From assembly GCA_002011125.2 (NCBI GenBank), contig MTMF02000009.1, forward strand, positions 1,576,989 to 1,640,988: a DNA stretch of 64,000 nt, given 5' to 3'. Below the pieces are notes generated by a model, which worked only from the letters and a program-made list of their open reading frames with translations, had not been told where the DNA came from and did not search any database. The DNA comes from Candidatus Hydrothermarchaeum profundi (lineage in GTDB: Archaea > Hydrothermarchaeota > Hydrothermarchaeia > Hydrothermarchaeales > Hydrothermarchaeaceae). Positions within the stretch are counted from its first letter, which is position 1. The number at the start of each line of letters is the position of its first letter. Below are positions 1 to 64,000 of this stretch, one piece after another. The translations under genes and the position numbers were made by a program.

Positions 1-714
1 CCGCTCTTCTATTTTCTCAATATTATGATCCACTAGCTCTTGGAGTATCTCCCATTGACCTGTTACCGCTGGAGGAAAACCGCAACACCATTCCTCTTCA
101 GGATCTAACATTGTAAATTCAGTGCCAGAAGCTTTAAAGATCCGTAAAGCTCCCTCCACCATTGGAGCAGCATTATAGGATAACCCGCATCCCTCAAAAT
201 ATCCAACTTCAGCCTTCTCAGCGATCTTTATATCTTCTGGTAACCAGATTCTAAATCTTTCCTCTTGAGGTTGATTATAAATATTACGTGTTTCTTTTAC
301 AAATTTTACTAAATTTGGTATTCCACCAGGAGGTGTAACTCCTAAATCAACCATTTTCCGCCGTAGGGTCCACCATAACCTCTGGGTATGAATTCCTACC
401 TCACAAACCGGTCCACAGCCGCCACAGCCGGTACATGTATAAAGAGCGTCTATAAATTTCGCGAGACTCTCTTCGTCAATTGGCTTAGGTCCAAAAATTT
501 TTGCTCTAAGTCCATAAGCGTTATCAACAAACTTCTTAAACATCTTAATTTTAGAAGGAGTAGAAATAGAAGGATCCTTTGTTACATCCTGAATTGGACA
601 CCAATTAAGACATTCACTACATGTAACACATGCTTCAAGTTCAATTAACTGCTCTTTTGAGATATTATCAAGAAGATGCTTCAACTTCTCTTTCTCAAGG
701 GCTTCCTTACCCAA
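1..714 (-). CDS. HdrD/GlpC-like Fe-S oxidoreductase with CCG domain (runs off the window edge; absent from the ORF track)
   Basis: Manual translation from TTG at 714 (GGAGGT upstream): CVTCSECLNWCP, CTGCGGCGPVCE, YFEGC, WCCGFP; open to base 1. Confidence 0.85.
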   Translation of the reverse strand, partial: MGKEALEKEKLKHLLDNISKEQLIELEACVTCSECLNWCPIQDVTKDPSISTPSKIKMFKKFVDNAYGLRAKIFGPKPIDEESLAKFIDALYTCTGCGGCGPVCEVGIHTQRLWWTLRRKMVDLGVTPPGGIPNLVKFVKETRNIYNQPQEERFRIWLPEDIKIAEKAEVGYFEGCGLSYNAAPMVEGALRIFKASGTEFTMLDPEEEWCCGFPPAVTGQWEILQELVDHNIEKIEER

Positions 715-777
715 CCAAGCTACCTCCAAACTTCAACTTTATTATTCTCTTAATTCTCTTATATAGCATAGTAGTCA

Positions 778-1569
778 TTAAATTGGTCTAATTTCGGCAC
801 GCTTTGATGCTGCGTATGTAGTTATCTGTGCTGCAAATATATGGAAGAACTTCGAATAAGGAATGTAAGCAATAAAAATCAATGAAAAACTAGCGTGACT
901 AGCCCACATCAAAAGATATGCCGACTTCAAAGAAGTGGTAGTAGCTATGCCACCCAATGCCGAGGCGACTAATCCTCCTATAGGTGACCAATCCATATTC
1001 AATGGCTGTAAAATAGCAAGCCTTGCCCCTTCAACAAGGAACCCAGTAACGGTGATTAAAAGAAGTAGAGAGAGGATAATACCATCCTGCAAACTAACAA
1101 CCATCCGCTCCGGTTTTATTATATATTTCCTTATTAAAGCAACTATAACACCAACCATTAATACTACTCCCGCTATGTCCAAAATAAAAGAATAGACAAA
1201 GTAAACATTACCTCTCAAAAAACTAAACAAGTAATGGTCAATACTCGAGAGTAATGTACCTACAAAAAGTATTATAAAACTCCAGACTATTCCAGCTAAC
1301 ATTAAAGCTCTAAGAGGGCTTCTTCTATAAACTCTCCTAGCTAATAGGCACTCTAAAGCAAAAAATTTAGAAAAGCTCAATATAAAGAAGTTAAATACTC
1401 CAGCCCCTTTTAAGGGGCTCTCTTCCTCATCTTCACCTTTTAGCCAAATAGAAACCTTAACCCATAAACCAACAAAGAATATTACGATCACGGCAAAAGC
1501 AGCAGAATAAAACACTGCCTGTAAGCTTACAGGCACGTTCCAAAACACTTCTCTCAACGCCTCGCCCAT
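778..1569 (-). CDS. NarI/HdrE/DsrM-family membrane b-type cytochrome
   Basis: Multiple TM helices, TGFLVEGAR and PYSKFFH motifs; directly upstream of the HdrD-like gene. Confidence 0.8.
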   Translation of the reverse strand: MGEALREVFWNVPVSLQAVFYSAAFAVIVIFFVGLWVKVSIWLKGEDEEESPLKGAGVFNFFILSFSKFFALECLLARRVYRRSPLRALMLAGIVWSFIILFVGTLLSSIDHYLFSFLRGNVYFVYSFILDIAGVVLMVGVIVALIRKYIIKPERMVVSLQDGIILSLLLLITVTGFLVEGARLAILQPLNMDWSPIGGLVASALGGIATTTSLKSAYLLMWASHASFSLIFIAYIPYSKFFHIFAAQITTYAASKRAEIRPI

Positions 1570-1669
1570 AAAATAATCTAATTTCTATAGATATATAAAT
1601 TTTTCTAATAGCATTATCGAAAAAATTGTATGACTAAGATAATTTTAAGGGATAAGAAAGAAACACTAT

Positions 1670-2212
1670 TTACAATTTTTGAACATAACTTATCAATGAA
1701 ATTAACTGCTCTTCACTTAAGGGGCCCTCGTACATAAATGCAATTTTCCCTTCTCTAGAAACAAGCACAGTAGTAGGTATTACCCTGACTCCATAGAGGA
1801 AAGTCAGTTCAGCTTTTGAATCTAAAGCAATAGGATAAGTAATATTGAACTCTTTTACAAAATTCTCTATATCTTTTTTATCTTCTCCATTATTAATTCC
1901 GATAAGTACAAAATTTTCGCTTTGATATTTCTTCCATACCCTCTCAAGTTCCGGGGCTTCAAATCTGCATGAAGGGCACCATGAAGCCCAAAAGTTTAGA
2001 ACTACTACCTTACCATAATAGTCTTCTAAATTAATATTCCCGCCGTTCAAAGAGGGTAACGAGAATTCTGGAGCCGTAAAATTTATTATAGGCAAGTCTT
2101 GTGCTTCAATATTTATTTCCTCCACACCTTCGAGCGATAAGCACCCTAAAAGAAATATAAGAAAGCCCAAAAAAATGAGATGTTTCATACTGTCAACCCT
2201 TTTAACAATCAC
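1670..2212 (-). CDS. TlpA/ResA-like thiol-disulfide oxidoreductase, probable lipoprotein
   Basis: NFWASWCPSC motif, hydrophobic N-terminus with LLGC. Confidence 0.85.
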   Translation of the reverse strand: MIVKRVDSMKHLIFLGFLIFLLGCLSLEGVEEINIEAQDLPIINFTAPEFSLPSLNGGNINLEDYYGKVVVLNFWASWCPSCRFEAPELERVWKKYQSENFVLIGINNGEDKKDIENFVKEFNITYPIALDSKAELTFLYGVRVIPTTVLVSREGKIAFMYEGPLSEEQLISLISYVQKL

Positions 2213-2807
2213 AATCCGGATTATTTTTTACTTCTACCTTGCTGCGCCAAGTTACTTCATATGTTTTCTCAGGGGGCGGAGCTTGAATGTACACTTTATA
2301 TAATCCAAGTTGCTCTACATCATAGTTGGTAGGTATTCTAGCTAAATAAACGCCAGTATCTCCTATCTCTTTCGAATATCTTTCTTCTATCTCATTCAAT
2401 TCTAAACCTTTTCCACCATAAATTATAATCGAATAATAAGGCCTGCTCCCATATTTCTTTAAAGAATCGATGTCGTAAAAAATTAATACTTGGTCTGTTG
2501 TTTTATCAAAACCAGGGGAGGTAACTTCGGGTATTCCATCGCCAGGGATTATCGTTAGCTTTTTCTCTATCTCATCCGGCCCCCATCGATGAAATGATCT
2601 TTGAAAAGGCCCTCCGACAATATTCGGTTTGACTTCTTCTGGAATAACTATTTTATAACCGATTATTCCATTTATACTAGCTTTTTTTAACCATCTAGTA
2701 TCGGGATCCTTCTCAAAAGCAATAAGATTCCCGCTAATATAACTGATCACTGTAAAAAGGGCGAATAATAGACTTATGATAAGAATTAACCTTTTCTTAT
2801 AGAACAT
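2202..2807 (-). CDS. Hypothetical exported or membrane-anchored protein
   Basis: 201 aa ORF, N-terminal signal/TM segment, overlaps the TlpA start. Confidence 0.6.
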   Translation of the reverse strand: MFYKKRLILIISLLFALFTVISYISGNLIAFEKDPDTRWLKKASINGIIGYKIVIPEEVKPNIVGGPFQRSFHRWGPDEIEKKLTIIPGDGIPEVTSPGFDKTTDQVLIFYDIDSLKKYGSRPYYSIIIYGGKGLELNEIEERYSKEIGDTGVYLARIPTNYDVEQLGLYKVYIQAPPPEKTYEVTWRSKVEVKNNPDCDC

Positions 2808-2983
2808 TTATTTTGAAAAGAATAACTTAACCACAAAAATGATTTCGAAAAAAACGAATATCAAATCGAAATTTTTAAATATTTATTATACCATAGTATT
2901 TTTGCACAAGGGGAGAATAGTAGAGTAGTTTTACTCTTCACCTCCTCCATTCCCCCCCTTGTGTCCTTCCCTTTTTTTGAAAA

Positions 2984-3565
2984 CTAATTTCTATGTAATT
3001 TAATAATTACAGAAGGTTTTTTATCGAATGTTCCCCAGTACCACCTAAACTCTTCAGGAGCTGCTTCAAGGGGTATTTCAAATACTATCCAACCATCATA
3101 TTTTTGTCCGGGTAACAAGGTCTGTATAGACATAAACATTGGAAAATAATATTTGGATATTTCATCTGGCGTAGAATCGCGCAGTATCTTTGAGGTTATC
3201 CCTGGACTGTAAGTCTCTCCATCCACAGTCCGTAACTCCTTCCAATCATAGCCTAGCAGATGAAATCGTTCTTCCCCTATATTAGTTATCTCCAGATGAA
3301 TTAGGACGAATTTAAAACCTGGTGGTGCTCTGATTGTTTCATAGCCTCCTTCCGTTACATAAGTGCCAAAAGGATACTCCTCAGCAAGAAAGGATTTCCT
3401 AACAACCACGTTGCTGGTTTTATACTCTACAACACGTAGGGAGATATTTCCACTTTCAGGAGATTTAGATATAGTACCTTCCCCCCTAAAATAGGATATT
3501 ACCAATGATAACAGTAGTACAAGGATAATCCATTTTATAATTTTTCTCATTATTATATAGTTCAA
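2984..3565 (-). CDS. DUF4352-like exported Ig-fold protein
   Basis: N-terminal TM; G.KFV...EITNIG and LLPGQKYDGWIVFEIP patterns. Confidence 0.65.
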   Translation of the reverse strand: MNYIIMRKIIKWIILVLLLSLVISYFRGEGTISKSPESGNISLRVVEYKTSNVVVRKSFLAEEYPFGTYVTEGGYETIRAPPGFKFVLIHLEITNIGEERFHLLGYDWKELRTVDGETYSPGITSKILRDSTPDEISKYYFPMFMSIQTLLPGQKYDGWIVFEIPLEAAPEEFRWYWGTFDKKPSVIIKLHRN

Positions 3566-3617
3566 AATTATTGTATTGGTAACATTATTAAATTTCTTCC
3601 TAATTTGTAAAAAAGGT

Positions 3618-4418
3618 TTAATGTCCCTCTTTCAACTCTAACTCTTTGCCTCGTTTTAATTCCTCTGAAAGTATCGACGCAACTTTATTCGCATATTCTA
3701 AGACTTTTAGATCATCTCTCGCAACTTCCCATCTCTCCTTAGGGAGATCTATGTCTATAATTTCCTTTATTTTACCAGGCCTTGCTGACATACAAACGAC
3801 TCTTTGAGACAGGTAAACCGCTTCCTCTACATCATGGGTTACAAAAAGTACTGTCTTATTTTCGTTATACCAATATTTTAGTAGTTCAACTTGTAGATAC
3901 CTACGAGTATGCCAGTCTAGTGAACTCGTTGGCTCATCGCAAAGAACAATATCTGGGTCCAGAGCACATACCCTCGCCATTCCCACCATTTGCTTTTGGC
4001 CCTCAGATATCTCATGAGGGTACTTATCCTTAAAATTGTCTACACCTATTATCTTCATCCATTTATCTCCTACTCTCCTCACTTCATCTTTAGGAAGCCC
4101 CTTATTTTCTAATCCAAAGTAAATATTTTCCTGAGCAGTCATCCATGGCAGGAGACGAATATCTTGATAAATAACAGATCTTCGCCAGTCACAATTTTTA
4201 AATACTTTTTCCCCATTAAATAAAACTTCTCCCTCCTGGTAATCTTCAAGACCCGCCGCGATTCTGAGAAATGTGGTCTTACCGCACCCAGAAGGGCCTA
4301 TTATCGATACGAACTCTCCATCATAAATCTCTAAACTCACTCTATCAAGGGCCCATATATCCGGGGGGTATACCTTTGTTAAATTCGTTGCTTTTAAAAT
4401 CACCTTGGAATTATTCAT
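3618..4418 (-). CDS. NitT/TauT-family ABC transporter ATPase
   Basis: GPSGCGKTT, ISEGQKQ, LCDEP, VTHD. Confidence 0.9.
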   Translation of the reverse strand: MNNSKVILKATNLTKVYPPDIWALDRVSLEIYDGEFVSIIGPSGCGKTTFLRIAAGLEDYQEGEVLFNGEKVFKNCDWRRSVIYQDIRLLPWMTAQENIYFGLENKGLPKDEVRRVGDKWMKIIGVDNFKDKYPHEISEGQKQMVGMARVCALDPDIVLCDEPTSSLDWHTRRYLQVELLKYWYNENKTVLFVTHDVEEAVYLSQRVVCMSARPGKIKEIIDIDLPKERWEVARDDLKVLEYANKVASILSEELKRGKELELKEGH

Positions 4419-5197
4419 GCTTCTACCTCATGCGGACTTTTAGTAAACGCTTCTTCGAATTTGCTTCTAACTGTCTCAACATAATGGGCGCATTCCTTGC
4501 TAAATCTCAGATTTGGAACTTCCCATCTCTTCTCGGGCAAATTAATATCAATTTTATCATAGATCGTACCTGGCAGGGAAGACATGACATAAACCTTCTG
4601 TGAAAGATAGACTGCTTCTTCTAATAAATGGGTCACATATACCACTGTACACCCTTTTTCATGCATTAGCTTTAAAAAGTCATCTGCTATATTACTCCGG
4701 GTCACAAGATCTAACCCGCCTAGTAGCTCATCGCATAATAGAATTGAAGGATTATTAACCATGATCATCGCAATAGTGGCTCTCCTCTGCATACCTCCAG
4801 AAAGCTCATACGGCCATTTTTCAGCAAACTTATCTATACCTAAAGTGGAAAGCCATTGTAGAGCATCTTCCCTAGCTTTTTTCTTATCTACGCCTTTAGA
4901 AATTGGCCCAAAAGTAACGTTATCTATTATCTTCATCCATGGAAAGAGAACAGTTTCTTGGAAAACCATCCCAATTTCAGGACTAGTACCTCTGACTTCT
5001 TTTTCCAGTACTTTGATACTCCCCTCTGAAGGGGTCTCTAGACCTGCGATTAGCCTAAGTAGAGTACTTTTACCGTTAGCCTGAGGCCCAACTATAGAGA
5101 TAAATTCGCCACTATTTACTTCTAGATTTACATTTTTCAAGATATATTCTCCATTCACCGTCTTTTTCCCTAATCCCTTAACTTCGATTGCTTTCAT
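4415..5197 (-). CDS. NitT/TauT-family ABC transporter ATPase
   Basis: GPQANGKST, LSGGMQRR, LLCDE, VTH. Confidence 0.9.
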   Translation of the reverse strand: MKAIEVKGLGKKTVNGEYILKNVNLEVNSGEFISIVGPQANGKSTLLRLIAGLETPSEGSIKVLEKEVRGTSPEIGMVFQETVLFPWMKIIDNVTFGPISKGVDKKKAREDALQWLSTLGIDKFAEKWPYELSGGMQRRATIAMIMVNNPSILLCDELLGGLDLVTRSNIADDFLKLMHEKGCTVVYVTHLLEEAVYLSQKVYVMSSLPGTIYDKIDINLPEKRWEVPNLRFSKECAHYVETVRSKFEEAFTKSPHEVEA

Positions 5198-5210
5198 GCC
5201 AAATCCCCTT

Positions 5211-6173
5211 TTAAATCCTCCTCATCCACCTTAGGAGCCTTGCTTGAACCATATCAAAACCGAATGTAATCCAGAAAAAGACCCAGAAGGATATCAGTAG
5301 TATAGCGGCTACCACTTTATCAAAATATCCAATATCAGTATGATACATCAAATAGAATCCAAGTCCTGTATGTGCCCCAACCATTTCTCCAGCCGTTAAC
5401 AGCACAAATGCCAAAACGAGGCCAATCAAACACCCAGCAAGAATAGTCGGCATAGCGCTAGGAATAATGATCCTTCTTAATATCCTTTTCTCACTTGCTC
5501 CTAATATTTTTGCAAATTCGATGTACCTTCGGTCTACATTGTAGACTCCAAACAAAGTATTGATGAAAATAGGCCAAAACGCCCCTATATACACCATGAA
5601 AATTATCGCATGGCTTATAGAAGGAAATACAGCAATAGCATATGGCAAATAGACCACCGGAGGCACATGCGCAGTAACTTTCGCAAGAGGGTAAGCCACC
5701 TCAAATCTTCTCATTGTCCTACCAAACCATATACCCCCTGGAATACCTGTAATTAAAGCCAGAAAATATCCGGCAAAAGCTCTAAAAATTGAATCCCTTG
5801 AACTCTTATAAGTTAAGAAGTAAAAATCTGAATAAAAGACATCAAAAACAGTGTTTGGAGAAGGAAAACTGTGAGTATTAAGCTTCCCTATCTTGCCGAC
5901 CACTACAAGCCACAGAAAGAAAAATACTCCAAAGACCAACGCAGCATTCATTACTGTTATCACTCGCGCTTTCGGTTGCTTTTTTAATAAAATTCCGAAT
6001 ACGAGATAAGACAAGAGGATCAAAGTAAAGATCATTATTATAGAATTAAATACCTCTTTAGGCTGATTTGGTCTATTAGCGGCATCTGGCAATGTCACGT
6101 TTAACAAGATTAGGAAAGGCCAAATTAGCAAACCTGCTAATGCTATCACAGCCTCACTCTTAGTTAGTCTCAT
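5211..6173 (-). CDS. NitT/TauT-family ABC permease
   Basis: FPSP motif, EAA loop (IEFAKILGAS), GLGF. Confidence 0.9.
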   Translation of the reverse strand: MRLTKSEAVIALAGLLIWPFLILLNVTLPDAANRPNQPKEVFNSIIMIFTLILLSYLVFGILLKKQPKARVITVMNAALVFGVFFFLWLVVVGKIGKLNTHSFPSPNTVFDVFYSDFYFLTYKSSRDSIFRAFAGYFLALITGIPGGIWFGRTMRRFEVAYPLAKVTAHVPPVVYLPYAIAVFPSISHAIIFMVYIGAFWPIFINTLFGVYNVDRRYIEFAKILGASEKRILRRIIIPSAMPTILAGCLIGLVLAFVLLTAGEMVGAHTGLGFYLMYHTDIGYFDKVVAAILLISFWVFFWITFGFDMVQARLLRWMRRI

Positions 6174-6177
6174 AATC

Positions 6178-7140
6178 TCACTCTACCCTCCTCTGCCATT
6201 TCAATAACCTACTTTGAATTCTATCTGATATACCTGTCCACACTACTACCACAAACGCAATCAAGAAAATAGCAGCGACTATTTTATCATATTCAAATAG
6301 ATCAGCATAATACAGGACATACCATCCTAGTCCTGGTTCAGAGTGAGATCCGCCAATACCCTCTGCCACAGCCAGTACTATGAATGCAAGGACTAACCCA
6401 ATAAATAATCCAGCATAAATAGAAGGTAAAGCTCCGGGGAAAAGTACTTTAGTATACAATCTTTTCTCACTAACACCGAGAGTTCGCGCTGCTTCTATAT
6501 ACTTCACGTCTAGCGTTCTCACACCGTAGATTGTATTAACTATTATCGGCCAAAAGGCACCAATAAAGATGATAAAGAGTACAGCCTGATCAATTTTTGG
6601 GAAAAGTTCTATCGCATAAGGTACAAGTATTATTGGAGGAATCGGAGCAACAACTTTAGCAACAGGATAGTATAATCTATCATGAAGATTTGGATATCTT
6701 CCAACTATTAAGCCCAAGGGAATTGCAAATATAATTGCCACAAAATAGCCAATCGCTAAACGCTTTACAGTAGCTAAAGTACTCTTGACAACTAATAAAT
6801 CAAAGTCCGCTAAATAGTAGTAGAAAACCTGGTTCGGTGATGGCCAACGAAGAGGATCCAAAAATCCTAACTTACCGATTGTGACCAGCCATAAGAAAAA
6901 AATACTCCCAAAAATTAGGGATATATCCATTATGGTCCTAACCCGTGTAGGAGATTGTCTTTTCATAAAGTGCCCATAAACAAGGAAAAACAAGGCAAAT
7001 AAAAAAAATGTAAACATCATGCCGTTAAAAACTAATTTTGGTTGATTGGGCCTATTTGCTGCATCCGGAATAAGATAATTTAATATAATAATCAACAGAA
7101 ATATGGACGTTATCGCCGTATATTTTAAACCTCTTGACAT
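6178..7140 (-). CDS. NitT/TauT-family ABC permease
   Basis: WPSP motif, IEAARTLGVS loop, GLGW. Confidence 0.9.
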   Translation of the reverse strand: MSRGLKYTAITSIFLLIIILNYLIPDAANRPNQPKLVFNGMMFTFFLFALFFLVYGHFMKRQSPTRVRTIMDISLIFGSIFFLWLVTIGKLGFLDPLRWPSPNQVFYYYLADFDLLVVKSTLATVKRLAIGYFVAIIFAIPLGLIVGRYPNLHDRLYYPVAKVVAPIPPIILVPYAIELFPKIDQAVLFIIFIGAFWPIIVNTIYGVRTLDVKYIEAARTLGVSEKRLYTKVLFPGALPSIYAGLFIGLVLAFIVLAVAEGIGGSHSEPGLGWYVLYYADLFEYDKIVAAIFLIAFVVVVWTGISDRIQSRLLKWQRRVE

Positions 7141-7274
7141 ACACCTCGTTCTTACAAAAAGATATTAGCATATATAAATTTTTCGATATTAATAACGGTT
7201 TTTTCGATAAAACTAAGAAAGATTTATAAATAACTTTCCTCCTAAAATTTAAGAAATTATACGGAGGTACACGT

Positions 7275-7745
7275 ATGTGGGAAAAGATACTTGTAGCATT
7301 TGATGGCTCATTACAGGCGGAACGGGCAGTTACTATAGCTGGAGACCTCGCGCAAAAATATGGGTCAGAACTGACGATTATAAATGTTTATGACGAAAGG
7401 ATATACGAAGAAATTAATAGGAAGCTTCCAAAAATTGCCTATGAATCAAATGTAGAAAAAAGCTCAATGAGACCTATAGATGAATTTATACGGGATGCTG
7501 AAAAAATCGCAGAAAGTGGTGCAGAGATACTAAAGAACATGAAAGTAGATGTCAAGGTCAACACGGTCGGCAGATTAGGCGACCCCGCTAAGGAGATAGT
7601 TGAGTATGCAAAAGAGGGAAATTTCCAATTAATCATCGTTGGCTATAGAGGAATAACTGGGGTAAAAAGATACCTTATGGGCAGTGTTTCAAGAAAAGTA
7701 GTGGAGCATTCACCGTGCTGTACCCTAGTAACAAAGGTGAAATAA
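7275..7745 (+). CDS. Universal stress protein (UspA family)
   Basis: KILVAFDGS; GYRG...MGSVS.KVV. Confidence 0.9.
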   Translation: MWEKILVAFDGSLQAERAVTIAGDLAQKYGSELTIINVYDERIYEEINRKLPKIAYESNVEKSSMRPIDEFIRDAEKIAESGAEILKNMKVDVKVNTVGRLGDPAKEIVEYAKEGNFQLIIVGYRGITGVKRYLMGSVSRKVVEHSPCCTLVTKVK

Positions 7746-8783
7746 ATGGCTACTATATCAATGAAAGAACGATTTGAACATGCCTTAACATTGCAGGAAG
7801 TAGACCGCGTTCCAGTAATAGTTCCACTAAATACAGGCATACAAGACTTAATGAAAGCATCAAATTGTTATTGGCCAGATGCCCAACGAGAAAGCGGCAA
7901 AATGATTAAACTAGCGTTAGCGGCTCATGAAATAGCCGGGATCGAGAACGTGACTGTACCCTTTGATAATTTTCTTGAGGTCGAGGCGATGGGATGTAAA
8001 CTAGAAGGGTGGTCAGAAAAAAGCCAACCGAAACCAGTTCCACTAATCGACAATCCGCCTGATTTTAAAAAAATTAGGATACCAAACCCAGAAACAGATG
8101 GAAGGATGCCTATAGTGCTAGAATCGATCCAAAAACTTTCAGGCAATATAGGCGATAAACTTCCTATAATCGCCTATATTTCAGCGCCTTTTGAAATCGT
8201 GTCAACAATTTGGAATCCCAACACTTTGATTAACTATATAGAATATGATACAACGCCTCTTAAGGTTTTATTAGATAAAGTAACATCATTCGTTATTACA
8301 TACGGTAAAGCTCTCGTCAACAGCGGAGCAACAACATTAACGCTAGTTGACGGAAATTCCCAGAATCTTTTTGGTATTGATATGGGTATGGAGTACGCAT
8401 TCGATGGAGTCGAGCCAGAATACTATGAAGAATTTTCATATAAATACGTTAAAAAAGTGATAAAAGCATTGAAAGTTCCTGTGATATACCATGTATGCGG
8501 TGATACTACACCCATACTTGATCACATGGCTGAAACAGGAGCTATGGGCTTGAGTGTTGACCGTGTAGAGATACGTACATGTAAAGAAATAGTTGGAGAT
8601 AATGCGGCGGTTATTGGTAATATTTCGGTCGAAACACTTTGGAAAGGCGCACAAACCGAAATAGAAAAAGAGGCCAAAAGAGCTATTGAACAAGGCGTAG
8701 ATATTCTTGCCCCGGGTTGCAATCTAGTTCCGACAACTCCCCTAGAAAACGTAAGGGCTATGGTCAACACGGTGCTTAAATAA
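7746..8783 (+). CDS. MtaA/CmuA-family (UroD superfamily) corrinoid methyltransferase
   Basis: Zn ligands HVCG and APGC; EVEAMGC; GRMP.VL. Confidence 0.88.
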   Translation: MATISMKERFEHALTLQEVDRVPVIVPLNTGIQDLMKASNCYWPDAQRESGKMIKLALAAHEIAGIENVTVPFDNFLEVEAMGCKLEGWSEKSQPKPVPLIDNPPDFKKIRIPNPETDGRMPIVLESIQKLSGNIGDKLPIIAYISAPFEIVSTIWNPNTLINYIEYDTTPLKVLLDKVTSFVITYGKALVNSGATTLTLVDGNSQNLFGIDMGMEYAFDGVEPEYYEEFSYKYVKKVIKALKVPVIYHVCGDTTPILDHMAETGAMGLSVDRVEIRTCKEIVGDNAAVIGNISVETLWKGAQTEIEKEAKRAIEQGVDILAPGCNLVPTTPLENVRAMVNTVLK

Positions 8784-8792
8784 TTTATATTT

Positions 8793-9485
8793 ATGACAAA
8801 AAACATAGCAGACCAGATAAAAGATTATGCACTTAAAAATGGGGCAAAACTAGTAGGTATAGCAGATTCAAGATTACTGGATAAAAAAGCCCCACGGGGG
8901 CATAGGCCACAGGACATCTTAAGTGATGCAAAATCTGTAATTGTGGTTGCAGTTCCACAACCTAGGGGGATTATAAGTGATTCATTGCCAACCGAATATA
9001 CTAGGTGCATATACACTGCCGAAATAAAATTAGAACTACTGACATTCGATATATCGAATATAATAGACGAAAAAGGTTACAAATCAATTCCTATACCTGT
9101 TAAAATGGAATATAGCATGGATGTTGAAAAATTAATGGGGGATATATCGCATAAACATGCTGCAGTATATGCTGGACTTGGGCAAATTGGAAAAAATTCT
9201 CTTTTAATAACACCAGAATACGGAAATAGGGTGTACTTGGCATCCATAGTAACCAATGCTCCCATGAGCTACGATATTCCATTTAAGAAACAATTTTGCG
9301 ATAAGGAATGCCAAAAATGTATAGAAGCTTGTCCAGTAAGGGCTATTCCAAAAGATGGAAGTGCCCTAATAGACAAAATGAAATGCTATCTGTATTGTAA
9401 AACTCAAAAGGAGCGCTATCCAATTACGAAGGGCCTATACTCCTGCAGAGAGTGCAGGAGGGTCTGCCCATTTTCAAAAGTTTAG
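8793..9485 (+). CDS. QueG/reductive-dehalogenase-like cobalamin Fe-S protein
   Basis: SHKHAAVYAGLGQIGKNSLLITPEYG; CQKCIEACP; CRECRRVCP. Confidence 0.8.
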   Translation: MTKNIADQIKDYALKNGAKLVGIADSRLLDKKAPRGHRPQDILSDAKSVIVVAVPQPRGIISDSLPTEYTRCIYTAEIKLELLTFDISNIIDEKGYKSIPIPVKMEYSMDVEKLMGDISHKHAAVYAGLGQIGKNSLLITPEYGNRVYLASIVTNAPMSYDIPFKKQFCDKECQKCIEACPVRAIPKDGSALIDKMKCYLYCKTQKERYPITKGLYSCRECRRVCPFSKV

Positions 9486-9511
9486 CCCGGTATGCAACAT
9501 GATTCCTTATC

Positions 9512-10777
9512 ATGAAACTTGATCTAAAAGCAAAGCTAGCAGATCCGAAGAATAGAATCTTATTTTTATGTTGCAGTGGCATAGCATTCTCTTGGATTCC
9601 TTGGTTTAATTATTCCGCTGTGCTACCTATATTGAAGGAGGAGTTTAGTTTAACGAGCGCAGAAGCGGGAAAAATCATGGGAGGATTTCAATTAGGCTAC
9701 GTTTTAACTGTATTGATTACAGGAGTAATAGCTGACAAAATAGGAAAAAAACCAATCCTCGTGATTTCATCACTAATTACTGGGGTCGCTTCAATAGCTT
9801 TCGCCTTATTTGCTAAAGACTATTTCTCAGCTTTGATTTTGAGAGTTTTAATAGGTATGGGATGCGGAGGTGTATATGCTCCAGGGTTAGCGCTTCTTTC
9901 AAGTTGGTTTTCACCACGAGCTAGAGGAATGGCTTTCGGTGCATACACCGGGTCTTCTGTCTTTTCCTATGCTCTTGGATACTTCCTAACTGCACCTATT
10001 GCAGCTGTAGGGGGATGGCAGAAGGGCATATTATTTACATCCTATCCCGTTTTCATTGCTGTGTTATTTTTTGGTTTAGTAAAAGAACCGCTTACGTCAG
10101 ATTCTAGTCGAATAGAGGACTCACCACTCATGTCTGTTAAGAATATACAATTAGTCCCTCTAATCTTGATTACAATTGCTTACATGGCACACATGTGGGA
10201 ACAATTTGCTTTTTGGGGATGGGTAGGCCCTTATCTCTCAGCAGCAGGGGTTACCCATGGGATGGGCAAAGAGGAAGCCTTAACAATAGGCGGATTAATA
10301 GCTTCTATTACTATAATGATGGGTGTGTTTTCTCCATTTATAGGAGGTAAAATATCTGATAAATTAGGTCGAACTTTTACTGCGGCTTTTTTTTCTATAT
10401 TAAGCGCGATCTGTTCTTTTATTTTTGGCTGGCTAATTATAAAACCGTTTAATACAATCGTTGTCGCTAGCCTGATTTATGGATTTTTCGTAGTAGCGGA
10501 TTCTGCAATCTATAAAGCCGGTTTATCTGAAATGGTTCCTTCAACTTTTTTAACGAGCGCTCTAGCAATTCAATCAGCTGCCGGATTTGGAGCCGCAATA
10601 ATTTCTCCAGGTATATTTGGAATCATCCTAGATTTTACCAACACATCCTCAAGCATTCAAATCCCGTGGGGATGGGCGTTTGTGAGTTTAGGAATAGGTT
10701 CACTAATCAGCCCAATATGCCTAAGTATTCTGAGGTCTCACCCCCATAGTACTGCTATGACATCTGGAAAAAGATAG
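9512..10777 (+). CDS. MFS transporter
   Basis: About 12 TM segments; G.IADKIGKK and GKISDKLGR motif A. Confidence 0.9.
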   Translation: MKLDLKAKLADPKNRILFLCCSGIAFSWIPWFNYSAVLPILKEEFSLTSAEAGKIMGGFQLGYVLTVLITGVIADKIGKKPILVISSLITGVASIAFALFAKDYFSALILRVLIGMGCGGVYAPGLALLSSWFSPRARGMAFGAYTGSSVFSYALGYFLTAPIAAVGGWQKGILFTSYPVFIAVLFFGLVKEPLTSDSSRIEDSPLMSVKNIQLVPLILITIAYMAHMWEQFAFWGWVGPYLSAAGVTHGMGKEEALTIGGLIASITIMMGVFSPFIGGKISDKLGRTFTAAFFSILSAICSFIFGWLIIKPFNTIVVASLIYGFFVVADSAIYKAGLSEMVPSTFLTSALAIQSAAGFGAAIISPGIFGIILDFTNTSSSIQIPWGWAFVSLGIGSLISPICLSILRSHPHSTAMTSGKR

Positions 10778-10815
10778 AGAATTGAGCGAATATTAGGGAG
10801 GAGAAAAAAGAGAAA

Positions 10816-10986
10816 TTATACTTTTTTGACTATCCTCCCTTCCTTTTCTTTATCCTCGCTTAACAAACACTTTTTTAGTTCCACGTCCCATATGTCTCTC
10901 GGCCTAATATCATAGTCTCTTACAATCTCAGGGGGTATCACAAAAACAAGATAATTCCCCCACATCCTAACACGCATCGCCGTCAT
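10816..10986 (-). CDS. Small AbrB/MazE/SpoVT-like DNA-binding protein (56 aa, below ORF-track cutoff)
   Basis: Manual translation MTAMRVRMWGNYLVFVIPPEIVRDYDIRPRDIWDVEL...; resembles the AbrB R.WGNS...IP pattern. Confidence 0.55.
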   Translation of the reverse strand: MTAMRVRMWGNYLVFVIPPEIVRDYDIRPRDIWDVELKKCLLSEDKEKEGRIVKKV

Positions 10987-11015
10987 AGGGCCTAAAACCT
11001 TTATAATAAAATCTA

Positions 11016-11687
11016 CTAATTTTTCTTTCCTTCTTCGATTCCCATTAACCTTTTAGCTACTATAACCGCATCAAAAGCATCCTCACCGTATCCATCTGCT
11101 CCAATCCTATCTGCATACTCTTGAGAGAGAGGGGCGCCGCCGATAAGTACTTTATATTTATCTCTCAGGCCTTTTTGTTTTAATAGTTCAATTAAATTCT
11201 TTGTTTGGTCCATTGTAGTGGTTAGCAGAGCACATGCTGCAATAATGTCAGCGTTTACTTTTTCAGCTTCTTCGATGAATTTTTCTAATGGAACATCAAT
11301 GCCTAAATCGTAAACCTCAAACCCCGCTGCCGTTAGAGCACTTTCTACCATATTCTTCCCAATATCATGGATATCATTTTGAACTGTACCAAAAACAATT
11401 CTTCCTAGCTTTTCACCTTTACCAAATTCTTTTGCAGCTTTCTCCTCGAGCTTAGGTTTCAGTACCTCAAACCCCGCCTTAAAAGCATGAGCACTTAAAA
11501 GCATTTCGGTGATAAAATATTCTCCTTTATTAAATTTCTCGCCTACGACTTGCATAGCATCGCTCATAGTTTTAACAATGACGTCCACGTCAATATTATC
11601 CTCTAGAGCTTTTTTAACCACGTCAGGTACTTCCGCTCTTTTACCTGCAATTACCAGCTCAGATAATTGTTTCAAAATTTCACTCAT
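11016..11687 (-). CDS. Corrinoid (B12-binding) methyl-carrier protein
   Basis: DIHDIGKN, LLTTT, IGGAP. Confidence 0.93.
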   Translation of the reverse strand: MSEILKQLSELVIAGKRAEVPDVVKKALEDNIDVDVIVKTMSDAMQVVGEKFNKGEYFITEMLLSAHAFKAGFEVLKPKLEEKAAKEFGKGEKLGRIVFGTVQNDIHDIGKNMVESALTAAGFEVYDLGIDVPLEKFIEEAEKVNADIIAACALLTTTMDQTKNLIELLKQKGLRDKYKVLIGGAPLSQEYADRIGADGYGEDAFDAVIVAKRLMGIEEGKKN

Positions 11688-12771
11688 TAAGTATCACCTC
11701 ACCATCATCCTTGTATTTAGTGGATTTACCAATCTTGATTAAAGTCTGAATGTTTTCAAACGGTACTGTTGGAGGAACATCACACCCCGCAGAAAGTACG
11801 TAGCCTCCTCCTTTTGCCGCCTGTTCAATGCATTTTCTAGCATTTTTAGCTACATCTTCTGGAGTACCTGCATTTAATACATTAATCTGGTCAACATTTC
11901 CTCCAAGACATATTTTATCTCCGATTTCTCTCTTTGCCAAGCCTAAATTAAATTTTGGATCAACTAGGAAAAACTCTGCACCAGTTTCAGGTAATAGCTC
12001 ATACCTATTGTCTGGTTCCCAATTATTGCACATATGCAACCAAATAACAGAGCCTTCGGAATGATAATGGTCGACTAGTTTTTTCTGATATGGCAAAGCA
12101 AATTTTTGATAATTTAGTTTGGAGATTAAACCCGGAGCCGCCATTGGGTCTGTTATAACAACCATTTGCTCTTTTAAGACACCATCTTCAATAAGAGGGC
12201 GATAATATTCCATATGAAACTTAGTTGAAAACTCAAGGAGTTTATGAACTAACTCAGGATTTTCAGCTAAATTCATCATCAAATTTTCTATCCCCATGAA
12301 TTGTCCAGAATATGTAAAAGGGCCAAAAGCTGTCATACATACTAACACTTCATCTCCAACTCTATCTACGACTAACCGGGTAGCATCCCTAATCGCAGTA
12401 ACGATTCTGTCCTCATCTAGCGCGCCTGATTCTAGCTTTGCATAAAGCTGATTAATATCTTCCTCATTTTTTACCATAAACGGCGGAGCAATATCTGGTG
12501 GCGCACTTACTCCCATATATTTTAAATTTCCACCTAATGCAGCAACTGGAAAATTATTCATGCCTGAGCCGCAAAAAATAATATCCGATTGCACTTTCTC
12601 ATTAATTGAAATATATGTGTTTGCCATTTTTTCAGCACTTTCAGGCCATTTCTCCCATGAATCATTAGTGTTGTATACTATCCACATCCCCCCTCCAAAC
12701 CAGGGAGTAACCGGTAATCTTTCCGGAACGCCTAATTTAAAGGCTTCCAATACAACTTCTTTGGAATTCAT
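11680..12771 (-). CDS. UroD/MtaA-family methyltransferase
   Basis: HMC and SAGC Zn ligands, GPFT; start moved to ATG 12771 behind GGAGG. Confidence 0.85.
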   Translation of the reverse strand: MNSKEVVLEAFKLGVPERLPVTPWFGGGMWIVYNTNDSWEKWPESAEKMANTYISINEKVQSDIIFCGSGMNNFPVAALGGNLKYMGVSAPPDIAPPFMVKNEEDINQLYAKLESGALDEDRIVTAIRDATRLVVDRVGDEVLVCMTAFGPFTYSGQFMGIENLMMNLAENPELVHKLLEFSTKFHMEYYRPLIEDGVLKEQMVVITDPMAAPGLISKLNYQKFALPYQKKLVDHYHSEGSVIWLHMCNNWEPDNRYELLPETGAEFFLVDPKFNLGLAKREIGDKICLGGNVDQINVLNAGTPEDVAKNARKCIEQAAKGGGYVLSAGCDVPPTVPFENIQTLIKIGKSTKYKDDGEVILNE

Positions 12772-12958
12772 ATTATTTCCCTCCTGTTTTTTAAAGTGTT
12801 TAAAAAACTTCGGTATATTTAAGTTTTTCGCAGTTTTTATCAATCAAAAAAAGCTTCAGTCCCGGTATACGATGATCATCTTTCAAAAAAACAGAATTGT
12901 CATTCGAAAAATTTAAATATTTGGTCCAAAAAAAAATAAAAAAACATTCCACTGGGGG

Positions 12959-14278
12959 GTGACAAAAATTAAGAAGGTGAAACCAAAAGGGAAAACTCTA
13001 AAGGATGAAGAGATATATAAAGAATGGATTGAAGCCGATGACGACTCTATGGAAATTTCAAGAAGAGAATTTATAAAAAGTGTCGGATTTCTCGGAGGAA
13101 CCGTCTTTTTAGGCAGTTTTCTTTCCGGCTGTGTGACGGGTACTAAAGAAGCCGCTCCAGCTCCCGAAACTCAAGCTCCTGCTGCCGAAGAAACCCCTGC
13201 CGCTGAAAGGGCAATGGAATACAAAATTCGAGTAGGTTACCTGCCGGCTACCCACGATTCACTATTCTTTAGCGCAATGGAAGCAGGCTACTTTAAAGAA
13301 CTTGGCTTAGAAGTAGAGCCATATATATTTTATTCTGGGGGGAAGATGGGGGAAGCTACAGCAGCCGGAAAACTTGATGCGTTCATAGTTGGAAGCACAG
13401 CCCCGATGTACTATATAGCAAAAGGTGCTCCTATCAGCATCGTTGGAGGAGACGCATTTTATGGCTCAGGAATAGTTACTAAACCAGAGAATGTTAATAA
13501 GCTAAATAAAAAAGATATCAACATATTTAGAGGTAAAACCATAGCTACGGTAAGATTAGGTACTGCCGATGGGATATGGCGAGGATATCTGTGGGACGCA
13601 GGCATCCGAAGTTGGGATGGATCAGATATGGTTAACGGTATGAGGACTTTGGATCTTGGAAGTCCTGGAGACGTCGTAGCTGCAGTAAGGGGTAATAAAG
13701 CATTAGGTGGTCTTGTATGGGAGCCCTATGTCAGTCTAGCAGATTTAGAAGGATATCCTCCTTCTTTTTGGATCAAGTGGCTAGACCCTCATTCCTGCTG
13801 TAGAACTAGTATGAATGACGACTTTCTTAAAGCGAATCCAGAAGCAGCAGTAAGGTTCCAACAAGGGATAATGATGGCTGAAAGGGATTACTATCTAAAT
13901 CCAGAAAATTGGGACGAGTTTATTGAGCAATCTGACGTATGGCTGAGGATAGGCTACGACTCGCTTTATAGAGGATTATTCTACAGAGAGCCCGCATTAG
14001 ATGGAGACTTTAGACTTAGGCTTGGTAGTGGATTAGCAAAGCCGAATACGGATAGATTTGCAGATATAATCTACAAGTGGCTAGGATGGGACCAAACCAT
14101 AGTGTCAACAATAAAATCAAAGGTGAATCCACAGATCAATTTAGAAGCTGCCAAAAGACTAGGCCACTCTGAAGAGGAAGCGAAAAGGCTAACTAACTTG
14201 AACCCAGATACTAAGGCCTATATGAAAGCTGTCGGAATATCGGACGATGTCATAGAGAAGAGCTTTTTCGTTACATAA
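12959..14278 (+). CDS. NitT/TauT-family ABC substrate-binding lipoprotein with Tat signal
   Basis: SRREFIK twin-arginine motif, LSGC lipobox, IRVGYLP, WEPY, HSCC. Confidence 0.85.
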   Translation: MTKIKKVKPKGKTLKDEEIYKEWIEADDDSMEISRREFIKSVGFLGGTVFLGSFLSGCVTGTKEAAPAPETQAPAAEETPAAERAMEYKIRVGYLPATHDSLFFSAMEAGYFKELGLEVEPYIFYSGGKMGEATAAGKLDAFIVGSTAPMYYIAKGAPISIVGGDAFYGSGIVTKPENVNKLNKKDINIFRGKTIATVRLGTADGIWRGYLWDAGIRSWDGSDMVNGMRTLDLGSPGDVVAAVRGNKALGGLVWEPYVSLADLEGYPPSFWIKWLDPHSCCRTSMNDDFLKANPEAAVRFQQGIMMAERDYYLNPENWDEFIEQSDVWLRIGYDSLYRGLFYREPALDGDFRLRLGSGLAKPNTDRFADIIYKWLGWDQTIVSTIKSKVNPQINLEAAKRLGHSEEEAKRLTNLNPDTKAYMKAVGISDDVIEKSFFVT

Positions 14279-14303
14279 ACTGGCTAACTAAAAGCCCGAA
14301 GAG

Positions 14304-15101
14304 GTGAAAGATATGAGAAAATTCTGGCTCAGTATTTTTTTAGTAGTAATTGCCGCTGTAGGCATATATGTAAGCGAAGTTCAAGCGCCGGAGCCAGTTA
14401 CACCTATGCCAATGATCAAACCTACAGGAGCTGTTAAAGAAATACCGTTACAAGTTAATATTCGAGGATTTTTCCCTCAGAATCCCTCTACATGGTTTGT
14501 AACTGAGGGGGATACTGTAAGGATTTTAGTGACATCTGTTGATGACAGCTATGCTAAAGGGGTCTCAGAGGGAGCCCATGAACACACATTCAACATAGAC
14601 GAATACAATATTCATCTTACTATTCCACCTGGGGAAACACGGATGGCAGAGTTTATGGTAGATGATAGAGCAGAAAGAGTGGCATTTTATTGTAGTTTAC
14701 CAGGACACAGATACCAAGAAAATGGAGTAATTGAAATAAGAAAGCAAGCAGTAGAACCTACTGGCTTTATTAGAGTAATTCCGCTCTCAGTCAATATTAA
14801 GGGCTTTACATTACCGAGCTACTATGCTTACCATGCAACCAGTAACACAATTAAAGTCAATCTAGGTGACACAGTCCGGCTTATTGTGACATCTGTTGAT
14901 GACAGCTATGCTAAAGGGGTCTCAGAGGGAGCCCATGAACACACATTCAACATAGACGAATACAATATTCATAGAGTGGTCCCTGCAGGTGAAAGTATAT
15001 ATGTAGAATTTTTAGCAGATAAGCCTGGACATTTCACATACTACTGCGATAAACCCGGACATAGATATCAAGAACAAGGAACTCTATTAGTAGGATTTTA
15101 A
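14304..15101 (+). CDS. Membrane-anchored tandem cupredoxin-domain protein
   Basis: Two repeats of GDTVR...HTF...YC..PGH. Confidence 0.75.
   Translation: MKDMRKFWLSIFLVVIAAVGIYVSEVQAPEPVTPMPMIKPTGAVKEIPLQVNIRGFFPQNPSTWFVTEGDTVRILVTSVDDSYAKGVSEGAHEHTFNIDEYNIHLTIPPGETRMAEFMVDDRAERVAFYCSLPGHRYQENGVIEIRKQAVEPTGFIRVIPLSVNIKGFTLPSYYAYHATSNTIKVNLGDTVRLIVTSVDDSYAKGVSEGAHEHTFNIDEYNIHRVVPAGESIYVEFLADKPGHFTYYCDKPGHRYQEQGTLLVGF
14529..14972 (+). repeat. Exact 87-bp intragenic direct repeat (14529-14615 and 14886-14972)
   Basis: Identical DNA encoding VTSVDDSYAKGVSEGAHEHTFNIDEYNIH in both domains. Confidence 0.92.
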
Positions 15102-15111
15102 AAACAAAGTC

Positions 15112-15136
15112 GGGATGGAGAATTCTTCTCCATCCC
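15112..15136. terminator. Intergenic hairpin (11-bp stem), possible terminator or processing site
   Basis: gggatggagaa-ttc-ttctccatccc just after the cupredoxin stop. Confidence 0.55.
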
Positions 15137-15166
15137 AAATAATATTTTTAAGTAACTTGGAGAGAG

Positions 15167-16087
15167 ATGAGTATGCTGAGATTCGAAAGAGAACAAAGTA
15201 TTTTTAACATTGAGGGAATAAAGATAGGGGGGCAGCCAGGGGAAAATCCTGTTGTCCTAATTGGATCGATTTTTTACTCAGGACATAAAATTGTCAAAGA
15301 TCAAAAAAGAGGAGTATTTGATAAAGAGAAAGCCGAAGAGTTAATTCAACAGCAAGCAGAGATATCAGAGATAACAGGGGTGCCCTACATATTTGATGTT
15401 GTTGCTGAAAACCCAGAAGCAATGGAAAAATATGTGGATTTTATATCAGATACTACATCTGCCCCATTTATATTAGACGGGATCGATCCAGATACCAGGA
15501 TGAAAGCTTTAAACCATATAGTAGAAATTGGTGTAACCTCGAGGACTATCTACGGACAAATCAGTCCTACAACAAAACCAGATGAACTACAATCTATAAA
15601 AGACTCAGGGATAAAGAGTTCAATAGTATTCGCTTTCAGCTCATATGATCCTACAGCTGAAGGTAAAGTTGCATTATTAGAGAGTATAGACGGGAAAAAA
15701 GGATTATTGGAGATAGCTAAAGATGCGGGTATAAGTCAACCTTTGATTGACACAGCAGTTTTAGATATTTCTAGCGTTGCTGTAGCATCAGACGCGATAC
15801 AGATAGTTAAGCAGAAATATGGTCTTCCTTCTGGTTGCGCCCCAGCTAACGGTGTATCGATGTGGAAGAAATCAAAAATTTCTAAAGAATTTTATAGATC
15901 GTGTGAAGCCTCAGCTATGGTATTCACAAGATCTAGAGGAGCGGATTTCATTTTATATGGCCCTATAGAAGCAGCTAAGACTGTTTTTCCATCTATTGCA
16001 ACATACGAGGCTTTACTTGCATATACGTTGAAATGGGCGTATGGATTTATACCCAATAAAGACCATCCATTTTTCAAAATGTTTTGA
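15167..16087 (+). CDS. Stand-alone MtrH-like corrinoid:pterin methyltransferase
   Basis: IGGQPGENP..LIGSIFY.GH, GCAPAN, DFILYGPIE; no other mtr subunits in the window. Confidence 0.88.
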   Translation: MSMLRFEREQSIFNIEGIKIGGQPGENPVVLIGSIFYSGHKIVKDQKRGVFDKEKAEELIQQQAEISEITGVPYIFDVVAENPEAMEKYVDFISDTTSAPFILDGIDPDTRMKALNHIVEIGVTSRTIYGQISPTTKPDELQSIKDSGIKSSIVFAFSSYDPTAEGKVALLESIDGKKGLLEIAKDAGISQPLIDTAVLDISSVAVASDAIQIVKQKYGLPSGCAPANGVSMWKKSKISKEFYRSCEASAMVFTRSRGADFILYGPIEAAKTVFPSIATYEALLAYTLKWAYGFIPNKDHPFFKMF

Positions 16088-16119
16088 AAAGAATGGGTGG
16101 GATTATCTTTCTTTTTTAT

Positions 16120-17049
16120 TTAGGTATTTGGTTTAGACCTAAGGAAATCCCAGAAGTCCTTGAGAATAGGAGACCTTTTGCAAAGACCTCTATTACAAAC
16201 CGCGTAAAATTTTCTAGTTGTATCGCCAACACCAGAAATTTTTAATAGTTTAATTTTACGGCCCTCCCGCATAGCTTTTTCAACAGGCAACGAACATATG
16301 ATTCCTATTCCAAGCCCGTTCTCTATTGCCGTGAGAATGGTTCCAGGCCAATCTAAATGAGCTACAACATTAAAATCAGAGTAATCATATCCTCCCCTCT
16401 CCAAGAATCTCCCAACATCCATATATAATTCAGAGTAAGGCTGTGGTGATAAAAATGGATAGTGTCTAATATCTTCCAGCGATACTCTTGACCTATCTGA
16501 AAGTTCATGATCCGAGGGGACTGCAAGTACAAGTTCATCCTGACCAATTACCATTTTTTTACATTTTTGTTTAATAAAATCGTTATTTAGCTTCGCCTTA
16601 GTAAGGCATATTATATCATATTCATCCTTCTTTAATTTTTCAATTAGAGATTTCATTTCCTCGATTTTCAATTCAATTTTTTTTACAGACGCATTGTCCC
16701 TATATTTTTCTAAATAGTTTGGAAGTATATAAAGCCCTGGAACAACGGGAGCCCCGATATGTAGTTCTTGCAGTTGATCATCATGCATTCTATTAACTTT
16801 TTGTAGTGAATCATTATATATATCCAAAAGCGATTTTGCGGTTTCAAGAATTATTTTACCCCCCTCAGTTAATTCAACTCCTTTTTGAGTTCTTTTAAAA
16901 GCTTTTACGCCATATGCCTCCTCTAAGGCTGCTATCCTCATGCTCACAGTACTTTGAGCTAAGTTAAGCTCTTTAGCTGCCTCTAATATTCCTTTTTTAT
17001 TAGAAACAAGTATAAAAGTTTCAAAATATTCTAATTTTAAATTTTTCAT
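16120..17049 (-). CDS. LysR-family transcriptional regulator
   Basis: AAKELNLAQSTVS..I..LE, FKRT, LTEGG; start may be 17049 or 17064. Confidence 0.9.
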   Translation of the reverse strand: MKNLKLEYFETFILVSNKKGILEAAKELNLAQSTVSMRIAALEEAYGVKAFKRTQKGVELTEGGKIILETAKSLLDIYNDSLQKVNRMHDDQLQELHIGAPVVPGLYILPNYLEKYRDNASVKKIELKIEEMKSLIEKLKKDEYDIICLTKAKLNNDFIKQKCKKMVIGQDELVLAVPSDHELSDRSRVSLEDIRHYPFLSPQPYSELYMDVGRFLERGGYDYSDFNVVAHLDWPGTILTAIENGLGIGIICSLPVEKAMREGRKIKLLKISGVGDTTRKFYAVCNRGLCKRSPILKDFWDFLRSKPNT

Positions 17050-17108
17050 TATTTTCGATATCATTTTCGAATAATTTAAATTTTTTTGTATGTTATATAT
17101 AAAGAATC

Positions 17109-17131
17109 GGGGGCTTCATTATGAAGCCCCC
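17109..17131. terminator. Perfect inverted repeat between the mtrH-like gene and lysR
   Basis: gggggcttcat-t-atgaagccccc. Confidence 0.55.
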
Positions 17132-17169
17132 ATTTTCCCCGAAATGTTTTGCCCTATTTCCCCGAAGCT

Positions 17170-18117
17170 TTACCGTTTTTTCAGCGCATCCACAAAATCG
17201 GAGTAAAGCTTATTTATTGGATGCGAAGGATCTTCAGGTAAAAACTCTGTTTCTTCGAACACAAAAGTTGAGAGCATTGAGTTTGCTGTTGCTATAGCCG
17301 GGAACATCCACTTAGAACTCTCAATAGGCCCATATAGGAGGAAGTCATTCCAGAAAATCGCAGATATCGCGTGTGCAGCTGAGTCTACCCCTGCAAAGCC
17401 CAGTTTACCCCACATGCCCTCTTGAGTCTTCTTGACAAGATCTGTACCATTAGATGGGGCGCATCCTACTGGAAATCCGAAGGTTTCCTTAACTAATTTA
17501 CTCCCTAGTAGCGAGAAAGGAGTTGACGGAATTGTCATAACGGAAGTATCCGCCAAGAAGTTCTTGAACCCTGCCTCCTTCGCCCAAGGTAAAAGCTTAT
17601 CTCGAATTAGTTCTATTCTGCCTTGAGGAGTTGGATTTTCCTGGTTGAATGCTACCATAAGAACATTTTTAAGACCAATATTCTTTAACTCAGATATTTC
17701 TCTTTCGGGATCTTTACTCCACGGCGCTATGCTGTTATATAGATGCCGATCTTGCAACCCCATCTCAGCTATAATCTTAGCAGCTCCAATTTTTGGTTCT
17801 ACCGTCCAAATATCCGTAGTAAAAGGCATGTCACTTACACTCGTAACGAACTCTATATACCGCCTTGCTTCCTCAGCACTATTAGCAACTAGATCAACCA
17901 TACATGGAAGCCCGGTTTGGTCTGAGAGTTCCTCCTGTTTGTTTATAAGCTCTTCTGCTTTTTTCTTGTCGAATTTTCCTTCTTTTCTACTTTCCAGTAT
18001 TTTATGCCCGTTGTAAAACATCGTTCCAATGAGCACCAAAGGATTTTCCCCTGGCTGCCCACCGATTTTAACATTTCCTATTTTGCATACTTTTTGCTCT
18101 TTTTCAAATCTAAACAT
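17170..18117 (-). CDS. Stand-alone MtrH-like corrinoid:pterin methyltransferase
   Basis: MFRFEKEQ, IGGQPGENP, GCAPSNG, DFLLYGPIE. Confidence 0.88.
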   Translation of the reverse strand: MFRFEKEQKVCKIGNVKIGGQPGENPLVLIGTMFYNGHKILESRKEGKFDKKKAEELINKQEELSDQTGLPCMVDLVANSAEEARRYIEFVTSVSDMPFTTDIWTVEPKIGAAKIIAEMGLQDRHLYNSIAPWSKDPEREISELKNIGLKNVLMVAFNQENPTPQGRIELIRDKLLPWAKEAGFKNFLADTSVMTIPSTPFSLLGSKLVKETFGFPVGCAPSNGTDLVKKTQEGMWGKLGFAGVDSAAHAISAIFWNDFLLYGPIESSKWMFPAIATANSMLSTFVFEETEFLPEDPSHPINKLYSDFVDALKKR

Positions 18118-18123
18118 GTAAAA

Positions 18124-20076
18124 TCACCTTGGTATCTTATCTAGGATATCTTGGATATGCGGGAATTTATCTTTCATATGCGGAAAGTGCATCGCCATCA
18201 TAAACTCTGTCTGGAAATCAGGATCTACTGTAAGCTCTATATATCTAATTCTTCTCGCTATTTTATCAGCTTCCTTTCTCTTTTGTTTATTTAATAGTGC
18301 TATCCTAGCACCGTCTCCCGCTGCATTCCCGATTGCCTTTACTTTTTTAAGATCACAATCTGGGAACATGCCTATTACCATACTAGCTTCTTTATCTATG
18401 TAACTTCCAAAGGCACCGGCTAATAAAACTCTGTCTACTTCATTTACTCCGTATCTCTTCATTAGAATCTTGCTACCTGTGTAAAGTGCTGCTTTTGCTA
18501 ACTGCATTGCTCTAACGTCGCCTAAGGTAACAGTGATATCTTTATTGATAGAAGTCTCTTCTTTCCAAGCAAGTACGTATTCTGGCTCCCCTTTTTCATT
18601 CTTCCGTATTCTCTTGGTTTTCTCTTGCAAATCCATGTTAAACGTGCCGTTCTTCTTTATTATGCCGGCTTTGAACATCTCAGCTATAACTTCTATTATA
18701 CCAGAGCCGCATATACCTCTCGCATCTATTTTCTCAATATGGGTATGCCAGTCTGCTTTTCCAATTACCTTGTACTTAGGCTCTAATGTCTCGGGATCTA
18801 TTCTAACTCTTTCTATTGCTCCTGGAGCAGCTCTCATACCAAATTTTATCTGTGCTCCCTCAAATGCGGGTCCAGTAGCGCATGATGTAGAAAATAGTTT
18901 TTCTTTGTTTCCTAGAACTATCTCACCATTTGTACCTATATCTATTATAAGTTGAAGAATATCCTTTTTATGAGGCTCTGTTGCAACTACGACACCCATG
19001 TTGTCAGCGCCTACGAAACCGGCCTCGTTAGGCAGTACATGTGCGTATGCCCCTGGAGCTGCCTTTAGACCCATATCCCTCGCCTTTACGTCTACTGAAT
19101 GATGAGTCGCAGGCGGGAATGGAGCAAGTCCTACATATTCAGGATTAATATCTAAGAATATATGGTGCATGCAAGTGTTTCCTACCAACACAAGCTCAAG
19201 GATGTCTTCAGGAGTAAGCCCAACTTCCTTAGTAACGTTTTGTATGATTTTGTTTAATCCCTTCTTGATTGCCTCGTTCATCTTTTTTAGTCCGTCTTCG
19301 TGAGTCATCGCATAAGTAATCCTAGCCATTACGTCCTCTCCATACGGTACTTGAGGATTCATCATAGAATCTACTGCAAGGACCTTGCCGGTATCTAAAT
19401 CTGTTAGATAGCCTACCACAGTAGTTGTACCCACATCTATAGCTAACCCAACTCTCTGCTCATGATATCCTGGTCGGATATTTACGATCTCCTTATCATA
19501 TCTTACATCTACTGTAACTTTCCACTCTCCTTCTCTGAGAACATCAGGCAGTCTCTTTAACACCATGTAATCAATAGTCAAATTCTTTAAATTGTGGATA
19601 TCGCTAAGTCCTGCCATCAGCCTCTCTAAGTCGCCCACCGGATCTTCAAGTGTTGGAGGGTTTAGTTCAAGATAATATTTTTTGATAACTGGATCTAGTC
19701 TTATTTTTATATCGGCAGCAGTCTTTCTGACAATCTGCCCTCCACCCCGGCTTTCCTCCGGTACAAAGACTAATAAGTCGCCATGAATCGTAGTATTACA
19801 GGATAGTCTATAGCCAGATTCGATTTCTTCTTTTGTGAGTTTTTTCTTTTCTTGTTCTAACAGAGGCGATGTATGTTTCATGCTGGATTCAATACCGAAT
19901 TTCTCGAAGAATCCCTCGTGAATCTGCACCTTGCATTTCCCACAAGTTAATTTACCACCGCATACCGACTCGATGTCAACTCCTAATTCTTGAGCGGCCT
20001 CTCTTATCGTTTTTCCGTCTTCTACCTCTCCGCGTCTGCCAGATGGTTGGAAAATGACCTTATGCATCTCCACCAT
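18124..20076 (-). CDS. RACE/ASKHA ATP-dependent corrinoid reductive activator with N-terminal 2Fe-2S
   Basis: CGGKLTCGKC, DVGTTT, DIGTNGE, GPAFEG, GICGSG, LAGAFG. Confidence 0.92.
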   Translation of the reverse strand: MVEMHKVIFQPSGRRGEVEDGKTIREAAQELGVDIESVCGGKLTCGKCKVQIHEGFFEKFGIESSMKHTSPLLEQEKKKLTKEEIESGYRLSCNTTIHGDLLVFVPEESRGGGQIVRKTAADIKIRLDPVIKKYYLELNPPTLEDPVGDLERLMAGLSDIHNLKNLTIDYMVLKRLPDVLREGEWKVTVDVRYDKEIVNIRPGYHEQRVGLAIDVGTTTVVGYLTDLDTGKVLAVDSMMNPQVPYGEDVMARITYAMTHEDGLKKMNEAIKKGLNKIIQNVTKEVGLTPEDILELVLVGNTCMHHIFLDINPEYVGLAPFPPATHHSVDVKARDMGLKAAPGAYAHVLPNEAGFVGADNMGVVVATEPHKKDILQLIIDIGTNGEIVLGNKEKLFSTSCATGPAFEGAQIKFGMRAAPGAIERVRIDPETLEPKYKVIGKADWHTHIEKIDARGICGSGIIEVIAEMFKAGIIKKNGTFNMDLQEKTKRIRKNEKGEPEYVLAWKEETSINKDITVTLGDVRAMQLAKAALYTGSKILMKRYGVNEVDRVLLAGAFGSYIDKEASMVIGMFPDCDLKKVKAIGNAAGDGARIALLNKQKRKEADKIARRIRYIELTVDPDFQTEFMMAMHFPHMKDKFPHIQDILDKIPR

Positions 20077-20078
20077 AC

Positions 20079-20762
20079 TTAGATCTCTCCTTTCTTTTTC
20101 ATTTCTCTCAAGGTTGATACCATCCTTAGGGCTTCTGAAAGAGCATTGCTGGCATCTGGAGCATATCCGTCTGCACCATACTTTTTGGCTATATCCTCGG
20201 ACAAGGGGGCTCCGCCAAGAAGGATCAAGACGTTTGGGTTCTTTTCTTTGATTTTTTCTACTACTTTTTTCATTCCAACCATAGTGGTTGTCATCATAGC
20301 AGACAGAGCGACAATATCAGAATCAGTTCTCATCTGCTCTTCTACGAATTTCTCTAATGGAACATCCTTTCCAAGGTCGTGGACTGTAAATCCAGCAGTT
20401 TCAAACATGAGCTTTACTATGTTCTTTCCTATGTCATGCACGTCTCCTTCTACCGTACCAATGACTACTTCTCCTTTTAACCTCTCTTTACTTTCGTCGA
20501 TCTTGACATGGGGTCTAAGTATATCCAATCCAGCGTAAAGGGCATCTGCGCACATTAGAACTTCTGGAACAAAGTACTCATTTTTCTCAAAGAGATCACC
20601 TACAACTTCCATTCCTGCAGCAAGTCCTTCGAAAATTCCTTCGTTGGCGTCAAACCCGTTTTTTATCCACTCTTCTGCGGCCTTTTTAACCCTCTCTTCA
20701 TCATAATTAATTACCCCCTCCTTGAGTTCCTCTAAAAGCTCCTTCTTTTTATCTTCACTCAT
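20079..20762 (-). CDS. Corrinoid methyl-carrier protein
   Basis: GDVHDIGKN, SAMMTTT, GGAP. Confidence 0.93.
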   Translation of the reverse strand: MSEDKKKELLEELKEGVINYDEERVKKAAEEWIKNGFDANEGIFEGLAAGMEVVGDLFEKNEYFVPEVLMCADALYAGLDILRPHVKIDESKERLKGEVVIGTVEGDVHDIGKNIVKLMFETAGFTVHDLGKDVPLEKFVEEQMRTDSDIVALSAMMTTTMVGMKKVVEKIKEKNPNVLILLGGAPLSEDIAKKYGADGYAPDASNALSEALRMVSTLREMKKKGEI

Positions 20763-20774
20763 TTTACATCACTC

Positions 20775-21797
20775 CTATGAAAGTTTTCCATATTTTTCAG
20801 TAGCTTCAACAAGTGCTTTCATATTTTCTGGTGGAACGTCTGGCCAGATGTCACATCCAGGCCATATGCCGTTAACGCCTTTTTCAATCACATCTTTAAC
20901 CGCATTTTCTACATCTTGTACTGTGCCCTGGACTAGTACATTATAAGGATCTAAGTTACCTAACAATATCGTATCATCCCCTATCTTCTGTCTCGTTTGA
21001 ACTAAATCATTCTTTTGGTCAACACTTATTGCATCTGCGCCACATTCATTCATTAGCTCAACTATTGGATTTGTATTTCCACATATGTGAAGGATCCTTG
21101 GCGCTTCAATTCCTTCTATGGTCTTAATTAAATGAGGCTGAACTAGTGTTTTAAACATTCTGGGACTAATAACATCCGAAGGTGCTCCCATTTCTCTGAT
21201 CGTAATATAATCGGCACCTGCTTCTTTTTCTAGTTTGGCGACTCTGGTAGCAACGTCTACTAATCCAGTTAAAATCCTGTTTACATCATCTGGCCTTTTG
21301 AAAGATATTTTTAGAAGCTCATTAAGATCCATTATCTGCCCGGCTAGAGTGAATGGTCCAAGAACATATGATCCAATTGGAACTTCATCCCCAATATCAT
21401 CTTTAAGCAACCCTATGACCTCTTTAATCATTGGGAGTCTTCCTCTTTCTTCAAGATCATCAGGGATATTAACTTCATCTCCCGCTTTCACCAGCTTTGT
21501 TTTTATAGTTGGATAAAGTATATTGTCCTCAACATGAGCATACCAGTTGATTTCAGATCCCAAAGCCTCTGCTTCTAGACATAAGTCGAATGGCACTACT
21601 GCGCACTCGTACCCATATAGCTTATAAGTTGATGCCGCGAGCTTTGCCATATCTTCCGCGTTTTTATGCACTTCTGCAAACTTTATGTTGTACTTTTTCA
21701 TTCCCTCTACCGTGACGTTCCCCATTCCACTAAAACACGGTACCCGGTCTATTTTTTCCTTTTTAAGTAATCCTAAAACTCTTTCTTTTGGTGTCAT
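20775..21797 (-). CDS. MtaA/CmuA-family methyltransferase
   Basis: HICG, WPGC, EAEALG, GPFT; start placed at MTPKERV (ATG 21797). Confidence 0.9.
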   Translation of the reverse strand: MTPKERVLGLLKKEKIDRVPCFSGMGNVTVEGMKKYNIKFAEVHKNAEDMAKLAASTYKLYGYECAVVPFDLCLEAEALGSEINWYAHVEDNILYPTIKTKLVKAGDEVNIPDDLEERGRLPMIKEVIGLLKDDIGDEVPIGSYVLGPFTLAGQIMDLNELLKISFKRPDDVNRILTGLVDVATRVAKLEKEAGADYITIREMGAPSDVISPRMFKTLVQPHLIKTIEGIEAPRILHICGNTNPIVELMNECGADAISVDQKNDLVQTRQKIGDDTILLGNLDPYNVLVQGTVQDVENAVKDVIEKGVNGIWPGCDIWPDVPPENMKALVEATEKYGKLS

Positions 21798-22031
21798 CTT
21801 ATTTCTCTCCCGATATTCAAAATTTTTCTTCTGCACCATGTGGAACATTTTTTCTTGCTATAGAATATAGAATTCCACATGGTCTTCCTCCTTACCCTCT
21901 CTTAAACTGATATTTAAATTTTACTGATAATTTTAAATACTATTTACAAATAATCACTTATTGGTTGAACAAAAATACATATAAATTGGTATTAAAATTT
22001 ATAAAAATTAGACAAATTCCAAGGGAAGAAT

Positions 22032-22541
22032 ATGTTAAAGATAGATGAAAAAGATATAAAAATTTTAAGATGCATTGACGAAGTAGGAAACTCAAATATC
22101 GATGAAATTGCTAAGATGACCAATATCTCCCGCTCCACTATTCACTACAGACTGAAGAAATACCAAGAGTCAGGTATAATTAAGGGAACATTAGTGGATT
22201 TAGACCCTATAGAACTTGGATTAGATATAACCGCGATAATCCTCGTAAATGCCGTTTATGAGAAGATATATGCAGAAGAACTTGGAGAAAAGCTATCAAA
22301 AATACCGGGTGTTATATCTGTATATTATGTTCTTGGTGGAGTAGACTTTATACTTATTTGCAAAGCTATGGACCGAGAAGACCTCAAAAGAGTTTTAAGA
22401 GACATCAACTCAACGGAAGGTGTAATAAGGACAGGGACCCACTTTGTCGCTGCAACTATCAAAGAAGAGAAAAGGATCTTAGTTAATTACCCAGAAGAAA
22501 TGCTTAAAAAACTTTTTTATTCTAAGTTGAACAGGAAGTGA
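22032..22541 (+). CDS. Lrp/AsnC-family regulator
   Basis: IDEKD.KIL, HTH, G.D RAM domain. Confidence 0.88.
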   Translation: MLKIDEKDIKILRCIDEVGNSNIDEIAKMTNISRSTIHYRLKKYQESGIIKGTLVDLDPIELGLDITAIILVNAVYEKIYAEELGEKLSKIPGVISVYYVLGGVDFILICKAMDREDLKRVLRDINSTEGVIRTGTHFVAATIKEEKRILVNYPEEMLKKLFYSKLNRK

Positions 22542-22547
22542 ATTCTT

Positions 22548-23549
22548 ATGACACCCAAAGAGAGATTTATGAAGGCTCTGAACCTTCAAAAAGTTGACAG
22601 GCCACCTGTCACCTGCGCTAATCAAACCGCCACCCTTGATCAAATGGAGAAAATAGGGATTTACTGGCCAGAGGCGCACAAAGACCCTTTCAAAATGGCT
22701 AGATTAGCTGCGGCTGCGTGGGAACAATTAGGACTAGAAGGCGCTGGAGTCCCCTTTTGTCAAACAGTTGAAGCAGAAATTTTTGGATGCGAGATAAAAT
22801 GGGGCAGAAAGAAGACAGATATTCCTCAGGCACCCTCTAAGGGATACAAATCCCCTGATGGAGTAAAGGTTCCAGAAAACATTTTAGAGAAAGGCAGAAT
22901 CCCGGTTGTCCTGAAAGCTATTGAGCTACTTAGCGATAAATATGGAGGAGAAATCCCCATATATGGGCATGTGATAGGCCCTTTCTCCCTAGCAGCACAT
23001 TTAGCAGGAATGGAAAAGATCATGGTAACCGCATTCAAGAACCCAGATGTTGTTAACGAGTTCACTCATCTCGGGGTTGATACTATAGCTGAATACGGGA
23101 ATGCGATGTTTGATCATGGAGCAGATGTAGTAGTAATAGAGAATATGTTTGCTTCTGTAGATATAATGGGGCCCCAAGGGTATGCTAGAGTGGCTGCTCC
23201 ATATGATAAGGAATTGATAAACAAGTTGAAGGGACCTACAGTACTCCATGTATGTGGAAATGGGACTTTGATCATAGAAGACATGATAAAGACGGGTGCA
23301 ACATGTATAAGCATCGATAGTAGAACCGATGCTAAAAAATCGGTTATTGCTGCAAAGAGGAAGGCTGCAATAATGGGGAATGTGGATACCATGAAGGTTC
23401 TCACGTATGGAACACCTGAGGGAGTGAAAACTGATACTATGAGGGCAATCGAAGCAGGTATCGACATAGTTGCTCCGGGTTGCGCTATTTCTCCTTTAAC
23501 TCCTAACAAGAATCTAAAGGCGATGGTGGATACCGTTAAGATGTTATAA
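22548..23549 (+). CDS. MtaA/CmuA-family methyltransferase
   Basis: WPEAH, PFCQTVEAE, HVCG, APGC. Confidence 0.9.
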   Translation: MTPKERFMKALNLQKVDRPPVTCANQTATLDQMEKIGIYWPEAHKDPFKMARLAAAAWEQLGLEGAGVPFCQTVEAEIFGCEIKWGRKKTDIPQAPSKGYKSPDGVKVPENILEKGRIPVVLKAIELLSDKYGGEIPIYGHVIGPFSLAAHLAGMEKIMVTAFKNPDVVNEFTHLGVDTIAEYGNAMFDHGADVVVIENMFASVDIMGPQGYARVAAPYDKELINKLKGPTVLHVCGNGTLIIEDMIKTGATCISIDSRTDAKKSVIAAKRKAAIMGNVDTMKVLTYGTPEGVKTDTMRAIEAGIDIVAPGCAISPLTPNKNLKAMVDTVKML

Positions 23550-23617
23550 AAACCATTTCGCTACTTTTTTATATTAAACTCTCAATTAACCACAAGTAAG
23601 TTGACGTAGTGATAAAA

Positions 23618-25336
23618 ATGGCAAGAGTCAGAATTACCGATACTACCTTTAGAGATTCTCATCAATCCCTCCTCGCTACTAGAATGAGGATGAGGGATAT
23701 GATCCCCATCATCGAAAAAATGGACGAGGTAGGATTCTTCTCCTTGGAAGTGTGGGGTGGTGCAACTTTTGATTCATGTATACGATATCTGAATGAGGAT
23801 CCCTGGGAAAGGATAAGAACTTTCAAAAAATATATGAAAAAGACTCCTACCCAAATGCTCTTACGAGGACAGAATCTTGTGGGTTATAGACATTATCCTG
23901 ATGATATCGTAGAAAAATTTGTCGTAAAATCTGCAGAAAACGGAGTGGATATATTTAGGATTTTTGATGCACTCAACGATATAAGAAACATGGAATTTTC
24001 AATAAAGATAGCGAAAAGAGAAGAAGCACATGTTCAAGGAGCAATTTGTTATACAATTAGCCCTGTTCATACTATTGAGTCCTTTGTGGATATGGCGAGG
24101 AAGTTAGAAGAACTGGAATGCGACTCTCTGTGCATAAAAGATATGGCAGGATTGATCTCCCCAAAGGCATCTTACGATCTCATTAAAGCCTTAAAAAAAG
24201 AAATAAGTATACCTATAGACCTTCATTCCCATTGCACCTCTGGTATGGCTCCAATAAGCTATTATTCCGCATGCCAAGCCGGGGTGGATATACTAGATAC
24301 TGCTCTTTCACCTCTCGCTTGGGGGACCTCACAGCCTCCAACAGAGAGTATAATCGCCTCGCTCAAGGGGACTCCATATGACACCGGGCTTGATTTAGGT
24401 GCTTTAGAGGAGGCAACTGCTTATTTCAAGGAGATTCGGCAAAAATATTCTAGCTTAATAGATCCAATATCGGAACTCGTGGATATAAACGTCCTTCTTT
24501 ATCAGATTCCTGGAGGAATGTTATCTAACCTTATATCACAATTAAAAGAACAGAATGCTTTAGATAAATATGATGAGGTTTTGGAAGAAACGCCGAGAGT
24601 TAGAGCAGACCTCGGATACCCTCCCCTTGTCACTCCGAGTAGTCAGATAGTTGGTATTCAGGCTGTGATGAATGTAATACTTGGAGAGAGATACAAGGCG
24701 ATCACTAAAGAAGTTAAAGATTATGTGAAGGGTTTATACGGTAAACCTCCCGGGCAGATAAATGACAGTTTAAAGGCAAAGATCCTCGGAGATGAGGAAC
24801 CCATTGAGGTAAGGCCTGCTGACCTACTTGAGCCTCAGTATGAATTAATGAAGAGAGAGGCTGAAAAACTTGGTATTGTAAAGAAAGAGGAAGATATACT
24901 AACCTACGCATTATTTCCATCTATTGCCCCTAAGTTCTTAAAAGGGGAAATCCGAGAAGAACCGTTGAAACCTCCAGCAGAACAGGCTGCCTCTGAACAA
25001 GGAATACCCACAGAATTTAGAGTCGAAGTAGATGGAGAATCTTATTCAGTGAAAGTGGAGCCTATTGGAGGTTTTATGGATATCGCAGAAATTGAGAAAA
25101 AAAAGGTACCATCAAAGCCCTCAGAAGGAGCCGTAATTGCTCCAATGCAGGGCCTAGTTTTGAAGTTAAAGGTTAAAGTAGGTCAAACTGTTAAAAAAGG
25201 GGATGTCGTAGCTGTATTAGAAGCAATGAAGATGCAAAATGATGTCCATGCTCATAAGAGTGGTATCGTAGAAGAAATATTCGTTACAGAAGGATCGACG
25301 ATACCAGCTGGAACCGCGCTTATGGTGATAAAATAA
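23618..25336 (+). CDS. pycB: Pyruvate carboxylase subunit B (carboxyltransferase plus biotin carrier)
   Basis: RDSHQSL, WGGATFD, PGGM, EAMKM. Confidence 0.93.
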   Translation: MARVRITDTTFRDSHQSLLATRMRMRDMIPIIEKMDEVGFFSLEVWGGATFDSCIRYLNEDPWERIRTFKKYMKKTPTQMLLRGQNLVGYRHYPDDIVEKFVVKSAENGVDIFRIFDALNDIRNMEFSIKIAKREEAHVQGAICYTISPVHTIESFVDMARKLEELECDSLCIKDMAGLISPKASYDLIKALKKEISIPIDLHSHCTSGMAPISYYSACQAGVDILDTALSPLAWGTSQPPTESIIASLKGTPYDTGLDLGALEEATAYFKEIRQKYSSLIDPISELVDINVLLYQIPGGMLSNLISQLKEQNALDKYDEVLEETPRVRADLGYPPLVTPSSQIVGIQAVMNVILGERYKAITKEVKDYVKGLYGKPPGQINDSLKAKILGDEEPIEVRPADLLEPQYELMKREAEKLGIVKKEEDILTYALFPSIAPKFLKGEIREEPLKPPAEQAASEQGIPTEFRVEVDGESYSVKVEPIGGFMDIAEIEKKKVPSKPSEGAVIAPMQGLVLKLKVKVGQTVKKGDVVAVLEAMKMQNDVHAHKSGIVEEIFVTEGSTIPAGTALMVIK

Positions 25337-25358
25337 ATTCTAAAATATTTAGTGGGAG

Positions 25359-25829
25359 GTGGAAGCCATGGTATTCCAAAAATTGCTGTCAGGTAAAGAT
25401 ACTGTCAAGTTTGTTGAGAATATAATTTATGAAAAAAAGCAGATCCAAGATGTAGGAGTTGATCTTACTGTAAATTCTATAAGCATACTTCAAGGTCCGG
25501 GTTCCGTCGACTTTGGCGGGAGTGAATTCAAGAGAGGTGAATTGAAAAAGTATCCTTTCTGGAAGCCTGAAGGAGAAAAGTATGGTTGGTGGCATCTTGG
25601 AGCTGGGCAATACATTGTGACATATAATGAAAAAATAAATATCCCTAAAGGATGGATAGGAGTACTCCAACCTCTAGACCGTATTATTGAGAACGAATGC
25701 TTCCATCCTACTTTAGTTATCTCTGGTACTAAGCACCCGCTTAATACTGTACTTAGCGTTGGAGCAGCAGGTATAAATATAAAACAAAACGCTAGGATTT
25801 CGAGGTTACTGCTTTTCAAAGTGGAATAA
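25359..25829 (+). CDS. dCTP deaminase/dUTPase-like protein
   Basis: QIQ..GVDLT, G.Y.V.YNE, NARI. Confidence 0.65.
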
Positions 25830-25885
25830 TCCGAAGACTGAAAAAGAAATCTTTTTTTATATATGAACTAATTAAAAAAAATACT

Positions 25886-27379
25886 ATGTTTGATAAGGTT
25901 CTAGTAGCTAACAGAGGGGAAATAGCTATTCGTATAATGAGAGCATGCAGAGAGCTCGATATTAAAACAGTGGGAGTTTTCTCGGAAGCAGATAAATATT
26001 CTCTTCACGCTAAGTATGCAGACGAGGCGTATTTCATAGGCCCTTCCCCACCTAGCCAAAGCTATCTTAATATTGATACGATAATAGATGTAGCCCTTAA
26101 ATCAGGAGCTGAGGCAATCCATCCGGGATACGGCTTTCTCGCAGAAAACTGGAAGTTCGCTAAGGCATGTGAAGACGCTGGGATTAAGTTTATTGGCCCT
26201 AGCAGCACTGCAATAAAAAAAATGGGAGATAAAATTGAGGCAAGAAAAATAATGAAAAAGGCAGGCGTACCTATAGTTCCCGGATCAGATGACAAAATTG
26301 AAAATGCTGATGAAGTCTTAGAGATTGTTGAAGAAATTGGATTCCCCATCGTGTTAAAAGCTTCTGCAGGTGGAGGGGGAATTGGGATGAAAATAGTTAA
26401 AAGAGAGGAGGATCTTCAGCGGATTATTGATTCCACTAAATCTGTTTCGAAATCCGCGTTTGGGGATGGCACGCTCTTCGTAGAAAAATACCTACAAGAT
26501 CCCAGGCATATTGAATTTCAGATCCTTGCAGATGACAAAGGTAATACGATTCATATAAATGAGAGGGAGTGCACTATCCAGCGACGGCATCAAAAGCTTA
26601 TTGAAGAAACGCCGTCGCCAATCATGACCGAAGATTTAAGAAACGAGATTGGTGCATTAGCTGTTAAGGCGGCAAAATCTATCAACTACGAAAATGCAGG
26701 TACTGTTGAATTCATATACTCGGAGGGCAACTTTTATTTTTTAGAGATGAACACCCGGTTACAAGTTGAACATCCAATAACAGAGCATACAACAGGAATA
26801 GACCTCGTTAAAGAGCAGCTAAGGATAGCTGCCGGGGAAGGAATGAGTCAAACTCAAGATGAAGTGGTAATGCGGGGCCACGCAATGGAGTGCCGAATAA
26901 ACGCAGAGGATCCCTTAAATGACTTTACACCTTCCCCAGGAAAAATTACTAAATATCGATCTCCTGGTGGACCCGGTGTGAGAGTTGATTCTGGTGTTAG
27001 GATGGGATATACTATTTCACCTCACTATGACCCTATGATCTCCAAGCTCACAGTCTGGGGTAGGAATAGAGAGGAAGTCATAGCAAGGATGAAAAGGGCT
27101 TTAAGTGAATATATTATTGCAGGTGTAACAACTAATATACCATTTCATAAAGCTGTAATGGACAATGAGGCCTTCAGAAGAGGGAAAATAACAACTAACT
27201 TTATCGAAGAGCAGAATATAATAAAAGAGATACCTAAAGTAATAGAGGCCGATAGAGTCAGAGAAGCACGATTAGCTGATTTCTTCAGAGAAGATAGACG
27301 AGTAGTAGCAATATCTACTGCAGTAAGTTCCTATATGGAGATGGCCAAAAGAAAGCAACAGCCCAAAGGTGAAGGATAA
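25886..27379 (+). CDS. pycA: Pyruvate carboxylase subunit A (biotin carboxylase)
   Basis: [33 protein letters not shown]. Confidence 0.93.
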
Positions 27380-27406
27380 GATTCTAAATATTTCTAAGTG
27401 TTTACT

Positions 27407-29104
27407 CTACTCGCATTTAAGGGTTCTTAACCTGTTTATCGCGGCTGCAATTTCATATTTCCGGGGACATGCATAATCCCCCGAAGGCATGCTTAATACT
27501 GAGGATAACCCCTCGTTAGAGATTTTATTATCAATTATATCAAGAGCCTCACTCAAAGTTTTGCCATTAAAAAGGTTCTTACCCATATACCACATTATAT
27601 CGCCTATGCTCTTTATTTGAGGTAGCTCTACGATCTGATGTATTTTTGAAAGATCTATAGTTTGATAACCGAATTGGATTGCATTAGTAGACGCTCTTAT
27701 TTTTACCTTGCCTGATCTTTTAGGATCTATGCTACTTTTAAGAGGCTTTCTAGGTTTTATACTTCCAAATTTCTCCCCTCCTTCCAGTATCCTATCAACC
27801 CTATACCGTTGAGCAATCTCTTTAGCCTTTTTTGTGACATCTCGTGGAATATAATTATCCATCATTATCACAGTGTCCGCTACATCAAAGTAATCTCCAG
27901 AACCTCCCATTACTAGTATCGTAGAAACTCCCCTTTCCAGGTATAACGTACGTATCTTATCAATTAGCGGCGTTATTGGCTCTTTTTCTTTCGATACCAA
28001 TTCTTGCATTCTTTTATCTCTGATCATAAAATTTGTTGCAGAGGTATCTTCATCTATTAACAACAATTTAGCGCCTATTTCGAGAGCTTCAATAATATTA
28101 GCCGCCTGTGAGGTGCTTCCTGAAGCGTCTGAAGTACTAAAAGATTTTGTATCTACATTCGACGGTAGATTGGATATGAATGGAGAAATATCTACATTCT
28201 CAACATATCGCCCATCCTCAGCTCTAATTAAAACCGCATCATATATGGTTATAACAAACTCTCTTCCATCTCCAGGCAGGTGATTATAAACTCCCTTAGA
28301 TATCGCATCTAGAAGTGTGGATTTACCATGGTATCCCCCACCTACAATCAAAGTTATCCCCTCAGGAATACCTAATCCCTTAATTTTCCTGGAATTTGGA
28401 GTTTCAAATTCTACCTCAAGTTCCGGCGGAGATCTAAAATATACCACACCACTTTTCTTAGGAGTATCAACTACCCCACTCTGCCTTGGCAAAATAGATC
28501 CATTAGCAATAAAGGCTACAAGTCTGTACTCCTTAAGCTGGGATCGAATATAAGATGCATCCTCGACTATTTCAATATGGTTTTTAAGCTCGCTTTCAGG
28601 TAGATTTTTATAAAAAAGTGAACGATTAACTATACTCGGGATTTCATTGAAAAACATCTCAACCGCCTCTCTGCCTAGGATTTTCCTACCCTCAGCTGGC
28701 AGTCCGATGAAGAAGGAGGCCTCTGTATACTCTCTGTTAACCTCCACCGATGTCCTCTCTAATACTGCCTGACCACACTTAACTATCTCGATTACACCGC
28801 TTCTCCCAGTACCCCTTCGGCCTTTAGAAATCTTTAGTATAGAATCCGCAAATCTCCTTGTTAGATAATCTTCAATCGCAATTTTTCGCACTTTATTTTG
28901 GTAAAGTTCAATAGGAAATTTCCCTAACTCCTGGTAAACCCTAGCTCGTATCCTGCTGGGAGATGCAAAAGGGTCTCCTTGAACATGATCAATGAATATA
29001 AGAAAATCCCCGTAGTCATAGGCGCCTCTTATATTCTTATAGGCTTTATATCCCCTACCATCTATCTTCATTAATATCTCTCTCAACTTTTTGGCACTTC
29101 GCAA
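27407..29104 (-). CDS. Predicted ABC-class ATPase of unknown function
   Basis: QGDPFA, GGGYHGKST, ASGSTSQA, DEDTSATNFM. Confidence 0.85.
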   Translation of the reverse strand: MRSAKKLREILMKIDGRGYKAYKNIRGAYDYGDFLIFIDHVQGDPFASPSRIRARVYQELGKFPIELYQNKVRKIAIEDYLTRRFADSILKISKGRRGTGRSGVIEIVKCGQAVLERTSVEVNREYTEASFFIGLPAEGRKILGREAVEMFFNEIPSIVNRSLFYKNLPESELKNHIEIVEDASYIRSQLKEYRLVAFIANGSILPRQSGVVDTPKKSGVVYFRSPPELEVEFETPNSRKIKGLGIPEGITLIVGGGYHGKSTLLDAISKGVYNHLPGDGREFVITIYDAVLIRAEDGRYVENVDISPFISNLPSNVDTKSFSTSDASGSTSQAANIIEALEIGAKLLLIDEDTSATNFMIRDKRMQELVSKEKEPITPLIDKIRTLYLERGVSTILVMGGSGDYFDVADTVIMMDNYIPRDVTKKAKEIAQRYRVDRILEGGEKFGSIKPRKPLKSSIDPKRSGKVKIRASTNAIQFGYQTIDLSKIHQIVELPQIKSIGDIMWYMGKNLFNGKTLSEALDIIDNKISNEGLSSVLSMPSGDYACPRKYEIAAAINRLRTLKCE

Positions 29105-29241
29105 TCTGATTCACCTGTTACTTCAAGTCTTAACCGCACTTGGATCTATAACGCTTTAAGTTTATTGCTTTCCAGTTTTAAAATAGAATATCAGACTTAT
29201 TACAATTATATTTTAAAACGAAAAATATAACAATTAAAGTT

Positions 29242-29682
29242 ATGCTAGGTCAACTGCCTATTCAACCAATGAGGAACACTTATATAACACTATTTGGGGG
29301 GAGGAGTAGCGAGCTAGATTCAAATCAAGCAGGAATAAATAAATATAATTTAAGAAAGACAAATCTCTCCCCACACGTAGACAAAGTTTCAATAAAAAAA
29401 CTTGAAGGAGAAAAGATAGTTCCCCTTTTTGAAAGAAGATGGTTTGAAATCGTTCCTCTAGATAGAACAAGACCCAATGCCTTCTCTAAGTCTCCTCACG
29501 GCGAGATAGTTTTACCAGAGGATATAAATCTTCTCAAAAGACATAATTACTATTATATACGGGAGGGCGAACCGCTCATATTAAACAATGTCCTAAGCAA
29601 AGTTTTAAATGACCCTGAAGAGTGGAGTAAACTGCTTTTAGCAAACTTTTTGTTAAAAAAGAAGAGTCAATTTAGGTTTTAA
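29242..29682 (+). CDS. Hypothetical protein
   Basis: 146 aa ORF filling an intergenic gap; no motif recognised. Confidence 0.45.
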   Translation: MLGQLPIQPMRNTYITLFGGRSSELDSNQAGINKYNLRKTNLSPHVDKVSIKKLEGEKIVPLFERRWFEIVPLDRTRPNAFSKSPHGEIVLPEDINLLKRHNYYYIREGEPLILNNVLSKVLNDPEEWSKLLLANFLLKKKSQFRF

Positions 29683-29713
29683 AGTAAAATCATTCGATGT
29701 CAAGGAATTAAAT

Positions 29714-30052
29714 CTACCACTCTAACGTAGGCGGCATGTTGACTGAAAAATAGACAGCCTTTTCTTTCCCTGGATTCCTTATCCTGTGAGGAAGTTCAGA
29801 TTTATGCCACATTACATCTCCCTCCCTAAGGATGTATTTTTCTCCGCCTGTGTCTACCTCTATCTCGCCCTTGAGTACTATCCTTATTTCTTCACCGCCA
29901 TGCGAATATGTTTTCGGAATCTCACTATTTGGAGGCATTTCGACTATCATGCTTTCAAGTTTTTCTGTCCTTGCCAATAGGTATATAGGTACTTTACCTA
30001 TTTTTATTGACTTTTCACTTTCTCCCCTACGGCGAATAACCACGTCTTCCAT
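29714..30052 (-). CDS. Cupin-domain protein
   Basis: SHGGEE...G, EGD, PHRIRN. Confidence 0.85.
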   Translation of the reverse strand: MEDVVIRRRGESEKSIKIGKVPIYLLARTEKLESMIVEMPPNSEIPKTYSHGGEEIRIVLKGEIEVDTGGEKYILREGDVMWHKSELPHRIRNPGKEKAVYFSVNMPPTLEW

Positions 30053-30186
30053 ATATAGATTTACAACAATACTATTATAATATAAATTGTTCTATGAAGG
30101 GTTGGGATAATAGTTGTTCTATAAGGCATGAGGCTAAAATAAAAAAATGCAACCATAAATTTTAAATACAATTCCGGTGTAATTCC

Positions 30187-30915
30187 ATGGCTGATTTAGA
30201 GGAGATATCCCTTATGTACAAGTTAATGCTATTAATGTTTTCAACGCTGGGCATAATGTTGGTCGCGACGGCTGTCTGGGCGCAGACAGAGGATATTACC
30301 GAATCACCATATTGGCCGTGTGATACCTGTCATCCTCACGAATATGAAATATCAGATAAGTTACCTATACGGGCCCATAAAGAACAGTCCGACCTTAAAG
30401 TCCATGATATACTCGGAAAAGAAAGAAATGCTTGTAGGGTTTGCCACTTAGGCGACGAAAACCCTGCAAAACTCAAGCTACTGAACGGAGAAACTGTAAG
30501 TATTGTTGACGGTGTACCAGAGCTTTGCCATGGATGCCATCAAGAGCGATATAATATGTGGAAAGAAGGAATACATGGAGACTATAGAGAATGGAAAGAA
30601 GGGAAACTCAGCAATCCTCCTAAATGCACTACGGTAGGATGTCACAATCCACATAACCCGACAATGACTGTAGATGTAGCTGAAGAAAGAGTGAAAGCGA
30701 TCTTTACTAAAGCACTCACTCAAAGTATCATAGAAAAAAGAGTACCTAACGATCTAGAATTGCCATGGCCTCCAGCTCCGTATCAAGACTATAAGTATTA
30801 CCCCATACCTCCCAAGCCACACTTTCCTCTCGTGAATACTCTCATTGCGTTGGGGACTCTCGCAGTACTTGCATTGCTTATTATCCCTGCCCTTATTAGG
30901 AGGAAGAGTGAATGA
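30187..30915 (+). CDS. Membrane-anchored tetraheme cytochrome c
   Basis: Signal peptide, CDTCH, CRVCH, CHGCH, CTTVGCH, C-terminal TM. Confidence 0.88.
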   Translation: MADLEEISLMYKLMLLMFSTLGIMLVATAVWAQTEDITESPYWPCDTCHPHEYEISDKLPIRAHKEQSDLKVHDILGKERNACRVCHLGDENPAKLKLLNGETVSIVDGVPELCHGCHQERYNMWKEGIHGDYREWKEGKLSNPPKCTTVGCHNPHNPTMTVDVAEERVKAIFTKALTQSIIEKRVPNDLELPWPPAPYQDYKYYPIPPKPHFPLVNTLIALGTLAVLALLIIPALIRRKSE

Positions 30916-31721
30916 CTTCAAAGATAACTCGAAGGCAGTTCCTTAAAATGCTTGGGATAGGTGGAGCAAGTTTAATCGGAGGAAGCTATGCTACTCAGCT
31001 TAGAGTACGAGCCTTCGAAGAAGTGTATAAAGTAGGTAAAGAAAGTGTAGCTAGAGGACCTCATAAATATGCTCCAGAACCAATACCGGGTACTAAGTGG
31101 GGTATGGTGATTGATGTAAAAGCATGTATCGGTTGTAGAACCTGTAGAGAAGCCTGTTTCAGGGAAAACAACATTGATAGAGATGCTAGCTTTAGATACA
31201 TAAAAGTTCTACAAATGGAAAAAGGTAAAATAGAATTTGAGCATGCCGATACGGATTATACGGAAATTAATAAAGAAGAGTACTGGTATATCCCAATACA
31301 GTGCATGCAATGTGAAAATCCTCCTTGCGTTCAAGGATGCCCAGTCACTGCGACATGGAAAGAAGTAGATGGGATAGTTGTAATAGATTATTGGAAATGT
31401 ATCGGATGTAGGTATTGTATCATAAATTGTCCATATTGGGCCAGACATTTTAATTGGAAAGAACCAAGAGTCCCACCAGAAGAAGTGAATCCTGAGGTAC
31501 CAATACGACCAAAGGGTGTCGTAGAAAAGTGCACATTTTGCATTCATAGGACAAGAAAAGGCAGGGAACCTGCTTGCGTTGAATCATGTCCAGTAAGAGC
31601 TCGCCACTTTGGAGACCTTAATGACCCTGAGAGTCCTGTCTCAAAGATTTTGAAAGAAAGAGTACCTTTTAGGCTAAAAGAAGAACTCGGAACTAATCCC
31701 AAAATATGGTACGTAGGGTGA
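30912..31721 (+). CDS. NrfC/DsrO-like Tat-exported 4x[4Fe-4S] protein
   Basis: TRRQFLK; CIGCRTC, CMQCENPPC, CIGCRYC, CTFC. Confidence 0.9.
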   Translation: MTSKITRRQFLKMLGIGGASLIGGSYATQLRVRAFEEVYKVGKESVARGPHKYAPEPIPGTKWGMVIDVKACIGCRTCREACFRENNIDRDASFRYIKVLQMEKGKIEFEHADTDYTEINKEEYWYIPIQCMQCENPPCVQGCPVTATWKEVDGIVVIDYWKCIGCRYCIINCPYWARHFNWKEPRVPPEEVNPEVPIRPKGVVEKCTFCIHRTRKGREPACVESCPVRARHFGDLNDPESPVSKILKERVPFRLKEELGTNPKIWYVG

Positions 31722-31725
31722 TAAG

Positions 31726-32883
31726 ATGCGTATACTTGGAGTTGAATTAAGGTTCAATGAACTTAAAAACGCAGGACTAAGGTACTGGTGTTTTGTTCTT
31801 GCACTTTTAATTATTATAGGTGTAGGGGTGTATTCTTACTATCTCCAGCTTAAATATGGGTTAATAATTACTGGAATGCGCGACATCTTCACATGGGGAT
31901 TTTATATCCAAAACTTCTGGTTATTTGTCGGTCTAGCCGCAGGCGGATTAATAATATATTCTGGGGTAAATCTCTTTGGAGCAAAACAATTCATGCCTAC
32001 AAATAAGATAGCAGTGCTACAAGCTGCCGTGTGTGTACTTTTGGCTATGCTTTTCATACCTATAGACTTAGGTAACCCCCAACGAGTGTATTATTTCCTT
32101 TTGACACCGAATTTTGATTCAATTTTTGTTTTCGATGCCGCAGTATTGAACCTCTATTTTATTCTGTGTATTATCGATCTTTTTGTACTTCTTAGCGGGA
32201 GAGCAACTCATAACCTTGAACTGGGATTGACAATAGTCTCCCTTCCAACTGCTATAGGGATTCACTCAATAACTGCTTGGACGATAGGTCTTGCTAAGGC
32301 CCGAGAGATGTGGCATACTGCATTGATGGCGCCTATATTTATCTCCTCTGCTGTTGCCTCTGGATTAGCTCTTCTGATTATTATGCTGCTTATCATTCGG
32401 AAGTATACTGATGAGTATAAATTCGAAGACGAAATGTTTCATAGCGCTGGAAAACTACTTGCGACTGTGCTCTTAGTAGATCTATTTTTCCTATTAAGCG
32501 AGATACTGACCACATATTGGCCATATTCTGAAACACCAGGCCACTCTATGCGCTTAGAAATCTTAACTTCAGGGCGATATAGCCCCTTTTTCTTATCTGA
32601 GATATTTATTTTCGGTATTCTTCCTTTCTTGCTTCTGTGGTACCCTAAAACACGAAAAAATATTACAGTTTTGACTGTATCTTCTATTTTTGTCTTAATT
32701 GGTGTCTTCCTGAAAAGATTCGCCTTTTTAGGACTAGGTTTCGGCATTAATCCATTGGGCCACACCGGAGTTTACGTTCCAACACTACCAGAACTTGCAA
32801 TAACAATGGCTGTATGGGCTATCGGAATACTCATTGTTACTATATCTATAAAACTCTTCGATATGAAAACAGAGCCCCATTAA
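31726..32883 (+). CDS. NrfD/PsrC/DsrP-family membrane subunit
   Basis: WG.YI, DLGNP.R, W...MAP.F..SA..SG. Confidence 0.9.
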   Translation: MRILGVELRFNELKNAGLRYWCFVLALLIIIGVGVYSYYLQLKYGLIITGMRDIFTWGFYIQNFWLFVGLAAGGLIIYSGVNLFGAKQFMPTNKIAVLQAAVCVLLAMLFIPIDLGNPQRVYYFLLTPNFDSIFVFDAAVLNLYFILCIIDLFVLLSGRATHNLELGLTIVSLPTAIGIHSITAWTIGLAKAREMWHTALMAPIFISSAVASGLALLIIMLLIIRKYTDEYKFEDEMFHSAGKLLATVLLVDLFFLLSEILTTYWPYSETPGHSMRLEILTSGRYSPFFLSEIFIFGILPFLLLWYPKTRKNITVLTVSSIFVLIGVFLKRFAFLGLGFGINPLGHTGVYVPTLPELAITMAVWAIGILIVTISIKLFDMKTEPH

Positions 32884-32892
32884 TTACCAATT

Positions 32893-34557
32893 ATGGCTTC
32901 TAAGAAAACATTAGAATGTTTATCGCACTATATAACCAATTTTGTAGATAGATCAGATGAAACTAAACAATTAAAGAAAGCAATACTAGAAGAAGACAAG
33001 AACGCTGTAATCTTTGGCTCACACGGTATGGGTAAATCTTCATTAGCCGCTAAATTTGCTTTTTGTGAACATGAAAGTTTTGAAGATATTCTCTTCTTAG
33101 AGTTGCACTCTTACCTTAAGCTTGAAGAGGTTCTAAGAGCATGTAACTTTTTCTTAGGAGACTCGGGGATAGTAGAATTTGACTATATATTAAGATCCCC
33201 TATTAAGATGACCGATAAGTTTGAAGCACTAACGAGTTTTTTGAATGAGAAAAGATTTTTAATAATATTTGACGATTACACGAGCTTTGGAGAAGAACTT
33301 CTAAATAAGCTTATAGAATTTGTAGAAAAAGTTGATAAAACAAAATTCATATTCACCGGCAAGCATGACATTAACTTAAATGATTCACTGCACTTAGAAT
33401 TACAGGGGCTCTCAGAGAATGACGCACTAAAGCTAATAGGATTATCTAACAGAAAAATTTCATATGATCTGAAAAAACGAATAAAAGAGATTTCTAAAGG
33501 GAGGCCGTATTACCTGATTGTCTTCTCAAAGTCTCCTAGAATAATTGACAAATCTGAAAATCACACTCCAGAAAAAATACTAGAGAGGATATATGAGAAT
33601 CTAGAAAATGCTGCTAAAGAACTTCTAAAAACTGCTTCAATTTTTGAAGGACCTGTTCCTCTAGAGATATTAGATGATAATTTCTCCGAGAATGCCGTAA
33701 ATGAGCTTTTAGAAAAAGGTTTGCTATTTAAGAAGGATTGCTATTATATTCCAAATATAGTTAAAAAACTTATTAGAACTAAAATCGTCAATCAACGAAG
33801 ATTATCGGCAAGAATAGGCGAATATTATGATAAGTTAGTAGAGAGTAAGAAAGATTTATGGGATCACCTCAGAGCACGGGAGTATTACATGGCCTCAGGT
33901 GAGTATGTGAAAGCATATAAGATAGTTGAATCTGCTTATATTGCCTTGCTTGAAAGAGGATATGTGGAACTCGCAGTAAAGTTGTTAGAGGAATCGGTAG
34001 AAACATTAGAGGGAGACAAAAAGTTTTTAGCGGCGAGCAATCTAGCTTCAGTTTACCAGAGGATTGGGAGAGAAAGCGAAGCGATTAAGATTTATGAGGA
34101 AGTAAAGGAGTTTTATTATAACAAAAAAGATAGAAGAAATCTATCTGCGGTACTACAAAATTTAGGAGCTATATACCTCCAGGAAGGCTTATTAGAAGAC
34201 GCTAAAAATGCATTTAAAGAGAGCTTGGAGATATCAAAGGGAATTAGGGACAAGGAAGGCATGGGGATTTCCTATCATAACCTAGGGTCTGTTTTTCATG
34301 CGCTGAAAGAATATACCCTTGCAAAGGAGATGTATCAGAGGAGTATAGAGATCTCATCGGAGGCGGGAGATAAAATGGGTTTTGCTCAAAGTCTTTATCA
34401 GCTGGGGGCTGTATTAGAGGATCTTGGAGAATATGAAGAAGCTGTGCAAAAGTATTCTATCTCAGCTGCCGCCTTTAATAATTTAAATCATCCTAATGCT
34501 GAATTGGCTAGGAACTCTATAGAAAAACTAAAAAATAGATTAGAGAGAGATAAGTAG
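32893..34557 (+). CDS. STAND/NB-ARC-like P-loop NTPase with C-terminal TPRs
   Basis: FVDR..E, GSHGMGKS, LIIFDD, GRP, TPR repeats. Confidence 0.8.
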   Translation: MASKKTLECLSHYITNFVDRSDETKQLKKAILEEDKNAVIFGSHGMGKSSLAAKFAFCEHESFEDILFLELHSYLKLEEVLRACNFFLGDSGIVEFDYILRSPIKMTDKFEALTSFLNEKRFLIIFDDYTSFGEELLNKLIEFVEKVDKTKFIFTGKHDINLNDSLHLELQGLSENDALKLIGLSNRKISYDLKKRIKEISKGRPYYLIVFSKSPRIIDKSENHTPEKILERIYENLENAAKELLKTASIFEGPVPLEILDDNFSENAVNELLEKGLLFKKDCYYIPNIVKKLIRTKIVNQRRLSARIGEYYDKLVESKKDLWDHLRAREYYMASGEYVKAYKIVESAYIALLERGYVELAVKLLEESVETLEGDKKFLAASNLASVYQRIGRESEAIKIYEEVKEFYYNKKDRRNLSAVLQNLGAIYLQEGLLEDAKNAFKESLEISKGIRDKEGMGISYHNLGSVFHALKEYTLAKEMYQRSIEISSEAGDKMGFAQSLYQLGAVLEDLGEYEEAVQKYSISAAAFNNLNHPNAELARNSIEKLKNRLERDK

Positions 34558-34561
34558 TCCT

Positions 34562-35206
34562 ATGAAGATCATCTGTACCTCAGATATCCATGGAAAATCT
34601 GAGAAGATAAATAAGCTAGCTGACGTGCAAGCTGACTTGATAATCGTTGCTGGGGATTTAACTAATTTCGGGCATAAAAATAAAGCGATGGAAATTTTAA
34701 AGAGTTTACAGCAAATAGGGAAAGTTCTTGCTGTACATGGTAATTGCGATTATGCCGATGTCGAGGAAACTCTAAGTGAAATTGGTGTTAACTTGCATTC
34801 AAAAGGTGTGGAGATTGGGGGAATAGGATTTTTTGGGGTAGGTGGTTCTAGTTTAACGCCTTTTAATACTCCTCAAGAATATTCGGAGGAGGAAATAAAA
34901 AAAGCCTTACTAAAGGGGTATGAGATGGTAGCAGACCTCGAGGTTAAGGTATTAGTCTCTCATTCTCCGCCCGTTAACACTACAGTAGATAAAACGTCTA
35001 GTGGATTCAATGCGGGAAGTGAGGCGGTAAGAAAATTCATAGAAGAATACCAGCCTAACTTAGTTATCTGTGGACATATTCATGAGGCGAAAGGAAAGGA
35101 TATGATTGGACGTACTCTTGTGGTTAATCCAGGTCCCTTACATCACGGCTTTGCCCTTGCACATATAGATGATGGTAGTATAGATATAGAATTTCACAAG
35201 CTATAA
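34562..35206 (+). CDS. Metallophosphoesterase (Icc-like)
   Basis: SDIHG, AGD, GNCD, HSPP, GHIHE. Confidence 0.9.
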   Translation: MKIICTSDIHGKSEKINKLADVQADLIIVAGDLTNFGHKNKAMEILKSLQQIGKVLAVHGNCDYADVEETLSEIGVNLHSKGVEIGGIGFFGVGGSSLTPFNTPQEYSEEEIKKALLKGYEMVADLEVKVLVSHSPPVNTTVDKTSSGFNAGSEAVRKFIEEYQPNLVICGHIHEAKGKDMIGRTLVVNPGPLHHGFALAHIDDGSIDIEFHKL

Positions 35207-35716
35207 CCTTAGAAGTAGCTCGAGGTAGGATCTTCGTTCTATGTTCTCTATAGGAACTCTTAATTCCTCTACAATTTCCAATAGTTCTTCAGGTTTATAG
35301 GTTTCCTCAAGCTTTTCGATTTCTATAAATTTTCCTAATCCCTCTACATCGTCCAGAAATATATTAAACTTTTCAGAGCGGTATGTTATTCGTTCTTTTT
35401 TTACACAACCTACCTCTTTAAATCCAAGGCGATTAAGTATCGTTCCCATTTTCTTAGCATCACTTATTGAGATTTCAATCTCTTCTCTCGTCTTAGTAAC
35501 TTTGTCTAATTTAGGACCCTTATAGGTAAGCCTGAAATTTCCATTTACTTCTCTTACCCGTAAGGCTTCATCTGTCTGTGAAAAATCACGGTTGGGATGG
35601 GAATAGTAATAATCCGTCTGTCTCTCTTTTTTAAAAAATTTGAATCCTAGTTCTCTTATCCTCTTTTGGGTGATGGTTGGATTATCCAGTTTAACCTTTA
35701 CTTCTACCTCTATCAT
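35201..35716 (-). CDS. cyaB: CYTH/class IV adenylate cyclase-family protein
   Basis: EVEVK, LRVR, LTYKGP, FIEIE, SYLEL; start placed at MIEVEVK. Confidence 0.85.
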   Translation of the reverse strand: MIEVEVKVKLDNPTITQKRIRELGFKFFKKERQTDYYYSHPNRDFSQTDEALRVREVNGNFRLTYKGPKLDKVTKTREEIEISISDAKKMGTILNRLGFKEVGCVKKERITYRSEKFNIFLDDVEGLGKFIEIEKLEETYKPEELLEIVEELRVPIENIERRSYLELLLRL

Positions 35717-35768
35717 TTCTACCACTTCGAAGAAAGGTTTTCTATTAGATAGCCGCAAGTATTCAACT

Positions 35769-36659
35769 ATGTTCTCAGAGTTCTTGTTAAATAAGTATCG
35801 TTTATTATTTGATAATGATACTATTCGCGGTTTGACCGCGCCATTATCGCCTTCAATCCGAGCGAATACTCTGCGTATAAATGAAAGAACACTTGTAAGA
35901 AGACTTACAGAGAAAGGGATTGAGTTAGAAAAAATCTCCTGGGTGAAGCACGGCTATCTAGTTAAAGATTCTCCATTTTCATTAGGTGCTACTACGGAAT
36001 ATCTAATGGGTTATTATCAACTGCAAGACCCTGCTTCGATGTATTCCTGCGAAGTACTTGAACCCAAAAAAGGTGAGGTAATCCTTGATATGGCTGCCGC
36101 TCCAGGAGGAAAAACCACATATATTTCACAACTAATGATGAACAAAGGAACTATAGTATCCTTAGAATTGAATAGGGATCGTATGCGTTCTTTAAGATCT
36201 ACTATAACCCGTATGGGAGCAGAGAATGTAATAGCTATTAGAATGGACGCCAGAAACTCGGGTGAACTTGGAATAATATTTGATAGGATCCTCCTTGATG
36301 CCCCATGCACAGGTACGGGTACTGTTTTTAAGAATCCTGAAGCTGGTAAAAAGGGCCATAGTGACGTGGAAACGTGCTGTACTTTGCAGGCCTCTTTAAT
36401 TAAGACCGCTCATGGCATCCTTAAAAAGAAAGGTATTCTGGTTTATAGTACCTGCAGTATATTACCAGAGGAAAACGAATTAATAATAAAGGACGCCCTA
36501 AACTCTGGATTTAAATTACTGAATGTACCCTATGGTGTCGAGGCATTTACCCAAGTATATGGCATGCATTTAGGTAATAAGATGAAGTTTGCAAAAAGAT
36601 TTTACCCTCATACACATGGGACACAGGGATTTTTCATCGCTAAACTGCAGAAGATTTAA
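35769..36659 (+). CDS. RsmB/NOP2-family RNA m5C methyltransferase
   Basis: DMAAAPGGKT, LLDAPCTG, YSTCS...ENE; start moved to 35769. Confidence 0.9.
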   Translation: MFSEFLLNKYRLLFDNDTIRGLTAPLSPSIRANTLRINERTLVRRLTEKGIELEKISWVKHGYLVKDSPFSLGATTEYLMGYYQLQDPASMYSCEVLEPKKGEVILDMAAAPGGKTTYISQLMMNKGTIVSLELNRDRMRSLRSTITRMGAENVIAIRMDARNSGELGIIFDRILLDAPCTGTGTVFKNPEAGKKGHSDVETCCTLQASLIKTAHGILKKKGILVYSTCSILPEENELIIKDALNSGFKLLNVPYGVEAFTQVYGMHLGNKMKFAKRFYPHTHGTQGFFIAKLQKI

Positions 36660-36703
36660 AATTCTAAATTAAATATGAGCAACACCGGCTAAAAAGAGTT
36701 TGT

Positions 36704-37033
36704 TTATAGATAATTTCTTAATTTCTCTATGAAATAAGATTTTGGAACCGCGCCAATAATCCTCTCAACAGGCTTCCCATCTTTAAATATTAGTACAGTA
36801 GGAACGCTCATAATCTGATATTTAAGTGCAACACTCGGATTTTCATCGACATTGATTTTAGCACAGACTAGCTTGCTGTCATATTCTTTCGCTAATTCTT
36901 CTATTACGGGAGCCACCATTTTACAGGGATAGCACCAATCTGCCCAGAAATCCACCAAAATTAGAGGGTATTTATTAACCTTTTCATTAAAATCGTCATC
37001 CTTTAGAGTGATTATCTCGCCCATTTTAACCAA
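36704..37033 (-). CDS. trxA: Thioredoxin
   Basis: DFWADWCYPC. Confidence 0.92.
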   Translation of the reverse strand: MVKMGEIITLKDDDFNEKVNKYPLILVDFWADWCYPCKMVAPVIEELAKEYDSKLVCAKINVDENPSVALKYQIMSVPTVLIFKDGKPVERIIGAVPKSYFIEKLRNYL

Positions 37034-37063
37034 CCTTCCATTAATAGTGGTGCTTTATATACT

Positions 37064-37606
37064 TTATGCCCTTTCGAACTTGGAGACCGTTAGAGGCGTA
37101 GAAAAATATTCACCACTAATATGACAGAGAGGTTTTGCTTTTTCAAGGAGGACTACTTTGTCGAAAACCTCGCTCTTGACCTCAGCTTCTATTATCTCTC
37201 CAGCTATAAGCACGTGATCCCCTAATACTGCGGAGTGGATCATTTTACACTCAAGCCAAGCGAAGGCTTCCTTTATTCTGGGCGGCCTAATTTTTCTAGA
37301 AGGTTCTTCAGTTAAATTCGCTTCTTTAATCTCGCTGACACCATATGGATAGTCCTTTTCTAAAATCTTCATCAAAGGCCCGAATTCTTCGCCAATAATG
37401 TTAACCACGAATTCTTTGTTTTCTTTTATATTTCGCCATGTATCATGTTTTGGATTTGAAAATATTGCTATTATCGGAGGCGAGAAGCTTACTGGAGAAT
37501 TAAAACTAAATGGCGCGGCATTTGACACGCCCTCTTTCGAAATAGTTGAAACTACGATCACCGGCCTAATTAAAAGTTTCATAAAATCTTTAGGCTTTAA
37601 CCTCAT
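37064..37606 (-). CDS. Flavin reductase-like protein
   Basis: NAAPFS, DT..NI, LEC, GDH. Confidence 0.85.
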   Translation of the reverse strand: MRLKPKDFMKLLIRPVIVVSTISKEGVSNAAPFSFNSPVSFSPPIIAIFSNPKHDTWRNIKENKEFVVNIIGEEFGPLMKILEKDYPYGVSEIKEANLTEEPSRKIRPPRIKEAFAWLECKMIHSAVLGDHVLIAGEIIEAEVKSEVFDKVVLLEKAKPLCHISGEYFSTPLTVSKFERA

Positions 37607-38436
37607 TGCCTATCACCCTCCAGCATCATATAGGTTTTAACTATTTCTAAGTATGGTGCAATAAATAAACCAATTATTATAATTGCAATGTTTTGAAATC
37701 CCCGTAGTAAAAAAAATAATAATTCGTTAACATGCGCGAAGAATAGTGCTGGCAATGAAAAAAGAAGGGATAAAAAACTTGTAAGTAAGGTGGTGCCCAA
37801 TACAAGTAATATGTAAAGCATGACCTCTATCTTGTATACTCTTACGAATTTTATGCTTTCTATGAAACCATCTATAATTCCGGCCTTCTTAACTGCTATC
37901 GCCTGGGGAGTAAAAAATGTTAGAAAATAAATCAATACCATTAATATGCCGAAAAATAGAAGCAGAAATATTGAAATTGTAATATCCCCAAATACTAAAG
38001 GAATAACGGCTGTTGAGAGAATCGCTATGGAAAAAGTTCCGATAATCAACATATATAATAGGATATCCAATCCATATTTTTTTATCCCCTCAAGTCCATC
38101 AGAGAGGGAAACTCTCTTTCCTTCATAACCAGTTATCGCCATCTCTATAATAGCCGCTCTTGCAAATGCGTTAAAGACTAAGAATATCAAAACCATTGAA
38201 AAAACGCTGAATAAAAAGAACGCAAAAAGATAAAAAGGCGTACTACTTTGAATAAAAGTCACCATAGACCCTATATCAAAGGGCTGAAGCGAGATCCCCA
38301 CAATTATAACTAAAAGTATGGCGAAAAATATTAGAACGAAAATGTCAGCGAGATATTCAAGTACATGCGGGACTACAAATTTAAGATTTTTCTTATAAAG
38401 GGAAAAAGATGAAGAGAGGATGCCCCGCATATCCAT
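37603..38436 (-). CDS. Integral membrane protein of unknown function
   Basis: About 6 TM segments. Confidence 0.7.
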   Translation of the reverse strand: MDMRGILSSSFSLYKKNLKFVVPHVLEYLADIFVLIFFAILLVIIVGISLQPFDIGSMVTFIQSSTPFYLFAFFLFSVFSMVLIFLVFNAFARAAIIEMAITGYEGKRVSLSDGLEGIKKYGLDILLYMLIIGTFSIAILSTAVIPLVFGDITISIFLLLFFGILMVLIYFLTFFTPQAIAVKKAGIIDGFIESIKFVRVYKIEVMLYILLVLGTTLLTSFLSLLFSLPALFFAHVNELLFFLLRGFQNIAIIIIGLFIAPYLEIVKTYMMLEGDRQ

Positions 38437-38838
38437 TTAAATCACTTTTTTTGCCTCGGATATATACCTCTCAACGATTTTTTTGGAAAGTCCGGTTTTC
38501 TTTGAAATCTTTTCTGGGTCTTCATCTACTAAAGCATTAGCGGAGGTTATACCCGCCTTTTCTAATTTTTTAATAGTTTTCTGACCTATACCTTTAACCT
38601 CTATAAGAGGCACTAATTTCTTCGGGGGTTTCTTTTTTTCCTTAGCTTTTTCGGTTATATGCCATTTCTTCAATTCTTCGAGTTCTTTAACATTAGATTC
38701 ATGCAAGCTCTTTCTCCTCCTGTCAATCCTGAAACCCATCGATCTAGCTTCTTCGATCGTAAGACCTGCCTCCAACACCTCACGGATGCTGTATCCTCTT
38801 CCTTTTCTAAAGCCTCCTTTCTTTTTTACTCTGACCAT
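38437..38838 (-). CDS. rpl13e: Ribosomal protein L13e with C-terminal helix-hairpin-helix extension
   Basis: RKGRGYS..E...AGL, IDRRRKS.H..NV; VKGIG HhH motif. Confidence 0.8.
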   Translation of the reverse strand: MVRVKKKGGFRKGRGYSIREVLEAGLTIEEARSMGFRIDRRRKSLHESNVKELEELKKWHITEKAKEKKKPPKKLVPLIEVKGIGQKTIKKLEKAGITSANALVDEDPEKISKKTGLSKKIVERYISEAKKVI

Positions 38839-38947
38839 TACAACTCACCACTTCGACTTATATTGTATGAATTTAAATTCTTTATGCTACAGCTTAGGGC
38901 ATACATAAGGCGAAAATTTTAAAAAGAATTATTTACATTCTGAATTC

Positions 38948-39145
38948 ATGGTCCCAAATAATCTCAGCTCAGATCACACATATATTTTAAGATTACTTGA
39001 ACATGGCGCTATGGATGCTGGAACTCTCAGAAGAGCAAGCTTTGCACCGAAGTCAAAAGTCCAAAAGATCCTCGAAGATCTTGTTAAAATGAATCTAATT
39101 GAGAGACAGTGGGACGGTAAAAGCTTTACCTATAGAAAAATCTAA
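38948..39145 (+). CDS. Small winged-helix protein
   Basis: IL..L...KSKV...L..L....LIER pattern. Confidence 0.55.
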   Translation: MVPNNLSSDHTYILRLLEHGAMDAGTLRRASFAPKSKVQKILEDLVKMNLIERQWDGKSFTYRKI

Positions 39146-39148
39146 GCT

Positions 39149-40180
39149 TCAATATTTTAATATAAAGTCTTTACCCTTTATTCTAACACCAGGACCCTCG
39201 TCCACAGAACCTATTTTATAGGCTCTAGTGCCATATTTCTCGCAAATACCAATCACTTCATCTACATCATCAGTAGAAGTTACAATACAGAACCCTACGC
39301 CCATATTAAAGGTTCTGTACATCTCCTTATCTGTTACATTTCCAATCTTTTGAATAATCCTGAAAACTTTAGGAGGCTGTGGAAGAGAATCCAAAAAAAA
39401 ACCATACTTAGTCAATCTAGTAAGATTTCCAAGCCCCCCACCTGTTATGTTCGCTAAACCTTTTACGTTTACTATTTTTATTGCTTCTAATACTTCCTTC
39501 ACATATATCTTAGTCGGCTCTAATAGCTCTTCACCAACTGTTCTATCCCCAAGCCGATCATCTATATCATATTTACTTAACAAAACTTTTCTCGCCAACG
39601 TTAACCCATTGCTATGGATGCCAGAGCTTTCTAAACCGATAACAACATCTCCAGGACAGATATTTTCGCCATTGATAACCTTATCTGTTTCCACCAAACC
39701 TATTATGAATCCTCCTAAGTCGAGGCCTGTTATTATTTCTGGAAGCGTAGCTAACTCTCCTCCAGAGATGGAGATGCCTGCCTTCTTAGCGCCGAGAGCT
39801 AATCCTTTCGCGATTTCAGTAGCAATCTCTGGCTCTGGCCTTTCCATCGCGAGGTAATCAACAAGCGTTAGCGGCTCTGCACCAAGGCAGATTACATCAT
39901 TTGCGTTCATAGCGATTAAGTCAATACCGATCGTATCATATTTCTTAAGCATCTGTGCTACAAGGATTTTAGATCCTACGCCGTCGGCACTGATAGCAAG
40001 CGCTTGCGTGTTATTTATTTTAATTAAACCGGCAAAATGACCTTCAATGGGTATACTTTCCCCGATTTTTCCCTTCCTAATCCGCGTGGTCTCTTTAAGC
40101 TTTGAAACTATAGCCTTAATAGCTAAATTCTCAAGATCTATGTCCACCCCTGCCTTCGAATACGTCATTCCAGCATCCAT
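39149..40180 (-). CDS. purM: Phosphoribosylformylglycinamidine cyclo-ligase (AIR synthetase)
   Basis: TY..AGVD, DGVGSK, SSGIHSNG, TFNMG. Confidence 0.95.
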   Translation of the reverse strand: MDAGMTYSKAGVDIDLENLAIKAIVSKLKETTRIRKGKIGESIPIEGHFAGLIKINNTQALAISADGVGSKILVAQMLKKYDTIGIDLIAMNANDVICLGAEPLTLVDYLAMERPEPEIATEIAKGLALGAKKAGISISGGELATLPEIITGLDLGGFIIGLVETDKVINGENICPGDVVIGLESSGIHSNGLTLARKVLLSKYDIDDRLGDRTVGEELLEPTKIYVKEVLEAIKIVNVKGLANITGGGLGNLTRLTKYGFFLDSLPQPPKVFRIIQKIGNVTDKEMYRTFNMGVGFCIVTSTDDVDEVIGICEKYGTRAYKIGSVDEGPGVRIKGKDFILKY

Positions 40181-40222
40181 GAAACATTAATTGCTAGAAT
40201 GCTTATATAAATCCTTTTTGAA

Positions 40223-42151
40223 TTACTTAACCCGGATAACATCAAGATTCCTAGGCGCTCTACTCTCTGCCTTGAAGATCCTGTGAAAAGCAGATGCAAG
40301 CTCTGTACACTTTGATTCTTCTCCATGACAGGTGATTATTCTTTCAGGCTTCGGATTTATCCGCCTTATATAACTTATAAGTTGACCCCTATCACTATGC
40401 CCAGAAAAACCTTCAATAGTGTGTACATCCATATTTATGTTAACCACCTTAGTCTTACCGTCTTCATTCATGCGTATTTCTTTCCATCCCTTTTGTATTC
40501 TTCGACCCATACTCCCCTCTGCTTGGTATCCCACGAAAATCAGGCTATTTTTCTCATCCTCAGCTAAACTTTTGAAATACTCTATTACGGGCCCACCCGC
40601 CAACATACCTGATGTTGAGATAACTATACTTGGGTCGCCATCTATTACCTCTTTTCTCATCGCAGGCCCATTTACTTTTTTAAAATATTCGGCCAAAAAA
40701 GGATTCTTTCCTCTATGGAATATCTGGTTTCTTAATTCTTTATTTAGATACTCAGGATAAGTAGTATGTATACCCGTGGCTTCCCAAATCATGCCATCAA
40801 GATATACCGGTGCTTCAGTTACTGCTCCTTTGCTCATATAGTCCTCTAGAGCTACCATAAGTTCCTGCGCTCTTCCCACCGAGAACGCTGGAACCAGTAC
40901 CTTGCCCCCTCTTTTTAGGGTTTCGTCGATAACTTTCATTAATTCTTTTTCTGCGCTCTTCCTTGAAGGTTGAGTATCTTTTTTGCTTCCATAAGTGCTT
41001 TCCACTATAAGGGTTTCAAGTCTGGGGAACCTTGGATTCGCAGGCTCTAAAAGCCGTGACCTCTCAAACTTTAAATCACCGGTATACGCTAGGTTATACA
41101 ATCCGTCCCCTATATGAAAATGCGCTATCGATGAGCCTAAGATATGACCTGCGTTATGAAGGGTTAATTTTATATCAGGCGAAATATCAGTTACCTCACC
41201 ATACTCTAGGGGTATAACGTATTTAACCATCTCTTTAATGAATTTTCTAGGGTAAGGGAGATCTTTTCCTTCTCTTTCAACCACATCTAAATAATCCCAA
41301 TGAAGTAAAAACATTAAATCCCGGGTGGGGGGGGTACAGTATACAGGCCCCTTATACCCCATATAGTATAGATAAGGCACAAAACCGCAATGATCCAAGT
41401 GCGCATGAGTTACTATAACTGCATCAAGCTCCTGTAAATTAAATTCCGGTACGCTCAAGAAAGGGAATGCACTTCCATTATCGCTGGCAGCGACATTAAC
41501 ACCGCAATCAATCAGCACTCTGCTCTCCTGCGTTTGAAGAAAAATTGATGTCCTGCCTACTTCCCTAAATCCCCCGAGAGCCCCGAGCCTAATCCACTGA
41601 ACCCCCCTATCTAGAGGCGTTCTATGGATTCTTTTACCCATACTTCTGAGGATTTCCTTGCGCTCATCACTTGATTTAAGCAAGAGGTGCCTAATGCTTT
41701 TAACTATCTTAGAGGGTATGGGGGGTGTTCTCCTAACACTTGGCGTCCAGCCGACCGCCATTTTAATTTCATTAAGTGTTACTCCTCCTTTCCCTATAAC
41801 TAACCCGGGCTTTACTGCCTCAATTAGTGCTTCACCAAAATTAGGGTCAAACTCTATATTCGTTATGCCTGCATCTTCCGGCACTATACTTTTGATCTTT
41901 TCAATAGCTTTTTCAGGTTCCTCTAACACGGACGGATCTGGTCTAATGACTATCCTCTTTCTTATTACCCTAGCAAGCTCTTTAACTATTTCTCCATTTT
42001 CTGCTAACACGGAAGGATTTTTTGAATAAAGTACAATCTCCGGACCCTCAAAGTCGACCTTGGTCATTAACGAAGCCGGGGGTACCGTATCCTTTATTAC
42101 CTTTTTTATTTCATTGAGACTTTCTTCAACTGCCATCTGTGGGCCCCTCAA
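40223..42151 (-). CDS. Archaeal beta-CASP ribonuclease aCPSF1 (KH + MBL)
   Basis: KPGLVIGKGG, HAHLDH, AGHILGS, FSGHSD. Confidence 0.95.
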   Translation of the reverse strand: MRGPQMAVEESLNEIKKVIKDTVPPASLMTKVDFEGPEIVLYSKNPSVLAENGEIVKELARVIRKRIVIRPDPSVLEEPEKAIEKIKSIVPEDAGITNIEFDPNFGEALIEAVKPGLVIGKGGVTLNEIKMAVGWTPSVRRTPPIPSKIVKSIRHLLLKSSDERKEILRSMGKRIHRTPLDRGVQWIRLGALGGFREVGRTSIFLQTQESRVLIDCGVNVAASDNGSAFPFLSVPEFNLQELDAVIVTHAHLDHCGFVPYLYYMGYKGPVYCTPPTRDLMFLLHWDYLDVVEREGKDLPYPRKFIKEMVKYVIPLEYGEVTDISPDIKLTLHNAGHILGSSIAHFHIGDGLYNLAYTGDLKFERSRLLEPANPRFPRLETLIVESTYGSKKDTQPSRKSAEKELMKVIDETLKRGGKVLVPAFSVGRAQELMVALEDYMSKGAVTEAPVYLDGMIWEATGIHTTYPEYLNKELRNQIFHRGKNPFLAEYFKKVNGPAMRKEVIDGDPSIVISTSGMLAGGPVIEYFKSLAEDEKNSLIFVGYQAEGSMGRRIQKGWKEIRMNEDGKTKVVNINMDVHTIEGFSGHSDRGQLISYIRRINPKPERIITCHGEESKCTELASAFHRIFKAESRAPRNLDVIRVK

Positions 42152-42168
42152 AAACTAGTAAAAGGGGA

Positions 42169-42807
42169 TTAAAGAGTCTTAATTAGCTCCTCTACTTCTT
42201 TTTCAGATAGTTTTTCAAAACCTTTCTTTGTAATTTTAACCACGTCAATCCCATTACCTGTCATTACATCCCTTTCCGTAGCAACTTTTATGGCTCTAAC
42301 TGCCAGCTTAATTCCTTCATCGACAGAGAGATCCTCTTTAAAGCTATCTTCTAGCAATCCCAGAGCCATCGGCGATCCAGAACCAGTAGCGAACATCTTG
42401 TCTTTAATAGCGCTTCCCAGGGGGTCAATCGAATAAAGACTAGCGCCTTCCTTATCATAACCGCCTAATATGAGTTGTACAATCATAGGGAAATACCTAT
42501 TTGAAAAAAGTATATTTCCTAGGAGCGTAGCTGCGGCTTTTACACTCATTTCCTCTCCCTTCCTCATTCTGAAAAGTTTAGCCTCAGCTTGCATCCATCT
42601 AATTAGAGCTTGGGCGTCAGCTACAGATCCAGCAACTGTTGCGCCTATATGCTTGTCTACCATGAAGCTCTTATGAACTATCTTATGGGCTACTAGTGTC
42701 CCCATTGTTGCCCTCTTATCCGAAGCAAACACAACTCCGTCTTTGCAAACGAGTCCTACTGTTGTTGTTCCTTTCATGTATTCTTTTACTTTTTCAAGAG
42801 TTTCCAT
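42169..42807 (-). CDS. psmB: Proteasome beta subunit
   Basis: KG-TTTVG processing site, GSVADAQ, TGSGS; adjacent to aCPSF1. Confidence 0.95.
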   Translation of the reverse strand: METLEKVKEYMKGTTTVGLVCKDGVVFASDKRATMGTLVAHKIVHKSFMVDKHIGATVAGSVADAQALIRWMQAEAKLFRMRKGEEMSVKAAATLLGNILFSNRYFPMIVQLILGGYDKEGASLYSIDPLGSAIKDKMFATGSGSPMALGLLEDSFKEDLSVDEGIKLAVRAIKVATERDVMTGNGIDVVKITKKGFEKLSEKEVEELIKTL

Positions 42808-42891
42808 TTCCTAACGCCTCCGAAAAAGAGTAAAATTAGTTGGAAGTCTCTTTCCCTACTCCTATATATAAAGGTTTTGCCATGTAAAAGC

Positions 42892-43677
42892 TTATTTAGA
42901 ACTAAGATACGGAGGGATGACTGCTTTCTTAATTTTATCGCATATAGTGTCAGCGAGGGGCTTTAGATTAATCACATCGTATTGGTTATATCTCACAAGT
43001 AAGTCAAGGGAATCTCTATCCCTATATTTCTCCCATCTTTTCCATAAACGGACTGCCTCATATCCGTCTATTGTACATATATCCTCTTCTCTAGAAATTC
43101 CAAGATCTCTCTCTATCTTTTTTAATCCGCCCTTTAAACCTACTCTCCTACCTGCGAAACATAGATCAAGATGCGGTATACCGAATTTAATAGAAGGAAA
43201 AGATCTGGATATAAAGGGGAGGTCAAAGGCAGAGCCATAAAAGGTTATAACCATAAGATACTTTGAAAGTTCTCTTTTCAAATTTTCTTCTGTTAAATTA
43301 ATCCCGTTAACAAAGGTCTTGGTATTCTTTCCATTATAGATACTGAGGACAGTTATTTTATGGTCTTTTCCTAAACCTGTAGTTTCTATATCAAGAAAAC
43401 AAGCCTTTCGTCCTAATTCATCGTATAACCTCCAATGCTCACTGCGAGGAAGCCTATAGCAAAAATAGTGGGGAATCTCTTTTTCTAAATGAAATAACGC
43501 CAATTCCAGCTCCTTATCATGTTTCTTTTTAACATCAACAGAAAGCCCATCTATCCTGTTCTGTGAAATAAAGTCGTCCCAAGTAAAGATTCCCTGACCC
43601 CATATCTTCCTTTCTTTTAAATATCCAACATTATCTAGAAGGATAAAACTATTTTTAATCATTCTATTTCTACTCAA
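42892..43677 (-). CDS. YprB-like RNase H-fold exonuclease
   Basis: FLDIETTG, FDLPF, GGLKKIE, YN..D. Confidence 0.85.
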   Translation of the reverse strand: MSRNRMIKNSFILLDNVGYLKERKIWGQGIFTWDDFISQNRIDGLSVDVKKKHDKELELALFHLEKEIPHYFCYRLPRSEHWRLYDELGRKACFLDIETTGLGKDHKITVLSIYNGKNTKTFVNGINLTEENLKRELSKYLMVITFYGSAFDLPFISRSFPSIKFGIPHLDLCFAGRRVGLKGGLKKIERDLGISREEDICTIDGYEAVRLWKRWEKYRDRDSLDLLVRYNQYDVINLKPLADTICDKIKKAVIPPYLSSK

Positions 43678-43855
43678 TGGTTTTTTCTAATTACCTTAGA
43701 GATAGGGAATAAGAAGTTGGTATTTATAGTTAGACAATAATTCGACTTACTCATACATAACTAGGAAGAAGCCTTTCACATTTTTATTTTAAGTGGTAGA
43801 GCTCCGAAAAAGTGGAAAATATTTATAGGGCCTTAAATTCAAATAAAGTAGGAGG

Positions 43856-44320
43856 GTGGTCATTATGCCATGGTGGGATCCATACGATGAAATAAAGGAG
43901 TTAGAGAGGAGGATGAATAGAATTTTTCGGGAATTTTGGAGTAAAGGTCCTAAAATGCTAGCTCCTAGCGGAGCTATTGAACCATACATGGAAGGTGTAG
44001 CTGAACCTCTCACCGATATACGGGAAACGGATAAAGAAGTAATAATAAAAGCCGATATCCCAGGAGTGGATAAAGCAGATATCAATATAAATGCTACCGA
44101 GGACAGTATAGAGATAAGCGCCGAGGCACAGAAGGAGATCGAGGAAGAAAAAGAAGGATACCATAGGAAAGAAAGGCGGTATAAAAAATTCTATAGGAGT
44201 TTCTCTCTTCCAGCCCCTGTAAATCCAGAAAAAGCTAAAGCTAAGTATAAGAACGGCGTACTCGAGATAAGACTTCCAAAAATTGAAACGAAAAAAGGCA
44301 AGAAAATACAGATCGAATGA
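43856..44320 (+). CDS. Small heat-shock protein Hsp20
   Basis: DIPGV.K, A.YKNGVLEI.LPK. Confidence 0.93.
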   Translation: MVIMPWWDPYDEIKELERRMNRIFREFWSKGPKMLAPSGAIEPYMEGVAEPLTDIRETDKEVIIKADIPGVDKADININATEDSIEISAEAQKEIEEEKEGYHRKERRYKKFYRSFSLPAPVNPEKAKAKYKNGVLEIRLPKIETKKGKKIQIE

Positions 44321-44383
44321 GCTTAATAAAAGCTTTTCACCATCTACGAATGCTTTAAATACACTTTACAGCAATCTGCATTC

Positions 44384-45481
44384 ATGCCCTATAAGATTAA
44401 TCCTAGCGTAAAGGAAATTCCCAGGTATATACCCGGTAAAAGTAAAGAAGAGATAGCCGAAGAATATGGGCTCAAAATCGAAGATATAATAAAGCTAGCT
44501 TCTAATGAGAATCCACTAGGCCCCCCTCCTCTAGCCATTAAAGCTTTAACAGAAAGCATTTGGGAAGTAGCTACTTACCCTGAAGAGGATGCTGGAGAGC
44601 TAAGATCAGAGATAGCAAGATACCTAGGACTTAAAAAGGAGAATATAATAGCAGGCAATGGCTCAGATGAAATCTTAGACTTGGTAACTAAAATCTTTTT
44701 AGAAAAAGGAGATCAAGCTATTATCCCAGTCCCTACTTTCTCTATGTACGCTAGTCTTGTGAAGATATATTCGGGACAGCCCATTTTCGTTCAATTAGAT
44801 AAGAACTTTAACTTCAATACTGAGAAAATAGTAGAAAGCATCTCTGAAAAGACAAAGCTGATTTTTATATGCTCACCGAATAACCCGACTGGCACTAAGA
44901 TACCAGATGAGGGATTACTCAGGATTTTAGAGGAGGATGTGATCGTTATACTTGACGAGGCATATGTAGAGTTTTCTGACATCTCGAATATTGATAAGAT
45001 AAAGGAATATGAAAACCTTATAGTATGCAGGACATTCTCGAAGGCTTTTGGATTAGCAGGATTAAGGGTGGGATATGGAGTAGCTCCTAAGCAGATTATA
45101 GATTTGATGCTGAGGATTAAGACTCCTTTTAGTGTCAATCTTTTAGCTCAGAAGGCAGCGATAGCCTCACTAAAGGATAAAAAACATCTCGAAAATACAA
45201 TTAGGTTAATAAAGGAACAGAGAAAGTTCCTAATATCTAACCTATCCAAAATTCCAAAAATAAAAGTTTATCCCTCATATGGAAACTTTGTTTTAGTGGA
45301 CGTTAAAGAAACAGGTAAAAACTCTAAAAAGGTAGCCGATGCATTACTTAAGAGAGGGATTATTATAAGGGACTGTTCTTCTTTCTACGGCATGGATGAC
45401 CACCATATTAGGGTGAGCATAGGAAAGCCAGAGGAGAATAAGAAGTTCTTAGAGGCCTTGAAGGAGGTTATAAGCACATAA
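44384..45481 (+). CDS. hisC: Histidinol-phosphate aminotransferase
   Basis: KLASNENP, GNGSDE, PNNPTG, RTFSKAFGLAGLRVG. Confidence 0.9.
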   Translation: MPYKINPSVKEIPRYIPGKSKEEIAEEYGLKIEDIIKLASNENPLGPPPLAIKALTESIWEVATYPEEDAGELRSEIARYLGLKKENIIAGNGSDEILDLVTKIFLEKGDQAIIPVPTFSMYASLVKIYSGQPIFVQLDKNFNFNTEKIVESISEKTKLIFICSPNNPTGTKIPDEGLLRILEEDVIVILDEAYVEFSDISNIDKIKEYENLIVCRTFSKAFGLAGLRVGYGVAPKQIIDLMLRIKTPFSVNLLAQKAAIASLKDKKHLENTIRLIKEQRKFLISNLSKIPKIKVYPSYGNFVLVDVKETGKNSKKVADALLKRGIIIRDCSSFYGMDDHHIRVSIGKPEENKKFLEALKEVIST

Positions 45482-45496
45482 GATAGTCACAAACTT

Positions 45497-47092
45497 CTAG
45501 GGTTTCCATTCCATATTTTTTTCAACAAAACTCTTATAGTCTTCTATTTCCTCTCTCATACGCTGAGTATCCCATCCCAAAAGCCCTGCCATGTGCTCTG
45601 CAATTCGAGTGGCTATTTGAATATCGCATCCCCTGAAATAAAATCCAAGCCGCCTAACAATGACATCAGAAAGCCTCCGTGCAAACTCCAATTCTACAGC
45701 AAGATTAACTTCCGCCCATATGTATGGGTGCCTTGGAGAAATCCTATCCTTTAACTTTGGGTTTTCTCTTATGAGTTCGCCAATTTTTACAATCTCTTCC
45801 TTATCATATATCTTAAGTAGATGCTTTTTGATATCATCTTCAAGTTCAAGCGGAACTTGCGAGATTTGTTCTTTAAGCTTAATAGACTCTGTGGCACACC
45901 TTTCACTAGTTAAAATATCCACCACATCCTTAGCCATAACTCTATATGTCGTAAGCTTCCCTCCAGTTAAAGTGATCACTCCTTCCGGTTCTTCAATAAT
46001 CCTATGTTCCCTTGAAACCTCTGAAACAGAAGTTTTCTCATCAACTAGGGGTCTTACTCCCGAATAAGTGGCTATAATATCCTTGTACATAATATTGGCG
46101 TTAGGGAAATAACGATTCACTACCTCTATCAAGTAATTCACCTCTTCTAAACTGACTACCGCATTGTCAGGCGAGGATTGATGTTCTATTTCCGTAGTAC
46201 CCACTATTACGAGGTCATCCCAAGGTATAGCAAAAGTGAGTCTGCCATCAATAGCTTCCATAACTATAGCATTCCTTATCTGAATTTTCTCTCGGGATAA
46301 AACAATATGGGAACCCTTACTAGGCTTAAGCATTTTACTCTGTATACCCATCTTTGCTCTTATTATATCAGCCCAAGGGCCAGCAGTAATCACGATCTTT
46401 TTAGAAAAAATCTTAGATTCGCTTCCATCGATTCTGTCAACAATTGTAGCTCCAACGATTTTATTCCCCTCCTTTATGAACTCTTTAACGTATGCGTAAT
46501 TTAAACATCTCGCACCATTTTCTCGGGCTTTCTTTAATACATTCAACGTCAACTTAAAATCCAGCCCAAATGCGTCCCAATAAACTGCGCCTCCGCTTAA
46601 GCCATTAGGATTCAGACCGGGTTCTATTTTGAGAATTTCCTGCTTGCTCAGGATCTTATGTGGTTTAATTTTACGTTTACCTGCAAGTAAGTCGTATGCA
46701 AGCACAGATAAGCGGAGGGCTAGAGGGGCTTTTAATAGCTCCATAATTGTATACCCCTCCGGATCAACGACCCATTTGAATAGCCTACCGATATGTTTAA
46801 GCTGCTTATTATAAACAGGAACCAAAAACGGGAGCGGCTCTACTATCCCGGGAGCTAAATTCAGGAGAAGTCCTCTTTCATGCAGTGCCTCAAAAACTAG
46901 CTTAAAGTCCCTATTTTTGAGATATCTAAATCCACCATGTATAAGTTTGGATGACGCACTGCTCGTTCCACTCGCAAAATCGTCTTTTTCAACAAGTATT
47001 ACCTTTAAACCTCTGGAAGCGGCATCTAAAGCTACCCCCGCTCCACTTATCCCCCCTCCGATTACCAGTAAATCTGTATTTTCTTCAATCAA
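45497..47092 (-). CDS. glpD: FAD-dependent glycerol-3-phosphate dehydrogenase
   Basis: IGGGISG, GTSS.SSKLIHGG.RYL, GVRPL, GGKLTTYR. Confidence 0.88.
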   Translation of the reverse strand: MIEENTDLLVIGGGISGAGVALDAASRGLKVILVEKDDFASGTSSASSKLIHGGFRYLKNRDFKLVFEALHERGLLLNLAPGIVEPLPFLVPVYNKQLKHIGRLFKWVVDPEGYTIMELLKAPLALRLSVLAYDLLAGKRKIKPHKILSKQEILKIEPGLNPNGLSGGAVYWDAFGLDFKLTLNVLKKARENGARCLNYAYVKEFIKEGNKIVGATIVDRIDGSESKIFSKKIVITAGPWADIIRAKMGIQSKMLKPSKGSHIVLSREKIQIRNAIVMEAIDGRLTFAIPWDDLVIVGTTEIEHQSSPDNAVVSLEEVNYLIEVVNRYFPNANIMYKDIIATYSGVRPLVDEKTSVSEVSREHRIIEEPEGVITLTGGKLTTYRVMAKDVVDILTSERCATESIKLKEQISQVPLELEDDIKKHLLKIYDKEEIVKIGELIRENPKLKDRISPRHPYIWAEVNLAVELEFARRLSDVIVRRLGFYFRGCDIQIATRIAEHMAGLLGWDTQRMREEIEDYKSFVEKNMEWKP

Positions 47093-47209
47093 TTTTCACA
47101 CTTCCCTCACTGCTTACGGACTCTTTTCGGAAACCTTTATAAGACGGTATAAAATCCCAACATAAATTGCTGAACAATATTTAGAATTACTCTTACTAAG
47201 GGATGATAA

Positions 47210-47983
47210 ATGAAAGAATATAAAGGTTACATTTTTGATATGGACGGCGTGATCTACACGGGGAAAAAGCTTATTCCTGGAGCGATCGAGGCGTTAGAAT
47301 TTCTTAAAAACAGAGAGAAAAAAATTGTATTTGTAAGTAATAATTCAACCCGATCCCGCGAGGATTACGCTGAAAGAATTGCTGATATGGGACTCCCTAT
47401 TAAATTAGAGGAAATCATCCCGGCTACATATGCTACAGCCCAATATCTGGCTGAAAATCATTCTGAGAAGAGAATCTTTGTCATTGGGTCACTTGGACTA
47501 ATAAAAGAACTTCTCAAAGTGGATCTTAGAATCGAAGAAACCGCAGAAAAAGCAGATATTCTAGTGACCGGCTCGGATTTAAATATTAGCTATCAAAAAC
47601 TAAGCTATGGTACCTCTCTTTTACTAAGAGATGCGCTTTGGGTTACCACAAATACCGATAAACTTTATCCATCCGAATCAGGCATGATCCCGGGAACTGG
47701 CGCTGTGGTAGGTGCCCTACAATATGTAACTGGGAGAACTCCTGATGTAATAATAGGTAAGCCCTCAAAGCCTATTATGGAACAGGCTTTAAAGGCATTG
47801 GGGTTAGATAAGAATGACTGCCTTATGGTAGGGGACATAATCGAAAGTGATGTACTAGCCGGTAGAAATATTGGGATGGATACTGCACTAGTCTTAACGG
47901 GAGTAACAAGCTTAAAAGACGTAGAAAAAACAAATACAAAACCTGACTATATTTTAGAGAGTATAAAGGATCTGGTGAGTTAA
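47210..47983 (+). CDS. HAD-IIA (NagD-like) phosphatase
   Basis: DMDGV, SNNS, GKP, GD...SD. Confidence 0.9.
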   Translation: MKEYKGYIFDMDGVIYTGKKLIPGAIEALEFLKNREKKIVFVSNNSTRSREDYAERIADMGLPIKLEEIIPATYATAQYLAENHSEKRIFVIGSLGLIKELLKVDLRIEETAEKADILVTGSDLNISYQKLSYGTSLLLRDALWVTTNTDKLYPSESGMIPGTGAVVGALQYVTGRTPDVIIGKPSKPIMEQALKALGLDKNDCLMVGDIIESDVLAGRNIGMDTALVLTGVTSLKDVEKTNTKPDYILESIKDLVS

Positions 47984-47985
47984 AA

Positions 47986-49215
47986 ATGTTAGAGGAATTT
48001 TTAGAAGATCGGTTTTCAAGAACCTTAGAAACGGCTAAAAAGATAGTCTCATCAAATAAATACGATAATGTAAAAATAGTGCACCATAATGATGCTGACG
48101 GGCTCTGTGCTGCGGCTATTTTGTATAAAACCTTCTCCCATATTAACATAGAGCCCAAGATGTTCTGTATTGAAAGATTCCACCCAGCGGTTACTAAAAA
48201 AGTTCATGCGGAAGGAAATTCGCTGATTATCTACACCGACTTAGGAGCCATGGTCGGAGATATAATCAAAGAAACAGACAATGAAAGGAATTTAGTGCTT
48301 ATTTTAGACCATCACCCAGCTAGGGAAGTCCAAGGAAAGAAAATAATGGCGATAAACCCTGAACTCGCTGGTATAAGTGGCGACATGTTTATTTCAGCGT
48401 CAACGATCTGCTATTTATTTAGCCGATATTATTTGGATACAGAAATAGAGGGTACTGCCTCTCTTTCTGTAATAGGCTCTGTAGGAGACTACCATGATAG
48501 ATCGGGTGGAGTTCTCGGCTATGACCGTTATATCTTAGAGTTAGCAGCAAGGAATAATGAGGCTAAAATAAAGATTATGGGAGGGAAAGAAAAATACTTC
48601 ATGACTAAATTCAATGAATATGCTGATGTTATCGCAGACTGCCTCACAACCCTTGGATCAGTAGGATATTATAATGGGGATTTTAAACTGGGACTTGACA
48701 CAGCTTTGAATGGAGTAACGGACAAAGTAATAAATCGCGTGGAAGAACTTAAAAAGCTTAGGAGAAAAAAGTTCGAGAAAACCATAAAAAAACTCAAGGA
48801 TAACGGATTGAGAAAAGAAAGATATGTACAGTGGTTTCATGTAGGTAGAAGTTTTATGCCTATGGGGGTTAAGGTTATCGGGCTTTTCTGTCATACGATC
48901 AAAGACATGAGCTTTATCGATGAAGATAAGTTTGTAGCCGGCTTCCAAGAATTTGTTCCCGAACTTCCCGGAATAGGCAGAATAGATTGGGAAGGCGCAA
49001 AAGTGAGCTTTAGAGCACCCGCGCCCTTAGAGAGGAAAGTACTCTCTGGAAAAGTTCCCGGGTTAGATGTTACCCTTCCTATAGCGACAGACCGAGTCGG
49101 CGGCATCGCAGATGCCAGCCATAGGATTGCCGCAGCTTCTCTGGTAAAAAAGAACACAGAAGAAAAACTTATACAAGAATGGGAAGCCGTTACGGATGAA
49201 TTAAGCCAAAATTAA
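47986..49215 (+). CDS. DHH-family phosphoesterase
   Basis: HNDADG, TDLG, LDHH. Confidence 0.8.
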   Translation: MLEEFLEDRFSRTLETAKKIVSSNKYDNVKIVHHNDADGLCAAAILYKTFSHINIEPKMFCIERFHPAVTKKVHAEGNSLIIYTDLGAMVGDIIKETDNERNLVLILDHHPAREVQGKKIMAINPELAGISGDMFISASTICYLFSRYYLDTEIEGTASLSVIGSVGDYHDRSGGVLGYDRYILELAARNNEAKIKIMGGKEKYFMTKFNEYADVIADCLTTLGSVGYYNGDFKLGLDTALNGVTDKVINRVEELKKLRRKKFEKTIKKLKDNGLRKERYVQWFHVGRSFMPMGVKVIGLFCHTIKDMSFIDEDKFVAGFQEFVPELPGIGRIDWEGAKVSFRAPAPLERKVLSGKVPGLDVTLPIATDRVGGIADASHRIAAASLVKKNTEEKLIQEWEAVTDELSQN

Positions 49216-49432
49216 GTTGTTCCTATTTACCTTCCGCTAGTTTTTTATCCTCCTCTCGCTGGCTCATACTTCCTTAAAGTCTGGCTGTTTATCGCTCCAC
49301 CTATAACCTTCTCTCCCGGCTTCTTACGAGTACAACATCCCCTGATCTGAGTGCGGATACAGAAACGTATTTAAAAGAGCTGAGAAGAGCTACGGGAATC
49401 GAACCTAAGTAAAGAGCAAATGCGGTCGCGTC

Positions 49433-49978
49433 TTAATCGGTGGTGGACGCGCCGACTACCACAATCTCCTGTCGTTCAAATAACAATACGGTCCAAAGCT
49501 GCGCTCCCCACCACTCCTTACCCTGGTCAAAGTAACTGCTCCAGTTCGTGTCCCAGGAATATATCACAAATCTTTCTTTAAAGTCATGAAAAACCTCATG
49601 AAAGATCTGCAGGAACAGTTTATTCTTCTCTTCTTCGGTCATCTCAAGCGGGTATGGCGGCTGTGCGAAGGCTTGCGCATAGCCCTTTACCGGGATCATA
49701 TCAACACGGACTAATGTTTTCTTTTTGTGGTCAAAACCTGGTCCGAGAAACTCATCCAGAGATATCCCTCTCCCTGAAAACGTTTCCTTATACGTCTCAA
49801 ATTCACGCAACGCTTCTCGTACAGCCTCCTTACACAAATCGGCAGGACTTTTATCAAAAACAGAAAATGAAAATAAAAAATGGTCAAGATGCCAGACCTT
49901 TTTAAGCAGTTTCTCGACTCTGGGAGAAAATTCTTTTTTGTTCATTTGATATTTCCTGTTTATCTGGATATTACTCAC
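49433..49978 (-). CDS. Hypothetical protein, cargo of the tRNA-adjacent islet
   Basis: 181 aa ORF with C-terminal WSSYFD.G.EWWG...ASTTD. Confidence 0.65.
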   Translation of the reverse strand: MSNIQINRKYQMNKKEFSPRVEKLLKKVWHLDHFLFSFSVFDKSPADLCKEAVREALREFETYKETFSGRGISLDEFLGPGFDHKKKTLVRVDMIPVKGYAQAFAQPPYPLEMTEEEKNKLFLQIFHEVFHDFKERFVIYSWDTNWSSYFDQGKEWWGAQLWTVLLFERQEIVVVGASTTD

Positions 49979-50029
49979 ATGTAAGAGCCTTTTTTAATAA
50001 GGTTTACGGTTTAAATCCTACTGCGTGCT

Positions 50030-50452
50030 GGGCTTTTCTAAGTCTGCCGCTATGAGCCACGAGGACGCTGGCTGCCCCTGGCTTTCTTGTCCCCTGAAAA
50101 AGGAATATCCGCGGGGCTCTTTCCTCGTGGGCACTAGCTCCTTGCGCAGGGAGGGCGTGTCATCAGCGCCTCGTATCTTGATTTTCACTTTGGTGTCTTT
50201 TGTGATTATGCAGCAGCTAGGAGCGTACAGCCTTCAACGTGCTCCTAATGTAGCTCCCAGCATGCCCCTGCCTCTCGCTCCAGCTCCCGAAGTCCATGAA
50301 GAGGTTGGAGATTTCTTTGTCGCTGAGGGAGAGTAGCCTCCAAGCCTCCTAAAGTAGACATCGGCGGTAACCCTGGAACCCCTGGCAAGGTTATCATACC
50401 ACCTTTTAACGTCAGGGTCCTCAAGCAGCATGGCGTATCTTCGACGAAGCAT
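50030..50452 (-). pseudogene. Decayed archaeal tyrosine integrase, N-terminal part
   Basis: Fragments across frames: LLEDPDVKRWYDNLARGS.VTADVY.RRLG / GSYIRSTLKAVRS*LLHN...KIKIRGADDTP / VLVAHSG; frameshifts and an internal stop. Confidence 0.75.
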
Positions 50453-50502
50453 AATAGAAAATTATTATAACAAGTATAAAAAGTTTCGAACCAAAAATGG
50501 TA

Positions 50503-50577
50503 CGGGCCCGGCGGGATTCGAACCCGCGGTCTACAGCTTAGGAGGCTGTCGCCCTATCCTGGCTAGGCTACGAGCCC
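50503..50577 (-). tRNA. tRNA-Arg(CCT)
   Basis: Cloverleaf GGGCTCG...; anticodon arm ACAGC-CTCCTAA-GCTGT; GGTTCGAATCC T-loop; no intron; CCA not encoded in register. Confidence 0.95.
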
Positions 50578-50623
50578 AAAAATACTTATAGTATTTTCAT
50601 ATAAAAGTAACGTGGGGAGGACC

Positions 50624-50776
50624 ATGAGGGTAGTTGATAAATACCTAAAATGGTTGTTTGGGGAAAAGAAATTGGAAAAAGGCCTGAAAATTAGCGAGAT
50701 GGCCTTAGCACCTCTGTTTACACCCTTTGCTCTTGCACAGGATTTAATGTCTAAGAGAAAGAAAGCTAAGAGCTAG
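50624..50776 (+). CDS. Small hypothetical protein (50 aa)
   Basis: GGGGAGG before ATG; MRVVDKYLKWLFGEKKLEKGLKISEMALAPLFTPFALAQDLMSKRKKAKS. Confidence 0.45.
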   Translation: MRVVDKYLKWLFGEKKLEKGLKISEMALAPLFTPFALAQDLMSKRKKAKS

Positions 50777-51825
50777 AGAGGTATAGCCTCTGTTTGAAGC
50801 CTGTCGTAGGTAGGATATTCTTCCACAAGATAATAGCGCAGGTTTTTCCTCCTGTGCACCTCGGAGAGACCACCGACTATTTCCATTGAGGTTTCAATCC
50901 TCATTTTCTCTTTATCTACAGCTATGAGGGACTCTGGGATATCATATTTCTTAATAAGCTCTTTCCTGAGTCGGATAAGCTTACTTATATTTGGGTTATC
51001 AATTTCTATGACTCCTTTCAATAAGAGACCATCGCTACTCACTTCCTCGTAGTCTTTTGCAATATTCTTAGCTGTTCTGATCAACCTCTTCCTTAATTGT
51101 ACCGAGTCCTTGTATCTCGAAGAACAGAAATGTATATTCATATCCTTTGTCTCAAGTATTTGCAACGCAGTCTCTTCACTTTCCTTAGCCGCATAAGAAG
51201 TGTCGTCTTTCAACTCATAGCCCTTCTCTAAGAGTGCTCTAGCATTATTATCAGAAAACTCAAGCTCGTTAAGAATCAGAAAGTCTCCGCCGAGGATTTT
51301 TAGCTTATCAGCGATTCTAGATATCTTCTCACATTCTCCCGGTATAGCAGGGATCTCTATACCAGTTCTTATTCCTAGCGAGATAGCATTTTTAATGCTC
51401 TTCCATAATTTGCCATTTATATGAAATCTCAACTCATCTAATCCTGCTTTTTTTAAAGACTTCAATTCTTGAAGTGATAGCACGCTAGCTGTATACATGT
51501 GAATATGAAAATCTCCAAAGTTTTCTTTTAGAAGCTCAATATAACCGAGAGTTCTTTTAAGTTTCATAGCGGGATCACCTCCCGTAAGCCCCGCGCCTAA
51601 TGCCTTCATTCTATAAGCTTCGTCCAGAATGTCCTGGATCCTTCTTACAGGAACCTCATTTGCCCATACTAGGTCCTTTCCCATTCGCTTTTCTGATAAT
51701 GGGCAGTAATAACAATCTTTGTCGCAGAGCCCTGTGACAAATAAAACTAACTTGGCTCCCTTCATGCAGAGCTTGCATCCATCAGGTAGTTCACCACTAT
51801 ACCTATTAGAGTAGATCTTTTTCAT
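50773..51825 (-). CDS. Radical SAM protein
   Basis: CDKDCYYC, TGGDP, GLDELRFH. Confidence 0.9.
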   Translation of the reverse strand: MKKIYSNRYSGELPDGCKLCMKGAKLVLFVTGLCDKDCYYCPLSEKRMGKDLVWANEVPVRRIQDILDEAYRMKALGAGLTGGDPAMKLKRTLGYIELLKENFGDFHIHMYTASVLSLQELKSLKKAGLDELRFHINGKLWKSIKNAISLGIRTGIEIPAIPGECEKISRIADKLKILGGDFLILNELEFSDNNARALLEKGYELKDDTSYAAKESEETALQILETKDMNIHFCSSRYKDSVQLRKRLIRTAKNIAKDYEEVSSDGLLLKGVIEIDNPNISKLIRLRKELIKKYDIPESLIAVDKEKMRIETSMEIVGGLSEVHRRKNLRYYLVEEYPTYDRLQTEAIPL

Positions 51826-51898
51826 GCTGAATACAATTAATACTTCTAACGATTAATAGGAATTTAAATGCTTTAATTTCAAAAAATAAAGTAGCTCT

Positions 51899-52330
51899 CT
51901 ATTCCTGGAGGATTTTCATGGGATCAAAATGTACATGCTCTGCTTCACAAACCTCTTTTACCTCTAGACCCATTTCATTGAAAGTTTCTAAAATCTTAGG
52001 AGTATCCCGGTCTGCATCGTTTGTAATTGCATCCATGATTATTGTGTTACTTAGTAAACCAGATCTAAGTTCCAGTACAAATGGCATCTCCTTCAGCTTA
52101 TCAATAATCTCTGCTTTATTAACTAATGGCGCTGAAAGTATGAAAGTGAGCCTACGGACTCCGAAATGTTTTGTATCAGGCACGCAATAAATTTTGAGTA
52201 TACCCTTATTCAACATGCCTAATATTTTCTGTCTAACGGTTTCCGGGGATATATTAAGATCTTTAGCAAGCTCAACATATGATGCCCGGGGATTCATTAT
52301 TAACCGTCTTATAATCTCTTTTTCTTTCAT
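51899..52330 (-). CDS. Lrp/AsnC-like regulator
   Basis: N.RASY.ELAK.LNIS.ETVR HTH. Confidence 0.75.
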   Translation of the reverse strand: MKEKEIIRRLIMNPRASYVELAKDLNISPETVRQKILGMLNKGILKIYCVPDTKHFGVRRLTFILSAPLVNKAEIIDKLKEMPFVLELRSGLLSNTIIMDAITNDADRDTPKILETFNEMGLEVKEVCEAEHVHFDPMKILQE

Positions 52331-52488
52331 TCAATCTTCATAATCTGATTTCTACTATATTAATTTTGTTTTCATTAAAAATATCTGAGAAAAATAATGA
52401 AAAAAATTGCAATTGCAATTTCCAGTGGAAATATACCCATAAATTTATATATTTTCCTAAGGAATACTAAAGAACACAGGTGGGGAAA

Positions 52489-52605
52489 ATGGGCGAACAT
52501 TTTGAAAAAAGGCGGAGGGCGCTTATAGAGAAGTTTGTCAAAGAAAGAGGCTGGTTCGTTCCATCCCTCCATGAAAAATACATAGCCAAAATGGAACAGA
52601 AATAA
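52489..52605 (+). CDS. Small hypothetical protein (38 aa)
   Basis: TTTATATA at ~52444, AGGTGGGG before ATG; MGEHFEKRRRALIEKFVKERGWFVPSLHEKYIAKMEQK. Confidence 0.45.
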   Translation: MGEHFEKRRRALIEKFVKERGWFVPSLHEKYIAKMEQK

Positions 52606-52714
52606 AATATATAGGGGGAGAGGGCCTTCCGCTTATAAATGAATGAAGTGCTTTGGTAGATGAGAAACTTTTTTTACGATTGATCTCCAAGAATAATTTC
52701 CTGGAGGTATTCAA

Positions 52715-53368
52715 ATGGAGATTTTAGGCATAAATGGAAGCCCAAAGAAAAAAGGTAACACAGCAAGTGCACTTACATTCCTATTAAATGAATGTGAGAA
52801 AAAAATAGATACCAAAACTCGTATTTTTCATGTATATGAGATGGAAATTAACTTCTGCGATGGATGCTTCACTTGCCTTGAAAAAGGTACAAAGATAAGG
52901 CCCTGCCCTAGACATATCGATGATATGAATGAGATATATTCTAGATTAGAAGAAGCTACTGCTATAGTAATGGCGAGCCCAGTATTCTACGGTTGCGTAT
53001 CCTCAAAATTGAAGGCCTTTATGGAAAGATGCCTCCCTGCCTACGACTACCCTGCATCAAAGTGTGAATTAAAAGGAGCCCTTAGAGAAAAACTAGGGCT
53101 TGCAATCGCCGTTGGCGGGGCACGAAATGACGGAATAGAAGCAGTTCTCTCTCAACTTAGAAACTTTTTCTTTTCAAATAATATGCGCCCAATAGGTACC
53201 GCTGGTGGGATAGGGCCAAACGGGCTACCTTACCTATCAAGTAATTTGGGTGTAGGAATTGTCTCAAACGAAGAAGGAAATGCGCTAGAAAGGGATGTAT
53301 TGGCAAAAGAGTCTCTTAAATGGGCGGCTCAAAAACTGATAGACGAAGTTACTTCTGATGTGAGATAA
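52715..53368 (+). CDS. Iron-sulfur flavoprotein (flavodoxin-like)
   Basis: GSPKKKGNT, CDGCFTC...C, ASPVFYG. Confidence 0.88.
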   Translation: MEILGINGSPKKKGNTASALTFLLNECEKKIDTKTRIFHVYEMEINFCDGCFTCLEKGTKIRPCPRHIDDMNEIYSRLEEATAIVMASPVFYGCVSSKLKAFMERCLPAYDYPASKCELKGALREKLGLAIAVGGARNDGIEAVLSQLRNFFFSNNMRPIGTAGGIGPNGLPYLSSNLGVGIVSNEEGNALERDVLAKESLKWAAQKLIDEVTSDVR

Positions 53369-54749
53369 GTCTAGATCTGCCGTTGAACTCGGTTTCTTTA
53401 ACATTCACCGTAAGCGGCAGTTCCTTTAAACGCTCAAAATCTCCCCCTACAACACACTCAAAAATCTCTGGGTATATCTTGGCTCTTTCATCCCAGTCGT
53501 AGTATCTAACTACAAATTCTCTTGCATTCTTGCCCATTTCTTCTATCTTCTCAGGATTACTTAAAAGATACTCTATTTTAGCTGCAATATCCTTCGGATC
53601 AAAAGGATTACATTGCAGAGCAGTAACATCATTAATCATACGCTCCATAAAACCTCCAGTTCCATTTATACAAGGGACTCCGCAAGCTCCCGCCTCCAAG
53701 TCAAACTGCCCATGAGGTTCGTACTTACTCGGTGCTAGTGCTATTTTGGCCCTAGATATTTCTACTGCCTTCTCTTCATTAGGTACCCATCGCGTAGTAA
53801 CAAATATATTATCCTCGAGTCTTTCTTTTTTTATCCTTTCATAAACCTCCGCTTCAAGCTCTCCGCCCCCTATCATTCTTACCTTAATCTCAGGATATTT
53901 TGGTAATAGAATCTTTATTGCATCGATTAGTTCCATAACTCCCTTTACATGCGCGAACCTAGCTATGAAAATTATATCATAACGTTTATCCACATTCATA
54001 GGCCTATAAACATCCGTATCAACACCATGGTGTATGGGATAAGTTTTCTCCCGTATCACATCCGTAGGGATACCGTGCATAGAACCCACTTTAACTACTT
54101 CTTCTACCATATTCAAGCCTACTGTGAAAACAACATCACTTTTCTTTATACCAATCGCTTCTATGTCCCGTATAGTCCTAGAACCAGAATAGTATCCGCC
54201 ATAAGAGATTTCTTTAGGGCCTTCAAAAGTATGAACTATGCCTCCAACCCTGCCAGACTCTAGAGAATGGAGAAATGAAATCAAAGGCACATGATATTTA
54301 ACGGATTTTTCGAAACTCCCTAATATCGCCATCCAATCGTGGGCAACTATTAAGTCCGGGTCTATACTTGTTCTAATGTAGGGGATAGCTAAACTATAGT
54401 CAGATATGAATGGTATTAAAGGAAGCTCTGAACTATGTTGACCACTAAACTCTATCCCCGCCATGTTAAATAGCTCTTGACATTTTTTTATTGTTTCATC
54501 AGGATATAACCCGAATAACGGCCTCACAACCCTATATCCATCTATCTCCTCATAGATAGGTAGATCCTTCCCTCTCAGTCTCCGCATCCCCACGCCTAGG
54601 ATATTTACTCTCCCTGAAATTCTAGAGAGAACTTCATCAGATACTACCCCCAGCCCCCCAACTATACCGTATTTCTTTTTCTCCTTGTATTCTGGAAACC
54701 CATATGAAGGCAATTCGTAGCTATTCCATTCAATGTTTAACTTTCCCAC
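53349..54749 (-). CDS. GT4-family glycosyltransferase
   Basis: GGLG, AHDW, HGVD, KG, PSKYEP. Confidence 0.85.
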   Translation of the reverse strand: MGKLNIEWNSYELPSYGFPEYKEKKKYGIVGGLGVVSDEVLSRISGRVNILGVGMRRLRGKDLPIYEEIDGYRVVRPLFGLYPDETIKKCQELFNMAGIEFSGQHSSELPLIPFISDYSLAIPYIRTSIDPDLIVAHDWMAILGSFEKSVKYHVPLISFLHSLESGRVGGIVHTFEGPKEISYGGYYSGSRTIRDIEAIGIKKSDVVFTVGLNMVEEVVKVGSMHGIPTDVIREKTYPIHHGVDTDVYRPMNVDKRYDIIFIARFAHVKGVMELIDAIKILLPKYPEIKVRMIGGGELEAEVYERIKKERLEDNIFVTTRWVPNEEKAVEISRAKIALAPSKYEPHGQFDLEAGACGVPCINGTGGFMERMINDVTALQCNPFDPKDIAAKIEYLLSNPEKIEEMGKNAREFVVRYYDWDERAKIYPEIFECVVGGDFERLKELPLTVNVKETEFNGRSRLISHQK

Positions 54750-54888
54750 ACATCACCAAACTGCTACAATGCATATAAATATTTTGAAAAAATTATTGCT
54801 TCAAATAGCTCTGAGAAATGTTAAAAAATAATTTTTATATGCGCTTACCTAATTCCATAGACTTCTCGTTAATATTAAAAAGGGGAAA

Positions 54889-56394
54889 TTGTTAAGACTT
54901 ACTCCTATGCGGATTGCAATCCTAGTTTTTATAATGACCGTAGCAACCGCTTATGCTTATAGTCCCCACGAAGACCCATCAAAACATCCTGGAGCTTACT
55001 GTATAAACTGCCACAAGAGATTTATCGTAGATAACCCTACCGTGGTAGAGATGTTTCCATGTAATAAACAGCCATGTCATAGTTTAGGTGAGGAGGAAAG
55101 GGCCGCTATCCATCTAAAAGAATACATGTGCGAGGACTGCCATGCAGCAATGTCAAAAGGCTTCGACATCCACAACATCCACAGAGGAAAAGTCAACTGC
55201 AAGATATGCCACCTCAGCCCCAGAGGATGGAACTCATCCATAGCAACAATACCAGAGCCAACAAAAAAAATAGAATCAGAAGGCTACACCATCTACATAC
55301 CCGGAGACACCAAATGCCCATACTGCCACAAAACAGCAGAAAAACCAAAAAAACTACACCAAGTACACCAGCCAGTAATCAACACATCCTGCAAGACATG
55401 CCACGGAAGTCTACATAAAGGGGATATCTGCATTAATTGCCATGTGAAATATTCCATCAAAAAGAATTCGGGCTGCATAACTGCATGTCATAGTTTAGGT
55501 GAGGAGGAAAGGGCCGCTATCCATCTAAAAGAATACATGTGCGAGGACTGCCATGCAGCAATGTCAAAAGGCTTCGACATCCACAACATCCACAGAGGAA
55601 AAGTCAACTGCAAGATATGCCACCTCAGCCCCAGAGGATGGAACTCATCCATAGCAACAATACCAGAGCCAACAAAAAAAATAGAATCAGAAGGCTACAC
55701 CATCTACATACCCGGAGACACCAAATGCCCATACTGCCACAAAACAGCAGAAAAACCAAAAAAACTACACCAAGTACACCAGCCAGTAATCAACACATCC
55801 TGCAAGACATGCCACGGAAAAATGAAGCCCTCTATTCTAAAACTATGGGGAATAGAAGCTAAAAAAATTAAGAAAGAGGGTTTATTAGAATCATTAAATA
55901 AAAAAATCTCTAGCATTTTCCAAGCAAAAGTAGATATGAGCTGTAATTTATGCCATGAAGAACTAGTATCAAGTTTCTATACAAGCCCTGTTACTAAAAA
56001 AATCTCTAAAGTACATATGTGGGCTAGCCAAGCAGACATCTTTTTCGGGCCTAACGGAGAACTGAAATATGAAATGGAGTTTACAATTAATAATGAGAGT
56101 ACTGCCTGCCTATTATGTCACAAGATAGAAACAGTTAACGTTTATACAGGGAGCCATAAGATATACTGGAGAAAATGTACTAATGAAAGCTGTCATGGAG
56201 ATATAGCCTCAAATGGTACACGAATCTTCGTGGATGCAGGTAGCTTTAACTTGCCTGCATCAGCTAGAAATAGTCACGGATTATGGATTCAAAAAATAGA
56301 AAAAAAAGGATGGACTCAGGGATTTAGAGAAATCTGCGGTTGTCATCAGATACATCCTACCTACTCAAGAAGCTTAATAACCTCTGTTTTATAA
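54889..56394 (+). CDS. Secreted multiheme cytochrome c (12 CxxCH plus 3-4 atypical motifs)
   Basis: Signal peptide; motifs counted in the translation; internal duplication. Confidence 0.9.
   Translation: MLRLTPMRIAILVFIMTVATAYAYSPHEDPSKHPGAYCINCHKRFIVDNPTVVEMFPCNKQPCHSLGEEERAAIHLKEYMCEDCHAAMSKGFDIHNIHRGKVNCKICHLSPRGWNSSIATIPEPTKKIESEGYTIYIPGDTKCPYCHKTAEKPKKLHQVHQPVINTSCKTCHGSLHKGDICINCHVKYSIKKNSGCITACHSLGEEERAAIHLKEYMCEDCHAAMSKGFDIHNIHRGKVNCKICHLSPRGWNSSIATIPEPTKKIESEGYTIYIPGDTKCPYCHKTAEKPKKLHQVHQPVINTSCKTCHGKMKPSILKLWGIEAKKIKKEGLLESLNKKISSIFQAKVDMSCNLCHEELVSSFYTSPVTKKISKVHMWASQADIFFGPNGELKYEMEFTINNESTACLLCHKIETVNVYTGSHKIYWRKCTNESCHGDIASNGTRIFVDAGSFNLPASARNSHGLWIQKIEKKGWTQGFREICGCHQIHPTYSRSLITSVL
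55073..55819 (+). repeat. Exact 336-bp intragenic direct repeat (55073-55408 and 55484-55819)
   Basis: Copies identical by eye, offset 411 bp (in frame). Confidence 0.93.
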
Positions 56395-58100
56395 GTATCA
56401 AGCATATTTTTGATCTCTATCTCGTTTAATTTTCCTTGTGAACTTTCAGTTTCAAAGAATCTTTTTGGAATCCTAATCGCATCTAAATTAAAGCCTTCTC
56501 TTGTCTTAAACTTATATTTTATCTTGAAAATTTCCTTACCTATACCTAAAAATTCCTCTACCTCCTTCTGGATTCCTAAAGAGTTAAGAGCTTTTTCTAT
56601 TCGCTCTGGGGTATAAACCTCCCTTGCGAATAAGCATATCACGAGGGAATTAGCAAAACACCGCCAATAGTCTTCTCTCAATAAATTACTTACAATTTCG
56701 GTCTCTCTTAATTTACCTTTCAATAATTTTTGATCCAAGCTGTATCCCGCATTATCCAGGTGCCCATGTCTCGGACCGGCTATGTGCCCTATAAGATTCG
56801 CCCTGCCCGTATGATAACCAGCCATACCGAGCCCCCCTAACGATAAAGCATATTCCTCTCCACCAAACTTTTGTGCAGCCGCCGTTTCACCTTTAGCTAA
56901 GGCCTTATAAAAATCATTGGGCATCTTAACAATATACTGGACGGCCTTTTTATAGGCCTCCACATTACCAAAAGCCAGATCTATGCCAAGAGTATCATGT
57001 TTAGATATGAGATGGTTTTCATAGGCCTCCGTTGCCCAAGAGAGAGTCGTCCCAGTAGACATTGCATCTAGCCCCAAATGATCCACAGACTCTATTAAAC
57101 TTAGAACTTGCTCTGCCAGAGGTATCCCTAACAAGCTACCTAGCGCGAATATAGGCTCATAATCATAAGGGATCCTTTTGGTCTCGAATTCGAATCCCCT
57201 GGCAAAAGGAATCTGCATTGTAGCTATATGAATACATCCAACCGGACAAGCAGTACATGCAATGTGCTTCGCCATATAATTCTCAGCAAGATGCTCCCCT
57301 GAGATATACTCGGCATACTCAAAAGTAGAAGATTTAAGATTCCTAGTCGGCAAGCCCCTAATCTGATTCAAGGGATTGACATTAATAGCAGTACCATAAT
57401 CATGGTATTTGTTAAGACTATCAGTATTCACAATAACATCATACAACTCTTTATATGCCTTCAAATATCCTTTTTTATCCTCCATAGGTAGGTCTTTTGA
57501 ACCAGAAATCGCAATGGCTTTAAGATTCTTGCTCCCAAATACCGCTCCTAAGCCAAGCCTACCAAAATGTCTGTATGTGTCAACATTTACATTTGCATAT
57601 CTTACTAAGTTCTCTCCTGCGGGACCGATCCTTATTATACTCCTTCTACCTGGAGCGGGTTCTACATCCCTTAAAATCTTTCCCACAGTATACGCTGAAG
57701 ATATACCCCATATCGATCTCGCATCCTTAAAGTAAACTTTTTCATTTTGGATGGATAGATAAACCGGGCGATCACTTTTTCCTTTTATAACAATAGCCAT
57801 GTTTCCAGAGAAACGCATAGCGGCACCTAGCCTACCACCAGCATAGCTCTCGCCTAATTCGTTTGTCAAAGGAGATTTAAAAAGAGCAACCGCCTTAGTA
57901 CATGTAGGAAATGCCCCAGTTAAAGGTCCGGTAGATAGGATTATTGGATTCTCAGGGCTGAGAGGGTCTACGCCTTTGGGACAGTTCTCCATAAGGAGGC
58001 TTATACCTACCCCTACCCCCCCAATATATTTCTCAAAAAGGTCTTTTCTTTCCTCCTGATACACTTCTCTATTTCCAAGGTTAATGTAAAGTACATTCAT
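56361..58100 (-). CDS. aor: Aldehyde:ferredoxin oxidoreductase family (W/Mo-pterin)
   Basis: KSPLT, IGPAGEN.V, GAVFGSKNLKAI, CTACPVGC, YE, GLDAMS. Confidence 0.9.
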   Translation of the reverse strand: MNVLYINLGNREVYQEERKDLFEKYIGGVGVGISLLMENCPKGVDPLSPENPIILSTGPLTGAFPTCTKAVALFKSPLTNELGESYAGGRLGAAMRFSGNMAIVIKGKSDRPVYLSIQNEKVYFKDARSIWGISSAYTVGKILRDVEPAPGRRSIIRIGPAGENLVRYANVNVDTYRHFGRLGLGAVFGSKNLKAIAISGSKDLPMEDKKGYLKAYKELYDVIVNTDSLNKYHDYGTAINVNPLNQIRGLPTRNLKSSTFEYAEYISGEHLAENYMAKHIACTACPVGCIHIATMQIPFARGFEFETKRIPYDYEPIFALGSLLGIPLAEQVLSLIESVDHLGLDAMSTGTTLSWATEAYENHLISKHDTLGIDLAFGNVEAYKKAVQYIVKMPNDFYKALAKGETAAAQKFGGEEYALSLGGLGMAGYHTGRANLIGHIAGPRHGHLDNAGYSLDQKLLKGKLRETEIVSNLLREDYWRCFANSLVICLFAREVYTPERIEKALNSLGIQKEVEEFLGIGKEIFKIKYKFKTREGFNLDAIRIPKRFFETESSQGKLNEIEIKNMLDTYKTEVIKLLE

Positions 58101-58501
58101 AGTACTTCAAACCTCTCAAGTTCAAGAATATCATGGGGGCAAAATTTAGCACAAGCTCCGCATTGAATACATATTAGCGGCTGATTTAGTTCTTCATCAA
58201 ACTCGATGGCCCCGAGAAGGCAAGCTTCAACGCATTTTTTACAACCAGTACACTTTTCTTTTATAAAATAAAGGCTATCTCTAACTTCAATAGCATACTC
58301 AGGACATGAAGCTACACATGGAGGGTCTTCACACATCCTACATGCAACAATTGCAAATTCACTTTCTATTCCGCCTGTAGTTTTAACATGTATAGCGCTC
58401 CTATCCGTAGAAATAACCCCATATCTCGTTCTAGCACATGCAAAAACGCAACTCATACAGCCGATACACCGCTCTGGATTCTTTACTTTTATCCTCTTCA
58501 T
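58097..58501 (-). CDS. 4Fe-4S polyferredoxin partner of AOR
   Basis: Four Cys clusters. Confidence 0.9.
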   Translation of the reverse strand: MKRIKVKNPERCIGCMSCVFACARTRYGVISTDRSAIHVKTTGGIESEFAIVACRMCEDPPCVASCPEYAIEVRDSLYFIKEKCTGCKKCVEACLLGAIEFDEELNQPLICIQCGACAKFCPHDILELERFEVL

Positions 58502-58600
58502 ATCATCTCCCCTAATACTCCACTCCTCGAGTATTTTCTACCTCTGCAGATAAATATTTTATGCGGAAAAACTTTATTATCTAAAGACTGACTTAACATC

Positions 58601-59233
58601 ATGAGATTTAGTTCAATTCTTATAGTGATCCTCGTTATAACTGGAGTTTACCTACTTCCATCCGTGCTGGCAAAGTTTGCAGGAACTCACACCGTAGAAG
58701 TTAATCAAACAGGAGGCGTACAACAACTTAGATGCATCGAGTGCCATGAATACGCATTTGATGAATTAAACTCTACAGTTGCACAATCGGTGCTTAAAAA
58801 ACACAAAAATGCTGCAGGAAATTCTACTTACACTTTAAGCTGGCTCCAACGTAGCTTGAACAATCAAACCGACGAAGGAATTTGCATTCTATGCCATGGA
58901 GTAATAAAAGCTTACGAGAATTTGAGTCATACAGGAGTAGTAATGAGAGTATGCACGGATATAAATTGCCATGGAAACAATGAAACTACAAACAACACAA
59001 TGTACAGCGCGGGAAATGTTGGACCAGTTCTTGGAAATACTAACGCCCATGAAGAGTGGTTTGATGATATGGGTTCTTACTTGACTAGACATCAAAATGA
59101 GTCTGGCGCTAACTTAACTCGTGATTATTACACTTGCTTAGGTTGTCATACTTATACTGAAGTGGACATCAGTATTAGCAGAGCTAACTATGATCATTCA
59201 GACCCCTCATACAGCAAAAATAGGTATATTTAA
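58601..59233 (+). CDS. Secreted tetraheme cytochrome c (candidate filament subunit)
   Basis: Signal ending LPSVLA-KFAGTH; CIECH, CILCH, CTDINCH, CLGCH; 9 NxS/T sequons; no TM anchor. Confidence 0.85.
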   Translation: MRFSSILIVILVITGVYLLPSVLAKFAGTHTVEVNQTGGVQQLRCIECHEYAFDELNSTVAQSVLKKHKNAAGNSTYTLSWLQRSLNNQTDEGICILCHGVIKAYENLSHTGVVMRVCTDINCHGNNETTNNTMYSAGNVGPVLGNTNAHEEWFDDMGSYLTRHQNESGANLTRDYYTCLGCHTYTEVDISISRANYDHSDPSYSKNRYI

Positions 59234-59337
59234 TCAAACTTTGACGGAAAGTAAGAATTTTTCTAGGATTTTTAAATGAAATTTACTTTTATTTACAAAT
59301 AATAAGAATAAATAAACATCGACACTAAGTCTCTTAT

Positions 59338-59353
59338 GGAAAAGTTTAAATAT
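59338..59353 (+). promoter_or_regulatory. BRE/TATA promoter candidate for the second tetraheme gene
   Basis: ggaaaagTTTAAATA; GGAGGTGA precedes the TTG start at 59428. Confidence 0.5.
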
Positions 59354-59427
59354 TATTTTGATTATTGTTAATCTAACACCGTCCCTCATCTGGGAGATAC
59401 TATGAGGAAGGAGACGGAGGTGAAATA

Positions 59428-60204
59428 TTGAATACGAAATTGTTGATGCTGATGGGAACAATCGTGTTGGGTATATATGTGCTCCCGAGCGTAACAGCAA
59501 AATTTGCAGGGTCCCACACTATGGAGGCTAATACTACGGGAGGCGTTACTGAAGTGCAGTGCGGTAATTGTCATCAGTACATTCAAGACGAGTTGAACTT
59601 ATCGGATGGTAGTCTATCAGATGACGTAGTTACTGCCCATATAACTGCTCTTCAAGATACTAATTATGCCAATGCCAGTAACCAAAGTGCCCCGCTAAAG
59701 ATGGATGCTATTACAGATGCTGATATTACTACTGTGTGTCATCTCTGCCACAAAGTTCAATCAGGAGTTAGTGGAGGACACACCCAAGTAACCATTAGAG
59801 CCTGTACAGATTCAGCGTGCCATGGCTATAACTCAAGCGCAAGCCCATTATATTCGAGTAAACTGAATATAACTGAGAAGCTAGGTTCACCCTATGATGC
59901 CCACAATGTTTGGTATAATGCTATGACAAGCGCATCACCGTATAAAGCAGATGATGTAGATGGATGGGCTGGAGACTTAGTAAACCAAACTGCTGTGAGC
60001 GGTGGGAACTATACGATAGCATTTTATACCTGCTTAGGATGCCATACTCACGTGGGAATCGAATTCTCGCCAATAAACAGGTGGAACGCCTATAGTATCA
60101 ATGTATCTTTCAATAATCAGGGAGCTGCTACTGTAGAGTTTATAAATATGACTAGCACAAATACGACTTACGCCTCTAAGTCCCACGGCTCCGTCTGGAG
60201 ATAA
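59428..60204 (+). CDS. Secreted tetraheme cytochrome c (candidate major filament subunit)
   Basis: Signal ending LPSVTA-KFAGSH; CGNCH, CHLCH, CTDSACH, CLGCH; 11 NxS/T sequons. Confidence 0.87.
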   Translation: MNTKLLMLMGTIVLGIYVLPSVTAKFAGSHTMEANTTGGVTEVQCGNCHQYIQDELNLSDGSLSDDVVTAHITALQDTNYANASNQSAPLKMDAITDADITTVCHLCHKVQSGVSGGHTQVTIRACTDSACHGYNSSASPLYSSKLNITEKLGSPYDAHNVWYNAMTSASPYKADDVDGWAGDLVNQTAVSGGNYTIAFYTCLGCHTHVGIEFSPINRWNAYSINVSFNNQGAATVEFINMTSTNTTYASKSHGSVWR

Positions 60205-60227
60205 GATTCCTAATAACTCAACAATCT

Positions 60228-60270
60228 CCCGGGTGAATATGAACACCCGGGTAAAACTTTTTTATTTTTT
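60228..60270 (+). terminator. Hairpin plus T-tract terminator candidate
   Basis: cccgggtg-N8-cacccggg followed by T-runs. Confidence 0.65.
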
Positions 60271-60304
60271 AAAAGCTAGGTTAATCTATAATTACTGAAA
60301 CAAT

Positions 60305-61015
60305 ATGCGGCTGACTAATATGTATAGGGAGTATACAAAGTACTTAGCGTTTGTAATCGCTATTACAGCGGCCTTCGAGTTGGTATACGCATATAATCCC
60401 TACGAAAACCCTAAGACTCACCTAGGAGCAATTTGTATTGACTGCCATAAGCGGTTTAAAGATGTTATCGATAATCCAACTGTATCTTCTTTCAGACCAT
60501 GTTATAAAGATGACTGTCATTTATCTGCAGATAAATGGGGAGGCAAGTCGAAGAGGGAAAGCCTACATCTCTCACGAGAAATCTGCAAAAATTGCCATAC
60601 TGAGATTCACACCACCCATAGAGATCGAGTAAATTGCAGAGTATGCCACATGAGTCCTAGGGGATGGAACTCCTCAAAAGTAAGGATACCTGTATCCAAG
60701 GAACAGAGGGTTTTTGAGGAGATGACCATTACTATACCTGGTAGCGCAGAATGTTCCTATTGCCACTTTAAAATTCCTAGTGCAAAAAACATACACGAGG
60801 TACATTCTCCAGAACTAAAGAATAACCAAACATGCTTAAAATGCCATGGGAAAGTAATCGAGAAGCGGCCTGACCTTATAGCTAAGATGAGTGGTGAAAA
60901 GATTGAAGAAAAGAAAAGAGGTTTAATGAACTCTCGGCCAATAGTTGAATTTATTAGGTTTTATAACCTAATAACGATGCAGCTGATAGAGCTATTTACA
61001 TCAAAGGTGAGATAA
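60305..61015 (+). CDS. Hexaheme cytochrome c, paralog of the repeated domain of 54889-56394
   Basis: 5 CxxCH plus CYKDDCH; shares C..CHKRF..DNPTV and CH.SPRGWNSS. Confidence 0.87.
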   Translation: MRLTNMYREYTKYLAFVIAITAAFELVYAYNPYENPKTHLGAICIDCHKRFKDVIDNPTVSSFRPCYKDDCHLSADKWGGKSKRESLHLSREICKNCHTEIHTTHRDRVNCRVCHMSPRGWNSSKVRIPVSKEQRVFEEMTITIPGSAECSYCHFKIPSAKNIHEVHSPELKNNQTCLKCHGKVIEKRPDLIAKMSGEKIEEKKRGLMNSRPIVEFIRFYNLITMQLIELFTSKVR

Positions 61016-61852
61016 GTGGTTTTTCAACATCAATATCAATATCAGTATCAATATCAAACACAACTAGGATTTCAATATCAGTCTTTTGACCAGCTTATCC
61101 ACGAGCTTCCATTAACGGTTATTGTCCTTTCAATTTTTATAGCTTTGAGCCCTTTTTTTATATATTTACTTCATAGAAGAGGCGTTATTCCATCCGTCAT
61201 GAAACCTATTTTTAAGGCAGGATTACTTGTAAAAACAAAGTTAAGAGATAGAAGCATAAAATCTAGGATAACCGATGAATATACTAGTCTCAGAGATAAG
61301 AGAATAGAGTTCGGTTCGGTCGTATCCTTGGGTTTTTACTTGGCAAACGTCGTATTATTTTTATTGGTAGCTACAAAGATGATATTTTTTGGATTAGTGG
61401 TTTCTCAATCTATGCTTCCTACTCTAGCGCCTGCCGACTTAGTACTTTGTGAAGCTATCTCGATAAATAGTATAGAAAAAGGCGATATAGTTGTATTCTC
61501 GCCTCCAAACGGTGGCCCTATGACAATTCACAGGGTAGTAAGAGTGGGCCCGGATGGAATTAGAACCCGCGGGGATAACGTGGGGACAATGGACCCATGG
61601 ACGCTGAAGAAAGAGGATATCGTAGGTAAAGCGGTCATGGTTAATGGTAAACCCGTTATTCTAAAGAACTTTGGAACATATTTTATGCCTCGAAGAACTT
61701 ATATTCCAGGATCTGATCCCGCGTATGATTTTGTTAGAGGCATGATAAACGCCGTACATAGGTTTGGTCCGATATTTATTATATCTCTTGCTCTCTTAGC
61801 CCTAGTGTTCAGTTTTGGGGGAAAAAAGAAAAGGTATCTAACATATTCTTAA
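61016..61852 (+). CDS. Signal peptidase I (S26, Ser-His archaeal/SipW type)
   Basis: VVSQSMLPTL, GDIVVF, IHRVV, TRGDN...DP. Confidence 0.85.
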   Translation: MVFQHQYQYQYQYQTQLGFQYQSFDQLIHELPLTVIVLSIFIALSPFFIYLLHRRGVIPSVMKPIFKAGLLVKTKLRDRSIKSRITDEYTSLRDKRIEFGSVVSLGFYLANVVLFLLVATKMIFFGLVVSQSMLPTLAPADLVLCEAISINSIEKGDIVVFSPPNGGPMTIHRVVRVGPDGIRTRGDNVGTMDPWTLKKEDIVGKAVMVNGKPVILKNFGTYFMPRRTYIPGSDPAYDFVRGMINAVHRFGPIFIISLALLALVFSFGGKKKRYLTYS

Positions 61853-61882
61853 AAAATAATAGAAAATTAAAAGGCACTAAAT

Positions 61883-62851
61883 ATGAAGCCACAAGAACCG
61901 CCAAAAATTGGGGAGCTGCCTCCAGAGGAACATGCTATTGGAATTTACGCTGGATTAGCTCTGGGAGGGCTTATTCTTGGAACTGGAGCCTCAGTATTAT
62001 TTAGAGACATACTCATGACGTTTACTACAGAGGGTTTGACTTTTAATCTTATCATGATATTCAGGATCTTCCTATTCTTTTTTTCAGCTTACGCGTCTCT
62101 AGCATGCTTTTTCGGGCTATTCAGAATGATAGGGTTACAACGTATGTTAGTGCGGGAAGTTGATAAGGAATTTAAAGACTTTGTGATGTATGCTAGACCT
62201 CTGATAGAAGAGATAATTAAGCAGAGAATCGTGGGTGAAACAATCGCGGAAAAACTTGATAATCTCATACGTTCAACGACAACGGTAGAGGATAAAAGAC
62301 GGTTTGAATATGGCAGACCACTAGACATTAGAGTACCTAAGTGGGGAGAGTTTCTATTGTTCGTCGCACTTTTGGCTAACATAAGTATTGGGCTTTTTAT
62401 TTTTTTAGAGAGGCATCCTTGGGAGCTCGTACCTTATAGTATCATCCTGTTGGCGATTGGCTGGTGGGTAGTGATAGCAAAATACTTCGGTCTTTTATAT
62501 GAGATACGTTCTCAGTATTTTCCAGCATTTTTTATACTTCTCATGCCAACATTATCTATACTCCTTAGAGCTTATCTAGAACTTTATCAGACCCTTTACT
62601 TAGTTTTTATATTTTTATTCCTCTATGTCATTTCAATGTACTTTTACTTCAAATACCTCGCAACTGGAGAGATTCCGCTATTTATAATAAAGAGCTTCTC
62701 GAGAGTAGGCATAGATTTAGAGAAGAGCAAGGAACTACCCTTTCACTTAAAAAAGTATATGCCCCCAGAGAAACCTGAAAAGAAAGAAAAGTTTATTACC
62801 ATAAAAATGAGTGAGAAACTAAAAACGATTTTAAAGAAGTTTAAAAGATAA
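61883..62851 (+). CDS. Polytopic membrane protein of unknown function
   Basis: About 6 TM segments with a soluble helical insert. Confidence 0.7.
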   Translation: MKPQEPPKIGELPPEEHAIGIYAGLALGGLILGTGASVLFRDILMTFTTEGLTFNLIMIFRIFLFFFSAYASLACFFGLFRMIGLQRMLVREVDKEFKDFVMYARPLIEEIIKQRIVGETIAEKLDNLIRSTTTVEDKRRFEYGRPLDIRVPKWGEFLLFVALLANISIGLFIFLERHPWELVPYSIILLAIGWWVVIAKYFGLLYEIRSQYFPAFFILLMPTLSILLRAYLELYQTLYLVFIFLFLYVISMYFYFKYLATGEIPLFIIKSFSRVGIDLEKSKELPFHLKKYMPPEKPEKKEKFITIKMSEKLKTILKKFKR

Positions 62852-62856
62852 AAAAA

Positions 62857-63789
62857 ATGACCGCTAAAATATTTTTAAAACTCTTAAATCAATATACTGA
62901 AGCTATTAGAAACTACTGTGAAGCATTAGGTTGGGACTACGAGAAATTTAAGACTAGTATTAGTGATGAAGGAATCAGTCACCCCGAGTTATATTTGGAG
63001 GATCCAAATGAGGGGATACTTGACAGGATAAGCCAGTTCTTGGAGCCCAGCAATCAGAGCTCAGTTTTAATTATCTGGGATGATGTGGGGATGGGTAAGA
63101 GTTCGATTAGAGATTTTGTTTCGAAATCCTTAGATGAAGTAGGGAGCTATCATACGGTCGTTATAACTGACCCCAGACTTACTCCATTACAACTTCTTCG
63201 TGCAATCGCGGACCAGCTAGATGCTAAGGCGGATGTTTGGAACGATCGGGGGAAAGTTAAAGAAGCCCTTTGGAAGAGGATGTTGGAAGTTACTGGGCTT
63301 GGGATAAACATAGTTATATGGGTTGATGAAGCAGAAAAGGTGGATAAAAATATAATATCCGAACTAAGAGCTTTAAGCGATATTAAAAGAGAAGACGGCT
63401 CTAAGCTTTGTAAGATTATTCTCTCAGGGACCCCTCGGTTAAAAGAGAAACTAGAGGATTACATCGAGAGCCGCTCAAGCGACGTACTCGCCTTTGACGA
63501 TAGGGCAAGTTTAAATACTCTTCGGCTTAATAAGTGGAAACCAGGAGATATCTATAACTATTGGAATCTTCTAGCTGAATATTGTGGAGGTATTAATCCC
63601 TTCAGTAAAGAAGCCGCTGAAACCGTATGGGAAATAAGTGATGGTAAACCGAGGACAATTGCTCAGATTACTAAGCTTGTTATAAACCAAAAGGCAATGG
63701 ATTATTATAAGAGAGGTGGAGCACCAGAGATAACTCCTGAGTTTATATTGGATACCATCAGAAAACACTTAGGTGAGGGAAGTGCGTAA
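62857..63789 (+). CDS. ExeA/GspA/MshM-like AAA+ ATPase
   Basis: DDVGMGKS, IWVDEAE, IILSGTPRL, S.G.PR.I. Confidence 0.75.
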   Translation: MTAKIFLKLLNQYTEAIRNYCEALGWDYEKFKTSISDEGISHPELYLEDPNEGILDRISQFLEPSNQSSVLIIWDDVGMGKSSIRDFVSKSLDEVGSYHTVVITDPRLTPLQLLRAIADQLDAKADVWNDRGKVKEALWKRMLEVTGLGINIVIWVDEAEKVDKNIISELRALSDIKREDGSKLCKIILSGTPRLKEKLEDYIESRSSDVLAFDDRASLNTLRLNKWKPGDIYNYWNLLAEYCGGINPFSKEAAETVWEISDGKPRTIAQITKLVINQKAMDYYKRGGAPEITPEFILDTIRKHLGEGSA

Positions 63790-64000
63790 AAAGTTGGATC
63801 TGCGAGAGAAACTTAGGAAGTTGTCAGAGGAGAAGAGGAGAGAGACAGCATTATTAAGGGCTAAAAAGATCGTAGAAATCCCTCAAAAACCTAAACTACT
63901 TTCAATATCTGAGCTGAGTTTTCCTCAAGGGTCACCTCTTAAGCGCTCCGATATAATTACCTCGAAGACAAGATTAGAGGAGACGCTAGTGCATGAGTCG
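63782..64000 (+). CDS. Hypothetical protein (partial, runs off the window)
   Basis: GTG at 63782 overlapping the ATPase end; frame open to 64000. Confidence 0.55.
   Translation, partial: MRKKLDLREKLRKLSEEKRRETALLRAKKIVEIPQKPKLLSISELSFPQGSPLKRSDIITSKTRLEETLVHES

Follow-up and report, generated by a model that had tools for sequence, protein, structure and literature searches.

A locus at the end of the window (the whole 64,000-nucleotide (nt) stretch of Candidatus Hydrothermarchaeum profundi DNA analysed here) probably encodes extracellular cytochromes of the family of AvECN, the nanowire subunit of Archaeoglobus veneficus, matured by an S26 signal peptidase paralog together with an orphan membrane protein, memb322. 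We put the probability of this reading at about 0.65. The two tetrahaem cytochromes, ECN1 and ECN2, are by sequence homologous to the solved AvECN subunit, and we infer that they may form filaments, where their signals would be cut, and that His30 might be donated to another subunit. Synteny or co-occurrence of the S26 and memb322 genes with AvECN-type cytochromes is supported across three archaeal lineages. The features are collected in Table 1.

Table 1 Features of the cytochrome locus in window coordinates (an arrow marks a predicted signal cleavage site).
Feature	Position	Strand	Description
Multihaem cytochrome	54889..56394	+	501 aa, 15 haem motifs, generic signal peptide …TAYA↓YSP
ECN1	58601..59233	+	210 aa, 4 haem motifs, 9 sequons; short AvECN-family member, C-terminal …KNRYI
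Putative ECN2 expression signals	59345..59423	+	Read directly in the sequence
ECN2	59428..60204	+	258 aa, 4 haem motifs, 11 sequons; long AvECN-family member
Terminator-like hairpin and T-run	60228..60270	+	Between ECN2 and the hexahaem gene
Hexahaem c-type cytochrome	60305..61015	+	236 aa, 6 motifs, generic signal …VYA↓YNP
S26 type I signal peptidase paralog	61016..61852	+	278 aa, archaeal/ER Ser-His type, cytochrome-linked
memb322	61883..62851	+	322 aa, ~6 hydrophobic segments, orphan 6-TM protein
AAA_22 P-loop ATPase	62857..63789	+	310 aa; Walker A GMGKS, Walker B VDEAE
160-aa ORF (start)	63773..64000	+	Overlaps the ATPase stop; continues beyond the window end

ECN1 and ECN2 are 35% identical and share an N-terminal junction, LPSV(L/T)AKFAG(T/S)HT, as well as the order of their haem motifs (CIECH, CILCH, CTDINCH and CLGCH in ECN1; CGNCH, CHLCH, CTDSACH and CLGCH in ECN2). 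The sole hydrophobic segment of each lies inside residues 1–28, with no further membrane segment, and their N-x-S/T sequons, 9 and 11, compare with means of 3.2 and 4.0 in composition-preserving shuffles, none of 2,000 of which matched the count of either protein. The first-pass annotation had described such a pair of secreted, anchorless tetrahaem proteins, and the open reading frames (ORFs) agree with that description throughout. ECN2 additionally carries a beta-rich C-terminal extension ending in GSVWR; its AlphaFold2 model, computed without haems, is poor, with a pLDDT of 51. Other loci again contain the short type, its C terminus a basic (K/R)RY like that of ECN1, and long and short cytochromes occur as a pair in 8 of the 13 strongly matching genomes of the window’s own phylum. 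ECN2 is the probable candidate for the main filament subunit, and we propose ECN1 as a conserved second subunit; the annotated idea of major and minor subunits is only indirectly supported, through the recurrence of the pair.

Homology to AvECN is evident from a 26-row family profile, which matches chain A of the A. veneficus nanowire structure (PDB 8e5g_A) with an E-value of 7e-12, whereas ECN1 by itself reaches 0.055 (phmmer). A 262-aa ORF at L065:10306-11094(-) is identical to residues 1–262 of 8e5g_A and is included in our 22-row alignment of the cytochrome family, in which the identity between ECN2 and AvECN is ~21%. All 22 rows retain the four haem motifs (C45/C48/H49, C104/C107/H108, C126/C131/H132 and C202/C205/H206) and four further histidines (H30, H71, H118 and H159), and P20 and G28 are, like H30, invariant at the N terminus, where ECN1, ECN2 and AvECN share an LP…F-x-G-x-H motif. 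The suggested relation of the pair to a filament cytochrome is supported for the A. veneficus subunit. AvECN is likewise secreted without an anchor, and its locus, like the window, also contains a paralog, in its case with five haems, and a hexahaem homolog. The AvECN structure (PDB 8E5G) is reportedly that of Baquero et al. 2023. According to part of a review, three of the four AvECN haems receive their distal histidine from another subunit (PMC12203936). Because these ligands come mostly from another subunit in AvECN, His30 could ligate the haem of another subunit in the window’s cytochromes too, and its invariance, which extends to AvECN, is consistent with such donation.

The genes annotated downstream of the pair, namely those for a hexahaem cytochrome, an S26 peptidase, a polytopic membrane protein, an AAA_22 ATPase and a further ORF, are all present in that order and on the same strand. 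A homolog of the hexahaem gene occurs in 9 of 21 related loci and also adjoins the AvECN gene; the product of the window gene is a candidate, and probable, electron relay to the filament. The N-terminal part of the 501-aa multihaem cytochrome is paralogous to it (profile match 4e-13, positions 43–136), while the C-terminal part bears a weak likeness to the nanowire-subunit family. The 501-aa protein also contains a perfect in-frame tandem duplication.

Around ECN2, the first-pass annotation had placed a TATA box, a strong Shine–Dalgarno sequence and a terminator of its own, and each can be found on reading: an A/T-rich TTTAAATATT near 59345, GGAGGTGA at 59416–59423, 4 nt upstream of the TTG start, and, 3′ of the stop codon, a GC-rich 8-bp hairpin at 60228–60251 followed by TTTTTTATTTTTT. 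The hairpin folds at −16.2 kcal/mol (z −3.29), a value equalled by none of 200 shuffles. A generic promoter and terminator scan left these sites unflagged, and its counts were those expected from shuffling, so that the ECN2 signals stand as by-eye readings without statistical support.

The Ser-His S26 peptidase of the annotation exceeds the cut-offs of both Pfam (PF10502, 38.8 bits versus 22.9) and NCBIfam (TIGR02228, 57 versus 51.85), and its catalytic boxes are intact: Ser-Met-x-Pro, His-Arg, with His and not Lys, and Gly-Asp…Asp. All 21 aligned rows share residues S132, M133, P135, H172, R173, G186, D187 and D193. The paralog possesses an additional N-terminal transmembrane (TM) segment as well as a basic linker and a C-terminal TM segment, together with a family-specific G-x-Y-F motif and an N-terminal QYQYQ repeat. 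The same genome encodes a 151-aa housekeeping S26 as well (115 bits), and a separate enzyme of that type is retained in each genome checked. In a tree of 21 cytochrome-linked copies and 11 other S26 genes from the same six genomes, the cytochrome-linked copies fall on one side of a branch with support of 93/91 that appears in 92% of 200 bootstrap trees. The window enzyme is thus supported as a distinct, extra paralog.

The signals on which this enzyme might act are distinctive. A strict N-terminal motif is found in 66 of 86 ORFs matching the family hidden Markov model (HMM), versus 1 of 2,159 other ORFs in the same loci; L19 and P20, upstream of the predicted cut, are conserved only in the AvECN-type family; and the residues at −3 and −1 are V-x-A in ECN1 and ECN2 and T-x-S in AvECN. 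The hexahaem and 501-aa cytochromes of the window, unlike ECN1 and ECN2, carry ordinary signals. Synteny, co-occurrence and the −3/−1 residues together suggest that the S26 paralog may cut the signals of its neighbouring cytochromes, although conservation of the cleavage site could in part stem from a structural role of the mature N terminus and not from peptidase recognition.

The third member of this arrangement, memb322, matches no Pfam family at E-values up to 0.1, and therefore not DUF5305 either, and no recognisable fold relatives were found. Its family makes up 84 clusters among 1.84 billion and is single-copy in nearly all cases. A long helical segment after TM2 is read as cytoplasmic, and the invariant positions (F97, P106, W194, W195, L219, P222 and Y253) include none of a kind typical of catalysis. 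We infer that memb322 may act alongside the S26 peptidase.

Synteny of the peptidase, membrane-protein and ATPase genes had been put forward as a check. It holds for the first two: S26 adjoins relatives of the AvECN-type cytochromes in 17 of the 21 related loci, the other four ending at a contig edge, and memb322 is present in 15 (one a weak 31-aa match), whereas the ATPase and the last ORF occur in only 4. S26 adjoins memb322 in 11 of 20 memb322-centred regions, and all five genomes in which memb322 has no adjacent S26 encode one full-length, cytochrome-type S26 elsewhere (219–251 bits). Among 38 genomes of the window’s own phylum, in which the closest named relatives are Hydrothermarchaeales metagenome-assembled genomes (MAGs), 27 have the cytochrome, 22 memb322 and 21 both; among 401 sampled genomes of another phylum, which includes the AvECN genome and Methanosarcinales-labelled MAGs and for which the lists were compared by hand, the figures are 60, 63 and 58. 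The cytochrome family therefore accompanies memb322 in 79 of 85 memb322-positive genomes (63/401 and 22/38), with 8 genomes having the cytochrome only and 6 memb322 only, counts that come from related genomes and are not independent evidence. The AvECN-encoding genome (G117) has the S26 and memb322 pair elsewhere on the chromosome; the pair is absent from the 10 kb on either side of the AvECN gene, and no AvECN-type cytochrome was detected in the 20-kb region around it. Neither gene lies in the 20-kb region examined around the cytochrome match in 9 of the 16 genomes sampled at such matches.

The ATPase matches PF13401 (AAA_22) at 55.8 bits, against a cut-off of 27. The annotation of an ExeA-like, secretion-type enzyme survives in its AAA_22 domain and Walker motifs but not in its secretion assignment: a GspE/VirB11-type ATPase was rejected, as the Pfam scan returned just AAA_22, ATPase_2, nSTAND6 and NB-ARC, and so was the PEP-CTERM ATPase TIGR03015, for which the protein reaches 51.4 bits where the cut-off demands 324.5. 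We propose that the ATPase and the 160-aa ORF, which belongs to no known family and comes after the ATPase in related loci having both, are lineage-specific cytoplasmic accessories. The odds are only a little short of even, however, that the two genes are a regulatory or mobile module unconnected with the locus, lying after memb322 by chance in one clade. Their rarity among the related loci and the low PEP-CTERM score favour such a module, as do the lack of a family for the 160-aa ORF and the lack of any match to the window ATPase in five other genomes carrying AvECN-type cytochromes. Against it, the two genes directly follow memb322 with order and strand kept in the window and three related loci (L006, L011 and L012), the pair adjoins an AvECN-family cytochrome in a further one (L007), S26 and memb322 flank a weak AAA_22-like gene in a locus from a different phylum (L101), and a defence-system search gave no match. 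Any role of the ATPase in a nanowire locus would be a tentative one.

It is unlikely, in our estimate, that the tetrahaem proteins belong to the AvECN family without polymerising, as secreted or surface-bound carriers, monomeric or oligomeric, or as terminal reductases that S26 and memb322 only mature and release. The invariance of haem motifs, extra histidines and N-terminal motif with AvECN speaks against this, as does the review’s account of AvECN (PMC12203936), given which a monomer would be left with under-ligated haems; dense sequons and the missing anchor also suit an exposed polymer. Yet 8e5g remains the one family member with a solved filament, ECN2 is distant from it, the family has radiated into paralogs with 2 to 10 haems, many per genome and hardly all filaments, and the filament identity of a Methanoperedens homolog is left unresolved in the portion cited of PMC13748539. 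Less probable still is that S26 and memb322 are a general envelope or secretion component (serving, for example, the S-layer or all multihaem cytochromes) and adjoin AvECN-type genes only through clustering of cytochrome genes: the pair is unlinked to such genes in G117 and several other genomes, 6 genomes have memb322 with no family cytochrome detected, and the neighbours often include hexahaem genes carrying generic signals, but the housekeeping-type S26 kept alongside, the 79 of 85 shared genomes and the restriction of L19 and P20 to AvECN-type cytochromes all point the other way.

Under the preferred reading of a processed, AvECN-family cytochrome locus, Sec would export the cytochrome pre-proteins, and haem would be supplied by the Ccm system, whose CcmF, E, C, B and A genes lie directly downstream on the opposite strand. 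The pre-proteins would stay tethered through the unusually conserved signal LPSxx(A/S)↓xF(A/S)G(S/Q)H until the dedicated S26 paralog, with the evolutionarily co-kept memb322, cuts it and frees an N terminus bearing the invariant His30, a possible ligand for the haem of another subunit; membrane processing would then license polymerisation. A bolder version, which we hold only tentatively, is that S26 and memb322 are a dedicated, previously unrecognised biogenesis machine for AvECN-family nanowires, recognising LPSxxA/S↓xFAGxH, with the cut as a growth switch. If so, cleavage would expose the His-bearing N terminus for the neighbour’s haem, and signal removal would therefore both start and feed filament growth; the machine would be common to the window’s phylum and that of the AvECN-encoding genome, short cytochromes of the ECN1 type would serve as a second, conserved subunit, at the base, at the tip or as an adaptor, and the AAA_22 ATPase would link the process to the cytoplasm in one clade. 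Cytochromes that evolve alongside their own signal-cutting enzyme and an orphan membrane protein are a likely lead to how archaeal wires are assembled.

Beside its likenesses to AvECN, the window differs in having a long and short pair, with ECN2 only ~21% identical, in a third haem motif of the form CxxxxCH in ECN1 and ECN2 where AvECN has CxxCH, and in peptidase and membrane-protein genes that adjoin the cytochromes but are well separated from the AvECN gene in the AvECN-encoding genome. PEP-CTERM/exosortase systems are similar in pairing a conserved sorting signal with a dedicated processing enzyme in the membrane, and in an associated ExeA-like AAA_22 ATPase that is broadly of the window’s kind (TIGR03015); the window’s signal is N-terminal, however, its enzyme is an S26 peptidase and not an exosortase, and its ATPase is far below that model’s cut-off. 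In OmcZ nanowires (Geobacter; Methanoperedens OmcZ2), a nearby-encoded serine protease, OzpA, must process the protomers before polymerisation, as described in the same portion of PMC13748539. Maturation by a locally encoded protease is what we propose here, but OzpA removes a C-terminal part of OmcZ, whereas the window S26 would act at the N-terminal signal, and the cytochrome families are unrelated.

Haloarchaeal Tafi pili offer a parallel in a dedicated signal peptidase, TafD, and a conserved helper encoded in the filament locus, TafG (DUF5305), which is proposed to assist it in the section cited of PMC12337348; memb322 lacks the DUF5305 match, and Tafi pili are built of Tat or Sec pilins and not of haem proteins. 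TasA/TapA of Bacillus subtilis, with SipW, and archaeal AbpX are not cytochromes but jelly-roll proteins linked through donor strands, and the excerpts cited of their accounts (PMC9245690, PMC12518558) name no partner resembling the 6-TM memb322. [quoted passage not shown]

ECN1 and ECN2, the short and long secreted tetrahaem cytochromes of the window, are new members of an already known cytochrome family, that of AvECN, the solved nanowire subunit of Archaeoglobus veneficus (PDB 8E5G, chain 8e5g_A; this entry is the A. veneficus filament, F2KMU8). As a single query against the PDB, ECN1 gave a weak match to this chain (E = 0.055) and ECN2 gave no match to it. A large protein search with ECN2 returned 39 relatives, the few source names being Candidatus Hydrothermarchaeales MAGs. 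We aligned 24 of these with both window proteins (26 rows; omitted were P0001, which is the window's own, P0004, P0008, P0014, P0019, P0021, P0024, P0030, P0031 and P0034-P0039), and the resulting profile matched 8e5g_A at E = 7e-12 over two stretches, the N-terminal 100 residues and the last haem region. Furthermore, genome G117, from a 401-genome sample of another phylum, encodes an ORF identical to 8e5g_A over all 262 residues. A 22-row alignment of this ORF, both window proteins and relatives of Archaeoglobi, Methanosarcinales and Hydrothermarchaeales type keeps P20, G28, H30, the four haem motifs, H71, H118 and H159 invariant. It contains eight invariant His residues for four haems, in agreement with the expectation for bis-His ligation. 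The family profile and the joint alignment bear out the relationship to filament cytochromes proposed in the first-pass annotation, and it is almost certain that ECN1 and ECN2 belong to the AvECN family. An AlphaFold2 model of ECN2 on the 26-row alignment reached a pLDDT of 51.

A review describes the distal His of three of the four AvECN haems as supplied by another subunit (PMC12203936), and a preprint gives '0, 1, or 3' such residues among known wires. The proposed donation of an N-terminal His to a neighbouring subunit is therefore consistent with the architecture known for the family. The A. veneficus wire-forming cytochrome is said to have homologs in diverse species of both domains (PMC12954529), and another paper already names a Methanoperedens homolog (PMC13748539). 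In the window's own phylum, 13 genomes have cytochrome matches at E ~1e-47 or better; in eight of them, cytochromes of a long type (profile match up to position ~240) accompany ones of a short type (up to ~200-211), and the remaining five genomes are 62-89% complete. The short type has a basic ...(K/R)RY C-terminal end in several lineages. This conserved duo is compatible with two distinct roles.

Positions of the genes and sites discussed (coordinates of the window, which is G000:C9:1576989-1640988, unless a locus or contig is named)
Feature	Position	Strand	Length	Source or remark
501-aa cytochrome, 15 haem motifs	54889-56394		501 aa	upstream of ECN1
direct repeat inside the 501-aa cytochrome gene	55073-55783			100% identical
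aldehyde:ferredoxin oxidoreductase-like ORF	within 56361-58501	minus	579 aa	by eye
4Fe-4S / poly-ferredoxin-like ORF	within 56361-58501	minus	134 aa	by eye
ECN1	58601-59233	+	210 aa	ORF list
A/T-rich box	near 59345			5' of ECN2
Shine-Dalgarno sequence	59416-59423			5' of ECN2
ECN2	59428-60204	+	258 aa	ORF list
hairpin (a T-run follows it)	60228-60251			3' of ECN2
hexahaem cytochrome	60305-61015	+	236 aa	ORF list
S26 peptidase	61016-61852	+	278 aa	ORF list
Gln-Tyr repeat of S26	61016-61080			N-terminus
memb322 membrane protein	61883-62851	+	322 aa	ORF list
AAA_22 ATPase	62857-63789	+	310 aa	ORF list
further ORF	from 63773, leaves window	+	160 aa in full	read on in region L004
CcmF, E, C, B, A (five ORFs)	L004 1252-6370	minus		directly past 160-aa ORF; by eye
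AvECN-identical ORF of G117	L065:10306-11094	minus	262 aa	
memb322 and S26 pair of G117	C1:1645500-1647000			convergent

What had been noticed from the sequence of the locus stands. ECN1 and ECN2, 35% identical, carry four haem motifs in the same order with CxxxxCH third, share the junction ...LPSV(L/T)AKFAG(T/S)HT... and have no hydrophobic segment past the N-terminus that could serve as a membrane anchor. Their 9 and 11 sequons compare with means of 3.2 and 4.0 in shuffled sequences, the observed count being matched by 0 of 2000 shuffles for either protein. The putative expression signals of ECN2, read by eye, are a Shine-Dalgarno sequence (GGAGGTGA) and an A/T-rich box ahead of the gene and a hairpin (-16.2 kcal/mol, z -3.29) and T-run after it; a generic consensus scan picked out none of these sites. 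The downstream genes are as described, all on the same strand: the hexahaem cytochrome, the S26 signal peptidase, the membrane protein that we call memb322, an ATPase and a further ORF.

Past this ORF, five minus-strand ORFs are read, from their length, order and sequence, as a probable cytochrome c maturation system I. On the other side, the aldehyde:ferredoxin oxidoreductase-like and ferredoxin-like ORFs lie between the 501-aa cytochrome gene and ECN1. Inside the 501-aa cytochrome gene, a stretch of at least 300 nt is repeated directly and in frame, its two copies lying 411 nt apart; in the protein, exactly the same 111 aa stand at residue 63 and again at residue 200, which accounts for its 15 haem motifs. 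The repeat stems from a tandem duplication of very recent date, unless it was created by the assembly.

Sec signals normally show no sequence conservation. The signal of the ECN family is unusual: in the family alignments L19 is nearly invariant and P20 invariant, both upstream of the predicted cut V-x-A↓K. Of the 86 ORFs that match the family HMM in all loci taken, 66, among them 5- and 6-haem paralogs, carry a strict pattern in their first 80 residues, P-x(3-5)-[FYIL]-[ASLV]-G-x-H, as does 1 of the 2159 other ORFs of the same loci; the other 20 HMM-matching ORFs mostly have near-variants (for example FQGSH or FTGQH) or are truncated. The hexahaem and 501-aa cytochromes of the window have plain signals, ...VYA↓YNP and ...AYA↓YSP. 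Two other signal classes were rejected: a class III (prepilin) signal, there being no (K/R)G-type cut site ahead of the hydrophobic stretch, and a lipobox, there being no Cys near the predicted cut site. In six loci (L061, L064, L060, L063, L113 and L119), cytochromes with 7-10 haem motifs, encoded in tandem with 4-haem genes, share the N-terminal region of the family, with the motif sometimes degenerate. Multihaem proteins may make use of the signal more widely.

Comparative genomics supports well a dedicated processing module for AvECN-type cytochromes, in which S26 and memb322 would accompany the cytochromes. Among 21 loci from a scan of species-representative genomes (tblastn and blastp with window proteins; labelled Hydrothermarchaeota/Hydrothermarchaeales, 'Methanobacteriota' and Methanosarcinales MAGs), S26 is found in 17; the remaining four (L010, L016, L018 and L025) end within the cytochrome gene or at most 250 nt after it. 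memb322 is found in 15, one of these a weak match of 31 aa where the contig ends; L007, L008 and the four truncated loci lack it. The hexahaem gene is present in nine loci. The ATPase and the 160-aa ORF are each found in four of the 21 loci (the ATPase once as a 41-aa end fragment).

In a second survey, we HMM-scanned 20 regions of 20 kb around cytochrome matches in 16 genomes of the 401-genome sample. Both S26 and memb322 lie inside such a region in six genomes (G214, G051, G077, G032, G095 and G069), memb322 alone lies at the region edge in one (G036), and both are absent from the regions of nine (G117, G232, G143, G149, G224, G384, G269, G188 and G401). At the genome level, with profiles of both families and genome lists matched by hand, 60 of the 401 genomes have the cytochrome, 63 have memb322 and 58 have both; the cytochrome occurs alone in G316 and G371, and memb322 alone in G079, G130, G256, G359 and G374, with some memb322-only matches on very short contigs. 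Among 38 genomes of the window's own phylum, the cytochrome is found in 27, memb322 in 22 and both in 21, with memb322 alone in G405 and the cytochrome alone in six (62, 62, 93, 97, 89 and 88% complete). These counts describe a pattern rather than a statistic, given the non-independence of related genomes. Genomes hardly ever carry more than one memb322 copy, and cytochromes reach seven matches per genome.

The window S26 passes the Pfam S26 and NCBIfam archaeal signal peptidase I models, and the S-M-x-P, H-R and G-D...D boxes are invariant in 21 cytochrome-linked homologs. Extra features of the linked family are a TM segment at each terminus, a basic linker and a G-x-Y-F motif. Besides the linked copy, the window's genome has two S26-like genes, of which one is typical (151 aa, 115 bits), and five other genomes each have a linked-type S26 plus one to four others. 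In a maximum-likelihood tree of 32 rows with an arbitrary root (the 21 linked copies and 11 others from G000, which is the window's genome, G117, G051, G077, G001 and G032, with five rows left out as duplicates of alignment rows), all linked copies fall on one side of a single branch (support 93/91; 92% of 200 bootstrap trees). Among 20 regions centred on memb322, S26 lies inside 11 and is absent from seven; of the other two, one is cut by a contig end and one contains no gene call. Five genomes without S26-memb322 adjacency each have exactly one full-length cytochrome-type S26 elsewhere, at 219-251 bits, their other S26 copies scoring at most 75 bits. The N-terminus of S26 in the window and in L008, L009, L011 and L012 carries a Gln-Tyr repeat (QYQYQYQ...) before the first membrane segment, of up to about 30 residues in L012.

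In G117 itself, the genes after that for AvECN encode a 272-aa paralog with five haems and a hexahaem-like protein, and neither S26 nor memb322 lies within 10 kb. A single memb322 gene is present in this genome, convergent with a cytochrome-type S26; in the 20-kb region around this pair, no AvECN-family cytochrome was detected. The three-part set also occurs in relatives source-named Ferroglobus placidus and Geoglobus acetivorans and in Methanosarcinales MAGs.

memb322 has no Pfam, NCBIfam or PADLOC match. Its relatives, including Ferp_0665 of F. placidus and G. acetivorans entries, are named only 'hypothetical protein' at source, except for two called 'MFS family permease'. Searched exhaustively with the family profile, 1.84 billion cluster representatives gave only 84 matches (58 at E <= 1e-30), so the family is narrow. 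The model (pLDDT 71.7) is all-helical: six helices cross the membrane, and TM2 extends into a long helix. The loop that follows TM2 is basic, as is the tail, and both are read as cytoplasmic. The invariant residues (F97, P106, W194, W195, L219, P222 and Y253) include none that would suggest catalysis. The model had no match in the PDB by Foldseek at E <= 0.001, the ESM Atlas gave none for the protein at >= 0.9, and a wide VIA-align search with the model gave only generic helical hairpins and bundles (Z <= 9.9, below the meaningful level for helical proteins). Complex prediction of S26 with memb322 scored 0.01, which counts neither for nor against an interaction. None of 10 longer memb322 forms checked was a Rosetta-stone fusion with S26; three (P0113, P0115 and P0121) have N-terminal TPR repeats, and P0149 (1483 aa) has a beta-propeller, an Ig-like region and a long C-terminal extension. 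Matches in seven genomes (G025, G090, G179, G155, G336, G149 and G206) contain 1-3 in-frame TGA codons, for which frame errors, pseudogenes or recoding might account. Signal peptidases with accessory subunits are known, and by analogy to these and to TafG of haloarchaeal pili we regard memb322 as a probable scaffold or docking partner.

With its Walker motifs intact, the ATPase belongs to the AAA_22 P-loop proteins; it bears a distant resemblance to the PEP-CTERM-associated ATPase (51 bits against a cut-off of 324.5). It and the 160-aa ORF lie directly 3' of memb322 in the window, L006, L011 and L012, and adjoin a cytochrome of the AvECN family in L007; L101 has a weak AAA_22-like gene between S26 and memb322. 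A single-protein query with the ATPase found no match in G117, G051, G077, G001 or G032, a result that, without a positive control, shows little. Neither protein has a PADLOC match, and the 160-aa ORF has none in Pfam or NCBIfam. We treat the ATPase as a clade-specific accessory of uncertain relevance that may have a role in the system.

The core of the first-pass reading was thus largely right, in that AvECN family membership and a dedicated processing module are both supported; we infer that cleavage could be coupled to polymerisation of the cytochromes. The accessible literature yielded no description of secretion, processing or polymerisation of archaeal cytochrome nanowires, and the link of AvECN-type cytochromes with an S26 paralog and memb322 was not found in the reachable literature, which excludes the founding AvECN paper and supplements. 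Searches that paired cytochrome nanowires with signal peptidases brought up only other filaments and the Methanoperedens paper, from which the term 'signal peptidase' is absent by look-up (PMC13748539). The conserved set would offer concrete gene targets, namely the cytochromes with their special signal, the dedicated signal peptidase of Ser-His type and the narrow orphan family of membrane proteins, and could explain why heterologous wire production may need more than the subunit gene.

Dedicated signal peptidases are known to adjoin the filament subunits of TasA/SipW, AbpX and Tafi, as S26 lies beside the cytochromes here, and this theme would extend to redox filaments. In the haloarchaeal Tafi pili, TafG is proposed as a helper of the TafD peptidase (PMC12337348), which is our model for the role of memb322. 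Licensing of polymerisation by a protease is already known for OmcZ with OzpA.
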